Virus record (IMG/VR): IMGVR_UViG_3300015157_000014
Coordinates: 1 to 14,250 of that record
Direction: 5' to 3' (one strand)
From: a virus
Lineage: Duplodnaviria; Heunggongvirae; Uroviricota; Caudoviricetes
DNA length: 14,250 nt
Part shown: positions 1-14,250 of the stretch, piece by piece
Position numbering within the stretch: the stretch's first letter is position 1
Layout: each line of letters opens with the position of its first letter
Made by a program: the position numbers and the translations under genes
Notes under the pieces: generated by a model
The model's input: the letters and a program-made list of their open reading frames with translations, nothing else
Databases searched by the model: none
Told to the model about the DNA's origin: nothing

Positions 1-32
1 GATACGATCACATTGGCTGTAATGTCTGTCAT
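1..32 (-). CDS. Tailspike protein, N-terminal 10 codons only (5' partial gene; P22 gene 9 homolog)
   Basis: Reverse complement of 3..32 translates MTDITANVIV, matching the P22 tailspike N-terminus as I recall it (MTDITANVVV...). A GGAG-like sequence lies about 9 nt upstream. It sits downstream of ant, as in P22. The call rests on very few residues. Confidence 0.65.
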   Translation of the reverse strand, partial: MTDITANVIV

Positions 33-90
33 TTAATTTGCTCCAGATACAATGAATCGCCGCAGCGTGGCCACGGTGAATTTTGGGCAT

Positions 91-113
91 AAAAAAACCC
101 AGCCGAAGCTGGG
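91..113 (-). terminator. Rho-independent terminator downstream of ant
   Basis: On the minus strand, 6-bp GC-rich stem (cccagc/gctggg, 98..113) with a UUCG loop, immediately followed by a 7-U run (91..97). Lies 19 nt after the ant stop. Confidence 0.6.
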
Positions 114-132
114 TCGTTGCGTTGGTTATCTG

Positions 133-1023
133 TCAGTAGTTATGTACTGAAGGAGGTAATTCTTTATTCTTAAGTCTCATCCATGCGGAAAGATTCTTTG
201 GTCCGTCTGGCTCATTGATATCAACATCTCGTGTGTGATTGATTAAAACGTCTCTCGCCATTCCGATAACATACGAGAATTCATGACCGTAGTCGTAGCA
301 TCTGCCTGAATAGTTCGATTGAATTTGTTTTAGCGCCGGATACAGTTCGCGGAATAATGCCTGTGAACGGTTGGCATAATCCCATAACCATACAAGGCTG
401 TTTGCTTCTTTTGCAGAAAGCTCGTTGGTTTTCTTCTCTTGTTTGCCGATGAATTCACCTTCAAGCACTACCCTGTGGATGTACTCTACGGCCAGCGGGA
501 TTTGTTCAATTGAAAGTTCATCAATGCTGTCAATACCAAAACGCTGATGAACCATATTGTATGCATCGTCATAGCGAAGTCCTTTCTTTCCTACCAGCAT
601 GTTTACTGCATCTCGTAGCGGTGTGCGTTCAGCTACTGAAGTTTTACCTCCAATAGCCTTCCTCTCTTGTGTGGCAGTAACCATTGCGTCATATGCACGG
701 ATAACCTTCAGCGCAAAGGCTGCGCTAATCCACATGGCGTAGGAGTAAACAAGCTCCTTGCACACGTAGGTTCCACCATATCGACCTTTCTTAGAAAGGA
801 CGGGATTCTTATTCTGCATATCCGCAGAATTAAAAATTTCATTAATCAATTCAATAGTTTCATTTCTACGCATGAAGAAAGCTGGCTGATGTTTTTCCTC
901 CTTTCCAGACGCTACATGAAGGTCATTAAGCGAGTAACGCCCCTCTGAATCCATATGAATCTTGACGTCAGAAATGATGATGCTATTAGTGCAATTTACA
1001 GTTGACTTTGCTAAGCTTGACAT
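133..1023 (-). CDS. ant: Antirepressor Ant-like protein (296 aa)
   Basis: Long ORF downstream of arc in the same orientation, close in size to P22 Ant (about 300 aa by recollection). GAGG Shine-Dalgarno about 9 nt upstream of the ATG. The N-terminal region looks like a phage antirepressor DNA-binding domain, but I did not verify the domain. Confidence 0.7.
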
Positions 1024-1055
1024 ATCAATAATACCTCGTAAGTTTTGTTGATACC

Positions 1056-1096
1056 GAAGCCCTGACTGTTACAGCAGTTGGGGCTTCAACGTTTTT
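1056..1096 (+). terminator. Plus-strand hairpin plus T-run; candidate terminator of a sar-like antisense RNA
   Basis: Extended stem 1056..1087 (gaagccc.../...gggcttc with inner actg/cagt pairing), then aacg and TTTTT (1092..1096) on the plus strand. The minus strand has no U-run after it, so it is orientation-specific. The T-run is 4 nt away from the stem, which weakens the call. Confidence 0.3.
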
Positions 1097-1355
1097 CCAC
1101 TTCATTTTGAATTTGCTTAAGTAGCATATTTGTCTCGTCAAGCCTCTTGTTAATACGGTCAAGGCTTTCTACTAAATCGTTATGTGCATGTGATACTTCG
1201 TAATTTGAGACTGATTTTTTTTCCTCTATCGTCTTTGTCAATCGTTCCCCTGATTGATACATATTGATTAACGATGTAAAAATCACGAGCAAGCAAACTA
1301 CAATGATTGCGCCAGACAAAAATTGTAAAGAACGATCAAGCAATGACACCTTCAT
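1086..1355 (-). CDS. Hypothetical small membrane protein (89 aa): one N-terminal transmembrane helix plus C-terminal coiled coil, inserted between arc and ant
   Basis: ATG overlaps the arc TGA stop (ATGA overlap at 1352..1355). GAGAGGGG Shine-Dalgarno-like sequence upstream within the arc 3' end. Hydrophobic stretch AIIVVCLLVIFTSLI followed by a heptad-like charged segment. Visibly AT-rich. Confidence 0.55.
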   Translation of the reverse strand: MKVSLLDRSLQFLSGAIIVVCLLVIFTSLINMYQSGERLTKTIEEKKSVSNYEVSHAHNDLVESLDRINKRLDETNMLLKQIQNEVEKR

Positions 1356-1510
1356 ACCGTAATCCCCTCTCTCTTCAGGCTGTCCATCACTCGCTTGTAA
1401 ATCTCAGAGTTAACAGATCGCCCGTTCTCTTCCGCCACCTTACGCACCAAATCCAATACTTCTTTAGGCCACCGCAAATTGAACTGCGGCATTTTGCTCA
1501 TTCCTTTCAT
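1352..1510 (-). CDS. arc: Arc repressor (ribbon-helix-helix), 52 aa
   Basis: Translation MKGMSKMPQFNLRWPKEVLDLVRKVAEENGRSVNSEIYKRVMDSLKREGITV is near-identical to P22 Arc as I recall it (MKGMSKMPQFNLRWPREVLDLVRKVAEENGRSVNSEIY...). GAGGTGA Shine-Dalgarno 4-5 nt upstream. The start is at the internal Met of the 73-aa track ORF. Confidence 0.9.
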   Translation of the reverse strand: MKGMSKMPQFNLRWPKEVLDLVRKVAEENGRSVNSEIYKRVMDSLKREGITV

Positions 1511-1524
1511 ATTCACCTCACAAT

Positions 1525-1545
1525 ATAGGTCCACCGTGGACCTAT
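1525..1545. promoter_or_regulatory. Mnt operator (O_mnt), perfect 21-bp palindrome
   Basis: ataggtccaccgtggacctat is a perfect inverted repeat about a central base. Its core aggtccac-c-gtggacct matches the P22 mnt operator as I recall it. It overlaps the predicted Pant transcription start. Confidence 0.85.
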
Positions 1546-1573
1546 TGAGAATATAGTAGAGTGCTTCTATCAT
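1545..1573 (+). promoter_or_regulatory. Pmnt promoter (drives mnt and probably the downstream cassette)
   Basis: Plus strand reads TTGAGA (1545..1550), a 17-nt spacer, then TATCAT (1568..1573). It overlaps Pant divergently and is covered by O_arc. GGGGTGA Shine-Dalgarno precedes the mnt ATG. Confidence 0.6.
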
Positions 1574-1578
1574 GTCAA
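1550..1578 (-). promoter_or_regulatory. Pant promoter (drives arc-orf89-ant)
   Basis: Minus strand reads TTGACA (1573..1578), a 17-nt spacer, then TATATT (1550..1555). Predicted start near 1542 falls inside O_mnt. Confidence 0.7.
1553..1573. promoter_or_regulatory. Arc operator (O_arc)
   Basis: atagtagagtgcttctatcat is the reverse complement of ATGATAGAAGCACTCTACTAT, the P22 arc operator as I recall it, with TAGA/TCTA half-sites. It sits between the -35 and -10 of Pant and over the Pmnt -10. Confidence 0.8.
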
Positions 1579-1600
1579 TACACTAACTTGGGGTGATGGC

Positions 1601-1849
1601 ATGGCTAGAGACGATCCGCACTTTAACTTCCGTATGCCTTTGGAAGTAAGAGAAAAATTGAAATTAAGAGCAGAGGCTAACGGAAGGTCAATGAACTCTG
1701 AGTTATTACAAATCGTTCAGGATGCTCTCTCAAAGCCATCACCGATTGCAGGCTATCGAGACGAAGCTGAACGCTTGGCTGATCAGCAAGCAGAAATTGT
1801 TAAGAAGATGGTGTTTGAAACCCTGAAAAAAATGTACGAGACCAGATAG
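1601..1849 (+). CDS. mnt: Mnt repressor (ribbon-helix-helix; maintenance of lysogeny, represses Pant), 82 aa
   Basis: Translation MARDDPHFNFRMPLEVREKLKLRAEANGRSMNSELLQIVQDALSKPSP... is near-identical to P22 Mnt as I recall it. Divergent from arc across the operator region. Confidence 0.9.
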   Translation: MARDDPHFNFRMPLEVREKLKLRAEANGRSMNSELLQIVQDALSKPSPIAGYRDEAERLADQQAEIVKKMVFETLKKMYETR

Positions 1850-1891
1850 GTCAATGTTTGTTCGTTGATATAAAATAACAAGGTATACATT

Positions 1892-2491
1892 GTGATTGAG
1901 ATAGGCGTTATGGCCATCCTGAATCAAGAGCCAGGAAAAATTGAAAACGTTTTTTCTGACATATCAACATCTATCGAGCGTTCAATTTCAGACTTTGATC
2001 GCAGTCATAGCGGCTCTTTGTCTAAAAAACAGGCTTCTGAAGCTCTTAGCAAGATCTACTGCGTTATGTCACCTGTAGAGGAAGTTTGCAAAAAGTACAT
2101 TACATTCATTGACATATTAAGTAATGGTACGGAAGAAGATATTTCCTCACTTGATATTCAACATGACGATGTAGATATGTTGAACGATCAAATATCTAAG
2201 CTTGATTATGGTATCGCGAAACTGTTGTATACCTTCTTCATCGCTGAGAACAGCGATGCGTGGAAGCCCCATATGTCAACTCTTACAACAATGAAAAACC
2301 ACTCAATAAATACTTTTATAGAATACAAAAGGCTAACTATGGGGCTTGTGACGCTAGCAATGCAGCACATACCACTATCATATGCTGAACCTGAAGAGTT
2401 CACTGAAGAAGAGTTGGCTTCATTCAAGAAATCAGTTGAAGATTCACATAAAAGATTTGGCATGGAAGCACCAAAATGGAAAACCGCATAA
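1892..2491 (+). CDS. Hypothetical protein (199 aa; 193 aa if the ATG at 1910 is used), acidic, no transmembrane segment; first gene of the accessory cassette
   Basis: Long ORF in visibly AT-rich DNA, directly downstream of mnt with no terminator seen in between. Its 3' end overlaps the next ORF by 16 nt. Start is ambiguous (GTG at 1892 or ATG at 1910). No recognisable motif. Confidence 0.55.
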   Translation: MIEIGVMAILNQEPGKIENVFSDISTSIERSISDFDRSHSGSLSKKQASEALSKIYCVMSPVEEVCKKYITFIDILSNGTEEDISSLDIQHDDVDMLNDQISKLDYGIAKLLYTFFIAENSDAWKPHMSTLTTMKNHSINTFIEYKRLTMGLVTLAMQHIPLSYAEPEEFTEEELASFKKSVEDSHKRFGMEAPKWKTA

Positions 2492-2895
2492 GCATTGTTG
2501 TAGATGCAGCGGCTGGACCATTAGAACAATACTTTGCGAAGGCTCTTGCAAACTACAAAAACAGAGGCACCGTTTCAGCTTATCTTGGTAAGATTGGTGG
2601 GTTTGAGAGAAACCATCACGCCGTCTTATCGGGAATTTACAAGTCGCACATCAGGATCCCTGGAGTAGATGATCCTTGGTTAAAAACAACGCCAATACAT
2701 CGTAGAGTTAGCGATAACTTTTTGATATTTGCGGTACACAACACATATCCAATTCATATCCAGATCATTGCTATCATTAAACCTGATGGTCATGAGAAGG
2801 TAAAAAAACTATTGCCAGCCATCATTGATATAACTGAAAAAAGATTCCAATCTCTAAATGAGAGGGAGCTTAACTCGTTGATTTCATACAAATAA
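2476..2895 (+). CDS. Hypothetical basic protein (139 aa) with a possible RelE/YafQ-like toxin-fold signature
   Basis: ATG preceded by GGAAG about 7 nt upstream; overlaps the 199-aa ORF by 16 nt. The segment GIYKSH...DDPW...HRR...FLIFAVH...IQIIAIIKPDGHE loosely resembles the YafQ/RelE C-terminal pattern (YKDH...PDWILIY...LLRFERTGTH). This rests on weak motif similarity only. Confidence 0.55.
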   Translation: MENRISIVVDAAAGPLEQYFAKALANYKNRGTVSAYLGKIGGFERNHHAVLSGIYKSHIRIPGVDDPWLKTTPIHRRVSDNFLIFAVHNTYPIHIQIIAIIKPDGHEKVKKLLPAIIDITEKRFQSLNERELNSLISYK

Positions 2896-2917
2896 AATAT
2901 CAACTAAGGGGGTTAGT

Positions 2918-3247
2918 GTGCTTGAATGGTTTCTGTTGGCTGCATTAGTCGTTTCTGGTTTGGTGTATGAGTATCGAATGCACTCTCTAACAAAAAAAAT
3001 AGGAATTCTAGAAAACGAATATTGTGCTCTCAAATCCTCACTGGAACGTGATCAAGGAGACTTAAAAATCTCTCTGTCTAGCATTGAGCGTTCTATAGAG
3101 AGCCTAGAGGATAAGGTTGATCGTATAAAGAATGAGGATATTCATGATATTAAGGACGACATATCCTTCTTAAAATCTTGGTTGAAAAATGTTGGGAAAA
3201 TTGCCACATCAACACGAGATAAGCTCAATCCATCCATGGATGACTAA
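2918..3247 (+). CDS. Hypothetical small membrane protein (109 aa): N-terminal transmembrane helix plus coiled coil
   Basis: GTG start with strong AAGGGGG Shine-Dalgarno 5 nt upstream. Hydrophobic N-terminus WFLLAALVVSGLV, then a heptad-like charged region. Its stop abuts the gp16 stop on the opposite strand (TAATTA). Confidence 0.55.
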   Translation: MLEWFLLAALVVSGLVYEYRMHSLTKKIGILENEYCALKSSLERDQGDLKISLSSIERSIESLEDKVDRIKNEDIHDIKDDISFLKSWLKNVGKIATSTRDKLNPSMDD

Positions 3248-5416
3248 TTACTCCTGTGCCATTCCGCTTAGCGATGCCACAATTCCAGCCCTTGCTAAAC
3301 GCTGGAACTCTTCGTTTCCTAGTGCCTCGCGTATTGCTTTTACGGCGGCCTTATTTGCCATAAATCTGCGTTCCGCCGCCGCTAATGCACCATCACTTGC
3401 CCCAACCTTAACTGCCTTTGTTGCCTCTTGAACAGCCTTTTCAATAGCGTAACGACCGCTTCTAGTTGCGGATAATTTCGCTATCGCTCCTTTTGCCATT
3501 GCATCAATTGCTCCACCTGCAGCGCCACCCGCTATTGCTCCAATAACGCCTCCTCCAGAGAACCCTGCGATAGTGCCAGTAGTTCTAAAAGCGCCAGACA
3601 ATGCGCTCTCTAAAACTGGATGAAGGCCATTCTCAAGAGTGCTAATGGCTGGCATAGATCGCCCTGTCTGTTCAACATATCGAAGTGGCTTTGTTGCTGC
3701 TCTTGCAAGTTCTCCGTATGAACTTGTAATCCTGCCAAGTTCTGGAGAATATCGACTAATTGCCTTCACGTTTTGTGGGGTAAGAATAGTCGCGATATGC
3801 TTAATTCCAGCCTCTTCAGACTTACCTCCGCGTACCCCTTGCGACATTGCATCTTGTAATATTGATGCAATTGCTGGCGCGCGTTCCGACTCAGGTAGGG
3901 CGCTTATTATTTTATGGAACTGACCTGTTCCACTTTTTGCTGAGCCCTGTAACGCCTTAGAGCCATTATTTACCAACTGATCAGTTGCAAGGTCTCTGCC
4001 AAACGCTGCTTCAGCCTGTTCTTGTGCTGTAAATCTTGCCTTTGACAGGTCATTAGCTTTTTGCCAGTCATCAAGAAAACCGCCATTTTGAGCCATTATG
4101 CGCATATCTTCCGTTGCTGCATCACGAAGCTCAGCCATGCGCCTTGCCGTATTTGCCTCACCAGACCTTATATACTTCTGCTCTGCGTCAGCAAGTTTAC
4201 TTCGCCATGCCTTCATGGCATCAAACGTGATTCCTTTTTTACCAGTTTTAGCATAAGCAGATGCGAATTGTTTCATCTCAGGAGTTAGCGGCATGCCAGC
4301 CAAAATATCACCCTGAATTGTAGCGTTCAGGTTTGACATTCTGGCCTTTGCGTCAGGCATCGTGGAGCGGACGCTATCCCATGCGGCCTTTTCTGAATTT
4401 TTCATTTTATCAATGCTTGCCAAAACCCTCTGTTTTATGGCTGCACTTTTTTCTGATGCAGTTCCTGCTTCAGCCCCAAACTCATCCAATGCTGAGTTAA
4501 ATTTCGACTCTATTTCACTGAATGCTTTGGTGTGTGCATCCTGTGTAATTCCGGGCTTTGACGCCAGAATCCCCTCCGCCTGAGCAAGACCACGACTACC
4601 TGATCTCATGCCAGGAGTTAATGCGTTGATATCTATTCCAGCAGTATCTGCTGCTTTTGCTATTTCGTCTGACACATTAGCTGACTGTCTGGCAATAATC
4701 TCTCTTCCTGTACCAGACTTTGCCATTTTCGAAACATCAGCAGCGGAATTTATTGCCCCGCCACCAAGAACTTGAGGTGATTTAGAGGTTAAGATCCTTC
4801 CAGCCCCAGAAAGTATCCCCTGAGCACCAATATTGATACCACCGTTAATGGCAGCATTTTGTGCAAAGTCGCCCTCCTGATTTGCAGCATCAGCAAGAGA
4901 ACCTGCAATCATGTTTCCTGCGGAACCGATATCTCCAGCGAGCTTTGCTGGCGCTCCAGCAGCTTTTGCCGCTGTGCCAATTGGCAGGAGATACCCACCA
5001 ATTGTTTCACCGGCTTGCGCATAAGGGTCTGTCGGTCGATCGACTGGACGATAGACATCATCCAAAACCTTTGGGCCACCAAGCCCCTGGCTGATTGCAT
5101 TAATCAGACTTGCGCCACCCTGCAATACGTCAAATGGTATGTTTACCAGACCACGACCAGCCTGTTCTGCAATTTGCCCTGCACTTTGACCACCTGTGAG
5201 CCAATCACCAGCTTGTTGCATCAATGATGGTTCTTCTTTCTGCTGCTGAGGTGGAGGGTATGCTGCATAAAACTGATCTCTTGCTTCAGCCCATTTGTCA
5301 CCAGCCTTAGGGGCAACAACCTCATCAAAATATTGCGCTTGAGCCTGTGCTTTCTGTTCTTCAGTTAACGCCTGATACTGTGGAGAAGCGATAACATCTT
5401 TCCATGCTTTAGCCAT
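3248..5416 (-). CDS. Ejection (internal virion) protein, gp16-like, 722 aa
   Basis: Last gene of the minus-strand late operon, at the position of P22 gene 16. Ala/Gly/Gln-rich composition typical of podovirus ejection proteins. Start overlaps the gp20 stop (TAATG). Confidence 0.8.
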
Positions 5417-6765
5417 TAATCACCCCATAAAGACGAGAAACCGGACTTATTGCTGTCGCTTCCTGATTTTCGCTCACTAACATATGTGTCATAACCTGAT
5501 GAACTATATCCCATTGATTCAGCCTCCCTTGCTGCAACCTTTTGAAATACAGAATATTGCGATCGGATTTCAGATAACTGTTTTCTGACGACCTCTTCAG
5601 GCTGTGTTATATCGAGTTTCGCGATAAGGTTTTCCAGTTTTTGTCCTTCAGCATTGGAGAGGCTACCCATACCTCGCATAGTCTGCACGTTCTGGACAAA
5701 CGCACCCGACTTTAATTCTTCTATCGCATTACGGTTTGCAAGCCCTTCAGCACTTGTGAAGCCATCTATATTTCTTCCTTCGAAGCGACCGATACCTTCA
5801 AGCTCCTTCTTACCAAGCAAAGAATCTATTTTCTCTATCCCTCGCTCACCAGTAATCAACGCATTGTTGTAATTATTGTTGCCATCAAGCCATCTCTTAG
5901 CCTGAGACATTCTGGCTGACGTTGCAGCTTTACCGGTTAGCGGATCAATTCCCGTCGCTGCTATCTGTGAGTTAAGAGACAAAACATCCATATCCTGAAG
6001 TTGTCCTGCTCTTTCAAGGGCCGCCTGTGACTGCTTAAACACATACTTGTCGTGATTCAGTCTTGCCATTTGAGCCTTATAGGAAAGATCCTGCCCCCTA
6101 ATAGCCCTCGCATTCGTCATGTCATTATTGCGAATGGTTTCGTTAATTCTTTGCTGCTCCTGCTGGCGACCAACCATCTTATCCTGAACAGCAAACGCCT
6201 TTTCTGGCCCAAGTGCACCGAGAGACATAGTAGTCAGCATGTGTGATAGCTGCTCTGGATTCTGAATACCTGTCTGAATCATCCAGTCAGCATTCGCCCC
6301 CACGCGATTTAACCTGTCCTTGTTATCAGTAATGAATTTACTGTAGGCTTCCGGTCCCTGAGAAAGAGCGACGTTAGCCCTCATGGCTAAATCGCCCATA
6401 TCGTTGCGTTGCTGCTCATTAAGACCGGAAAATGCCTGTTGTGCCTGTGCAACAAACGCTGGATTTTCCTGGGCAAACTTAAATAGTCCCGATGGATCAC
6501 CAGAAGCCCATGCATCAGCGTGAACCTTATTGAACGCATTAATCGCTTTCTGTTGCTGTTCCTGCTTATAAATATCAGCAACTCCAGCCAGACCACGTAA
6601 CGCGGTCAGACCAACGTTATTTGCACCTGAGCGAGCCAATTCATTGTTTTCGCGGATCAGACCAAGCGTTGCGTTAATGTCGCTTGCCTTTGGCGCATTC
6701 TCGTTTTGCGCACCAATGCCAGCCAGAAAACCACCAGAATTAATACCCTGTTGCCACGTAGCCAT
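5416..6765 (-). CDS. Ejection protein, gp20-like, 449 aa
   Basis: Position and size fit P22 gp20 (about 471 aa by recollection). Translationally coupled to gp16. Confidence 0.8.
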
Positions 6766-6774
6766 GATTACCCC

Positions 6775-7467
6775 TTAAAACAACGAGCCAAGCAGACCAA
6801 GACCGCCGCCGATCGCAGCCCCCCACGGAGTTGATAGCTCGAGAGCACTGGCTATGCCACCACCCAAAAGCGCACCGGATGCAGCACCACTAACCCCCTG
6901 CTGCAATGCTGACGGTCGGTTGGCGTTTGCCGCAGCCAGCGCCGCGCTTTGCTGCGAAATCTGACTCATGTTGTTGGCATATGTCTGCCCGGCGTTCGCC
7001 TGACCTTGCAGTGCGCCAAGACCAATGTTTGCCAGATTCTGGTAGTTGTTCATCTGACCAGACAGCCACTGCTGACCAAGCGTTGGTGCGATTGTTGCTA
7101 ACTGATTACTGGTTGCGGTGGAACCCAATCCACCTGTTGCTTCCGCTGCAGCCAGACTCTGATAGCGAGCCTGACCTGCAAGGTCTTTATACTGCTGAGA
7201 GTTGTAATACTGGTTAAGCGCCTGACCTTGCCCTTCCAGAGACGATAAGTTCTCGAGGCTGCCGACATACTTATCAGCCAGAGGAGTAAACGGCTTCAGG
7301 TTGTTCATGATGGTGTTGAACTGCTGATTTTGCAGGTCTGCAGCATACTTCTGGGCTTCTGCTGCATACTTTGCGCTTTTATCAGAACTGCCACCTTTCC
7401 CGCCTTTTTCAGGGCAATAAGGTTCCTCGCCGCGCAGTTTTCTGCCCAGCTTAAATGCATATAACAT
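6775..7467 (-). CDS. Ejection protein, gp7-like, 230 aa, Gly-rich C-terminus
   Basis: Position and size fit P22 gp7 (about 229 aa by recollection). Gly/Ala-rich hydrophobic C-terminal tail. Confidence 0.75.
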   Translation of the reverse strand: MLYAFKLGRKLRGEEPYCPEKGGKGGSSDKSAKYAAEAQKYAADLQNQQFNTIMNNLKPFTPLADKYVGSLENLSSLEGQGQALNQYYNSQQYKDLAGQARYQSLAAAEATGGLGSTATSNQLATIAPTLGQQWLSGQMNNYQNLANIGLGALQGQANAGQTYANNMSQISQQSAALAAANANRPSALQQGVSGAASGALLGGGIASALELSTPWGAAIGGGLGLLGSLF

Positions 7468-7469
7468 GG

Positions 7470-7925
7470 CTATCTCCCGTGATTCAGGAAGTCGATTAGT
7501 TCTTCGCGTGTGGCGCTGTAAAACGTCACGTCATCCACGCCTTTGAAGTATTTCTTGATGGTTCCTACACGCTTAAGGCCAATCATTGCGCAGTACATCT
7601 GCCCGTGGCGGAATTTGCGTGCAGCGAACGATGTGACGCACTGAACGGTGGTGTTAGTCAGAATGTATCGCCAGAACGCCAGCCCGATTTCCTTGCTGAA
7701 GCCGCGAATCTCTGGCAGGTACATGGCGTGGCAATCGAATGTAAGCGGCTGAATCTCCTGATAGTAAACAATGCCGCCGAACTGACCGTGCACGTTAACC
7801 TCAAAGTAACGGCATTCAGGCTTGTAGTCGTATCCATCACCGTTGTTGCTTCCGGCAATAATGTCAGGGTGATTTCCGACTGCTTCGATCAGGTCGATGT
7901 TTCGCGTTGGTTTGAATGTAATCAT
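7470..7925 (-). CDS. gp14-like protein (151 aa)
   Basis: Lies between the tail needle and gp7 genes, as P22 gene 14 does. Start overlaps the gp26 stop (TGATG). Confidence 0.7.
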   Translation of the reverse strand: MITFKPTRNIDLIEAVGNHPDIIAGSNNGDGYDYKPECRYFEVNVHGQFGGIVYYQEIQPLTFDCHAMYLPEIRGFSKEIGLAFWRYILTNTTVQCVTSFAARKFRHGQMYCAMIGLKRVGTIKKYFKGVDDVTFYSATREELIDFLNHGR

Positions 7926-8626
7926 CAGTCAATCAGCCCATGTAATCTAAGTGCTGTTTCAAGCGCCAGAATACGCTGCCGCGCCTGCTCCAAACCTGTA
8001 GCGAGAGCTGCGACTTCGGATTGTGTGTACGTAGTGCCGACCGTGTATGACTGGTTAGCGTTGAATGAACCAAGAAGTGGCGTACCTGTGGCTGCAGTCC
8101 ATCCGGTATTTCTTGCTCCAACAACCTGAATTCCATCAACTGAATATGATGTTTTTACATCCAGCGGTGACGCAAGAGACTGCGATTTGGTTACAGTTTT
8201 CGATACGTAATCACTCTTAATGTCAGATACATCGCTTTCTACGCCATCCAGTCTTTTGTCAACAGTGACCAGATGCGCCTGAATATCGATAACCTCATCC
8301 AGCAAGTAATCAACATCGCTGCGCAGTACGACTATCTTCCCTTCGGCGGTTGTTAACCTGACCTCAAGGAGATTTATCGCTTTTGTGTTTGCGGTGATTC
8401 TTGCATCGTGGTCAGCCAGTTCGACATCCTGTTCATCGTTTTTTACTTGGGCATCATAAGCGCCCTGACCAGCCTGATTTGCCTTCCCGGCAATTGCGCC
8501 GACATCAGCCCCCTGATTAATGACATACAGCAGGTAAGACTGGCTGAATATATTGCGTGGCAAAATTGAAGCATCAAGGCGCGTAGCCTGAACCGCGACA
8601 GGATTATTCAGTGATGAATCCGCCAT
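7925..8626 (-). CDS. Tail needle protein, gp26-like, 233 aa
   Basis: N-terminus [36 protein letters not shown]...[22 protein letters not shown] and C-terminus ...SQSLASPL...GWTAATGT...ALRLHGLID closely match P22 gp26 as I recall it, and the length is the same. Central trimeric coiled-coil heptads are present. Confidence 0.9.
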
Positions 8627-10044
8627 TACTCAATCCTTATCTGAGCGCCAGACAGAGTTACAGGTGACTTCGTGATAACGCGCAATTTGAAGCCGACATT
8701 TTTCCTGATGCGCCCTACTCGCTTCCACAAAACGCGTTTGTCGTAAACGAACGGTTCATTCTGCTCAATCATCTGCTCACGTCCGTAATTGATGCCGTCA
8801 GTGGTTGCAGAGAGAAAAAGGCGGTCAGCATACTGCGCAACTCCAGTTGAAGATTCAACTTCAAGGTCGAAAACTCTGGCGTTATCTGCTTTGAACAACG
8901 GAGTAAACAGCAGGTGCTCCTGTTGCTTGTCGTACTGGCTGCTGATATCGAACTGCAATTTCCCGGTCACGGACTCTAGCTTATCGCCGCACGTTATCTG
9001 ATTGCCTTCGTAAATGAAGTCGATAGCGCGGTACACATCGTCATACAGGCCTGTTTTCAGCACACACCATTGCGGACCATTGGCACTTGAAGATGCGTCG
9101 TAAACAAGAACATGGCGCGGCAGGTGAATAATCAGCAACTCATGAGCATCAAACCGCAACGATTCCATCACGCCATCAGCCAGTTCATCAGCAGTGTAGG
9201 AGCGTAGTATTTTCTCAATGCTCGCGCTGGCGATTGGTGACACCTGACCGGAGCCGATGATGTACACAGACGGCGCACCTGTTGCCGGATTGCTGATGAA
9301 CGCATAGGAATCAGCAAACGGCGTTTTGCAGTAAGTTCCGGCGATGCCTTTTTGCACCATCAGCGATGGCTGCGCGACATACAAAGCAGCACCAACGGTG
9401 GTTGCACCAGTCAGGGAGAAATATTCAATCGTTGATGAACCAAAGCATACGATGAAGTCTCGCCATGTTCCGATGCCGATGATGCCGTCAGGCTGCGATT
9501 CTGCGCGATATTGTGCGCTGTAGCGGTCAGGGTGCGATTCGTCTTCAGGGTCAGTGATAAACCATGAATCAGTACCGTCTTTTGACCACGCATAACGCCC
9601 GCGTAAGCGCGTAATGTCGCGGACGGACCCTAACTCATACTGCGTGAATCCGCTGTCCGCAGGCCAGTTTGAGACGGTTTTAACCGTGCCATCATAGCGA
9701 TACTCGACCAGTTGCCCGTTAACGCCTACCGCCTGTGATGTTCGACCATGCGCCATTGATACGCGACCACTTCCGGCAACATCACCGACCTCACTTTCTC
9801 CTTTGTACAGCTTCCCACCACACACGCGATAAACAGCACTCTGCGCCATGTTGTACTCGACGCCTCGCGATACGCCGTTCACATCAGAACGTTTGGCAAT
9901 GCCCGGGAATGAGCGAAGATATCCGCTGCTGTTCAGGATTTCTTTGGGTGTAGCCAACATATTCACTGGCAGATAGTCGATATAGTCGGCGTTTCGAAAG
10001 TCTTTGCCGACACCTTTCATAAGTGGAAGTTGCTGAATCGGCAT
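8626..10044 (-). CDS. Tail hub / head completion protein, gp10-like, 472 aa
   Basis: Position between gp4 and gp26; same length as P22 gp10 (472 aa by recollection). Start overlaps by one base the stop of the upstream gene. Confidence 0.85.
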
Positions 10045-10053
10045 TTATTCACC

Positions 10054-10515
10054 TCACGTACTCGGATCATCTTTCTCGATGTAAAACCGATTCCACGTAA
10101 ACGCGCTTTTGTTACCACTACCGCGAGGCATGTCATTTCGTCGCTCAAGTGGTGGTATTTTGGTTAAAGCGATACAGATTGTCTGATATGCACTGTCAGC
10201 AGCGGTCAGGAGAGCATCCGACGGCTGAATGACGTTATCCATGCACACCTGCACAGCGAGCTTCAAAGCGACGCCATCATTTGCCCATGCAGGGATACCT
10301 GAATCATCGTCAGGTAACGGCATGATGCCGTTTTCTGTATCAGCAAACTGATATCCAAGCTCGATACCTTTCGCCTGCCATGCTGCCATCATGTCTTCGA
10401 GGTCATTAATGGCATCTTCAATTGCCTGAGGGTCGGCATCTGTCAACGTGGCATTGGAATACAGCCCGGCTTTTCGTAAAGCCTTAAGAACGAGATCACC
10501 CTTCGTTTTCGCCAT
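10054..10515 (-). CDS. Tail accessory factor / head completion protein, gp4-like, 153 aa
   Basis: Position after the coat gene. N-terminus MAKTKGDLVLKALRKAGLYSNATLTD resembles my recollection of P22 gp4. C-terminal ...MPRGSGN... motif. Confidence 0.8.
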   Translation of the reverse strand: MAKTKGDLVLKALRKAGLYSNATLTDADPQAIEDAINDLEDMMAAWQAKGIELGYQFADTENGIMPLPDDDSGIPAWANDGVALKLAVQVCMDNVIQPSDALLTAADSAYQTICIALTKIPPLERRNDMPRGSGNKSAFTWNRFYIEKDDPST

Positions 10516-10684
10516 CTTCTTCCGCCTTAGCCACTTTTTGCTTCGTTGCGGTTTCTTCAGGAGTTTTTACCCAGCCTTTTTTCAGGTGAGATTTAACTTC
10601 TTCGTCATCAACAATGATGTAATCGACAGCAAACTGACCACAGGTGATCATGTTGCCAGGCTTATAGAGCATTGTTCGTGCCAT
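10496..10684 (-). CDS. Small hypothetical protein (62 aa from the ATG at 10684) between coat and gp4
   Basis: The track ORF begins at a TTG codon right after the coat stop. A better start is the ATG at 10682..10684, preceded by GGGAGAAGACA. Its 3' end overlaps the gp4 start by 20 nt. Some P22-like phages carry a small ORF here. Confidence 0.45.
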   Translation of the reverse strand: MARTMLYKPGNMITCGQFAVDYIIVDDEEVKSHLKKGWVKTPEETATKQKVAKAEEDGENEG

Positions 10685-10695
10685 TGTCTTCTCCC

Positions 10696-10719
10696 AATAA
10701 AAATGGGGCCGAAGCCCCA
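10696..10719 (-). terminator. Rho-independent terminator or attenuator immediately after the coat gene
   Basis: On the minus strand, 6-bp stem (tggggc/gcccca) with a UUCG tetraloop (10704..10719), followed by UUUUUAUU (10696..10703). Lies just past the coat stop at 10726 and just before the small-ORF Shine-Dalgarno. Confidence 0.6.
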
Positions 10720-10725
10720 CCAAAA

Positions 10726-11985
10726 TTACTGCCCGGCAATAACGATGCCCGTATATTCAGGAACAAGTACAGAGCAACCGTACAGAGTGGTGAAACGAGC
10801 AGTGGTTACGCCTTTGATGTGGTCGAAGGCGTAAGACATGATCAGCGTAGCGCCCTGCTCGGTGGTTGCTGTCATTACCTGTGGACCCTGACCAGTCGGG
10901 AACGCCAGTTTGCCGTACATCAGTTCAACAGAACCATCAGCCCAGAACAGGTTAGCCGGTGCGGCATTTTTGTTGAGAATGGTGATTGCTGCAGTTTCTG
11001 CCGGCTTGGCATCGACGTTTGCATATGGACGGCTCGCAACATCGGCATTTCCAACAGGGAGAATCTTTGGAGAGATTGTTACGGTGGTTCCTGCTGTGTC
11101 TACTGCCAGAACGCGGAATACCTGCGGCTGCCCGGTGGTATCTTTGGTGATCTGGTGTACGGAATTCACACCTGCGATGGTAAACGCATCGCCAACCTGC
11201 AAGCCTTTAGCAGATACCGTAATGGTCCCCTGTCGGTTATCAACAGGCATGCCATTTGAATCTTTCGCTTCAACCTTGTGTTCAGGTTGATTTGATACTG
11301 TCAAGGTTTCAGTGCTTCCTGCCGGTAATCGACCGGAAATATCGGTCTTGTAGCTATCAAAGGAAGCAACCGGAGGGATCTGCGCTTTTTCGTATGCTGT
11401 CAGGGTTGCGCCCTGAGCGTAGGCACGGTGACCAAGCTCGCCAGCAAGGTCTTTGTAGTTGAAGGGGTTCCAGAAAGAGCGACGGTTGATACCCTGAGGT
11501 ACACCAATCGCCGTCATGGTGGCATCAATATCTGCCGCACCATTCCACAAGGCAAGGCCCCGTGAGCCATTTTCTGAGGCAGGAATTGCGACCACGTTAG
11601 TAGCACGCTGCGTGACCATGGAAATCAGGTCAGAGTCAATCTGTGCAGCAAGGCGCATACCTGCGGCTCGACCAGCTTCAGTTTTATGTTCCGGGTCACG
11701 CATTTCACGCGCATCCAGAGTGTACAGAATGTTTTTCGGCTCCTTGAACACAGAAGGAACAAGGCGCTGAACCAGTGCTGTTGGCGTTTTGCTGCTGAGA
11801 TCGAGGCCTTCCTCAATGTTCATGTGGTAATGCTGCGGACGATACAGAACATCACCTGCTCGCTGCATTGCGGTATCACCGGGACGGAATTTTTTAGCGT
11901 TACGGGAAACTACGCAGGCGGCCTCAAAGCCTTCAACGTAGTTTTCGAACATGATTTCAAGGTCTTTTGCTAATTGGTTAGCCAT
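10726..11985 (-). CDS. Major capsid (coat) protein, HK97-fold P22-like family, 419 aa
   Basis: Position between scaffold and gp4; size close to P22 gp5 (about 430 aa). Sequence looks diverged from P22 coat, possibly a different coat type such as Sf6 or CUS-3 (unverified). Confidence 0.85.
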   Translation of the reverse strand: MANQLAKDLEIMFENYVEGFEAACVVSRNAKKFRPGDTAMQRAGDVLYRPQHYHMNIEEGLDLSSKTPTALVQRLVPSVFKEPKNILYTLDAREMRDPEHKTEAGRAAGMRLAAQIDSDLISMVTQRATNVVAIPASENGSRGLALWNGAADIDATMTAIGVPQGINRRSFWNPFNYKDLAGELGHRAYAQGATLTAYEKAQIPPVASFDSYKTDISGRLPAGSTETLTVSNQPEHKVEAKDSNGMPVDNRQGTITVSAKGLQVGDAFTIAGVNSVHQITKDTTGQPQVFRVLAVDTAGTTVTISPKILPVGNADVASRPYANVDAKPAETAAITILNKNAAPANLFWADGSVELMYGKLAFPTGQGPQVMTATTEQGATLIMSYAFDHIKGVTTARFTTLYGCSVLVPEYTGIVIAGQ

Positions 11986-12003
11986 GCTTAATGCTCCGAT
12001 AGG

Positions 12004-12897
12004 TTATTTTTTTGCCTTTTTAGCGGCGAAATACGGCGTCCAGTCACCAGTTTCCAGCGCCTTGGCTTTCAATTTGTCGAGGTTGTTGATTACTGCGCCG
12101 TTGCTCCCCTTAACTGTCGGGGTTGTGGCTGCCGTGGTTTTTGCTTTTGGCATGATTCTGGCCTTCGATTCGATACGTTCCAGCAGACGACCAATTGCTA
12201 CGGGGTTGGTAGCTTCTGCCAGTTGCTTGCGCAGTTCAGCGTTGCGACCGAGTGCCAGAACAACGATTTCCGGCTTCTCTGACTCAAACAGGATCGCGTT
12301 TTGTGTCTCGATGGGGATTTCCTCGAGTACGGCCTGCTCAGCTTCCTGATAGCCAGGAACTTTGAGAGCCTTAACACGTTGCTGATATTTGGATAATCGC
12401 TCTTGATAGGCAGCCTGAATCTCCTGCTCCTTTTGCTTGCGAGCCATCTCCTGTTGCTGGTACTTGCCGTTATCCTCTGCCCACTTAGCCATGCGTTGCT
12501 GGTAGATTTCTTCATCGAAACCGATGTCCTCATCGTCCAGTTTTGGCATTCGCGGTGGTTGAGTGATTACCGGCTGCTGCTCGACGGGTTTCTGAGACTG
12601 ACGCATCAGCTCTTTCAGCTCGCGGTCTTTCTCTTTAATCGTCTTGCGCAGGTGTTTTACCAGTCCATGCTCTGCGCTATCTTCGCTGGTTGGCGAATCC
12701 AGCTTTTCGTCACCAAAGTAGAATTCCTGTTCTGATTCGTCGTCATCAGTTTCAGTAGCTTCCTCTGCATCATTGCCGGAGGACTCACTGCCATCTTCTG
12801 TTTCGACTTCTTCAGCCAGTTCGACATCATCAGGAATCTGCTCTGACGCGTCGGTTTCGATTTCAACTTCTGGTGTGTTTTCTGCCATCTGGTCCAT
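12004..12897 (-). CDS. Scaffolding protein, 297 aa
   Basis: Highly acidic N-terminus, Glu/Lys/Gln-rich helical middle and basic C-terminal tail (KKAKK), typical of P22-like scaffold. Lies between portal and coat. Confidence 0.85.
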   Translation of the reverse strand: MDQMAENTPEVEIETDASEQIPDDVELAEEVETEDGSESSGNDAEEATETDDDESEQEFYFGDEKLDSPTSEDSAEHGLVKHLRKTIKEKDRELKELMRQSQKPVEQQPVITQPPRMPKLDDEDIGFDEEIYQQRMAKWAEDNGKYQQQEMARKQKEQEIQAAYQERLSKYQQRVKALKVPGYQEAEQAVLEEIPIETQNAILFESEKPEIVVLALGRNAELRKQLAEATNPVAIGRLLERIESKARIMPKAKTTAATTPTVKGSNGAVINNLDKLKAKALETGDWTPYFAAKKAKK

Positions 12898-12987
12898 TTG
12901 TTACCCCTGTTTACTCGATGTTCAGCCCATCGGAAGGCAATAGGGTGCCAGGCCTCATAAAGACAGCCATTGCACGTTATGGGTTAA

Positions 12988-14250
12988 TTACTGCTGTGGT
13001 TGTTGCCGGGTTGATTTTTGCAGGATGCTGCTGATGTCCATGCGCTGCGCATGGCCCTGTGCCTGACTTTTCAGGACAAGCTCTGCATCAGCACGGGCAT
13101 TGTCTCCTTGCTGTTGCTGGAACTGTCCGAGCAGTTTCAGAGCCTCGCGGATATCAGATTTCTGCTGGCTATCGGCAGATGCGAGTATTTTCACAACATT
13201 TGCCGCTGCAACCTGAGCATCAGTCTGTGCCTGGAATGCTTTAACCTGAATGGCTGCCTGTTCGTTCTGCGCTTTCTGCAATTCAGCCTGACCAGCAAGA
13301 AGCTGACCTTGCGCTGCAACCATAGCCGGATCTGGCTGACTGGCCTGTTGTTGTTTCGCCTGTTCAACCATCTGCTGTTCTTCAGGCGTTCTCGGCTTGA
13401 TAACGCCAGACAGAAGCAACTGATTGCGGTTGTATTCTTTAAGGTCGTCCATCCCTTCGCCGTCCATATTGTCGAGAATCATCGATGATACAAGGTCGTG
13501 CTTCGGCGTTCCTGGTGGGATAAGTGCCAGCATGGAAAGTAACGACTTAACCGTTGCATCACGGCGAGTAGCGAACGACTGACCGACATCGACAGTCACT
13601 TCATAGTTACCCTGCGAAAGGTCGTTAAGCGCGATAACCTGCCCTGTCTGACGGTCAACCACTTCACCAGTCATCAGCGCCACGTCATCGCTGCCATCCT
13701 CATTAACGATGCGCATTGGCGTATCGCTGCCATAGACTTCACGAGCCATAGAAAGCCACACGACGCCAGCACGGCGCATGGATTTAGCCATGTTGTCCAT
13801 GTAGATATAGGACTGCGTGTCCATCCGGTTAAAGATGCTATCAACGGTATCGGTAGCGACGTTGCTCGGCATGTTCTCAAGCTGCGACGCACCTGTAATT
13901 TGCTGAATAGCCGTTCCGGTGTACTGCAATAGCCCGGCAAGAGCAGGAGGCATTTGTGTCGGAGGTGTCCAGCCAGCAACCTGAGCCTCTGAAATGACCG
14001 TTCCGTTTTTGTCCTTCTTGCTGGTCATGGGAAGAACTGCAGGTCTTTTCTTATTCCTCTCTGCCCAGTGATTCATTAATGGACCGGGAATGAAATCAAC
14101 ATCCACGATAGGAATGCCATCACCGCCAGCCTGAGTAGCGTTATCTGCAATCATGGAAACCATCAGGTTCTCAAGACGCTGTGCATCCATCGCTTTTGCT
14201 GCGTGGCCTTCGATTCGCTCCTGATTATCAACAAATGAACGACGCCCATA
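12988..14250 (-). CDS. Portal protein, C-terminal part (gene runs past the right window edge)
   Basis: The frame stays open upstream of the track Met through 14250 (...YGRRSFVDNQERIEGHAAKAMDAQRL...). C-terminal region (...TPEEQQ...QAKQ...DPAMV.AQG.LL.GQAEL.KAQN...HAQRMDISSILQ...) matches my recollection of the P22 gp1 helical barrel region. Confidence 0.9.
   Translation of the reverse strand, partial: YGRRSFVDNQERIEGHAAKAMDAQRLENLMVSMIADNATQAGGDGIPIVDVDFIPGPLMNHWAERNKKRPAVLPMTSKKDKNGTVISEAQVAGWTPPTQMPPALAGLLQYTGTAIQQITGASQLENMPSNVATDTVDSIFNRMDTQSYIYMDNMAKSMRRAGVVWLSMAREVYGSDTPMRIVNEDGSDDVALMTGEVVDRQTGQVIALNDLSQGNYEVTVDVGQSFATRRDATVKSLLSMLALIPPGTPKHDLVSSMILDNMDGEGMDDLKEYNRNQLLLSGVIKPRTPEEQQMVEQAKQQQASQPDPAMVAAQGQLLAGQAELQKAQNEQAAIQVKAFQAQTDAQVAAANVVKILASADSQQKSDIREALKLLGQFQQQQGDNARADAELVLKSQAQGHAQRMDISSILQKSTRQQPQQ

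What the first reader, a model, noticed from the sequence alone, without database searches (positions are those of the whole stretch)
962..1096. Candidate sar-like antisense RNA opposite the ant ribosome-binding site
A long plus-strand hairpin (1056..1087) followed by aacgTTTTT is orientation-specific, since the minus-strand mRNA has no U-run after it. It lies antisense to the region just upstream of the ant start, overlapping the orf89 stop. A possible promoter lies inside the 5' end of ant on the plus strand (TTGACG at 962..967, 16-17 nt spacer, TATTAG/ATTAGT near 984..990). Together these could make an antisense RNA of about 100 nt covering the ant Shine-Dalgarno and start codon, analogous to P22 sar, which limits Ant synthesis. 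If real, it would also be antisense to the 3' end of the novel 89-aa ORF.
Basis: inference. Interest (0 to 1): 0.5.

Follow-up and report, generated by a model that had tools for sequence, protein, structure and literature searches.

The report
Known sar antisense RNA of P22-like phages

Summary
The hairpin at 1056..1087 followed by AACGTTTTT is real and specific to the + strand. It is the 3' stem-loop and terminator of a true sar RNA. Rfam RF00262 matches 1025..1091 (+) at 63.6 bits, against a gathering score of 43, over the full model. The setting is a standard P22-type immI region: mnt, divergent Pant/Pmnt promoters, arc, an extra 89-aa ORF, sar and ant. It lies in a CUS-3-like E. coli phage or prophage.

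The position that matches the annotated P22 Psar is GTGCAA (989-994), a 17-nt spacer ending in TG (1009-1010), then TAAGCT (1012-1017), with the start at A1024. That start lies directly next to the ant start codon.

The RNA is therefore about 68-73 nt, not about 100 nt. It covers the ant Shine-Dalgarno sequence but not the AUG, and it overlaps 11 nt at the 3' end of orf89.

Seven divergent ant classes keep the Psar core motif. The 5' stem-loop shows compensating base changes. The 3' hairpin is nearly invariant and marks a point where flanking modules are swapped.

Expression in this phage was not tested, and its -10 element is the weakest of the set. This is a new member of a known kind, of low interest.

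The parts
989..994 (+). Psar -35-like hexamer, GTGCAA
   Evidence: It sits 17 nt upstream of the -10, as does the annotated P22 Psar -35, GTGTTA. A TG at hexamer positions 2-3 is kept in 6 of 7 divergent ant classes, including this one. It matches the consensus at only 3 of 6 positions.
1009..1017 (+). Psar extended -10, TGcTAAGCT (TG 1009-1010, hexamer 1012-1017)
   Evidence: It aligns with P22 TGcTATACT. TTGCTAnnnT is invariant in 7 ant classes that are under 85% identical, and nTG is near-invariant. The hexamer here matches at 3 of 6 positions but keeps -12T, -11A and -7T. It is the weakest variant in the set.
1024..1096 (+). Predicted sar RNA, about 68-73 nt, with its 3' end in the U-run
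   Evidence: Rfam RF00262 matches 1025..1091 at 63.6 bits against a gathering score of 43. My own covariance model matches 1024..1091 at 82.8 bits. The start at A1024 is inferred from the annotated P22 +1, which lies 6 nt after the -10 and directly next to the ant start codon.
1024..1052 (+). sar 5' stem-loop, with the anti-Shine-Dalgarno CCUC (1034-1037) in its upper part
   Evidence: Fold (-5.7 kcal/mol, z = -3.5). All six sequence types of this segment form a hairpin at the 5' end. Three pairs change on both sides, covariation score 0.167 against 0.087 in shuffles, 0 of 500 shuffles as high.
1056..1087 (+). sar 3' stem-loop, the hairpin of the intrinsic terminator
   Evidence: 14 pairs, 7 of them G-C, loop of 4. 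An exact match occurs in at least 119 viral contigs and the hairpin region matches in 366 of 5426 complete E. coli genomes. 12 of 14 pairs never vary.
1092..1096 (+). U-run of the sar terminator, which also encodes the last codons of orf89 on the other strand
   Evidence: TTTTT follows AACG. A run of 3-6 T is present after the hairpin in all 18 types of downstream flank.
133..1023 (-). ant (antirepressor, KilA-N plus P22_AR_C domains), the target of sar; its Shine-Dalgarno GAGG is the complement of 1034-1037
   Evidence: Pfam PF04383 and PF10548. 98% identical over its 5' end to ant of phage Emek.
1086..1355 (-). orf89, an extra small gene between arc and ant (membrane segment plus coiled coil, function unknown); 11 nt of its 3' end overlap sar
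   Evidence: phrog_27312, full length, E = 6.5e-61. No Pfam match above the curated cut-off and no PADLOC match. Nine copies differ by 0-2 nt, all synonymous. Its start codon overlaps the arc stop in ATGA.
1352..1510 (-). arc (52 aa)
   Evidence: Pfam PF03869, 95 bits. Translation. Same extent as the RefSeq CDS in a 99.4% identical prophage.
1545..1578 (.). Divergent, overlapping Pant (- strand) and Pmnt (+ strand) promoters
   Evidence: - strand TTGACA-17-TATATT matches 11 of 12; + strand TTGAGA-17-TATCAT matches 10 of 12. The layout is the same as in the P22 annotation.
1601..1849 (+). mnt
   Evidence: Pfam Arc domain plus Repressor_Mnt.
96..115 (-). Terminator after ant
   Evidence: Terminator-like site on the - strand. 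P22 has an annotated terminator in the same place.

Best explanation
Bases 1024 to about 1096 (+) encode the sar RNA of a P22-like (CUS-3-like) E. coli phage. A weak-looking promoter of the extended -10 type lies inside the first codons of ant: GTGCAA, a 17-nt spacer ending in TG, then TAAGCT. It starts transcription at about A1024, directly next to the ant start codon and running the opposite way.

The transcript has two parts. The 5' stem-loop carries the anti-Shine-Dalgarno sequence CCUC. The 3' part is a 14-bp hairpin plus U-run that ends the RNA after about 70 nt.

The RNA is perfectly complementary to the leader between orf89 and ant on the Pant mRNA. Pairing with it would hide the ant ribosome-binding site and so limit antirepressor synthesis, as shown experimentally for P22.

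What is shown here: family membership, structure, position and conservation. What is inferred: that this promoter variant fires, the exact 5' end, and repression of Ant in this phage.
For: - Rfam RF00262 matches the full model at 63.6 bits, above the gathering score of 43. The same family is found at the same place in P22 (97.8 bits), CUS-3, Emek, EC.P3, Kapi1, SPN3UB and others.
- GenBank BK000583 annotates the P22 sar promoter, RNA and terminator. The alignment puts the window's elements at the same spacings.
- The immI context is complete.
- The terminator is real and specific to the + strand.
- The 5' stem-loop is kept through compensating changes in six sequence types.
- The Psar core TTGCTAnnnT is invariant in 7 ant classes whose proteins otherwise differ, and the upstream nTG is near-invariant. 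Ant codons 4-5 are always NTA-GCA, that is ATA, TTA or GTA followed by GCA. I take this as selection on the DNA rather than on the protein, because by my knowledge of E. coli codon usage these are uncommon codons.
- P22 sar is detected in small-RNA sequencing of infected cells (PMC13397905).
Against: - There are no expression data for this phage.
- The -10 hexamer TAAGCT and the -35 GTGCAA each match the consensus at only 3 of 6 positions, and the promoter scan does not report them. This is the weakest -10 among the classes compared.
- The near-total invariance of the 3' hairpin gives no covariation support. Part of that invariance comes from how I fetched the loci, with an exact-match pattern.
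- The conserved hairpin could persist as a recombination junction even if the RNA were not made.
Confidence: 0.85

Rival explanations
1. One reading: a longer antisense RNA of about 100 nt starts from a promoter at 962-990 (TTGACG, 16 nt, TATTAG), covers the ant start codon and first codons as well, and ends at the same terminator.
For: The hexamers are present as written. TTGACG matches the -35 consensus at 5 of 6 positions. Any + strand transcript entering from upstream would stop at the same terminator.
Against: - TATTAG lacks the T at -7, and ATTAGT lacks the TA at -12/-11, so the site fails the scan.
- Sites of this quality occur at the chance rate (8 found against 5.8 +/- 2.8 expected).
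- The motif is absent from the other six ant classes, which all keep the downstream Psar motif.
- The Rfam model and my own model both begin at 1024/1025.
Confidence: 0.05
2. In this phage the hairpin is kept mainly as a conserved junction ('boundary sequence') where modules recombine, and sar itself is silent because Psar has decayed to TAAGCT.
For: - Six classes of upstream flank and 18 classes of downstream flank occur in 36 combinations around an invariant hairpin.
- The CUS-3 record labels this stretch 'boundary sequence'.
- This class has the weakest -10.
Against: - The whole sar unit is intact in all 10 loci of this class: the TG of the extended -10, the T/A/T key positions, the 5' stem-loop, the anti-Shine-Dalgarno sequence and a 5-U tail.
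- The G.U pairs and the U-run are features of an RNA on the + strand, not of a DNA recombination site.
- The two roles are compatible.
Confidence: 0.08
3. The conserved structure acts mainly in the sense (minus-strand) Pant mRNA, as a processing, stability or translation-coupling element between orf89 and ant.
For: The mRNA leader can form the mirror-image stem-loops (-19.3 kcal/mol, z = -2.6). Covariation in the 5' stem-loop supports pairing on either strand.
Against: Three G.U pairs in stem 2 and one in stem 1 become A.C mismatches on the minus strand, where the fold is 9 kcal/mol weaker. The U-run and the conserved promoter make sense only for a + strand RNA.
Confidence: 0.04

Closest known systems
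sar RNA of Salmonella phage P22 (Rfam RF00262; Liao et al. 1987, Wu et al. 1987, Schaefer & McClure 1997, as cited in PMC2629481)
   Same: - Same family by covariance model.
- Same position, antisense to the leader just upstream of ant.
- Same spacing of promoter, start site and ant start codon.
- Same build of two stem-loops.
- The 3' hairpin differs at one loop base over 32 nt.
- Same immI gene context.
   Different: - The 5' stem-loop sequence is different (AUCAAUAA.../...UUGUUGAU against GUUGGU.../...ACUGAC), matched to a different ant leader.
- ant here is a KilA-N type protein.
- The -10 is TAAGCT, not TATACT.
- The U-run is longer (5 against 3).
- The gene ending at the terminator is an extra 89-aa ORF, not arc. 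It overlaps the RNA by 11 nt, against 2 nt in P22.
Unannotated sar copies in phage vB_SemP_Emek, phage EC.P3 and a prophage of E. coli APEC E19035
   Same: - Emek has the same ant 5' end, Psar and 5' stem-loop (96-98% identical).
- EC.P3 has the same orf89 next to the terminator.
- The APEC prophage is 100% identical over 989-1096.
   Different: None of these records annotates sar. Emek carries a different extra ORF (orf73) in the slot.
Other phage cis-antisense RNAs that oppose a regulator gene (for example lambda/P22 oop)
   Same: A short antisense RNA that ends at an intrinsic terminator and tunes the choice between lysis and lysogeny.
   Different: Different locus, target and family. By my knowledge of the literature, oop acts at the 3' end of the cII/c1 message rather than on a ribosome-binding site.

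Membership tests
sar RNA (Rfam RF00262) | Scores at or above the curated gathering score of the covariance model over the full model | tested here: met
   63.6 bits against 43, model positions 1-68 of 68, E = 1.9e-11.
sar RNA (Rfam RF00262) | Encoded antisense to the leader directly upstream of ant, with its 5' end next to the ant start codon | tested here: met
   ant ATG is at 1021-1023 (-); the model hit starts at 1024/1025 (+). In P22 the start codon is at 1469-1471 and sar +1 at 1472.
sar RNA (Rfam RF00262) | Two stem-loops: a 5' hairpin carrying the anti-Shine-Dalgarno sequence and a 3' hairpin that is an intrinsic terminator | tested here: met
   Folds; terminator scan; covariation in helix 1.
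sar RNA (Rfam RF00262) | Psar promoter inside the first codons of ant at the P22 spacing | tested here: inconclusive
   The matching position keeps nTG, a 17-nt spacer, TGcTAnnCT and 6 nt to the start. Each hexamer matches at only 3 of 6 positions and the scan does not report the site. Activity was not tested.
sar RNA (Rfam RF00262) | Lies in an immI module (mnt, Pant/Pmnt, arc, ant) | tested here: met
   One difference: an extra ORF lies between arc and ant.
sar RNA (Rfam RF00262) | A transcript of about 68-69 nt is made and represses ant translation | not testable with these tools
   Needs northern blotting, RNA-seq and reporter assays. It is known only for P22 (references in PMC2629481 and PMC13397905).
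Intrinsic (rho-independent) terminator | G+C-rich hairpin followed directly by a U-run, on one strand only | tested here: met
   14-bp stem, 7 G-C pairs, then AACGUUUUU on the + strand; no site on the - strand.

The most novel reading that the evidence does not exclude
The near-invariant sar terminator hairpin may have a second role. It could be the fixed right-hand border of a cargo slot in the Pant operon.

In about half of 114 related loci an unrelated small gene sits between arc and the hairpin. I counted at least 8 kinds, among them orf89 and a ClpX-type zinc-finger protein. In the loci where the upstream arc was checked, the gene's start overlaps the arc stop codon (ATGA). Its TGA stop lies in the foot of the hairpin, and its last codons (AAA-NNN) encode the sar U-run.

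sar would then pair with the 3' end of the cargo message as well. It could tie cargo expression or mRNA decay to control of Ant.
Probability: 0.2. Interest if true: 0.4.

Novelty: new member of a known kind. Interest (0 to 1): 0.15.

Why it matters
It matters little beyond annotation. sar is a textbook antisense regulator, and this copy behaves as expected by every sequence test.

Three practical points follow.
1. sar is missing from the GenBank and RefSeq records of the closest relatives, although the Rfam model finds it easily.
2. Because Psar is embedded in ant, it fixes ant codons 3-5 in otherwise unrelated antirepressors.
3. The terminator hairpin is a junction between swapped modules and borders a slot for small genes of unknown function. 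That slot could be a useful place to look for prophage accessory or defence genes.

Tried and rejected
- I tried to read the primary P22 sar papers; Schaefer & McClure 1997 (PMC1369469) is not held. Searches for Psar, 'boundary sequence' and 'ant moron' gave only secondary mentions. The mechanism therefore rests on the GenBank annotation of P22 and on established knowledge.
- A plain MAFFT alignment put the 5' stem of P22-type sequences one position out of register. I rebuilt the alignment with a covariance model before counting pairs. That alignment leans towards the structure.
- I considered other + strand promoter candidates specific to this allele: TTGACT 1002-1007 and TTGACA 1017-1022. 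Neither has an acceptable -10 at 16-18 nt and neither is conserved in other classes, so I rejected them.
- I looked for a known function for orf89. There is no Pfam match above the cut-off and no PADLOC match; it matches only a PHROG of unknown function.
- I ran no further search on orf89, because it is peripheral to the finding.

Full report
**What is in the sequence**

Bases 1..2400 of the window hold a P22-type immunity I (immI) region. On the minus strand it reads as follows.
- ant lies at 133..1023. It has KilA-N and P22_AR_C domains.
- An 89-aa ORF lies at 1086..1355.
- arc lies at 1352..1510. It has the Pfam Arc domain (translation).
- Strong divergent promoter matches follow at 1545..1578: Pant matches 11 of 12 positions on the minus strand and Pmnt 10 of 12 on the plus strand.
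- mnt lies at 1601..1849 on the plus strand.

The whole window is a CUS-3-like Lederbergvirus segment of E. coli. It is 94% identical to CUS-3 over 87% of its length. Bases 10..3300 are 99.4% identical to a prophage of APEC strain E19035.

**Checking the observation**

The hairpin at 1056..1087 has 14 pairs, 7 of them G-C, and a loop of 4.

The plus-strand RNA 1025..1096 folds at -28 kcal/mol, with z = -5.65, and none of 200 shuffles folds as well. The complementary RNA reaches only -19.3 kcal/mol and has no U-run after the stem. Three stem pairs are G.U, which become A.C mismatches on the other strand. The structure is therefore real and specific to the plus strand.

The site fails the consensus scan, and promoter-like sites in this region occur at the chance rate (8 found against 5.8 +/- 2.8 expected).

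**What it is**

An Rfam scan of the whole window gives a single hit. It is RF00262, sar RNA, at 1025..1091 (+), with 63.6 bits against a gathering score of 43, E = 1.9e-11, over the full model.

The same family is found at the matching place in P22 (97.8 bits), 611R6, phiv205-1, Kapi1, PhiR12_1, EC.P3, Emek, SPN3UB, CUS-3, the APEC prophage and an O157:H7 lambdoid prophage.

The curated P22 record BK000583 annotates the following (locus L001 coordinates).
- The sar promoter is GTGTTA, 17 nt, TATACT, preceded by TGc.
- The sar RNA starts at the G directly next to the ant start codon.
- The terminator is annotated.
- The arc stop codon overlaps the 3' end of sar by 2 nt.

Alignment transfers these elements to the window at the same spacings.
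- The -35 is GTGCAA at 989-994.
- The extended -10 TG is at 1009-1010.
- The -10 is TAAGCT at 1012-1017.
- The start is A1024.

My own covariance model places the hit at 1024..1091.

The RNA is therefore about 68-73 nt. It covers the ant Shine-Dalgarno sequence (GAGG, the complement of 1034-1037) but not the AUG. It overlaps 11 nt of orf89, namely the stop codon plus the last codons.

**Conservation**

An exact-pattern scan for the hairpin found at least 119 viral contigs. The hairpin region matches in 366 of 5426 complete E. coli genomes.

- **Promoter.** Upstream of the hairpin, the ant 5' ends fall into 7 classes that are under 85% identical, with unrelated N-terminal protein sequences. All keep TTGCTAnnnT followed by 6 nt and CAT on the plus strand, and 6 of 7 keep a TG at the -35 position. 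On the coding strand, ant codons 4-5 are always NTA-GCA (ATA, TTA or GTA, then GCA). These are uncommon codons by my knowledge of E. coli usage. This points to selection on the embedded promoter rather than on the protein.
- **5' stem-loop.** It exists in six sequence types, and all fold as a hairpin at the 5' end with the pyrimidine anti-Shine-Dalgarno stretch in the upper part. On a model-based alignment of 23 distinct sequences, 3 of its 8 pairs change on both sides (23 cells). The covariation score is 0.167 against 0.087 in shuffles, reached by 0 of 500 shuffles. Sliding the partners drops pairing from 92% to 35-46%.
- **3' hairpin.** It is essentially invariant: 12 of 14 pairs never vary. 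SPN3UB shows two one-sided swaps between G.U and A-U. This invariance partly reflects how most loci were fetched. The loci fetched by BLAST agree with it.
- **U-run.** A run of 3-6 T follows the hairpin in all 18 types of downstream flank.

**How it most likely works**

For P22, established work shows that sar pairs with the ant ribosome-binding site and limits antirepressor synthesis (the 1987 and 1997 papers cited in PMC2629481; sar is also detected in P22 small-RNA sequencing, PMC13397905).

Here the RNA is perfectly complementary to the orf89-ant leader, so I infer the same mechanism. Family membership, anatomy and conservation are shown. Promoter activity of the TAAGCT variant, the exact 5' end and repression in this phage are inferred.

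**Differences from P22**

- The 5' stem-loop and its target leader have a different sequence.
- ant is a KilA-N type.
- The -10 is weaker.
- The U-run is longer.
- An extra gene, orf89, lies between arc and sar.

orf89 is phrog_27312, of unknown function. RefSeq lists it as a hypothetical protein. It has no Pfam match above the cut-off and no PADLOC match. Nine copies differ by at most 2 nt, all synonymous.

**Wider pattern**

In 114 related loci, 61 have an Arc-family gene ending at the hairpin. The other 53 have an extra small ORF there, of at least 8 unrelated kinds.
- Where the upstream arc was identified by script, by record annotation or by ORF listing, the ORF's start overlaps the arc stop by 4 nt. 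The script missed divergent arc alleles in many of the 53 loci.
- The TGA stop lies at the foot of the hairpin.
- The last codons encode the U-run.
- One such ORF is a ClpX-type zinc finger.

Six classes of left flank and 18 classes of right flank occur in 36 combinations, so the hairpin is a junction between swapped modules. This agrees with the 'boundary sequence' label in the CUS-3 record. It also agrees with the high flux of the 'ant moron' described in PMC2629481.

**Verdict**

It is an ordinary, unannotated member of the known sar family. The proposed promoter, the length and the coverage of the start codon need correcting. Interest is low.

Noticed in passing
window 1892..2895 (+): Just downstream of mnt lies a 199-aa ORF (1892..2491, phrog_18235, unknown function). 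It overlaps a YafO-family toxin-like ORF (2476..2895, Pfam PF13957, 45 bits). This may be a toxin-antitoxin or defence pair inside the ant moron.
   Followed up: partly
window 2918..3247 (+): A 109-aa ORF with an N-terminal hydrophobic segment and a coiled-coil-like remainder (phrog_5962). The matching gene in CUS-3 is annotated hkcB. It has the same general build as orf89.
   Followed up: no
window 1086..1355 (-) and loci L002, L012, L024, L038, L039, L045, L006: There is a slot for small cargo genes between arc and the sar terminator. About 46% of 114 related loci carry an unrelated small ORF there. Where checked, its start overlaps the arc stop (ATGA). Its TGA lies in the foot of the hairpin. 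Its last codons encode the sar U-run, so the proteins end in K-S, K-Q, K-R or E-S. The cargo in L045 is a true ClpX C4 zinc finger (43 bits).
   Followed up: partly
L129 (CUS-3) 1258..1726: The stretch annotated only as 'bsq2 boundary sequence' holds a sar hit (84.6 bits), a 67-aa CxxC ORF and an unannotated Arc-like ORF that overlaps it by 4 nt. The statement in PMC2629481 that CUS-3 seems to lack arc probably reflects missing annotation.
   Followed up: partly
L130 (E. coli O157:H7 EC4115 prophage) 1982..2048; L123 (phage PhiR12_1): The same mnt-arc-sar-ant module, with an above-threshold sar hit (66.7 bits in L130, 69.4 bits in L123), also sits among the tail genes of lambda-like siphovirus prophages. 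It is therefore not restricted to P22-like podoviruses.
   Followed up: partly
window 1009..1020 (+), which is ant codons 2-5 (-): Because Psar is embedded in ant, codons 4-5 of seven otherwise unrelated ant classes are always NTA-GCA (ATA, TTA or GTA, then GCA). This gives a conserved x-[ILV]-A motif at residues 3-5, S-[ILV]-A in six of the seven classes.
   Followed up: yes
L128 (RefSeq prophage, 99.4% identical), L002 (Emek), L003 (EC.P3): None of the closest public records annotates sar, although the Rfam model scores it well above threshold in each.
   Followed up: yes

What the first reader, a model, noticed from the sequence alone, without database searches (positions are those of the whole stretch)
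1086..1355. Extra membrane/coiled-coil gene inserted between arc and ant, translationally coupled to arc
In P22 arc is followed closely by ant. Here a 270-bp AT-rich insertion encodes an 89-aa protein whose ATG overlaps the arc stop (ATGA), with a Shine-Dalgarno embedded in the arc 3' end. It is therefore co-expressed with arc and ant from Pant, which is repressed by Mnt in a lysogen and derepressed on infection or in the absence of Mnt. The protein has one transmembrane helix plus a coiled coil. A moron in this operon would be made exactly when antirepressor is made, which suggests a role early in infection or in interference between phages.
Basis: partly seen in the sequence, partly recalled or inferred. 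Interest (0 to 1): 0.65.

Follow-up and report, generated by a model that had tools for sequence, protein, structure and literature searches.

The report
Swappable small gene after phage arc
A real but uncharacterised 89-residue membrane protein gene sits between the arc repressor gene and the antirepressor gene of a P22-like E. coli prophage, and it is one of at least eight unrelated small genes that different phages carry at exactly this spot, which marks the spot as a likely store of phage-versus-phage or phage-versus-host conflict genes.

Summary
On the minus strand, window 1086-1355 is an 89-codon ORF. Its ATG overlaps the arc stop (ATGA) and a GAGGGG Shine-Dalgarno lies 8 nt upstream inside arc. 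GC is 35.6%. It has one strong TM segment (residues 12-30) and four C-terminal heptads. P22 lacks it: there the arc stop abuts the sar terminator.

Three points are new.
- The sar antisense RNA (1025-1091, Rfam 63.6 bits) still lies between the ORF and ant.
- The gene is not a one-off insertion. In about 67 distinct P22-like immI loci, at least eight unrelated small ORFs (57-89 aa) fill the same slot. One is a true ClpX-type zinc finger. Each intact one starts ATGA/GTGA on the arc stop and ends on the TGA at the foot of the sar hairpin.
- The 89-aa cassette is 99-100% identical between loci whose arc and ant are only about 60% identical. An 83-aa subtype (44-54% identity) occupies the same slot in other P22-like prophages, including one in Serratia.

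No family, fold or paper gives a function. The control region matches P22 at 88 of 90 bases, so expression should be a Pant burst at infection, silenced by Mnt in lysogens.

Best guess, with low confidence: an inner-membrane conflict protein, acting in transient exclusion or counter-defence.

The parts
1086..1355 (-). ORF89 (RefSeq WP_001555392.1, hypothetical protein; PHROG 27312, unknown function). It is the cargo gene in the arc-sar slot. Predicted bitopic membrane protein: TM about residues 10-32, conserved juxtamembrane SGERL, and a C-terminal coiled coil of four heptads.
1364..1369 (-). Shine-Dalgarno GAGGGG for ORF89, inside the arc codons for R-E-G, 8 nt upstream of the ATG. It is part of the conserved left boundary of the slot (GCCTGAAGAGRGAGGGG).
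1352..1355 (-). ATGA overlap of the ORF89 start codon and the arc stop codon (translational coupling signature).
1215..1222 (-). A8 homopolymer in ORF89 codons 45-47. A7 frameshift alleles (60 aa) exist in public assemblies. Most other copies carry AAG, which interrupts the run.
1352..1510 (-). arc (52 aa, ends ...LKREGITV). This C-terminal variant co-occurs with an occupied slot. P22-type arc (...KKEGRIGA) has an empty slot.
1527..1578 (-). Pant (TTGACA-17-TATATT, 1578-1550) with the Arc operator (1573-1553) and the Mnt operator (1543-1527). The 90-nt control region matches P22 at 88 of 90 bases.
1025..1091 (+). sar antisense RNA. Its terminator hairpin is 1056-1087 and its tail runs to about 1096. 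The hairpin foot TGA (1086-1088 on the minus strand) is the ORF89 stop codon and forms the conserved right boundary of the slot.
133..1023 (-). ant (296 aa; KilA-N plus P22AR_C domains), downstream in the same operon.
96..115 (-). Intrinsic terminator-like hairpin after ant, upstream of the tailspike start (ATG at 32-30, minus strand).
1601..1849 (+). mnt (82 aa; Arc plus Repressor_Mnt domains), the divergent maintenance repressor expected to keep Pant, and hence ORF89, off in the lysogen.

Best explanation
SHOWN: ORF89 is a genuine, conserved protein-coding accessory gene. It occupies a sharply delimited cargo slot in the immI (Pant) operon of P22-like phages. The slot's left edge is the arc stop codon, which the cargo start overlaps as ATGA or GTGA, and an SD-bearing variant of the arc 3' end (..LKREG-x-x-x) supplies the ribosome-binding site. 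The right edge is the TGA at the foot of the sar terminator hairpin. At least eight unrelated small ORFs alternate in this slot, and each is found with several different arc and ant alleles. That pattern fits cassette exchange by recombination in the two conserved flanks. INFERRED from near-identity to the characterised P22 control region: the gene is transcribed from Pant and translated by coupling to arc. It would therefore be made in a short pulse right after DNA entry, until Arc shuts Pant off. It would also be made whenever Mnt is absent, and it would be silent in the lysogen. It lies upstream of the sar target and in the sense orientation of the late operon, so it may also be translated from late read-through transcripts when ant is not. 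INFERRED from sequence: the product is a single-pass inner-membrane protein. The charge balance weakly favours N-in / C-out, which would place a helical coiled-coil domain of about 55 residues in the periplasm. The invariant LSGAIIV face of the TM and the SGERL juxtamembrane motif suggest a specific helix-helix partner rather than a passive anchor. MOST LIKELY FUNCTION (speculative, about one chance in three): a conflict protein acting at the envelope during the first minutes of infection. It would transiently block DNA entry by secondary P22-like phages. This would be a SieA-like or T4 Imm/Sp-like job performed by the infecting phage rather than by a prophage.
For: Coding and conservation: the frame is intact in all full-length copies. 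There are 0-2 synonymous-only differences among four copies. Against a 94%-identical copy there are 7 synonymous and 8 non-synonymous changes, dN/dS 0.29. The 83-aa subtype is 44-54% identical, with differences by codon position of 27-31 / 15-20 / 33-36. That subtype was found in three further contexts, one a Serratia marcescens prophage, always between arc and ant. Slot: 31 of 80 Arc-anchored IMG/VR loci are occupied and 47 are P22-type and empty. A scan for the arc 3' motif found eight cargo families with identical junction design. There are 67 unique region sequences, and each cargo is combined with several arc and ant types. ORF89 is 99-100% identical where the arc body is 62-100% and the ant 5' half is 60-100% identical. 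Regulation: Pant, Oarc and Omnt match P22 at 88 of 90 bases. sar is retained. The scan found no terminator-like site on the coding strand between Pant and the site downstream of ant (115-96), and no promoter-like match between arc and the ORF; two weak matches inside the ORF are within chance expectation. Late transcripts cross this region into the tailspike gene in P22 (PMC2629481, read). Membrane protein: Kyte-Doolittle 2.79, heptads, and flank charges of +2/-1 (N side) against +4/-3 (C side); a single long helix in AlphaFold2; invariant TM residues. [quoted passage not shown]
Against: There is no functional evidence of any kind. There is no similarity to SieA. No Pfam, NCBIfam, PADLOC or PDB hit reaches threshold. 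The other slot alleles appear soluble and several are zinc ribbons, so the slot as a whole is not dedicated to envelope functions. Exclusion proteins of temperate phages are normally expressed from the prophage, whereas this gene should be Mnt-repressed there. The topology call rests on a one-charge difference. Frameshifted alleles occur (A7 in ORF89), which shows the gene is dispensable. Its presence shows no significant relation to sieA (0 of 9 against 9 of 47 loci).
Confidence: 0.45

Rival explanations
1. Counter-defence cargo. The arc-sar slot would be an anti-defence locus built like an acr-aca operon. A strong promoter fires at DNA entry and is then shut by its own small repressor (Arc playing the Aca role), and interchangeable small inhibitor genes ride on it. 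ORF89 would neutralise a membrane-embedded host or prophage defence or exclusion system, for example a Sie or abortive-infection effector of a resident prophage that the incoming phage is also attacking with Ant.
For: At least eight unrelated small genes turn over in one slot flanked by conserved sequence, and each combines with many arc and ant types. This pattern is typical of conflict loci. One allele is a bona fide ClpX zinc-binding domain (42 bits against a gathering score of 27), and three more are Cys4 ribbons linked to it by shared weak profile matches (PHROG 5259/7150, weak Pfam zf-C4_ClpX). From established knowledge, free protease-domain decoys and protease inhibitors are a known phage route to blocking toxin-antitoxin-type abortive infection (T7 Gp4.5 against Lon). 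Timing at DNA entry, and co-expression with Ant, a weapon against resident prophage repressors, both fit. The invariant TM face suggests a specific membrane partner.
Against: No cargo family matches any known anti-defence protein, and PHROGs lists them all as unknown. Known anti-defence proteins are overwhelmingly soluble. The gene order is the reverse of typical acr-aca operons (repressor first). Nothing links ORF89 to any particular defence system.
Confidence: 0.25
2. Host-physiology modulator that biases the lysis-lysogeny decision or takes over the host. In this reading ORF89 is a small membrane protein that inhibits a membrane machine such as FtsH (as lambda CIII does) or the divisome (an FtsB/FtsL-like TM plus coiled coil acting as a decoy).
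For: The architecture (short N-terminus, TM, coiled coil) resembles FtsB/FtsL-type bitopic proteins. A ClpX-ZBD allele in the same slot hints at a proteolysis-control theme. The pulse at infection is the time when the decision is taken.
Against: No Pfam hit to FtsB/DivIC, CIII or PspB families. The gene is rare (14 of 5426 complete E. coli genomes) and is replaced by unrelated genes, which is not expected for a core decision function. From established knowledge, P22-like phages already carry c3/kil-type functions in the early-left operon.
Confidence: 0.1
3. Lysis-related late protein (i-spanin-like, holin or antiholin-like), made from late read-through transcripts.
For: The N-terminal TM plus helical domain is the i-spanin / T4 RI layout. 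There are weak PHROG hits to Rz-like spanin (E = 0.048). The gene has the sense orientation of the late operon.
Against: No partner lipoprotein ORF is embedded or adjacent: the same-strand internal ORFs have no lipobox. The gene is not in a lysis cassette. The hits are at noise level. The TM is strongly hydrophobic, so it is not SAR-like. The other alleles of the slot are soluble.
Confidence: 0.05
4. Toxin of an Arc-linked toxin-antitoxin-like pair. This would be an RHH autorepressor followed by a 4-nt-overlapping downstream gene, the canonical type II TA layout, with ORF89 as a membrane-depolarising toxin.
For: An RHH repressor is followed by an ATGA-coupled small gene in an autorepressed operon. 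Small single-TM proteins are frequent toxins.
Against: Arc here is 52 aa, which is the bare RHH domain with no toxin-neutralising C-terminal extension. The same arc 3' end is paired with eight unrelated partners. P22 Arc functions with no partner. No toxin family matches.
Confidence: 0.05
5. Non-functional filler: an ORF kept open by chance in recently spread DNA.
For: Most copies are nearly identical, so selection is hard to measure among them. Frameshift alleles exist.
Against: An open frame is unlikely by chance in this composition (P about 0.001). The 83-aa subtype, at 44-54% identity, keeps the frame, the TM, the conserved motifs, the coupling and the position. dN/dS is 0.29.
Confidence: 0.03

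Closest known systems
Phage P22 immI operon (Pant-arc-[sar]-ant with divergent mnt)
   Same: Arc (Pfam Arc, 94 bits), Mnt, Ant (P22AR_C) and the sar RNA (Rfam, 63.6 bits) are all present. The Pant/Oarc/Omnt control region matches at 88 of 90 bases. The gene order and the position between the gene 16 homologue and the tailspike gene are the same.
   Different: P22 has nothing between the arc stop and the sar terminator. Here a 270-nt coupled gene sits there. The last residues of Arc differ (..REGITV against ..EGRIGA). The N-terminal domain of Ant is KilA-N type.
The 'ant moron' of P22-like phages (Villafane et al. 2008, PMC2629481)
   Same: [quoted passage not shown]
   Different: In the passages I read, that description is at whole-gene-set level. 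I found no mention there of a precise, translationally coupled slot between arc and sar. The paper states that CUS-3 lacks arc, whereas an unannotated arc plus a 67-aa cargo gene are present in the CUS-3 record.
Classical morons (for example HK97 gp15)
   Same: An AT-rich accessory gene that is absent from close relatives and inserted between conserved genes.
   Different: No promoter or terminator of its own was found. It borrows Pant, the arc ribosome traffic and the sar hairpin, and by inference it is not prophage-expressed.
Phage inner-membrane superinfection-exclusion proteins (P22 SieA; T4 Imm and Sp)
   Same: A small phage-encoded inner-membrane protein. SieA is encoded in the same variable region (PMC10883804). 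From established knowledge, T4 Imm and Sp are made early by the infecting phage.
   Different: No sequence similarity to SieA. One TM helix against a larger SieA of 164 aa. SieA is expressed from the prophage. No exclusion phenotype has been tested.
acr-aca anti-CRISPR / anti-defence operons
   Same: A strong early promoter is shut off by a small operon-encoded repressor. Diverse, small, rapidly exchanged genes ride on that conserved regulator.
   Different: The repressor is an RHH (Arc) and comes first. The cargo is translationally coupled to it. No cargo family matches a known anti-defence protein.
Bitopic TM plus coiled-coil proteins (lambda Rz i-spanin, FtsB/FtsL, PspB)
   Same: Architecture only: short N-terminus, one TM helix, helical coiled-coil tail.
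   Different: No profile match reaches threshold. There is no o-spanin partner and no lysis-cassette context.

Membership tests
P22-type immI operon | Arc RHH repressor gene immediately downstream of Pant, with the Arc and Mnt operators | tested here: met
   Pfam Arc 94 bits. Control region matches annotated P22 at 88 of 90 bases.
P22-type immI operon | sar antisense RNA covering the ant ribosome-binding site | tested here: met
   RF00262, 63.6 bits against a gathering score of 43, window 1025-1091 (+). The promoter positions homologous to P22 Psar look weak here (my reading).
P22-type immI operon | arc stop directly followed by the sar terminator and then ant | tested here: not met
   About 260 nt of extra coding sequence lies between the arc stop and the hairpin.
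Moron (autonomously expressed insertion) | Atypical (AT-rich) composition and absence from close relatives | tested here: met
   GC 35.6% against 47-50%. Absent from P22 and from 47 of 80 related loci.
Moron (autonomously expressed insertion) | Own promoter and own terminator | tested here: not met
   There is no promoter-like site between Pant and the ORF start. The internal matches are within chance expectation (11 found against 8.8 +/- 2.5 expected). The only hairpin at its 3' end is the sar terminator on the other strand.
SieA superinfection exclusion proteins | Sequence similarity to SieA | tested here: not met
   BLASTP against P22 SieA gives no alignment at E <= 100. Only the P22 sequence type was available for testing.
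SieA superinfection exclusion proteins | Expression from the prophage and a block of P22-like DNA injection | not testable with these tools
   By inference the gene is Mnt-repressed in lysogens. A phenotype needs experiment.
i-spanin (Rz-like) | N-terminal TM plus periplasmic coiled coil | tested here: inconclusive
   The architecture is compatible. PHROG 214 hit is only E = 0.048. Topology has not been measured.
i-spanin (Rz-like) | Cognate o-spanin lipoprotein gene embedded, overlapping or adjacent, within a lysis cassette | tested here: not met
   The same-strand internal ORFs (1180-1296, 1025-1162) have no lipobox. The neighbours are arc and ant.
Type II toxin-antitoxin (RHH antitoxin plus toxin) | Autorepressed bicistron with overlapping genes | tested here: met
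   ATGA overlap, and Arc autorepresses Pant in P22.
Type II toxin-antitoxin (RHH antitoxin plus toxin) | Antitoxin with a toxin-neutralising extension, and a recognisable toxin family | tested here: not met
   Arc is 52 aa and is RHH only. ORF89 has no hit in Pfam, NCBIfam or PADLOC.
acr-aca-like anti-defence operon | Diverse small genes exchanged next to a conserved autorepressor under a strong early promoter | tested here: met
   Eight cargo families combined with several arc and ant types. Pant is TTGACA-17-TATATT.
acr-aca-like anti-defence operon | Cargo inhibits a defence system | not testable with these tools
   No homology to known inhibitors. PHROG categories are unknown.
Pfam DUF948 / DUF1664 / DUF4446 | Score at or above the gathering threshold | tested here: not met
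   13-16.5 bits against cut-offs of 27-37 bits. These are coiled-coil or TM composition matches.
PHROG 27312 (unknown function) | Full-length profile match | tested here: met
   E = 6.5e-61 over 1-89 of 89 positions. The 83-aa subtype also matches, E = 4.8e-19.

The most novel reading that the evidence does not exclude
The arc-sar slot is a previously unrecognised counter-immunity cassette site of P22-like phages. In this reading Arc acts as an Aca-like shut-off switch and doses, by translational coupling, a pulse of interchangeable small effectors fired at the moment of DNA entry together with antirepressor. ORF89 would be a new kind of membrane-embedded inhibitor of a membrane-based exclusion or abortive-infection system. 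The ClpX-zinc-finger alleles would be protease decoys.
Probability: 0.2. Interest if true: 0.8.

Novelty: new variant of a known kind. Interest (0 to 1): 0.5.

Why it matters
P22 immI is a textbook regulatory circuit (Arc, Mnt, sar, Ant), and its surroundings are known to be variable. This work shows that one exact position inside the operon is a plug-in site for at least eight unrelated small genes. Each is dosed by translational coupling to Arc and each terminates at the foot of the sar hairpin. That gives a short, well-defined list of candidate effectors, with known timing, for phage-phage or phage-host conflict. The list includes a conserved single-pass membrane protein and stand-alone ClpX zinc-finger domains. 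All of them can be tested in genetically tractable phages (CUS-3, Emek, EC.P3, or P22 engineered to carry each cassette). If the function turns out to be mundane, the finding still corrects the annotation of CUS-3 and illustrates cassette exchange through short conserved boundary sequences.

Tried and rejected
- Homology searches on ORF89 found no function. Pfam, PHROGs, NCBIfam, PADLOC and PDB sequences gave only PHROG 27312 (unknown) and sub-threshold coiled-coil or TM noise.
- The word-indexed search of 5.8 billion proteins and the exhaustive HMMER search of 1.84 billion representatives found only near-identical copies, frameshift fragments and the 83-aa subtype. The family is confined to this slot.
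- AlphaFold2 on the shallow family alignment gave one long helix. I did not run fold searches because a single helix gives meaningless matches.
- ORF89 is not related to the other TM plus coiled-coil protein in the window (hkcB-like, 2918-3247; E = 2.7) or to P22 SieA.
- A co-occurrence test of ORF89 against sieA, hkcB and the YafO module in 80 loci gave no usable signal (0 of 9 against 9 of 47 for sieA).
- There are no tandem repeats in the region.
- Literature searches turned up nothing on genes between arc and ant. I searched WP_001555392, 'ant moron', Emek, ClpX zinc finger with antirepressor, and SieA. The library lacks most subscription-journal papers, so a prior description cannot be excluded.
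- I considered and rejected the spanin, holin, toxin-antitoxin and chance-ORF readings, for the reasons given under the rival explanations.

Full report
**Source and layout.** The window matches at 100% a CUS-3-like (P22-like, Lederbergvirus) prophage integrated next to a tRNA-Arg gene and intS in E. coli O2:K1 APEC and related strains. Reading the minus strand from high to low coordinates, the order is as follows:
- structural and ejection genes, ending with a gene-16-like DNA transfer gene (5416-3248);
- a plus-strand block: an hkcB-like gene, a YafO-like gene, a 199-aa gene and mnt (3247-1601);
- Pant with its operators (1578-1527);
- arc (1510-1352), then the ORF in question (1355-1086);
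- the sar region (1091-1025), ant (1023-133), a terminator (115-96) and the tailspike start (32).

**Observation check.** The 89-codon ORF is present.
- Its ATG (1355-1353) overlaps the arc TGA (1354-1352). GAGGGG (1369-1364) lies 8 nt upstream, inside arc.
- GC is 35.6%, against 47% for arc and about 50% for the structural genes. Residues 12-30 give a Kyte-Doolittle mean of 2.79. Residues 61-86 show a clean heptad pattern: L, L, I, L, T, L, I, V.
- AlphaFold2 predicts one helix spanning residues 5-88.
- An open frame of this length is unlikely in this composition (P about 0.001).
- In annotated P22, arc and ant are 68 nt apart and that spacer is sar. The four-way alignment shows P22 missing about 260 nt exactly between the arc stop and the conserved hairpin TGAAGCCCC...GGGCTTC.
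What it missed is that sar (Rfam RF00262, 63.6 bits) is retained between the new gene and ant.

**Is it a real gene?** Yes.
- The identical protein (WP_001555392.1) is annotated in several E. coli genomes and in phage EC.P3, and the DNA matches in phage S.Kent 1-2-1.
- Four copies differ only by synonymous changes. A 94%-identical copy gives 7 synonymous and 8 non-synonymous changes, dN/dS 0.29.
- Profile searching found an 83-aa subtype with 44-54% identity. One example is in a Serratia marcescens P22-like prophage.
- This subtype keeps the frame, the TM, an invariant LSGAIIV stretch, F26-T27, a juxtamembrane SG-x-RL motif, and scattered coiled-coil positions. Nucleotide differences follow the coding pattern, position 3 > 1 > 2.
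- In every context recovered, the gene lies between a 52-aa arc and ant.
- The family is rare. It occurs in 14 of 5426 complete E. coli genomes, always as a single copy next to arc, and it was not found anywhere else.

**The main new result: a cargo slot.** I anchored on Arc in IMG/VR.
- Of 80 loci, 47 have the P22-type arc end (..KKEGRIGA) with the hairpin 3 nt after the stop. Thirty-one have the ..LKREG-x-x-x end plus an insert of 167, 215, 218 or 263 nt.
- The inserts are unrelated ORFs.
- A second scan used the arc 3' motif GCCTGAAGAGRGAGGGG. It widened the list to eight families: 57, 60, 63, 67, 73, 74, 80 and 89/83 aa.
- All begin with ATGA or GTGA on the arc stop. Every intact copy ends on the TGA that forms the foot of the sar terminator.
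- De-duplicated, there are 67 distinct region sequences. Each cargo is found with several arc and ant types.
- For ORF89 specifically, the cassette stays 99-100% identical while the arc body drops to 62% and the ant 5' half to 60%. This is the signature of cassette exchange by recombination in short conserved flanks.
- None of the cargo families has a known function. However, the 60-aa one is a bona fide ClpX C4 zinc finger (42 bits against a gathering score of 27). The 63-, 67- and 74-aa ones are Cys4 ribbons linked to it only by shared weak profile matches. The 73- and 80-aa ones both weakly resemble FlbD.
- Among isolated phages the cargos are sparse: Emek has the 73-aa gene, CUS-3 the 67-aa gene, phiv205-1 the 57-aa gene, and EC.P3 and S.Kent 1-2-1 have ORF89.

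**Regulation (inferred).**
- The 90-nt mnt-arc control region matches the experimentally characterised P22 sequence at 88 of 90 bases, including Pant and both operators.
- No promoter-like site lies between Pant and the ORF start, and the scan found no terminator-like site on the coding strand between Pant and the site downstream of ant (115-96). The promoter-like matches inside the ORF are within chance expectation.
- The gene should therefore be transcribed from Pant and translated in step with Arc. That means a pulse at DNA entry, shut off by Arc, and silence under Mnt in the lysogen.
- In P22, late antiterminated transcripts cross this region in the same sense to reach the tailspike gene (PMC2629481). 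sar pairs only with the ant ribosome-binding region. ORF89 may therefore also be made late, when Ant is not.
- That all cargos stop at the hairpin foot may reflect a need to keep ribosomes out of the sar target structure. This is my inference.

**Function.** Nothing found here bears on it directly.
- Sequence features indicate a bitopic inner-membrane protein.
- Flank charges (N-terminal +2/-1 plus the amino terminus, against C-terminal +4/-3) weakly favour N-in / C-out. The same holds for the 83-aa subtype.
- The invariant TM face argues for a specific intramembrane partner.
- The timing, the company of Ant (a weapon against resident prophage repressors), the high allelic turnover, and the fact that this variable region also houses sieA (PMC10883804) all point to a conflict function at the envelope.
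- I rank transient exclusion of secondary P22-like phages first and counter-defence second (an acr-aca-like logic with Arc as the shut-off). The gap between the two is small.
- I consider a host-physiology modulator, a lysis accessory, a TA-like toxin and a meaningless ORF less likely, for the reasons listed under the rival explanations.

**Comparison with known systems.**
- The operon is a member of the P22 immI type in every tested feature except the arc-sar junction.
- The gene is not a classical moron because it has no promoter or terminator of its own.
- It is not a member of the SieA, spanin, TA-toxin or any Pfam family tested.
- The region's variability was described as the 'ant moron' (PMC2629481). 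In the literature available to me I found no description of this precise coupled slot or of its alleles.

**Verdict.** The gene is already deposited as a hypothetical protein, but its status as one allele of a defined cargo slot appears to be new. I rate it a new variant of a known kind, of moderate interest (0.5). Its function is open and readily testable.

Noticed in passing
window 1892-2895 (+): A 199-aa gene (PHROG 18235, unknown) overlaps by 16 nt a 139-aa YafO-toxin-like gene (Pfam PF13957, 45 bits). Both lie directly downstream of mnt on the lysogen-expressed strand. This may be a prophage-expressed toxin or abortive-infection module. The same pair occurs in 4 of 9 ORF89 loci and, in another prophage, in the opposite orientation.
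   Followed up: partly
window 2918-3247 (+): An hkcB-like 109-aa protein (PHROG 5962) also has an N-terminal TM plus a coiled coil. It sits where P22 has sieA and is unrelated in sequence to ORF89 (E = 2.7).
   Followed up: partly
L003 (CUS-3, CP000711) 3620-4026: The reference CUS-3 record annotates this stretch only as 'bsq2 boundary sequence'. It actually contains a divergent arc (ends ..LKREGVMV) and a coupled 67-aa Cys-rich cargo gene. The published remark that CUS-3 lacks arc therefore looks like an annotation gap.
   Followed up: partly
window 1215-1222: An A8 run lies inside ORF89 (codons 45-47). A7 frameshift alleles giving 60-aa products are present in public assemblies, including an NCBI record. 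Most other copies have AAG, which breaks the run. This could be sequencing error, decay or slippage-prone switching.
   Followed up: partly
IMG/VR loci L093 and others: The 67-aa cargo carries a +1 frameshift (MSKECCFLRH*) in 11 of 24 loci. Cargo genes are therefore often inactivated, or these loci are clonal.
   Followed up: no
L152 and relatives: One slot allele (60 aa, MNKEDGFKCSFCGK...) is a stand-alone ClpX C4 zinc-finger domain (42 bits against a gathering score of 27). Three further alleles (63, 67 and 74 aa) are CxxC...CxxC ribbons linked to it only by shared weak profile matches. They could be ClpX adaptor or substrate decoys.
   Followed up: partly
window 989-1017 (+): At the positions homologous to P22 Psar, the hexamers are poor (GTGCAA ... 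TAAGCT) with this KilA-N-type ant allele, even though the sar body scores well. Whether sar is transcribed here is uncertain.
   Followed up: no
window 1086-1088 and all slot loci: All eight cargo families terminate, when intact, on the same TGA at the foot of the sar terminator hairpin. Other reading frames would read into the hairpin. This suggests a constraint to keep ribosomes out of the sar/ant pairing structure.
   Followed up: no
window 1214-1241 (-): There is a promoter-like match (TTGACA-16-AAAAAT, 10 of 12) inside ORF89, pointing toward ant. It is within chance expectation for the region. If active, it would give ant an Arc/Mnt-independent transcript.
   Followed up: no
L041, L042: Two Arc relatives ending ..KREGIALT have no sar terminator downstream but have a different short sequence. 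This appears to be another immI junction type.
   Followed up: no

What the first reader, a model, noticed from the sequence alone, without database searches (positions are those of the whole stretch)
1525..1578. Intact immI switch: P22-type Mnt and Arc operators embedded in overlapping divergent promoters
A perfect 21-bp palindrome (ataggtccaccgtggacctat) and a TAGA/TCTA-type arc operator sit in the 90-bp arc-mnt intergenic region. Pant (TTGACA, 17 nt, TATATT on the minus strand) and Pmnt (TTGAGA, 17 nt, TATCAT on the plus strand) overlap back to back, with O_arc covering the core of both and O_mnt covering the Pant start site. The N-terminal DNA-contacting strands of Arc (QFNLRWP) and Mnt (HFNFRMP) are conserved relative to P22. 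This element should therefore share immI specificity with P22, and the switch is probably functional, making it a live regulator of the accessory genes on both sides.
Basis: partly seen in the sequence, partly recalled or inferred. Interest (0 to 1): 0.45.

Follow-up and report, generated by a model that had tools for sequence, protein, structure and literature searches.

The report
P22-type immI repressor switch in prophage
This is an intact copy of the textbook phage P22 "immunity I" switch, in which two small repressors, Arc and Mnt, bind operators inside two back-to-back promoters; it sits in a P22-like E. coli prophage, is correctly described, and is biologically ordinary.

Summary
Window 1511..1600 is the 90-bp arc-mnt intergenic region.

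- **Operators and promoters:** It holds a 10+1+10 palindrome (1525..1545), a 21-bp Arc operator (1553..1573) and two overlapping divergent promoters.
- **Identity to P22:** The Arc operator and all four promoter hexamers are identical to P22. So is the 17-bp Mnt core (1527..1543). The whole 90 bp differs from P22 at two bases (1526 and 1592), neither in a recognition position.
- **Proteins:** Arc residues 1-15 and Mnt residues 1-13, which hold the DNA-recognition strands, are identical to P22.
- **Selection:** Across 76 related loci the intergenic region is far less variable than silent codon positions. Against P22 there are 2/90 intergenic differences versus 47/127 at third positions (p = 5.5e-11).
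- **Prevalence:** The switch occurs in 181 of 5426 complete E. coli genomes, and its 51-bp core in 91 IMG/VR contigs.

The locus is a mosaic. A membrane-protein gene (orf89) is inserted between arc and ant. Ant has a KilA-N N-terminal half. A YafO-family toxin pair follows mnt with no terminator.

Control of orf89 by Pant is well supported. Control of the mnt-side cargo is plausible, but a conserved possible internal promoter competes with it.

Verdict: correct, already known, low interest.

The parts
96..115 (-). Terminator-like hairpin plus T-run downstream of ant. Its position corresponds to the terminator annotated after ant in P22.
   Evidence: 8-bp stem, 5 G-C pairs, T-run. P22 annotation.
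133..1023 (-). ant, the antirepressor gene (296 aa). It is a mosaic: a KilA-N N-terminal half and a P22_AR_C C-terminal half. Only residues 127-296 match P22 Ant, at 85% identity.
   Evidence: Pfam KilA-N 1.8e-19 and P22_AR_C 6.4e-30. BLASTP against P22 Ant.
1009..1017 (+). Candidate Psar extended -10 (TGCTAAGCT). It aligns with P22's TGCTATACT. This is inferred, and the match to consensus is weaker than in P22.
   Evidence: Alignment. P22 Psar annotation. The consensus scan did not call it.
1025..1091 (+). sar antisense RNA, antisense to the ant ribosome-binding region. It has two hairpins; the 3' one is the terminator and overlaps the end of orf89.
   Evidence: Rfam RF00262, 63.6 bits against a gathering score of 43. 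Fold of -28 kcal/mol, z = -5.58. Terminator call at 1056..1087.
1086..1355 (-). orf89, an 89-aa predicted single-pass membrane protein (TM 12-30) with a coiled-coil tail. It is inserted between arc and sar/ant and is absent from P22. Its ATG overlaps the arc stop codon (ATGA).
   Evidence: PHROG 27312, unknown function. Present in 10 of the fetched loci.
1352..1510 (-). arc, a 52-aa ribbon-helix-helix repressor. Residues 1-15 are identical to P22 Arc.
   Evidence: Pfam PF03869 1.7e-27. PDB 1arq/1par 91.9 bits. Alignment.
1525..1545 (.). O_mnt, the Mnt operator, a 10+1+10 palindrome. The conserved core is 1527..1543, with half-sites GTGGACC at 1536..1542 and its reverse complement at 1528..1534. 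It lies just downstream of the Pant -10, over the expected Pant start near 1543.
   Evidence: Half-site consensus from PMC2726951. AF527608 'mnt operator' feature.
1545..1573 (+). Pmnt: -35 TTGAGA (1545..1550), 17-nt spacer, -10 TATCAT (1568..1573).
   Evidence: 10/12. Same positions annotated in P22 records.
1550..1578 (-). Pant: -35 TTGACA (1578..1573), 17-nt spacer, -10 TATATT (1555..1550).
   Evidence: 11/12. Same positions annotated in P22 records.
1553..1573 (.). O_arc, the 21-bp Arc operator, with TAGA (1557..1560) and TCTA (1566..1569) boxes 5 bp apart around G1563. It fills the Pant spacer and covers the Pmnt -10.
   Evidence: 21/21 identical to P22. Operator layout from PMC2724298. 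AF527608 'arc operator' feature.
1601..1849 (+). mnt, an 82-aa ribbon-helix-helix repressor with a C-terminal tetramerisation domain. Residues 1-13 are identical to P22 Mnt.
   Evidence: Pfam PF03869 1.1e-27 and PF11423 5.5e-15. PDB 1mnt 139.5 bits and 1qey 34.6 bits. Alignment.
1866..1874 (+). TGATATAAA, a TGnTATAA(A/T) motif conserved upstream of orf199 in four phage lineages. It may be an extended -10 internal promoter. This is inferred.
1892..2895 (+). Cargo pair downstream of mnt. orf199 (1892..2491) is acidic and is the putative antitoxin. A YafO-family toxin gene (2476..2895) is basic and overlaps it by 16 nt. No terminator separates the pair from mnt.
   Evidence: Pfam YafO_toxin 1.1e-11. 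pI values 4.9 and 9.6.. Synteny.
2918..3247 (+). hkcB-like 109-aa gene of unknown function. It abuts the stop codon of the convergent gp16-like DNA-transfer gene (3248..5416, minus strand).
   Evidence: PHROG 5962..

Best explanation
Window 1511..1600 is a functional P22-type immI switch, in a P22-like (CUS-3-like) E. coli prophage. The steps below follow the published P22 mechanism and are inferred for this copy.

1. **Two competing promoters.** Pant faces the minus strand and Pmnt faces the plus strand. Their hexamers interdigitate, so RNA polymerase can use only one at a time.
2. **After infection.** The stronger Pant fires and transcribes arc, orf89 and ant. Arc accumulates and binds as a dimer of dimers to O_arc (1553..1573).
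3. **In the lysogen.** An Mnt tetramer binds O_mnt (core 1527..1543) over the Pant start. This keeps ant off and frees Pmnt, so mnt is expressed. Because no terminator follows mnt, the downstream orf199/YafO pair and the hkcB-like gene are probably expressed as well.
4. **Second brake.** The sar RNA (1025..1091) pairs with the ant ribosome-binding region.

Both operators and both recognition strands are identical to P22. Mnt and Arc of this element should therefore act on P22's operators, and P22's proteins on these.

Shown here: sequence identity, domain content, promoter geometry and purifying selection. Inferred here: binding, start sites and repression.
For: - **Identity to P22.** The 121-bp alignment to P22 has three differences: T1526, which lies outside the 17-bp core; G1592, in the mnt Shine-Dalgarno region; and a silent change in mnt codon 5. 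O_arc is 21/21 identical and the O_mnt core is 17/17 identical.
- **Promoters.** The hexamers match the consensus scan and the P22 annotations.
- **Proteins.** Arc and Mnt N-termini are identical to P22. The domains are Arc/RHH and Repressor_Mnt. Both match PDB entries 1arq/1par, 1mnt and 1qey.
- **Published contacts.** Arc contacts DNA through Gln9, Asn11 and Arg13 on a 21-bp TAGA operator (PMC12645479). Arc represses both Pant and Pmnt (PMC2724298). The best Mnt half-site is GTGGACC, and Mnt binds as a tetramer (PMC2726951).
- **Selection.** Over 76 loci and 42 haplotypes, diversity (pi) is 0.028 in the intergenic region. At third codon positions it is 0.148 (arc) and 0.305 (mnt). The minimum, 0.005-0.009, falls at 1544..1588. 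Against P22 there are 2/90 intergenic differences versus 47/127 at third positions, p = 5.5e-11.
- **Natural specificity variants.** The Mnt strand and its operator change together. K6/T8 goes with AAGGTCAC-C-GTGACCTT in L097. Q6/K8 goes with GTGGTTC in L096 and L189. The window groups with P22: H6/N8 with GTGGACC.
- **Other parts.** sar is recognised by Rfam and folds well. The 99.4%-identical APEC prophage has integrase, a LexA-type repressor, cro, cII, replication, lysis and virion genes.
Against: - Nothing was measured. Binding, transcription start sites and repression are all inferred from P22.
- The Psar -10 is weaker than in P22 (TAAGCT against TATACT).
- The Ant N-terminal half is not homologous to P22 Ant. 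The output of the switch, meaning which repressors Ant inactivates, may therefore differ.
- Arc and Mnt carry conservative substitutions outside the recognition strands. In Arc these are R16K, Q39K, E43D, F45L, K47R and a different C-terminal tail. In Mnt they are M14L, F22L and several changes in the C-terminal coiled coil.
- Low diversity extends about 50 nt into both coding regions, including silent sites. Part of the conservation could therefore reflect recombination history rather than selection on the operators.
Confidence: 0.88

Rival explanations
1. The switch is an inert relic. The prophage is defective, and the operators and promoters persist only because the insertion is recent.
For: The closest complete genome shows three pseudogenes in the early-left region of the prophage. 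No expression data are available.
Against: - All immI genes and the virion genes in the window are intact ORFs.
- The intergenic region is about 5-10 times less diverse than silent sites across 42 haplotypes from Salmonella and E. coli phages. That pattern needs long-term selection.
- The same core is present in cultured, viable phages such as P22, epsilon34 and UPF_BP1.
Confidence: 0.05
2. The region has P22 architecture but a different immunity specificity, so it is heteroimmune to P22 immI.
For: - Other specificity classes exist in nature with the same layout (L097, L096, L189).
- The Ant N-terminal domain and the Arc and Mnt C-termini differ from P22.
Against: - Operator recognition positions and recognition strands are identical to P22.
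- From my own knowledge, not read here: the N-terminal residues determine Arc and Mnt specificity (Knight and Sauer 1989). That paper appears only in the reference list seen.
- Heteroimmunity at the Mnt/Arc-operator level is therefore unlikely. Only the target range of Ant could differ.
Confidence: 0.05
3. On the mnt side, the switch is chiefly the control region of a three-part toxin-antitoxin operon (Mnt, Orf199, YafO-like toxin). This would resemble omega-epsilon-zeta, where a ribbon-helix-helix protein regulates an antitoxin-toxin pair that has no DNA-binding domain of its own.
For: - The pair sits 42-45 nt downstream of mnt in four phage lineages that span three Mnt/operator types. In the most distant lineage, Orf199 is only 29% identical.
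- No terminator lies between mnt and orf199.
- Orf199 has no recognisable DNA-binding domain.
- Mnt weakly matches the FitA-like antitoxin RHH family.
Against: - The same pair stands alone, without any mnt, at a fixed chromosomal site in Pectobacterium.
- Most immI loci carry no such pair; 62 of the fetched loci have the plain P22-like ant-arc-mnt layout.
- A conserved TGnTATAA(A/T) motif upstream of orf199 may be its own promoter.
- The only Mnt operator in the window sits at the Pant start.
Confidence: 0.2

Closest known systems
Bacteriophage P22 immI region (mnt, Pmnt/Pant with O_mnt and O_arc, arc, sar, ant)
   Same: - Gene order and orientation.
- The 90-bp intergenic length.
- All four promoter hexamers.
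- The 21-bp O_arc and the 17-bp O_mnt core.
- Arc residues 1-15 and Mnt residues 1-13.
- The sar terminator hairpin.
- The location between the gp16-type ejection gene and the tailspike.
   Different: - T instead of C at 1526, which makes the palindrome 21 bp long.
- G instead of A at 1592, in the mnt Shine-Dalgarno region.
- orf89 is inserted between arc and sar/ant.
- Ant has a KilA-N N-terminal half.
- The Psar -10 is weaker.
- There is no t_mnt terminator, orf59a or sieA. An orf199/YafO pair and an hkcB-like gene stand there instead.
'ant moron' of P22-like phages (Casjens and co-workers, PMC2629481), including phage epsilon34 and the CUS-3, UTI-1 and APEC-1 prophages
   Same: - It is a variable insertion in the late operon between the ejection genes and the tailspike.
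- The mnt-orf199-YafO block is 99% identical to CUS-3.
- The hkcB-like gene occupies the same position as its homologue in CUS-3 (49% identical there) and as gene 14 of epsilon34.
   Different: - CUS-3 has two mnt paralogues, no P22-type O_mnt or O_arc, and a different region upstream of mnt.
- The window joins a CUS-3-type right arm to a P22/Emek-type left arm at the conserved switch.
Ribbon-helix-helix repressor/operator systems in general (MetJ, CopG, omega of omega-epsilon-zeta)
   Same: - Beta-strand recognition in the major groove.
- A dimer of dimers on inverted short boxes that overlap a promoter (PMC2724298).
   Different: - This element is a direct sequence-level orthologue of Arc and Mnt, not merely a fold relative.
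- Two different RHH proteins share a single 90-bp control region.

Membership tests
P22 immI switch | Divergently transcribed arc and mnt genes encoding ribbon-helix-helix repressors, with a tetramerisation domain in Mnt | tested here: met
   Pfam Arc domain in both proteins and Repressor_Mnt in Mnt. PDB matches to 1arq, 1mnt and 1qey.
P22 immI switch | Overlapping back-to-back Pant and Pmnt promoters in a ~90-bp intergenic region | tested here: met
   Consensus scan gives 11/12 and 10/12, both with 17-nt spacers. The positions match the P22 annotations.
P22 immI switch | 21-bp Arc operator with TAGA/TCTA boxes 5 bp apart, lying between the Pant hexamers | tested here: met
   21/21 identical to P22 at 1553..1573. 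Layout as described in PMC2724298.
P22 immI switch | Symmetric Mnt operator with GTGGACC half-sites at the Pant start | tested here: met
   The 17-bp core at 1527..1543 is identical to P22. Half-site consensus from PMC2726951. The start site itself is inferred from the position of the -10.
P22 immI switch | Recognition residues: Arc Gln9/Asn11/Arg13, and Mnt residues 1-13 including His6/Asn8/Arg10 | tested here: met
   Alignments. Arc contacts from PMC12645479. The Mnt contact residues are from my own knowledge of the Sauer-laboratory literature, not read here.
P22 immI switch | ant (antirepressor) downstream of arc in the Pant operon | tested here: met
   ant lies at 133..1023 on the same strand, after arc and orf89. 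Only its C-terminal 170 residues are P22-like.
P22 immI switch | sar antisense RNA across the ant ribosome-binding site | tested here: met
   Rfam RF00262, 63.6 bits against a gathering score of 43, at 1025..1091. Stable two-hairpin fold. Its promoter is only a weak match.
P22 immI switch | Arc- and Mnt-dependent repression of Pant, activation of Pmnt by Mnt, and cross-immunity with P22 | not testable with these tools
   This needs reporter fusions, gel shifts or superinfection tests.
Type II toxin-antitoxin, YafO family (cargo downstream of mnt) | YafO_toxin domain, with an upstream overlapping gene for an acidic partner | tested here: met
   PF13957, 45.1 bits against a cut-off of 25. 16-nt overlap, pI values 4.9 and 9.6. 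The pair is conserved as a unit in phages and in Pectobacterium chromosomes.
Type II toxin-antitoxin, YafO family (cargo downstream of mnt) | The partner is a YafN-type (Phd/YefM) antitoxin, with toxicity and neutralisation demonstrated | tested here: not met
   Orf199 matches no Pfam or NCBIfam family. Toxicity and neutralisation cannot be tested here.

The most novel reading that the evidence does not exclude
The mnt arm of immI-type switches may be a preferred docking site for an Orf199/YafO-family toxin pair. The pair sits 42-45 nt after mnt in four phage lineages that use three different Mnt/operator specificities, and no terminator intervenes in this window. Expression of the toxin pair in the lysogen would then be coupled to Mnt occupancy of O_mnt, because Mnt would free Pmnt and transcription would read through. 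In that case Mnt acts as an omega-like third component. It would tie prophage maintenance to a toxin module, for example for abortive infection or prophage addiction.
Probability: 0.25. Interest if true: 0.45.

Novelty: already known. Interest (0 to 1): 0.15.

Why it matters
There is little new biology here. The element is the P22 immI switch, one of the best-studied repressor-operator systems.

It is useful as an annotation. PGAP labels both genes only as 'Arc family DNA-binding protein', and labels no operators, promoters or sar RNA.

Three modest points come out of the comparison:

1. The 90-bp control region is held almost invariant while the flanking genes diverge by 10-20%. It also acts as the joint around which the left (arc-ant) and right (mnt-cargo) arms reassort.
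2. Natural specificity variants exist in which the Mnt strand residues and the operator half-sites change together.
3. A YafO-family toxin pair repeatedly sits directly behind mnt, and that association can be tested.

Tried and rejected
- **Genome-contig scan.** The comparison therefore rests on IMG/VR and the phage collection.
- **Whole-window inverted-repeat call.** The call with a tight distance limit listed neither O_mnt nor the sar hairpin. I replaced it with my own enumeration.
- **Man and Stormo 2001.** PMC55749 is not held in the library. The Mnt half-site was taken from PMC2726951 instead.
- **Defence-system and NCBIfam scans.** Scans of orf89, orf199, the YafO-like gene and the hkcB-like gene gave only sub-threshold hits.
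- **orf89 against the hkcB-like protein.** They are not related.
- **A terminator or stable hairpin between mnt and orf199.** None was found.
- **A classical -35/-10 promoter for orf199.** None was called. Only the TGn-type motif was seen by eye.
- **The 73-aa ORF at 1352..1573.** This is arc's reading frame extended upstream across the promoter region. I rejected it as a gene because its ATG lies upstream of the expected Pant start.
- **Plasmid origin.** There was no match in PLSDB.
- **PDB 9pio_G.** I did not follow up this 'Arc family' hit. From my own knowledge I took it to be a tagged Arc used as a protease substrate.

Full report
**What is in the sequence**

The region reads, in window coordinates, as follows:

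| Feature | Coordinates | Strand |
|---|---|---|
| ant | 133..1023 | - |
| sar RNA | 1025..1091 | + |
| orf89 | 1086..1355 | - |
| arc | 1352..1510 | - |
| intergenic region (90 bp) | 1511..1600 | |
| mnt | 1601..1849 | + |
| orf199 | 1892..2491 | + |
| YafO-family toxin gene | 2476..2895 | + |
| hkcB-like gene | 2918..3247 | + |
| gp16-like DNA-transfer gene (convergent) | 3248..5416 | - |

The elements inside the intergenic region are these:

- **Mnt palindrome.** ATAGGTCCAC-C-GTGGACCTAT lies at 1525..1545, with 10-nt arms and 100% complementarity.
- **Arc operator.** It lies at 1553..1573 and is a zero-mismatch match to the 21-bp P22 sequence ATGATAGAAGCACTCTACTAT.
- **Pant.** TTGACA, 17 nt, TATATT, at 1578..1550 on the minus strand, 11/12 matches to consensus.
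- **Pmnt.** TTGAGA, 17 nt, TATCAT, at 1545..1573 on the plus strand, 10/12 matches.

The palindrome is the longest perfect short-loop inverted repeat in the window. Symmetry alone is not overwhelming, however. Arms of 10 nt or more arose in 12 of 200 shuffles. The significance comes from what the palindrome matches.

**Comparison with P22**

The window is 99.4% identical over 3.4 kb to a prophage of E. coli O2:K1:H5 APEC E19035. It is 96.5% identical over 61% of that stretch to phage CUS-3.

arc, the intergenic region and mnt align to P22 at 87.7% identity overall. The 121-bp stretch spanning the intergenic region differs from P22 at only three bases:

- T1526 (C in P22) lies outside the 17-bp Mnt core.
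- G1592 (A in P22) lies in the mnt Shine-Dalgarno region.
- The third is a silent change in mnt codon 5.

The promoter and operator features deposited with the P22 records map onto the same window bases. This holds for X01916 with an offset of +259 and for AF527608 with an offset of -1629.

- **Arc** is identical to P22 Arc through residue 15, which includes Gln9, Asn11 and Arg13.
- **Mnt** is identical to P22 Mnt through residue 13.

Both proteins hit the Arc RHH family, and Mnt also hits the Repressor_Mnt tetramerisation domain. They match the solved P22 structures 1arq/1par, 1mnt and 1qey.

The literature read here gives the following:

- The Arc contacts and the 21-bp TAGA operator (PMC12645479).
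- The layout of two TAGA boxes 5 bp apart, and Arc repression of both Pant and Pmnt (PMC2724298).
- GTGGACC as the highest-affinity Mnt half-site, bound by a tetramer (PMC2726951).

Both half-sites in the window are GTGGACC.

**Evidence of constraint**

I collected 80 IMG/VR loci that encode Mnt relatives, plus P22, epsilon34 and the APEC locus. Of these, 76 are P22-type and give 42 distinct haplotypes of arc codons 1-49, the intergenic region and mnt codons 1-78.

| Region | Nucleotide diversity (pi) |
|---|---|
| Intergenic, 90 bp | 0.028 |
| arc third codon positions | 0.148 |
| mnt third codon positions | 0.305 |
| Minimum, at 1544..1588 (interdigitated promoters and O_arc) | 0.005-0.009 |

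Window against P22 gives 2/90 intergenic differences versus 47/127 at third positions (Fisher p = 5.5e-11).

The sites that do vary are informative:

- The unpaired centre of O_mnt (1535) shows all four bases.
- The outer palindrome positions 1524-1527 vary.
- Positions inside the half-sites and the TAGA boxes change only in single haplotypes.

The functional operator is therefore the inner 15-17 bp. The 'perfect 21-bp' symmetry is a feature of this allele, not a conserved requirement.

The 131-bp switch occurs in 181 of 5426 complete E. coli genomes. It is always chromosomal and is never found on plasmids. An exact 51-bp core occurs in 91 IMG/VR contigs.

**Specificity classes**

Other loci keep the same architecture but change the Mnt strand and the operator together:

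| Locus | Mnt N-terminal strand | Operator |
|---|---|---|
| Window and P22 | DPHFNFRMP | GTGGACC half-sites |
| L097 (Salmonella) | EPKFTFRMP | AAGGTCAC-C-GTGACCTT |
| L096 and L189 | DPQFKLRLP | GTGGTTC-type half-sites |

A Pectobacterium locus (L006) keeps the P22-type Mnt strand. It also keeps the right O_mnt half and all promoter hexamers, but has an altered O_arc centre.

These contrasts support the claim that the element shares Mnt and Arc operator specificity with P22.

**How it most likely works**

This is inferred from the P22 mechanism and from the geometry shown here.

1. After infection, Pant transcribes arc, orf89 and ant.
2. Arc then binds O_arc inside both promoters and damps them.
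3. In the lysogen, Mnt bound at O_mnt covers the expected Pant start near 1543. This keeps ant silent and leaves Pmnt usable.
4. sar pairs with the ant ribosome-binding region as a second brake.
5. Late transcripts coming from the gp16 side must also cross this region to reach the tailspike gene, as discussed for P22 in PMC2629481.

That Mnt activates Pmnt indirectly, through promoter competition, is from my own knowledge of Vershon et al. 1987. I did not read that paper here.

**Differences from P22**

*orf89.*
- It is inserted between arc and the sar terminator.
- Its ATG overlaps the arc stop codon (ATGA), and it has its own GAGGGG ribosome-binding site.
- It encodes a strongly hydrophobic helix at residues 12-30 followed by a coiled-coil tail.
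- It belongs to an unknown-function PHROG and is present in 10 of the fetched loci.
- Other lineages carry different small ORFs at the same junction.
- Its placement makes it a Pant-controlled gene that is repressed by both Mnt and Arc.

*Ant.*
- It is a mosaic. Only residues 127-296 match P22 Ant, at 85% identity.
- The N-terminal half is a KilA-N domain.
- As a result, the Psar region inside the 5' end of ant is not homologous to P22. The exception is an island that keeps TGCTAAGCT aligned with P22's TGCTATACT.
- The sar 5' hairpin has a different sequence but still folds.

*Downstream of mnt.*
- There is no terminator or stable hairpin, whereas P22 and epsilon34 have one.
- An acidic Orf199 and a basic YafO-family protein, with genes overlapping by 16 nt, follow 42 nt after mnt.

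**The mnt-side cargo**

Orf199 homologues are few. In four phage lineages the pair lies 42-45 nt after an mnt gene. In Pectobacterium chromosomes it stands alone between an ABC-transporter operon and gcvP.

All four phage spacers share TGnTATAA(A/T) a few bases upstream of the CAAGG ribosome-binding site (window 1866..1874). This could be an extended -10 promoter that belongs to the pair itself.

Read-through from Pmnt is therefore plausible but not established.

**Mosaic structure**

- The window's mnt allele travels with orf199 and the YafO gene, as in CUS-3.
- Its arc, orf89 and ant arm travels with other mnt alleles in loci L019-L026.
- CUS-3 itself lacks the P22-type operators.
- The low-diversity valley extends about 50 nt into both genes.

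The operators and the recognition strands therefore behave as one conserved cassette. The two arms reassort around it.

**Verdict**

The element is the known P22 immI switch in a P22-like E. coli prophage, and the 'ant moron' literature (PMC2629481) has already described this kind of region.

Interest is low. The only lead with some novelty is the repeated association of a YafO-family toxin pair with the mnt arm.

Noticed in passing
window 1892..2895; loci L093-L097, L189-L191: An acidic 199-aa protein and a YafO-family toxin have genes overlapping by 16 nt. The pair lies 42-45 nt after mnt in four phage lineages that use three Mnt/operator types. The same pair stands alone at a fixed chromosomal site in Pectobacterium. 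Orf199 matches no known antitoxin family.
   Followed up: partly
window 1866..1874: A TGATATAAA motif (TGnTATAA[A/T]) is conserved upstream of orf199 in all four phage lineages, although the rest of the spacer differs. It may be an extended -10 internal promoter. It would, however, place the transcription start on top of the ribosome-binding site.
   Followed up: partly
window 1086..1355: orf89 encodes a single-pass membrane and coiled-coil protein. Its start overlaps the arc stop codon (ATGA), and it is inserted between arc and the sar terminator. Other lineages carry unrelated small ORFs at this same junction, such as a Cys-rich 63-aa ORF in L097.
   Followed up: partly
window 133..1023: Ant is a domain mosaic. 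It has a KilA-N N-terminal half, and only its C-terminal 170 residues are homologous to P22 Ant. Its range of target repressors may therefore differ from P22 Ant.
   Followed up: partly
window 1454..1648: The low-diversity valley extends about 50 nt into both arc and mnt, silent positions included. The operators and the two recognition strands therefore travel as one cassette, and the left and right arms of the locus reassort around it.
   Followed up: partly
L097 3617..3706; L096 1071..1159; L189 2620..2706: These are natural immI variants with the same promoter layout but changed Mnt strand residues (K6/T8 or Q6/K8) and matching changes in the operator half-sites. They form a ready-made set of protein-DNA co-variation for ribbon-helix-helix recognition.
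   Followed up: partly
L005 (CUS-3) about 3823, minus strand: tblastn finds an Arc-like reading frame, 45% identical, in the CUS-3 'bsq2' region, which the phage record leaves unannotated. PGAP lists three Arc-family proteins in the equivalent UTI89-type prophages.
   Followed up: no
window 3245..3250: The stop codons of the hkcB-like gene and the convergent gp16-like gene abut, leaving no room for a terminator. Pmnt-side and late-operon transcription must therefore collide head-on.
   Followed up: no

What the first reader, a model, noticed from the sequence alone, without database searches (positions are those of the whole stretch)
1892..3247. Three-gene accessory cassette in the sieA-equivalent slot between mnt and gp16
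Three tightly packed plus-strand ORFs (199 aa acidic, 139 aa basic, 109 aa membrane/coiled-coil) fill the gap between mnt and the convergent end of the late operon. In P22 this position holds sieA (superinfection exclusion), and it is a known variable moron slot in P22-like phages. The DNA is visibly AT-richer than the flanking structural genes (by eye, not computed), suggesting horizontal acquisition. The cassette is co-directional with mnt and I see no terminator between them, so it is probably transcribed from Pmnt in the lysogen. During lytic growth the late transcript runs antisense across it. That pattern fits a prophage-encoded exclusion or defence module. I recognise none of the three proteins.
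Basis: partly seen in the sequence, partly recalled or inferred. Interest (0 to 1): 0.75.

Follow-up and report, generated by a model that had tools for sequence, protein, structure and literature searches.

The report
Prophage YafO toxin–antitoxin pair plus hkcB
The "three-gene cassette" is really two separate things: a rare, mobile toxin–antitoxin-like gene pair (a YafO-family RNA-cutting toxin with an uncharacterised helical partner) that keeps turning up just downstream of prophage repressor genes, and hkcB, a small membrane protein gene of unknown function that always sits next to the DNA-ejection gene 16.

Summary
The three ORFs exist as described. They are AT-rich (38% vs 48-51% GC), co-directional with mnt, and no terminator-like site separates them from it. 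They are not one cassette.

**ORF1 + ORF2 (1892-2895)** form a mobile two-gene module.
- ORF2 (139 aa, pI 9.6) passes the Pfam YafO_toxin threshold, and NCBI's PGAP already names it so.
- ORF1 (199 aa, pI 4.9) is an all-helical protein with no known family. It overlaps ORF2 by 16 nt.
- The same pair occurs alone in Pectobacterium and Xenorhabdus chromosomes.
- In other prophages it lies directly after mnt or cI.
- All four far-diverged ORF1 relatives looked up are followed by a YafO-family gene.
- A second ORF1 subfamily has a different C-terminal tail and pairs with a different small protein (phrog_5954).

**ORF3 is hkcB.** It is the HK620 allele, joined to CUS-3-like DNA exactly at its start codon. 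In 57 of 57 viral contigs it abuts gene 16. Only 3 of those carry ORF1/2.

No SieA homologue and no PADLOC defence hit were found.

The best reading is a lysogen-expressed type II toxin–antitoxin pair with a new kind of antitoxin. Whether it serves defence or prophage addiction is untested. All three genes are already deposited: ORF1 and ORF3 as hypothetical proteins (hkcB by name in phage records), ORF2 as a YafO-family toxin. Interest is moderate.

The parts
1525..1545 (.). Perfect 10+10 palindrome ATAGGTCCAC-c-GTGGACCTAT. This is the Mnt operator by resemblance to P22 Omnt (from my own knowledge). It is context for the module, not part of it.
   Evidence: (I4)
1545..1573 (+). Pmnt-like sigma-70 promoter (TTGAGA-17-TATCAT), overlapping the divergent Pant-like promoter (1578-1550, TTGACA-17-TATATT).
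1601..1849 (+). mnt, the maintenance repressor (Arc + Repressor_Mnt domains). It is the upstream, co-directional gene.
1866..1876 (+). Extended -10-like element TGaTATAAAAT just upstream of the AAGG ribosome-binding site of ORF1. Similar -10-like boxes precede ORF1 homologues in Pectobacterium, Xenorhabdus, L008, L015 and L033. This is a possible promoter of the module itself (inferred).
1892..2491 (+). ORF1: 199 aa, acidic (pI 4.9), all-helical, presumed antitoxin. Invariant motif ERSxSDFDRSH and W-x-PH. The C-terminal tail (about residues 170-199) co-varies with the partner family. Belongs to phrog_18235, with no Pfam or NCBIfam match.
2476..2895 (+). ORF2: 139 aa, basic (pI 9.6), YafO-family toxin (PF13957, 45.1 bits against a cut-off of 25; phrog_1651). 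Its start overlaps ORF1 by 16 nt. H58, R77 and H106 are conserved with K-12 YafO.
2900..2920 (.). Mosaic joint. The window follows CUS-3 up to AACTAAGGGGGTTAGTGTG and follows HK620 from the hkcB start codon onwards. This junction sequence is shared by all three phages.
2918..3247 (+). hkcB (HK620 allele, 98% aa identity): 109 aa with an N-terminal hydrophobic anchor and a coiled-coil-like region with a conserved C-terminus. phrog_5962, function unknown. It is a unit separate from ORF1/2.
3248..5416 (-). Gene 16-type DNA transfer (ejection) protein. It is convergent with hkcB and abuts it. No terminator-like structure follows its stop on the minus strand.

Best explanation
Window 1892-2895 is a self-contained, horizontally mobile two-gene toxin-antitoxin-type module inserted between mnt and hkcB in the ant moron of a CUS-3/HK620-like P22-type prophage of E. 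coli. ORF2 is a divergent YafO-family toxin. By family membership it should be an mRNA endoribonuclease that shuts down translation. ORF1 is its cognate neutralising partner: translationally coupled, acidic, and a four-helix bundle followed by a C-terminal helix or tail that I infer binds the toxin. The pair would be transcribed in the lysogen by read-through from Pmnt, from its own -10-like element, or from both. While ORF1 is continuously made, the toxin stays silent. If ORF1 synthesis stops or ORF1 is displaced (superinfection that shuts off host and prophage transcription, or loss of the prophage), the toxin is freed and arrests the cell. That gives either abortive infection or prophage addiction. 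ORF3 (hkcB) is not part of this module. It is a membrane-anchored coiled-coil protein that travels with gene 16, and its function is unknown.

Shown: the gene structure, family membership of ORF2, the conserved pairing, the mobility of the pair, the independence of hkcB, and the recurrent position after prophage repressors.

Inferred: toxicity, neutralisation through the C-terminal tail, expression in the lysogen, and the biological role.
For: **ORF2 is in the YafO family.**
- It scores 45.1 bits against Pfam YafO_toxin (cut-off 25).
- PGAP names the identical protein a YafO family toxin.
- hhalign against K-12 YafO gives E 4.5e-5.
- H58, R77 and H106 are invariant across the clade and in K-12 YafO.

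**The pair has toxin-antitoxin anatomy.**
- A 16-nt overlap is conserved in Pectobacterium and Xenorhabdus.
- pI is 4.9 for ORF1 and 9.6 for ORF2.

**The pair moves as a two-gene unit.**
- It sits alone between an ABC-transporter operon and gcvP in Pectobacterium, and between slt and an ABC-F gene in Xenorhabdus.
- DNA similarity between the window and Pectobacterium is confined to 1909-2876.

**The pairing survives deep divergence.**
- Remote ORF1 relatives P0043, P0044, P0047 and P0048 (E 1e-4 to 1e-7) are each followed by a Pfam YafO_toxin protein.

**The C-terminal tail of ORF1 tracks the partner.**
- Subfamily A (tail ..SHKxxGxxxPxW) always pairs with YafO.
- Subfamily B (tail ..HPDWVKxGDDFVxW) always pairs with the phrog_5954 family.

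**The pair recurs directly downstream of, and co-oriented with, lysogeny repressors.**
- After mnt in the window/CUS-3, L033, L008 and L015.
- After a cI-type S24 repressor in L010-12, L017 and L034.

**Other support.**
- No terminator lies between mnt and ORF1.
- Both genes are under purifying selection.
- The pair is intact at 99% identity or more in 44 E. coli genomes.
- hkcB is independent of the pair.
Against: - No experiment has been done. Toxicity and neutralisation are inferred from family membership and synteny.
- ORF2 is only 19% identical to K-12 YafO (BLASTP E 0.025). It falls far below the NCBIfam equivalog cut-off (14 against 153 bits).
- The AlphaFold model of ORF2 was unusable (pLDDT 42), so no fold confirmation exists.
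- ORF1 is unusually large for a type II antitoxin. It has no detectable DNA-binding fold and no relation to YafN.
- Its invariant N-terminal motif has no assigned role.
- There is no match to any PADLOC defence model.
- The biochemical mode of YafO itself is debated, in particular its ribosome dependence (PMC8546651).
- Transcription in the lysogen was not measured.
Confidence: 0.62

Rival explanations
1. One reading: all three ORFs form one co-acquired exclusion or defence cassette that functionally replaces sieA.
For: The three ORFs are tightly packed, co-directional, similarly AT-rich (0.38-0.39 each) and without internal terminators. They occupy the sieA slot (PMC2629481, PMC10883804).
Against: ORF1/2 occur without hkcB in Pectobacterium, Xenorhabdus, L017, L018, L021 and L033. 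hkcB occurs without ORF1/2 in 54 of 57 IMG/VR loci, in HK620 and in epsilon34. In E. coli, 117 genomes carry hkcB and 44 carry ORF1/2. A recombination joint sits at the hkcB start codon. There is no SieA similarity and no SieA motif.
Confidence: 0.04
2. ORF1/ORF2 is a purely selfish addiction or stabilisation module (post-segregational killing that penalises loss of the prophage or island), with no anti-phage role.
For: The pair has classic type II toxin-antitoxin anatomy. It also sits as a stand-alone island in Pectobacterium and Xenorhabdus chromosomes, where no phage context exists. There is no PADLOC match.
Against: Seven independent prophage contexts place the pair immediately after a lysogeny repressor (mnt or cI). 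That is the slot typical of exclusion genes such as rexAB and sieA (slot comparison from PMC2629481). This favours, but does not prove, a role that depends on expression in the lysogen and is directed at other phages.
Confidence: 0.3
3. ORF1 is not a simple antitoxin but a sensor or regulator. Its conserved helical bundle (motif ERSxSDFDRSH) would bind a phage or cellular trigger and release the toxin, so activation is direct rather than by antitoxin decay. This is a refinement of the best explanation rather than an exclusive rival.
For: ORF1 is about twice the size of usual antitoxins. Its N-terminal bundle is conserved across two subfamilies that pair with unrelated partners. The invariant polar motif is dispensable for pairing with YafO, because remote members lack it yet keep the YafO partner. 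That implies a second function.
Confidence: 0.25
4. hkcB (ORF3) is a SieA-like exclusion factor. It would be a bitopic inner-membrane protein that interferes with the gene 16/20 ejection conduit of incoming HK620/CUS-3-type phages.
For: It has an N-terminal hydrophobic anchor followed by basic residues, then a coiled-coil-like region. It abuts gene 16 in 57 of 57 loci. It lies in the same inter-16/9 region as sieA, and SieA is known to act on gp16/gp20 (PMC10883804).
Against: It has no sequence relation to SieA and no SieA motif. It has a single weak hydrophobic segment (KD19 1.48), whereas SieA is polytopic. The hkcB allele does not strictly co-vary with the gp16 C-terminal type (12 of 35 HK-type hkcB loci carry a CUS-type gp16). 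Adjacency alone may be simple linkage. Its expression state is unknown.
Confidence: 0.18
5. The ORFs are decaying or non-functional passenger DNA.
For: The region is AT-rich, and ORF1 and ORF3 have no known function.
Against: Full-length conservation extends across genera, with saturated synonymous and low non-synonymous divergence. Motifs are invariant. Copies are 99% or more identical and intact in 44 genomes.
Confidence: 0.03

Closest known systems
E. coli K-12 YafN-YafO type II toxin-antitoxin system (dinB-yafN-yafO-yafP operon)
   Same: The toxin belongs to the same Pfam family (PF13957), is of similar size and is basic. Conserved His/Arg/His positions align. The partner gene lies immediately upstream. 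By family, the expected action is endoribonucleolytic inhibition of translation (PMC8546651, PMC11869752).
   Different: Identity to YafO is only 19%, below the NCBIfam YafO equivalog cut-off. The partner is not YafN or Phd/YefM-like. It is a 199-aa helical-bundle protein with no family assignment. The pair lies in a prophage moron downstream of mnt, not in the SOS dinB operon.
P22 sieA (superinfection exclusion, inner-membrane protein between genes 16 and 9)
   Same: It occupies the same genomic slot in a P22-like prophage and is plausibly expressed in the lysogen (PMC10883804, PMC2629481).
   Different: There is no homology. The SieA motif FxRYPxEAxxFNK is absent from all three proteins. ORF1 and ORF2 are soluble, and hkcB has at most one membrane segment.
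Phage lambda rexAB and other genes co-transcribed with prophage repressors
   Same: ORF1-family pairs lie directly downstream of cI-type repressors in Yersinia and other lambdoid prophages, and downstream of mnt here. A two-gene module would be expressed with the repressor in lysogens.
   Different: The proteins are unrelated. The mechanism would be an RNase toxin rather than the membrane-depolarising mechanism I recall for RexB (my own knowledge). No exclusion phenotype has been shown.
Promiscuous antitoxin domains that pair with unrelated toxins (e.g. Panacea/PanA, NetFlax network; bioRxiv 10.1101/2023.03.22.533649)
   Same: One conserved partner domain (the ORF1 N-terminal bundle) is combined with two toxin-like families that show no detectable relation: YafO-type and phrog_5954-type (hhalign probability 0.1%).
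   Different: Only two partner families were seen, and the ORF1 family is very small. There is no sequence relation to DUF4065/Panacea, since no Pfam hit was found. The toxicity of the second partner family is unknown.
hkcB of coliphage HK620 / gene 14 of Salmonella phage epsilon34
   Same: ORF3 is 98% identical to HK620 HkcB and about 50% identical to the CUS-3/epsilon34 allele. It has the same position, convergent with gene 16.
   Different: Nothing differs. It is a member of this family, whose function has never been determined (PMC2629481).

Membership tests
YafO toxin family (Pfam PF13957) | Score above the Pfam gathering threshold over most of the domain | tested here: met
   45.1 bits against a cut-off of 25; residues 26-122 match profile positions 2-98 of 101. 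Homologues are pre-annotated PF13957.
YafO toxin family (Pfam PF13957) | Orthology to E. coli YafO (NCBIfam equivalog PRK09885) | tested here: not met
   14.2 bits against a cut-off of 153; 19% identity, BLASTP E 0.025. It is a family member but not an orthologue.
YafO toxin family (Pfam PF13957) | Conserved polar residues shared with characterised YafO | tested here: met
   G38, H58, R77, L83, P103 and H106 are invariant across window ORF2, six relatives and K-12 YafO. Their catalytic role is inferred, not known.
YafO toxin family (Pfam PF13957) | Growth inhibition through endoribonuclease activity on mRNA | not testable with these tools
   This needs expression and RNA-cleavage assays. A structure-based check failed (model pLDDT 42).
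YafN-YafO system | Upstream antitoxin of the YafN (Phd/YefM) type | tested here: not met
   hhalign of the ORF1 family against YafN gives probability 0.17%. ORF1 has no Pfam hit, and its model is an all-helical bundle.
Type II toxin-antitoxin module (generic) | Two small adjacent co-directional genes, overlapping or closely spaced, that move together | tested here: met
   A 16-nt overlap is conserved in Pectobacterium and Xenorhabdus. The pair is found in at least 8 distinct genomic contexts.
Type II toxin-antitoxin module (generic) | Acidic antitoxin and basic toxin | tested here: met
   pI 4.9 and 9.6.
Type II toxin-antitoxin module (generic) | Antitoxin carries a DNA-binding domain (RHH, HTH, AbrB or Phd) for autoregulation | tested here: not met
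Type II toxin-antitoxin module (generic) | Toxin toxicity neutralised by direct binding of the antitoxin protein | not testable with these tools
   No complex prediction or experiment was available. The only indirect support is that the ORF1 C-terminal tail co-varies with the partner family.
SieA superinfection exclusion proteins | Sequence homology, polytopic inner-membrane topology and the motif FxRYPxEAxxFNK | tested here: not met
   The motif, as given in PMC10883804, is absent from all three translations. ORF1 and ORF2 lack hydrophobic segments, and hkcB has one weak one.
Known anti-phage defence systems (PADLOC-DB v2) | Significant match to a PADLOC model | tested here: not met
   Only weak hits (E 0.002 or higher) appear: coiled-coil-type for ORF3/hkcB, and PtuB at E 0.005 for ORF1. 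ORF2 and the relatives tested have none.
HkcB family (phrog_5962) | Full-length homology and a position convergent with gene 16 | tested here: met
   phrog_5962 at E 3.6e-61; 98% identity to HK620 HkcB; 57 of 57 loci abut gp16.

The most novel reading that the evidence does not exclude
The ORF1 family is a new, modular sensor-antitoxin. It would have a conserved helical-bundle domain with an invariant ERSxSDFDRSH motif, fused to exchangeable C-terminal tails that neutralise at least two toxin families showing no detectable relation to each other (YafO-type and phrog_5954-type). Temperate phages would have captured it repeatedly, directly downstream of their lysogeny repressors (mnt or cI), as an abortive-infection system that current defence catalogues do not contain.
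Probability: 0.25. Interest if true: 0.7.

Novelty: new variant of a known kind. Interest (0 to 1): 0.45.

Why it matters
If the pair is confirmed as a toxin–antitoxin system, four things follow.
- It would define a new antitoxin family for YafO-type toxins. YafO is itself a poorly understood toxin family with no solved structure that I could find by sequence search.
- It would show one partner domain serving two toxin families with no detectable relation to each other.
- It would add a candidate prophage-encoded defence or addiction system carried by the CUS-3-type prophages of K1 extraintestinal pathogenic E. coli strains such as UTI89, IHE3034 and APEC O2:K1.
- Its repeated placement right after mnt or cI gives a simple genomic rule for finding lysogen-expressed accessory modules.

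It also clarifies the anatomy of the P22-like 'ant moron'. hkcB is a constant companion of gene 16, which makes it a separate and easily testable candidate for an injection-related or exclusion function.

The practical gain is moderate. The genes are already in databases, the toxin is already flagged by PGAP, and nothing here is mechanistically unprecedented.

Tried and rejected
- **AlphaFold model of ORF2** (8-sequence alignment). It gave pLDDT 42 and was unusable, so no fold search was run on it.
- **PDB sequence searches** for ORF2, the ORF1 profile and the second partner family. Nothing significant was found.
- **My impression that the 125-134-aa partner of ORF1 subfamily B is YafO-like.** It was rejected: hhalign probability 0.1%, no Pfam hit.
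- **ORF1 related to YafN.** It was rejected. A shared acidic T[DE][DE][DE][LF]xxFK patch is not significant.
- **HEPN-like Rx4-6H reading of the ORF1 motif.** The spacing does not fit (by inspection).
- **hkcB allele strictly matched to the gp16 allele.** This looked true with 4 phages. It was rejected with 57 loci, where 12 are HK-type hkcB with CUS-type gp16.
- **hkcB homologous to the 89-aa TM + coiled-coil ORF at 1086-1355.** It is not.
- **Palindrome at 1874-1897 as a conserved operator.** It is not conserved in the homologous upstream regions.
- **Literature searches** for the protein accessions and locus tags found no papers. The CUS-3 genome paper and the YafO characterisation paper are not held.
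- **Contig look-up of a truncated ORF1 variant** (P0015) returned nothing on record.
Full report
**1. Observation**

The window carries the immI-type region of a P22-like prophage.
- ant lies at 133-1023 (-), with KilA-N + P22_AR_C domains.
- An 89-aa ORF lies at 1086-1355 (-).
- arc ends at 1573 (-).
- Divergent Pant/Pmnt-like promoters and a perfect palindrome lie at 1525-1580.
- mnt lies at 1601-1849 (+), with Arc + Repressor_Mnt domains.

Three + strand ORFs follow.
- ORF1: 1892-2491, 199 aa.
- ORF2: 2476-2895, 139 aa.
- ORF3: 2918-3247, 109 aa.

They end against the stop codon of a convergent gene-16-type DNA transfer protein (3248-5416, phrog_770).

The physical description is correct.
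- pI is 4.9 for ORF1, 9.6 for ORF2 and 5.2 for ORF3.
- ORF3 has an N-terminal hydrophobic stretch and only coiled-coil-type weak hits.
- GC is 0.384 across 1892-3247, against 0.48 for gp16 and 0.51 for the rest of the late genes.
- No terminator-like site occurs between mnt and ORF1 or inside the block.
- The mnt-ORF1 spacer does not fold better than shuffles.
- Nothing terminator-like follows gene 16 on the minus strand. This fits the published view that PLate transcription crosses the ant moron towards the tailspike gene (PMC2629481).

**2. Identity of the DNA**

The region is 96.8% identical to phage CUS-3. There the three genes are deposited as two hypothetical proteins plus hkcB. It is 100% identical to a prophage of APEC O2:K1:H5 strain E19035. 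In that genome PGAP calls ORF2 a 'type II toxin-antitoxin system YafO family toxin' and calls ORF1 and ORF3 hypothetical. UTI89 and IHE3034 carry the same pair. The genes are therefore not new to the databases. No paper mentions their accessions.

**3. ORF2**

- Pfam YafO_toxin scores 45.1 bits against a gathering cut-off of 25, covering almost the whole profile.
- It belongs to phrog_1651.
- The NCBIfam YafO equivalog scores far below its cut-off.
- Identity to K-12 YafO is 19% (BLASTP E 0.025). A profile comparison gives E 4.5e-5.
- G38, H58, R77, L83, P103 and H106 are invariant across this clade and in K-12 YafO.

ORF2 is therefore a divergent member of the YafO family, not an orthologue. 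YafO is described as an endoribonuclease toxin that blocks translation. Its ribosome dependence has been questioned (PMC8546651, PMC11869752, PMC3337138). A structure prediction for ORF2 failed (pLDDT 42).

**4. ORF1**

ORF1 has no Pfam, NCBIfam or significant PADLOC match and belongs to phrog_18235.

The family is tiny.
- 25 clusters among 5.8 billion proteins.
- 23 representatives with E ≤ 1e-3 among 1.84 billion.
- 5 loci among 185,579 species genomes.
- 7 loci in IMG/VR.
- All members whose source organism is named are Enterobacterales or their phages.

Alignment shows an invariant ERSxSDFDRSH motif and a W-x-PH motif. The conserved AAGG ribosome-binding site sits upstream of the first start codon in four contexts. 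This favours the 199-aa form, although M7 is also conserved.

**5. ORF1 and ORF2 are one mobile unit**

- The same 199-aa + 139-aa pair, with the same 16-nt overlap, stands alone in Pectobacterium chromosomes between an ABC-transporter operon and gcvP. In Xenorhabdus it stands between slt and an ABC-F gene.
- Nucleotide similarity between the window and Pectobacterium is confined to 1909-2876.
- Synonymous sites are saturated (pS 0.79-0.94) while pN is 0.16-0.21, so both proteins are under purifying selection.
- Remote ORF1 relatives have lost the N-terminal motif but keep W-PH and a ..SHKxxGxxxPxW tail. Each is followed by a Pfam YafO_toxin protein. One lies after a cI-type S24 repressor (L017), one in a nin region (L018), one in a chromosome (L021) and one on a short contig (L020).
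- A P22-like IMG/VR contig (L033, 67% identity) has mnt, then ORF1, then the YafO gene, followed directly by a convergent 620-aa ORF in the gene-16 position. It has no hkcB.

**6. A second subfamily**

ORF1 relatives from Yersinia, Serratia and metagenomes share the N-terminal bundle and motif. They carry a different C-terminal tail (..HPDWVKxGDDFVxW). Each is followed by a 125-134-aa protein of phrog_5954. That protein shows no detectable similarity to YafO (hhalign probability 0.1%) and matches no Pfam, PDB or PADLOC entry.

The contexts of these pairs are as follows.
- Directly after cI in Yersinia lambdoid prophages (L010-12).
- Directly after an S24 repressor (L034).
- Directly after mnt in immI-like regions of two phages that are not P22-like (L008, L015).
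- Near integrases in Serratia.

The C-terminal tail therefore tracks the partner family. That is what one expects if the tail is the partner-binding element. This is an inference.

**7. ORF3 is hkcB and is a separate unit**

- It is 98% identical to HK620 HkcB but only about 50% identical to the CUS-3/epsilon34 allele.
- The window follows CUS-3 up to a shared AACTAAGGnGGTTnGTGTG junction. It switches to HK620-type sequence at the hkcB start codon.
- Of 57 hkcB loci in IMG/VR, all 57 abut a convergent gp16-like gene.
- Only 3 of them carry ORF1/2. The upstream neighbour otherwise varies: hkcC in 10, epsilon34 gene 15 in 12, and other genes in 32.
- In complete E. coli genomes, hkcB is in 117 and ORF1/2 in 44.
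- An apparent match between hkcB allele and gp16 allele did not hold. Twelve loci combine HK-type hkcB with CUS-type gp16.
- The function of HkcB is unknown (PMC2629481). It has no SieA similarity or motif.

**8. Mechanism proposed**

ORF1/ORF2 is most likely a type II toxin-antitoxin pair. The toxin is a YafO-family RNase. The antitoxin is a new helical protein that neutralises through its C-terminal tail.

Expression in the lysogen is inferred from four points.
- The pair is co-oriented with mnt.
- No terminator lies between them.
- A conserved -10-like element (TGaTATAAA, 1866-1874) precedes ORF1. Analogous boxes precede the homologues that lack mnt.
- The pair recurs directly downstream of lysogeny repressors in seven independent prophage contexts.

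The biological role is untested. It could be abortive infection or exclusion, or it could be prophage or island addiction. The repressor-adjacent position leans towards a lysogen-expressed anti-phage role. The stand-alone chromosomal copies and the lack of any PADLOC match lean towards a generic toxin-antitoxin module.

**9. Comparison and novelty**

- Closest known system: YafN-YafO. The toxin family is the same. The antitoxin, genomic context and regulation differ.
- It is not SieA.
- It resembles rexAB only in position.
- One partner domain pairing with two partner families that show no detectable relation to each other recalls promiscuous antitoxin domains (bioRxiv 10.1101/2023.03.22.533649). 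Only two partners were seen here.

Verdict: a new variant of a known kind. The single-cassette reading is wrong. The defence guess is plausible but unproven. Interest is moderate.

Noticed in passing
window 1025-1091 (+): sar antisense RNA of the immI region (Rfam RF00262, 63.6 bits against a gathering score of 43). Its terminator-like hairpin lies at 1056-1087 and is followed by a T-run.
   Followed up: partly
window 1086-1355 (-): An 89-aa ORF with a strong TM segment (KD19 2.79) and a coiled-coil-like region (phrog_27312) is inserted between arc and sar/ant. Its start overlaps the arc stop, so it would be co-expressed from Pant. Among 57 hkcB loci it appears only in L050, L063, L064 and L069. 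It is not homologous to hkcB.
   Followed up: partly
L008 2065-2457; L010 5621-5998; L015 5614-6000; L013 5681-6064; L034 3591-3995: An uncharacterised 125-134-aa protein family (phrog_5954; motifs PGRNKPSTGVS, HYHIGH, FGDWTS..VVHYQN, HPP) always follows ORF1-subfamily-B genes. It is a candidate new toxin family. It has no Pfam, PDB or PADLOC match and no detectable relation to YafO. In the Serratia assemblies the gene was not called.
   Followed up: partly
L010-L012 (Yersinia enterocolitica), L017, L034: ORF1-family pairs sit immediately downstream of cI-type (HTH_3 + Peptidase_S24) prophage repressors. This is the slot that rexAB occupies in lambda.
   Followed up: partly
window 3248-5416 vs L001 4161-6320 and L002 3347-5515: My local alignment gives CUS-3 and HK620 gp16 as 78% identical over 715 aa, and 68% over the last 250 aa. 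The SieA paper text states 26% (PMC10883804). The discrepancy is unexplained.
   Followed up: no
L001 2239-2768; L092 929-1458: CUS-3 and UTI89 carry two tandem mnt-like Arc-family genes upstream of ORF1. The window has a single mnt plus a divergent arc. The immI region is therefore itself mosaic among carriers of the pair.
   Followed up: no
window 2404-2430 (ORF1 residues 171-179) vs L016 2267-2296 (YafN C-terminus): A short acidic/aromatic patch is shared: TEEELASFK in ORF1 and TDDDFNDFK at the extreme C-terminus of YafN. It is not statistically significant, but it lies in the region proposed to bind the toxin.
   Followed up: partly
window 1971-2028 vs L008 1534-1591: A 58-nt patch is 83% identical at the DNA level between ORF1 and a homologue that is only 27-29% identical in protein overall. 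It encodes the invariant IERSISDFDRSH motif. The level fits amino-acid constraint, but a nucleic-acid-level element was not excluded.
   Followed up: no

What the first reader, a model, noticed from the sequence alone, without database searches (positions are those of the whole stretch)
2476..2895. Basic 139-aa protein with a RelE/YafQ-like signature, translationally coupled to the upstream acidic ORF
The stretch GIYKSH-IRIPG-DDPWL-HRR-FLIFAVH-IQIIAIIKPDGHE has the residue order and spacing of the conserved region of YafQ/RelE-type mRNA interferases (Tyr-Lys-x-His, Asp-Trp, alternating hydrophobic beta strands ending in Gly-His). The protein is lysine, arginine and histidine rich. Its start overlaps the 3' end of the acidic 199-aa ORF by 16 nt, an arrangement reminiscent of a toxin with its partner, although the 199-aa protein is far larger than a typical antitoxin. 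It could be a toxin-like effector of an abortive-infection or addiction module. This is a weak-motif inference.
Basis: inference. Interest (0 to 1): 0.6.

Follow-up and report, generated by a model that had tools for sequence, protein, structure and literature searches.

The report
Prophage YafO-type toxin with unknown partner
The 139-aa protein is a divergent YafO-family mRNA-cleaving toxin, not RelE or YafQ, and it always travels with a rare uncharacterised 199-aa helical acidic protein as a mobile two-gene cassette that here fills the superinfection-exclusion slot of a P22-like E. coli prophage.

Summary
ORF 2476-2895 encodes a basic 139-aa protein (pI 9.6) whose start overlaps the acidic 199-aa ORF 1892-2491 (pI 4.9) by 16 nt. 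Both genes are under strong purifying selection.

- The protein passes Pfam's cut-off for YafO_toxin (PF13957), and RefSeq already names it a YafO family toxin.
- It shows no sequence similarity to RelE or YafQ.
- A moderate-confidence AlphaFold model matched no RelE/ParE structure.
- Some authors place YafO in the RelE/ParE superfamily; others keep it apart.

The new part is the partner.
- It is unrelated to YafN and has no Pfam or PDB relative.
- Only 18 cluster representatives exist among 1.84 billion proteins.
- The model shows a four-helix bundle, an acidic linker and a conserved C-terminal tail.
- The pair recurs in about 20 unrelated sites: several prophage backbones, plasmids, and between housekeeping genes.
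- Homologues with a different tail pair with a different small basic protein (phrog_5954).

Best reading: a type II toxin-antitoxin-like cassette with a new modular antitoxin, expressed with mnt in lysogens. Abortive-infection defence or prophage addiction is plausible, and toxicity is untested. This is a new variant of a known kind and of moderate interest.

The parts
2476..2895 (+). ORF139: divergent YafO-family (PF13957) toxin-like protein, 139 aa, pI 9.6
   Evidence: Pfam PF13957 45.1 bits, E 1.1e-11, against a cut-off of 25. phrog_1651 E 4.5e-37. PGAP names it 'type II toxin-antitoxin system YafO family toxin'. dN/dS 0.07-0.12.
2551..2841 (+). YafO_toxin domain match (residues 26-122). 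It contains the residues invariant or nearly invariant with K-12 YafO: K56 (2641), H58 (2647), W68 (2677), R77 (2704), D80 (2713), P103 (2782), H106 (2791)
   Evidence: Pfam envelope. Alignment A13 including K-12 YafO has H58, R77, P103 and H106 invariant and K56, W68 and D80 at >=90%. Codon positions.
1892..2491 (+). ORF199: acidic all-helical partner and putative antitoxin, 199 aa, pI 4.9. Rare uncharacterised family (phrog_18235)
   Evidence: No Pfam, NCBIfam or PDB relative. Only 18 representatives among 1.84e9 proteins. Found immediately upstream of the YafO-like gene in every locus examined. dN/dS about 0.08.
1931..2362 (+). ORF199 predicted four-helix bundle (residues 14-157). It contains the motif I28-ERSISDFDRS-H39 (1973-2008) and the near-invariant W124-x-P126-H127 (2261-2272)
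   Evidence: AF2 model with pLDDT 77.2 and helices 14-38, 45-78, 91-119, 125-157. Alignments A7 and A9.
2363..2404 (+). ORF199 acidic low-confidence linker (residues 158-171, ...IPLSYAEPEEFTEE)
   Evidence: No secondary structure at residues 158-171; mean pLDDT 56 for residues 161-170, with 165-167 below 50.
2405..2488 (+). ORF199 C-terminal helix and tail (residues 172-199, ...SVEDSHKRFGMEAPKWKTA). Proposed toxin-specific neutralising element
   Evidence: The tail type co-varies with the downstream gene family. 'SHKxxGxxxPxW' tails sit with YafO-like genes, while 'PxWVKSGxDFVKW' tails sit with phrog_5954 genes. L028 carries only the second tail on an unrelated N-terminus.
2464..2491 (+). Coupling region: SD-like GGAAG (2464-2468), ORF139 ATG (2476-2478), and the 16-nt overlap up to the ORF199 stop (2489-2491)
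   Evidence: Sequence. The identical 16-nt overlap occurs in Pectobacterium, Xenorhabdus and a viral contig.
1545..1849 (+). Pmnt-like promoter (1545-1573) and mnt (1601-1849). Probable source of transcription for ORF199 and ORF139
   Evidence: Promoter-like site matching 10 of 12 positions, and no terminator-like site between mnt and ORF139. Mnt and Arc Pfam hits. The gap between mnt and ORF199 is only 42 nt.

Best explanation
ORF199 and ORF139 form a mobile two-gene, type II toxin-antitoxin-like cassette. ORF139 is a divergent YafO-family endoribonuclease that would stop translation by cleaving mRNA in association with the ribosome. This activity is inferred from family membership and from retention of H58, R77, D80 and H106. 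ORF199 is its cognate neutralising partner and belongs to a previously uncharacterised family. It consists of an N-terminal four-helix bundle, an acidic flexible linker, and a short C-terminal helix and tail that probably binds and masks the toxin (inferred). The two genes are translationally coupled through a 16-nt overlap. In this CUS-3-type P22-like prophage they lie directly downstream of mnt, in the prophage-expressed immI segment where P22 carries sieA. They are therefore probably made in lysogens. The most likely biological role is abortive-infection-type defence against superinfecting phages or stabilisation of the prophage. That last step is the least certain.
For: Family: Pfam PF13957 at 45.1 bits against a cut-off of 25. 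hhalign to K-12 YafO gives E 4.5e-5. H58, R77, P103 and H106 are invariant with K-12 YafO. K-12 YafO is an experimentally shown toxin that cleaves translated mRNA (PMC2814082; PMC7781912).

Partnership: an acidic 190-210-aa protein sits immediately upstream, overlapping by 10-16 nt or abutting the toxin gene, in the window and in every related locus examined. These loci come from Pectobacterium, Xenorhabdus, Providencia, Proteus, viral contigs, a bat-faeces siphovirus, and Enterobacter, Shigella and Pantoea plasmids. The partners are homologous even where very divergent: 92.6% and 98.5%.

Mobility: the cassette lies between housekeeping genes at two different Xenorhabdus sites and one Pectobacterium site. 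It also lies after tape-measure genes, inside baseplate modules, next to cI-like repressors, and next to mnt/arc.

Modularity: the tail type tracks the downstream gene family, and the L028 protein carries only the tail.

Selection: dN/dS is about 0.1 for both genes. The pair is intact in all 44 E. coli genomes that carry it.

Expression context: a Pmnt-like promoter is present and there is no terminator before the pair. The mnt-sieA segment of P22 is prophage-expressed, and only 22 of 66 P22-like phages carry sieA there (PMC10883804). GC content is 38-40% against about 50% in the structural genes.
Against: There is no experimental evidence of toxicity or neutralisation for this subfamily. ORF139 is only 19% identical to K-12 YafO and scores 14 bits against the NCBIfam equivalog, whose cut-off is 153. 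The catalytic residues of YafO are not established, so residue conservation is only suggestive. ORF199 has no recognisable DNA-binding domain, and no operator-like repeats were found upstream of the standalone cassettes. That is atypical for a type II antitoxin. It is also larger than its toxin. The ORF139 model has only moderate confidence (pLDDT 66.5) and matches no known nuclease fold. No PADLOC defence model is hit by ORF139; ORF199 gives only a sub-threshold match (PtuB1, E 0.005, 14.5 bits). The pI of the toxin-like protein falls to 5.5-7.8 in distant subgroups.
Confidence: 0.65

Rival explanations
1. ORF139 is a RelE/YafQ-type (BECR-fold) ribosomal A-site mRNA interferase, and ORF199 is its antitoxin.
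For: Pfam and Gerdes 2025 group PF13957 with the BECR-fold RelE/ParE families (PMC11980606). Christensen-Dalsgaard 2010 reported RelE-like cleavage patterns for YafO and a RelE-like predicted secondary structure. The element order in the model, with helices flanking an antiparallel sheet, is loosely compatible.
Confidence: 0.15
2. The pair is a sensor-effector defence system rather than a classical toxin-antitoxin pair. The ORF199 helical bundle would sense a phage cue and release or activate the YafO-like nuclease, with the conserved N-terminal IERSISDFDRSH motif acting as the sensing or regulatory site. Neutralisation at rest would be only part of its function.
For: The partner is large and structured and has conserved surface motifs unrelated to toxin type. 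The IER..DFDRSH motif is identical between homologues that are only 27% identical overall and that pair with different downstream proteins. The cassette sits repeatedly in prophage accessory-gene slots, including the sieA slot. No DNA-binding domain is present.
Against: There is no similarity to any PADLOC model at a meaningful score. No phage trigger is known. The same architecture also occurs between chromosomal housekeeping genes. This reading extends the main explanation and does not exclude it.
Confidence: 0.25
3. ORF139 is a degenerate, non-toxic YafO-like domain, and the pair has a non-toxic role in phage biology such as regulation or virion-associated function. Alternatively the functional unit is a three-gene module that includes the hkcB-like gene.
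For: The subfamily is very divergent from K-12 YafO. The cassette often lies within tail or baseplate gene clusters. hkcB follows ORF139 after 22 nt on the same strand.
Against: The His, Arg and Asp residues are retained and purifying selection is strong. The cassette also occurs outside prophages. hkcB occurs in HK620 without the pair, and the pair occurs everywhere else without hkcB.
Confidence: 0.08

Closest known systems
E. coli K-12 YafN-YafO (dinB operon) type II TA system
   Same: The toxin belongs to the same Pfam family (PF13957). The gene order is antitoxin then toxin. The toxin is small, and H58, R77, P103 and H106 are shared.
   Different: Identity is only 19% and the NCBIfam equivalog score is far below its cut-off. 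The partner is a 199-aa helical acidic protein with no similarity to the 97-aa Phd/YefM-type YafN. The genes overlap by 16 nt, whereas yafN and yafO are separated by a 2-nt gap. The location is prophage accessory-gene slots rather than the SOS dinB operon.
RelBE, DinJ-YafQ and other RelE/ParE-superfamily (BECR-fold) TA systems
   Same: The expected outcome is the same, translation arrest by mRNA cleavage. The operon logic is the same. Some authors place YafO in this superfamily.
   Different: No sequence or fold similarity was detectable here. The antitoxin lacks an RHH, HTH or Phd DNA-binding domain.
Hyperpromiscuous antitoxin domains, such as Panacea/PanA in the combinatorial TA network of Ernits et al. 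2023 (PMC10440598, seen only as an abstract)
   Same: One upstream partner domain is combined with unrelated downstream toxin families. Here those are the YafO-like proteins and phrog_5954, with a swapped partner-specific element.
   Different: ORF199 gave no hit at E<=1 to any Pfam model, which should include Panacea (DUF4065). The family is tiny, with 18 representatives, and only two toxin types have been seen so far.
P22 SieA superinfection exclusion gene
   Same: It occupies the same genomic slot, between mnt and ejection-protein gene 16, in a prophage-expressed segment of a P22-like phage.
   Different: [quoted passage not shown] The ORF199 model is an all-helical bundle and the ORF139 model an alpha/beta protein, with no Pfam relation to SieA; membrane helices were not specifically predicted for either.

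Membership tests
YafO toxin family (Pfam PF13957) | Match to the family HMM above the curated gathering score | tested here: met
   45.1 bits against a cut-off of 25, E 1.1e-11, residues 26-122 on profile positions 2-98 of 101. Distant subfamily members score 60-65 bits.
YafO toxin family (Pfam PF13957) | Conservation of the polar residues shared with the characterised K-12 YafO | tested here: met
   H58, R77, P103 and H106 are invariant and K56, W68 and D80 are >=90% conserved in alignment A13, which includes K-12 YafO. The catalytic roles of these residues are not established in the literature I could read.
YafO toxin family (Pfam PF13957) | Orthology to K-12 YafO (NCBIfam equivalog NF007377) | tested here: not met
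   14.2 bits against a cut-off of 153. BLASTP gives 19% identity and E 0.025. It is a distant subfamily and not an orthologue.
YafO toxin family (Pfam PF13957) | Cognate antitoxin of the YafN (Phd/YefM) type | tested here: not met
   hhalign of the ORF199 family against YafN gives a probability of 0.1%. ORF199 has no Pfam hit.
YafO toxin family (Pfam PF13957) | Growth inhibition and ribosome-associated mRNA cleavage | not testable with these tools
   Requires expression and RNA mapping experiments.
RelE/ParE superfamily (BECR fold), including YafQ | Sequence-profile similarity to RelE, ParE, YafQ, YoeB or HigB | tested here: not met
   No such Pfam family is hit at E<=1. hhalign to K-12 YafQ gives 0.3% and to RelE 0.2%. 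The PDB profile search returned 0 hits.
RelE/ParE superfamily (BECR fold), including YafQ | Three-dimensional similarity to solved RelE/ParE-fold toxins | tested here: inconclusive
Type II toxin-antitoxin system | Two adjacent, co-oriented, coupled small genes with a patchy, mobile distribution | tested here: met
   The 16-nt overlap is conserved across genera. The cassette occurs in more than 10 unrelated genomic contexts.
Type II toxin-antitoxin system | Antitoxin with a DNA-binding domain that autoregulates the operon | tested here: not met
Type II toxin-antitoxin system | Direct protein-protein neutralisation of the toxin by the antitoxin | not testable with these tools
   No complex prediction was available. 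It is only inferred from co-variation between the tail and the downstream gene.
Known anti-phage defence systems (PADLOC-DB v2) | Match to a defence-system protein model | tested here: not met
   ORF139 has no hits. ORF199 has only a weak chance-level hit (PtuB1, E 0.005, 14.5 bits).

The most novel reading that the evidence does not exclude
The ORF199 family is a new modular antitoxin or sensor scaffold: a four-helix bundle carrying an exchangeable C-terminal toxin-binding tail. It arms at least two unrelated small toxins, the YafO-like proteins and the uncharacterised phrog_5954 family. Together they would form a new prophage-borne abortive-infection defence family that substitutes for SieA in P22-like phages and occupies accessory-gene slots in P2-like and lambda-like tail modules.
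Probability: 0.3. Interest if true: 0.6.

Novelty: new variant of a known kind. Interest (0 to 1): 0.42.

Why it matters
If confirmed, the pair adds a new antitoxin family to the type II toxin-antitoxin repertoire. It would also give YafO-family toxins, which have no solved structure and a disputed mechanism, a second and very different cognate partner. It points by association to a further candidate toxin family (phrog_5954). The cassette sits in the slot where P22 carries its superinfection-exclusion gene, in a prophage typical of K1 extraintestinal and avian pathogenic E. coli such as UTI89, IHE3034, RS218 and APEC O18. It may therefore affect phage susceptibility or prophage stability in clinically relevant strains. 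The toxin gene itself is already correctly annotated in RefSeq, so that part of the finding is ordinary.

Tried and rejected
- An ORF199 relation to YafN was rejected.
- The PDB profile hits for ORF199 were designed helical proteins at E>=0.009, which is compositional noise.
- The PADLOC hits are at chance level.
A7 was used instead.
- Word-indexed homologue searches reached few relatives, and viral and genome scans with the toxin alignment added only Enterobacterales loci.
- Scans with P0037 and P0041 found nothing, and the A11 alignment was too divergent to scan with.
- Promoter, terminator and inverted-repeat scans upstream of the standalone cassettes were not above chance.
- A three-gene module including hkcB was rejected, because hkcB occurs without the pair in HK620 and the pair occurs without hkcB elsewhere.
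- Homology between phrog_5954 proteins and YafO was tested and not detected, despite a superficially similar motif order.
- The CUS-3 genome paper (PMC1951898) is not held in the library. No paper mentions the protein accessions or PHROG ids.

Full report
**Context.** The window is part of a CUS-3-type, P22-like (Lederbergvirus) prophage of extraintestinal and avian pathogenic E. coli.
- Bases 1580-3260 are 98.5% identical over 80% of their length to phage CUS-3. They are 100% identical to prophages in APEC strains and 98.5% identical to those in UTI89, IHE3034 and APEC O18.
- The left end is a P22 immI-type region: ant (133-1023, minus strand; KilA-N plus P22AR_C domains), arc (within 1352-1573, minus strand) and mnt (1601-1849, plus strand). 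The sar antisense RNA lies at 1025-1091 (Rfam RF00262, 63.6 bits).
- Three plus-strand ORFs follow mnt: 199 aa (1892-2491), 139 aa (2476-2895) and 109 aa (2918-3247). The ejection-protein and virion genes then run on the minus strand.
- This segment has 38-40% GC against about 50% in the structural genes.

**Observation.**
- It is basic (pI 9.62, 11 K, 8 R, 7 H), and its ATG overlaps the acidic 199-aa ORF (pI 4.91) by 16 nt. A GGAAG element lies 7 nt upstream of the ATG.
- Both are genuine genes. The amino-acid sequences are conserved across genera while synonymous sites are saturated. dN/dS is 0.07-0.12 for ORF139 and about 0.08 for ORF199.

**What ORF139 is.**
- The only Pfam family hit at E<=1 is YafO_toxin PF13957, at 45.1 bits against a gathering score of 25. 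RefSeq's pipeline already names the protein 'type II toxin-antitoxin system YafO family toxin'.
- It is a distant member. It shares 19% identity with K-12 YafO (BLASTP E 0.025; hhalign E 4.5e-5). It scores only 14 bits against the NCBIfam equivalog, whose cut-off is 153.
- An alignment of all the YafO-like sequences I gathered, plus K-12 YafO, has H58, R77, P103 and H106 invariant. K56, W68 and D80 are nearly invariant.

**The RelE/YafQ claim.**
- The sequence tests are negative. No RelE, ParE, YafQ, YoeB or HigB Pfam model is hit. hhalign to K-12 YafQ and RelE gives 0.3% and 0.2%. The PDB profile search is empty.
- The AlphaFold2 model (10-sequence alignment, pLDDT 66.5, pTM 0.59) has the element order beta-alpha-beta-alpha-beta-beta-beta-alpha-alpha.
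- Because the model confidence is moderate, this fails to support a RelE fold but does not refute it.
- The literature is divided. Christensen-Dalsgaard et al. 2010 argued for RelE relatedness from predicted secondary structure and cleavage patterns (PMC2814082). Gerdes 2025 lists PF13957 among Pfam's BECR-fold families (PMC11980606). Jurenas and Van Melderen 2020 report that YafO was made a separate family for lack of a structure (PMC7180214). YafO is also reported to bind the 50S subunit and to cut 11-13 nt downstream of the AUG (PMC7781912).
The kind of toxin and the operon logic are right. The named family is wrong.

**The partner, ORF199.**
- It has no Pfam, NCBIfam or PDB relative and belongs to phrog_18235, a family of unknown function. 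It is unrelated to YafN.
- An exhaustive profile search of 1.84 billion representative proteins found only 18 family members at E<=1e-3. The full-length ones (13 of the 18) are 187-218 aa, none longer, so no fusion to another domain; the other five are 73-162-aa fragments.

**The pairing is conserved.** An acidic 190-210-aa protein lies immediately upstream of the YafO-like gene, overlapping it by 10-16 nt or abutting it, in every locus examined. The loci are:
- Pectobacterium, between an ABC permease gene and gcvP;
- two different sites in Xenorhabdus, prfC/rimI and slt/ABC-F;
- Providencia and Proteus prophages, after the tape-measure gene;
- a myovirus-type baseplate module;
- a bat-faeces siphovirus;
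- an Enterobacter IncFIB plasmid beside a cII region, a Shigella phage-plasmid and a Pantoea plasmid;
- a P2-like contig.

Divergent partners remain homologous by profile comparison: 92.6%, 98.5%, and weaker at 42%. The Pantoea partner is not detectably homologous except in its tail. The hkcB-like third gene is not part of the module. It occurs in HK620 without the pair, and the pair occurs elsewhere without it.

**Modularity.**
- The partner family has two C-terminal types. Tails ending '...SHKxxGxxxPxW' precede YafO-like genes.
- Tails ending '...PxWVKSGxDFVKW...' precede a different, conserved and mostly basic 124-130-aa protein. That protein carries the motifs LPGRNKPS, WHYH[IV]G and FGDWTS and belongs to phrog_5954, of unknown function. 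This holds in L010 and L024-L027.
- The second family has no Pfam, NCBIfam or PDB hit and no profile similarity to the YafO-like proteins.
- In L028 a 126-aa protein with an unrelated N-terminus carries only the second tail, upstream of the same protein type.
- This co-variation is my basis for inferring that the tail is the toxin-specific binding element and that the bundle is a shared scaffold.
- The tail tryptophan (W196) shares nucleotides with the ORF139 start codon in this window. It is also conserved where the overlap geometry differs, so the constraint acts on the protein.
- An N-terminal motif, IERSISDFDRSH, is identical between homologues that are only 27% identical overall and that pair with different downstream genes. 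This suggests a second function independent of the toxin.

**Expression and role.**
- A Pmnt-like promoter (1545-1573, matching 10 of 12 positions) faces a Pant-like promoter. No terminator-like site lies between mnt and ORF139. The gap between mnt and ORF199 is 42 nt. Co-transcription with mnt in lysogens is therefore likely, though inferred.
- In P22 this segment carries sieA and is prophage-expressed. Only 22 of 66 P22-like phages have sieA there (PMC10883804).
- The pair is intact and at least 99% identical in 44 of 5,426 complete E. coli genomes, always as a single chromosomal copy.
- No PADLOC model matches meaningfully, and I found no paper that mentions these proteins.

**Verdict.** ORF139 is a correctly annotated but distant YafO-family toxin homologue. 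The new content is its conserved, rare, structurally distinct partner and the modular, mobile cassette the two genes form. The mechanism of mRNA-cleaving toxin neutralised by the partner's C-terminal tail is inferred from family membership, conserved residues, operon architecture and co-variation. Nothing has been shown experimentally for this subfamily. A role in defence or prophage addiction is plausible from the genomic context alone.

Noticed in passing
window 1025-1091 (+): Rfam RF00262 sar RNA (63.6 bits, full length). This is the P22 immI antisense RNA that regulates ant, and it confirms a functional-looking immI region.
   Followed up: partly
window 2918-3247 (+): A 109-aa hkcB-like protein (phrog_5962) with a hydrophobic N-terminal segment (MLEWFLLAALVVSGLVYEY) followed by a coiled-coil-like region. 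It is shared with phage HK620. Its stop directly abuts the convergent stop of ejection-protein gene 16 (3247/3248). Its function is unknown, and it could be a membrane-anchored exclusion factor.
   Followed up: partly
window 1086-1355 (-): An 89-aa ORF between arc and ant, with a hydrophobic N-terminal stretch and a charged C-terminal half. PGAP annotates it as hypothetical. As far as I recall, P22 has no gene at this position.
   Followed up: no
L010:2065-2457, L024:3534-3908, L025:3582-3962, L026/L027:3534-3911, L028:3104-3490: A conserved 124-130-aa protein family, mostly basic (pI 8.0-9.9; the L028 member is 6.0) (phrog_5954; motifs LPGRNKPSTGVSK, WHYH[IV]G, FGDWTS, HPP). It has no Pfam, NCBIfam or PDB relative. 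It always lies downstream of a type-B ORF199 homologue, which makes it a candidate new toxin family by association.
   Followed up: partly
L028:2740-3120: A 126-aa basic protein whose N-terminus is unrelated to ORF199 but whose C-terminus carries the type-B tail motif (RPDWVKTGADFVKWM). It lies upstream of a phrog_5954 gene, as if the tail alone had been grafted onto another scaffold.
   Followed up: partly
window 1973-2008 (ORF199 residues 28-39): The motif IERSISDFDRSH is identical in a homologue (P0025) that is only 27% identical overall and that pairs with a different downstream protein. The motif is absent from the most divergent partners. Its function is unexplained.
   Followed up: no
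L033:1869-2501 (Pantoea plasmid pPAT9B03): A 210-aa protein upstream of a YafO-family gene is not detectably homologous to ORF199, except for a similar C-terminal tail (…AAEHRNLGLPST). It may be a third scaffold for the same kind of tail.
   Followed up: partly
window 1500-3000 compared with 3500-14000: GC content is 38-40% across the mnt-ORF199-ORF139-hkcB segment and 44-54% in the ejection and virion genes. This is consistent with horizontally acquired accessory genes.
   Followed up: no
window 1352-1573 (-): The mechanical ORF for arc is 73 aa, whereas RefSeq annotates a 52-aa Arc that starts at an internal methionine. The extra N-terminal codons overlap the Pant/Pmnt promoter region.
   Followed up: no

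What the first reader, a model, noticed from the sequence alone, without database searches (positions are those of the whole stretch)
2918..3247. Small single-pass membrane coiled-coil protein ending stop-to-stop against gp16
The 109-aa ORF has a GTG start with a strong AAGGGGG Shine-Dalgarno, one N-terminal transmembrane helix and a long charged heptad-like C-terminal region. Its TAA stop is directly adjacent to the gp16 stop on the other strand (TAATTA), with no intergenic space or terminator. Inner-membrane proteins encoded next to the ejection-protein genes are the classic superinfection-exclusion architecture (SieA-like or Imm-like, by analogy). This is a candidate for blocking DNA entry of incoming related phages.
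Basis: partly seen in the sequence, partly recalled or inferred. Interest (0 to 1): 0.55.

Follow-up and report, generated by a model that had tools for sequence, protein, structure and literature searches.

The report
HkcB: membrane-anchored coiled-coil prophage protein
The ORF is a real, conserved accessory gene (hkcB, function unknown since 2001) of P22-like prophages that encodes a small membrane-anchored helical rod and always sits tail-to-tail against the DNA-ejection gene 16; it may block entry of rival phage DNA, but it is unrelated to the known exclusion protein SieA and nothing has been tested.

Summary
ORF 2918..3247 has a GTG start and an AAGGGGG Shine-Dalgarno, and encodes 109 aa. 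It has an N-terminal hydrophobic segment and one long heptad-patterned helix. Its TAA abuts the gene 16 stop (TAATTA), and no terminator-like site lies nearby.

The gene is already catalogued as hkcB of phage HK620 (98% nt identity, "unknown"; phrog_5962). The window is 100% identical to a P22-like prophage of E. coli APEC E19035.

Homologues show purifying selection over the whole length (dN/dS about 0.1-0.3). The family is tiny and was found only in P22-like prophages. In 58 of 63 IMG/VR loci the gene is intact with a 0-nt gap to gene 16, although the upstream neighbours fall into about 30 different arrangements.

It is not a SieA or Imm family member: there is no sequence similarity, one hydrophobic segment instead of three, and no FxRYPxEAxxFNK motif.

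It occupies the sieA slot and never co-occurs with sieA. It is always linked to one gp16 C-terminal tail type, whereas sieA types A and B go with another.

Flanking charges predict an N-out/C-in topology, which would put the rod and its near-invariant tip (W-x-x-NVG-x-IATSTRDK) in the cytoplasm.

Superinfection exclusion is the best guess (about 0.4) and remains untested.

The parts
2918..3247 (+). hkcB coding sequence (109 aa plus TAA), GTG start
   Evidence: 98% nt identity to HK620 hkcB. phrog_5962 E=3.6e-61 over the full length. dN/dS 0.1-0.3.
2906..2912 (+). Shine-Dalgarno AAGGGGG, 5 nt before the GTG
   Evidence: AAGG(A/G)GG is present in 52 of 58 intact IMG/VR loci and in all 8 loci.
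2870..2898 (+). Sigma-70-like site TTAACT-17-TAAAAT just upstream (a consensus match only). hkcB could also be read from the mnt promoter-like site at 1545..1573 through mnt, orf199 and the yafO-like gene.
   Evidence: 9 of 12 matches, and no + strand terminator-like site between 1489 and 3915. Expression was not tested.
2921..2968 (+). N-terminal hydrophobic segment (residues 2-17, LEWFLLAALVVSGLVY), the putative membrane anchor
   Evidence: There is no K/R before it, and 3 K/R in the 15 residues after it. This pattern holds in every family member and predicts N-out/C-in.
2978..3226 (+). Long amphipathic heptad-patterned helix (residues 21-103)
   Evidence: AF2 single helix 2-103, pLDDT 84.5. 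Heptad enrichment exceeds all 2000 shuffles.
3113..3244 (+). Conserved C-terminal block (residues 66-109). Its core is W88-x-x-N91-V-G-x-I-A-T-S-T-R-D-K, near-invariant across sequence types.
   Evidence: Alignments A1-A3. Distant members keep W..NVG. Synonymous changes are abundant, so the constraint is on the protein.
3245..3250 (.). Stop-to-stop junction TAATTA (hkcB TAA / gene 16 TAA)
   Evidence: The gap is 0 nt in 8 loci, 0 nt in 58 of the 63 IMG/VR loci that also have an intact ORF and GTG start, and 3-4 nt in the two most distant members.
3251..3385 (-). Conserved C-terminal tail of gp16 (..[43 protein letters not shown]) that accompanies every hkcB
   Evidence: The P22 and HS1 gp16 tails are different. 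The same tail also occurs in phages without hkcB.

Best explanation
hkcB is an accessory ('moron') gene of P22-like prophages.

Shown:
- It is a real gene under purifying selection.
- It encodes a roughly 100-residue single helix whose first 16 or so residues are hydrophobic.
- It always lies convergent to and abutting gene 16, in the slot that sieA occupies in P22.
- It is dispensable for making infectious phage.

Inferred:
- The protein inserts in the inner membrane N-out/C-in and oligomerises through its heptad repeats into a cytoplasmic rod about 12 nm long, capped by the near-invariant tip W-x-x-NVG-x-IATSTRDK.
- It is made in the lysogen, either from its own leader or from the mnt operon.
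- Late transcription, which runs antisense through it, would oppose its expression during lytic growth.

Proposed function: superinfection exclusion at the inner membrane. HkcB would interfere with the gp16 end of the DNA-delivery conduit of incoming P22-like phages. It would be a functional analogue of SieA but not a relative.
For: Real gene: conserved GTG plus SD, and dN/dS 0.1-0.3 over all segments.

Architecture.

Position: the junction with gene 16 is conserved in 58 of 63 IMG/VR loci, and in loci from Salmonella, Klebsiella aerogenes and two distant members, while about 30 different upstream arrangements occur.

Same slot as sieA, and no sieA type A or B in any of 84 hkcB-related sources.

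Accessory status: CurroJimenez, Dewey and phiSG1 carry the same gp16 tail with no hkcB.

Expression:
- In L015 hkcB directly follows mnt.
- In the window it follows mnt, orf199 and the yafO-like gene on one strand with no terminator-like site.
- A 32-nt leader is conserved in 47 of 58 loci.

Precedent (PMC10883804):
- Its escape mutations lie in the C-terminal regions of gp16 and gp20.
- Its conserved motif is predicted to be cytoplasmic.
Against: - There is no experimental or transcript evidence for HkcB, and I found no paper on its function.
- There is no similarity to any exclusion or defence family.
- The link to the gp16 tail and the absence of sieA can both be explained by physical linkage and mosaic recombination alone.
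- The hydrophobic segment of this variant is short and marginal, and membrane insertion and topology are only predicted.
- A cytoplasmic rod cannot reach the periplasmic gp20 tube.
- The promoter calls are consensus matches only.
Confidence: 0.4

Rival explanations
1. A prophage-expressed moron with a different role. Examples: a membrane-anchored sensor or effector of abortive infection against unrelated phages, or a modulator of a host cytoplasmic or membrane process such as division or envelope biogenesis. Its position next to gene 16 would then reflect only where morons are tolerated.
For: - The ant moron holds many unrelated cargo genes: a YafO-like toxin, a ClpP-like protein, hkcC and others.
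- The predicted cytoplasmic rod with a conserved tip suits binding of a cytoplasmic partner.
- There is no similarity to any known exclusion protein.
Against: - Other cargo genes come and go, but hkcB is always the gene-16-proximal one, with a 0-4 nt gap.
- The family is confined to P22-like prophages that carry one gp16 tail type. That is unexpected for a general host-directed or broad defence function.
Confidence: 0.3
2. A lytic-cycle helper of the phage itself, for example a membrane factor that affects lysis timing or the handling of gp16 during assembly or after entry.
For: - It is tightly and invariantly coupled to the 3' end of gene 16 and to one gp16 tail type.
- There are weak architectural echoes of Rz-like i-spanins (phrog_739 E=0.08; NF038368 E=0.049).
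Against: - It is on the strand opposite the late operon, so late transcripts are antisense to it.
- The window shows no partner o-spanin beside it, and hkcB lies in the ant moron, not among lysis genes.
- Phages with the same gp16 tail propagate without it.
- The spanin-type matches are far below threshold.
- The flanking charges are opposite to an N-in/C-out spanin.
Confidence: 0.1
3. A true member of the SieA or T4 Imm families, as the first reader suggested by analogy.
For: Only position (convergent to gene 16) and a hydrophobic segment.
Against: - No alignment to P22 SieA at E<=100, and nothing significant to HS1 SieA.
- 109 aa with one hydrophobic segment, against 162-212 aa with 3-4.
- The signature motif is absent.
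- No Pfam hit at E<=1 other than generic coiled-coil noise.
Confidence: 0.02
4. Not a functional protein gene: an ORF kept by chance, or because the DNA is a conserved recombination boundary or an RNA element at the end of gene 16.
For: - The 3' third of hkcB plus the 3' end of gene 16 form a block that is more conserved than its flanks.
- Chimeric ORFs reuse the last 44 codons (P0022 and P0023).
Against: - Synonymous sites in that block vary freely while the amino acids do not (C-terminal 44 codons dS 0.3-2.1, dN 0.07-0.28).
- The ORF is intact in 58 of 63 loci, with start and SD conserved.
- Rfam finds only sar in the window, elsewhere.
Confidence: 0.03

Closest known systems
HkcB of coliphage HK620 (AAK28903.1), CUS-3 ECRS218_0009 and epsilon34 gp14; phrog_5962
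   Same: It is the same gene. HK620 is 98% identical in nucleotides and 97% in amino acids. CUS-3 and epsilon34 carry a 50%-identical variant with the same length class, architecture and junction with gene 16.
   Different: Nothing essential differs. The window joins an HK620-type hkcB and gene 16 to a CUS-3-type mnt, orf199 and yafO-like moron. All records list the function as unknown.
P22 SieA superinfection exclusion protein, types A, B and C (Leavitt et al. 2024, PMC10883804)
   Same: - A membrane-protein gene that is the gene-16-proximal, convergent member of the ant moron of P22-like prophages.
- Prophage cargo that is absent from many relatives.
- The conserved part is predicted to be on the cytoplasmic side.
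   Different: - No sequence similarity.
- One hydrophobic segment and a long coiled coil, against 3-4 TM helices.
- No FxRYPxEAxxFNK motif.
- 0 nt rather than 21-22 nt from gene 16.
- Linked to a different gp16 C-terminal tail type.
- The function of HkcB is untested.
HK97 gp15, a moron-encoded exclusion protein that is a predicted inner-membrane protein
   Same: A small prophage moron product predicted to sit in the inner membrane and to block DNA entry of related phages (as summarised in PMC10883804).
   Different: It belongs to a long-tailed phage and its target is the tape measure/tail tube. Homology was not tested directly here, and no PHROG or Pfam link was found.
Rz-type i-spanins, and E. 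coli YhcB/ZapG-type bitopic coiled-coil proteins (architecture only; YhcB recalled from memory)
   Same: An N-terminal membrane anchor followed by a long coiled coil.
   Different: - Spanin matches are insignificant (E 0.05-0.08).
- hkcB is not among the lysis genes, and no o-spanin partner lies beside it.
- The predicted orientation is opposite to a spanin.
- No DUF1043 hit at E<=1.

Membership tests
HkcB family (phrog_5962) | Full-length sequence match to the family profile | tested here: met
   E=3.6e-61, residues 2-109 on profile positions 2-109 of 109. 97-98% identity to HK620 HkcB.
HkcB family (phrog_5962) | Gene lies convergent to and abutting gene 16 of a P22-like prophage | tested here: met
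   0-nt gap in the window and in 58 of 63 IMG/VR loci; 3-4 nt in the distant members.
SieA (P22 types A/B/C) | Detectable sequence similarity to SieA | tested here: not met
   No BLASTP alignment at E<=100 to P22 SieA. Best match to HS1 type B is 16 residues at E=0.22. Type C was not tested.
SieA (P22 types A/B/C) | Three (type A) or four predicted transmembrane helices, 162-212 aa | tested here: not met
   109 aa with a single hydrophobic segment at residues 2-17; the rest is one amphipathic helix. The SieA features are taken from PMC10883804.
SieA (P22 types A/B/C) | Conserved motif FxRYPxEAxxFNK near the C-terminus | tested here: not met
   A six-frame motif scan of the window and 83 related loci found it only in the P22 and HS1 controls.
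SieA (P22 types A/B/C) | Gene between genes 16 and 9 of a P22-like prophage | tested here: met
SieA (P22 types A/B/C) | Blocks DNA injection by P22-like phages when expressed alone | not testable with these tools
   This needs plating and potassium-efflux assays.
T4 Imm / other Pfam- or PADLOC-listed exclusion and defence proteins | Match to a curated profile | tested here: not met
   All Pfam hits are generic coiled-coil matches with E>=0.02, below the gathering scores. PADLOC best is E=0.0022 to DpdH at 16 bits. NCBIfam has nothing near its cut-offs.
Rz-like i-spanin | Profile match, an adjacent or embedded o-spanin gene, and N-in/C-out topology | tested here: not met
   phrog_739 E=0.082. 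The gene lies in the ant moron with no o-spanin partner beside it. The flanking charges predict N-out/C-in.

The most novel reading that the evidence does not exclude
HkcB is a new, SieA-unrelated exclusion family that works from the cytoplasmic face of the inner membrane.

Its oligomeric rod would present the near-invariant tip (W-x-x-NVG-x-IATSTRDK) to the equally conserved C-terminal tail of gp16 (AAERRF..RAGIV..LSG), which is encoded directly across the stop-to-stop junction. P22-like phages would then carry two alternative co-inherited 'gp16 tail plus cognate membrane blocker' modules: P22-type tail with sieA, and HK620-type tail with hkcB.

This would show where the gp16 C-terminus ends up during DNA delivery.
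Probability: 0.2. Interest if true: 0.65.

Novelty: new variant of a known kind. Interest (0 to 1): 0.4.

Why it matters
How short-tailed phages pass DNA across the inner membrane, and what the C-terminal part of gp16 does, are still open questions. SieA is so far the only handle on this (PMC10883804).

If HkcB is a second, unrelated blocker, it would give an independent probe of the gp16 end of the conduit. It is simple (one helix), it is tied to a different gp16 tail type, and its active end is probably cytoplasmic.

It would also explain part of the exclusion behaviour of the roughly 3% of complete E. coli genomes that match this locus (161 of 5426; 82 cover at least 80% of the query).

If it is not an exclusion protein, it is one more conserved prophage cargo gene of unknown role, and only modestly interesting.

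Tried and rejected
Searches that gave nothing useful:
- Pfam, PHROGs, NCBIfam and PADLOC gave only the function-less phrog_5962 and coiled-coil noise.
- A profile search of PDB sequences gave only generic coiled coils at E>=0.008.
- A Foldseek search of the AF2 model against BFVD gave 0 hits, as expected for a single helix. The other structure libraries were not searched.
- A profile search of 1.84 billion representatives gave about 7 true relatives, all the same architecture, plus long coiled-coil false positives.
- The genome-contig scan (one genome per species) found no relative.
- Literature searches for hkcB, for HK620 with exclusion, and for the RefSeq accession found no functional work. 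The Tai defence paper that mentions HK620 concerns the tail needle, not this gene.

Ideas rejected:
- hkcB is not a paralogue of the other TM-plus-coil ORF in the window, 1086..1355- (BLASTP E=2.7).
- hkcB is not part of the YafO-like toxin pair, because it occurs without that pair in most loci.
- Conservation of the 3' end does not reflect a DNA or RNA constraint, because synonymous sites vary.

Tests that could not be completed:
- Mutual exclusivity with sieA as evidence of shared function was considered. None of 84 sources has sieA, but this is confounded by linkage to different gp16 tail types, and type C SieA was not tested.

Full report
**What is there**

The window is part of a P22-like (Lederbergvirus-type) prophage. 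The late genes lie on the minus strand: gene 16 at 3248..5416, gene 20 at 5416..6765, gene 7 at 6775..7467, and so on.

The "ant moron", or immI region, occupies 1..3247:
- ant, 133..1023 (-)
- sar RNA, 1025..1091 (+)
- an 89-aa ORF, 1086..1355 (-)
- arc, 1352..1573 (-)
- mnt, 1601..1849 (+)
- a 199-aa ORF, 1892..2491 (+)
- a YafO-family toxin gene, 2476..2895 (+)
- the target ORF, 2918..3247 (+)

The window is 100% identical over the tested stretch to a prophage of E. coli O2:K1:H5 APEC E19035. There PGAP calls the ORF a hypothetical protein, WP_001555387.1.

**Check of the observation**

- AAGGGGG at 2906-2912 and GTG at 2918
- 109 codons, with TAA at 3245-3247
- the gene 16 stop as TTA at 3248-3250, so the junction reads TAATTA
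- no terminator-like hairpin on either strand between 1489 and 3915

The ORF is more than a chance reading frame.
- The GTG and its Shine-Dalgarno are conserved in 8 independent loci whose upstream DNA differs, and in 58 of 63 IMG/VR loci.
- Nei-Gojobori comparisons between sequence types give dN/dS of about 0.1-0.3 wherever dS is measurable.
- This holds for the N-terminal hydrophobic codons (window vs L008: 0.22), the central coil (0.14-0.27 for the closer pairs) and the C-terminal 44 codons (window vs epsilon34: dS 1.19, dN 0.17).

**Architecture**

Residues 2-17 (LEWFLLAALVVSGLVY) form the only hydrophobic segment.
- In this HK620-type variant the segment is short and borderline: the best Kyte-Doolittle 19-mer is 1.48, and the Hessa-scale sum is +0.8.
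- In the epsilon34/CUS-3 type it is clear-cut (2.2 and -2.35).
- Hydrophobicity is kept in every member although the residues differ.
- The scales and the usual 1.6 threshold are from my memory. No TMHMM-type program was available.

AlphaFold2 on an 8-sequence alignment predicts one uninterrupted helix over residues 2-103, with mean pLDDT 84.5. The soluble part carries a 3-4-3-4 hydrophobic pattern. Its a/d enrichment was reached by 0 of 2000 shuffles in the three closer variants and by 0.2-0.3% of shuffles in the two distant members. The dominant period is 3.6. "Single-pass anchor plus long heptad helix" is therefore a fair description.

No member has a Lys or Arg before the hydrophobic segment, and all have 2-4 within the 15 residues after it. 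By the positive-inside rule (established knowledge) this predicts N-out/C-in. The rod, about 85 residues or roughly 12 nm, and its tip would then be cytoplasmic. There is no signal-peptide n-region and no lipobox.

**Identity**

The gene is hkcB of coliphage HK620, with 98% nt and 97% aa identity, annotated "unknown". It belongs to phrog_5962, which has no known function.

CUS-3 and epsilon34 (gp14) carry a variant about 50% identical. The epsilon34 genome paper lists it as one of two genes of unknown function in the ant moron (PMC2629481).

The window is mosaic. Its mnt, orf199 and yafO-like genes resemble CUS-3, while hkcB and gene 16 resemble HK620.

**Distribution**

The family is very small.
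- The 5.8-billion-protein collection gave 26 hits.
- A profile search of 1.84 billion representatives gave about 7 true relatives.
- Five of 50,697 phage records carry it.
- 161 of 5426 complete E. coli genomes match the locus, and 82 cover at least 80% of the query.
- IMG/VR holds 63 loci.

Every member whose context could be read lies in a P22-like prophage. Hosts include E. coli, Salmonella and Klebsiella aerogenes, plus one more distant genome.

**The invariants**

1. Position.
- Of the 63 IMG/VR loci, 58 have an intact 107- or 109-codon ORF with GTG and a 0-nt gap to the gene 16 stop.
- Two more are start-codon miscalls by my script.
- One has a frameshift, one has an early stop, and one is at a contig end.
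- The two most distant members have gaps of 3 and 4 nt.
- The upstream neighbours fall into about 30 arrangements. They include divergent hkcC-like or gp15-like genes, a ClpP-like gene, an IS3 element, the YafO-like pair, or mnt directly.

2. The C-terminal block.
- Residues 66-109 are far better conserved than the rest. The core is W88-x-x-NVG-x-IATSTRDK, and the distant members keep W..NVG.
- Synonymous sites there vary, so the constraint is on the protein.

3. The gp16 tail.
- Every hkcB is paired with a gp16 that ends in AAERRF.A.K.A.KA.R.AVG..F.RL.RAGIV..LSG. This holds even where the gp16 bodies are very different. HK620 and CUS-3 gp16 are only 26% identical overall according to PMC10883804.
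- P22 gp16 has an unrelated tail.
- The tail also occurs in phages that have no ant moron and no hkcB: CurroJimenez_Bas106, Dewey, Huey, Louie and Sodalis phiSG1. In them the tailspike gene follows gene 16 directly. hkcB is therefore dispensable cargo, not a virion or injection component.

**Comparison with SieA**

The defining features come from Leavitt et al. 2024 (PMC10883804):
- SieA has 162-164 aa and three predicted TM helices, with one more in types B and C.
- It carries a conserved, probably cytoplasmic motif, FxRYPxEAxxFNK.
- It lies between genes 16 and 9.
- It is in the inner membrane and blocks DNA injection.
- Escape mutations map to the C-terminal regions of gp16 and gp20.

HkcB meets only the positional criterion.
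- It does not align with P22 SieA at E<=100.
- It does not align meaningfully with the type B protein of E. coli HS. I identified that protein as the 212-aa ORF 21 nt after gene 16, carrying FNRYPGEARKFNK.
- It has one hydrophobic segment, and the motif is absent.
- No sieA type A or B occurs in the window or in any of 83 related loci. Type C was not tested.

P22 and HS1 share their own gp16 tail type (..YESK..RN.LLRLANTK.GTPAYERALN..), with sieA 21-22 nt downstream. There are therefore two alternative modules, each a gp16 tail plus a convergent membrane-protein gene. This fits functional analogy, but simple linkage explains it equally well.

**Expression (inferred only)**

- In the window, hkcB is the last of four same-strand genes after the mnt promoter-like site (1545..1573), with gaps of 42, -16 and 22 nt and no terminator-like site. 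A TTAACT-17-TAAAAT site lies at 2870..2898.
- In L015, hkcB follows mnt directly.
- In 47 of 58 intact IMG/VR loci, a 32-nt leader precedes both sequence types even though the DNA further upstream differs: CAT(C)TGGTATCCTGnnCAAAACTAAGGAGGTTGGT. It contains an extended -10-like TGgTATCCT. On the other strand it carries the start region of the divergent neighbour.
- The ant moron sits inside the late operon (PMC2629481). Late transcripts therefore run antisense through hkcB on the way to the tailspike gene.
- That explains why no terminator follows gene 16. It also suggests that hkcB is a lysogen-phase gene opposed by late transcription.

**Mechanism and confidence**

I am about 0.9 confident that this is a real gene for a membrane-anchored, oligomerising helical rod of the HkcB family.

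The function I think most likely, at about 0.4, is superinfection exclusion at the inner membrane, acting on the gp16 end of the conduit of incoming P22-like phages.

The main rival, at about 0.3, is some other lysogen-phase cargo function. A lytic helper role (0.1) is disfavoured by the gene's strand and its dispensability. Membership of SieA or Imm (0.02) and a non-gene explanation (0.03) are essentially excluded.

**Novelty and score**

- The gene has been catalogued since 2001 without a function.
- Added here: the family-wide invariants, the predicted C-in topology, the conserved tip, the pairing with one gp16 tail type as an alternative to the sieA module, and the explicit failure of SieA membership.
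- If HkcB excludes phages, it is a new protein family doing a known kind of job.
- A specialist would find the hypothesis reasonable and easy to test, but not startling. Interest is 0.4.

Noticed in passing
window 1892..2895 (+): A 199-aa ORF (phrog_18235, no Pfam hit) overlaps by 16 nt a YafO-family toxin gene (PF13957 E=1e-11; PGAP calls it a YafO family toxin). This is probably a toxin-antitoxin pair with an unusually large, unclassified upstream partner, carried in the mnt operon of the prophage.
   Followed up: partly
window 1086..1355 (-): A second small TM-plus-coiled-coil ORF (89 aa, phrog_27312) lies between arc and ant. It has a strong hydrophobic segment at residues 12-30 (KD 2.79), and its flanking charges suggest N-in/C-out, the opposite of HkcB. 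It is unrelated in sequence to HkcB (E=2.7) and is present in 4 of 63 IMG/VR loci.
   Followed up: partly
window 1025..1091 (+): sar antisense RNA (RF00262, 63.6 bits, E=1.9e-11) lies between the ant start and the end of the 89-aa ORF. The immI control circuit therefore looks intact.
   Followed up: yes
window 3005..3033 (-), also L002 4104..4132: A good sigma-70-like site (TTGAGA-17-TAGAAT, 10 of 12) lies on the minus strand inside hkcB. In HK620 it points at the divergent hkcC gene, which starts 30 nt from hkcB, so it could be that gene's promoter. In the window there is no hkcC.
   Followed up: no
L022-L084, 70 nt upstream of hkcB: A 32-nt leader (CAT(C)TGGTATCCTGnnCAAAACTAAGGAGGTTGGT) is nearly identical in 47 of 58 loci and in front of both hkcB sequence types, although their 5' coding halves have diverged to saturation at synonymous sites. 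It is either a regulatory element or a recombination boundary. The window and CUS-3 type share only its last 16 nt.
   Followed up: partly
L011 (P22) 1814..2331 and L085 (E. coli HS) 35441..36101: The sieA-bearing prophages P22 (type A) and HS1 (type B) share a gp16 C-terminal tail that is unrelated to the tail linked to hkcB. This gives two alternative 'gp16 tail plus convergent membrane-protein gene' modules.
   Followed up: partly
P0022 and P0023; L055 5001..5084; L019 2256..3376: Signs of turnover around the gene. Two metagenomic ORFs fuse an unrelated N-terminus to the last 44 residues of HkcB. One IMG/VR copy is truncated to 27 codons. One E. coli prophage has an IS3 element 140 nt upstream of an intact hkcB.
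   Followed up: no
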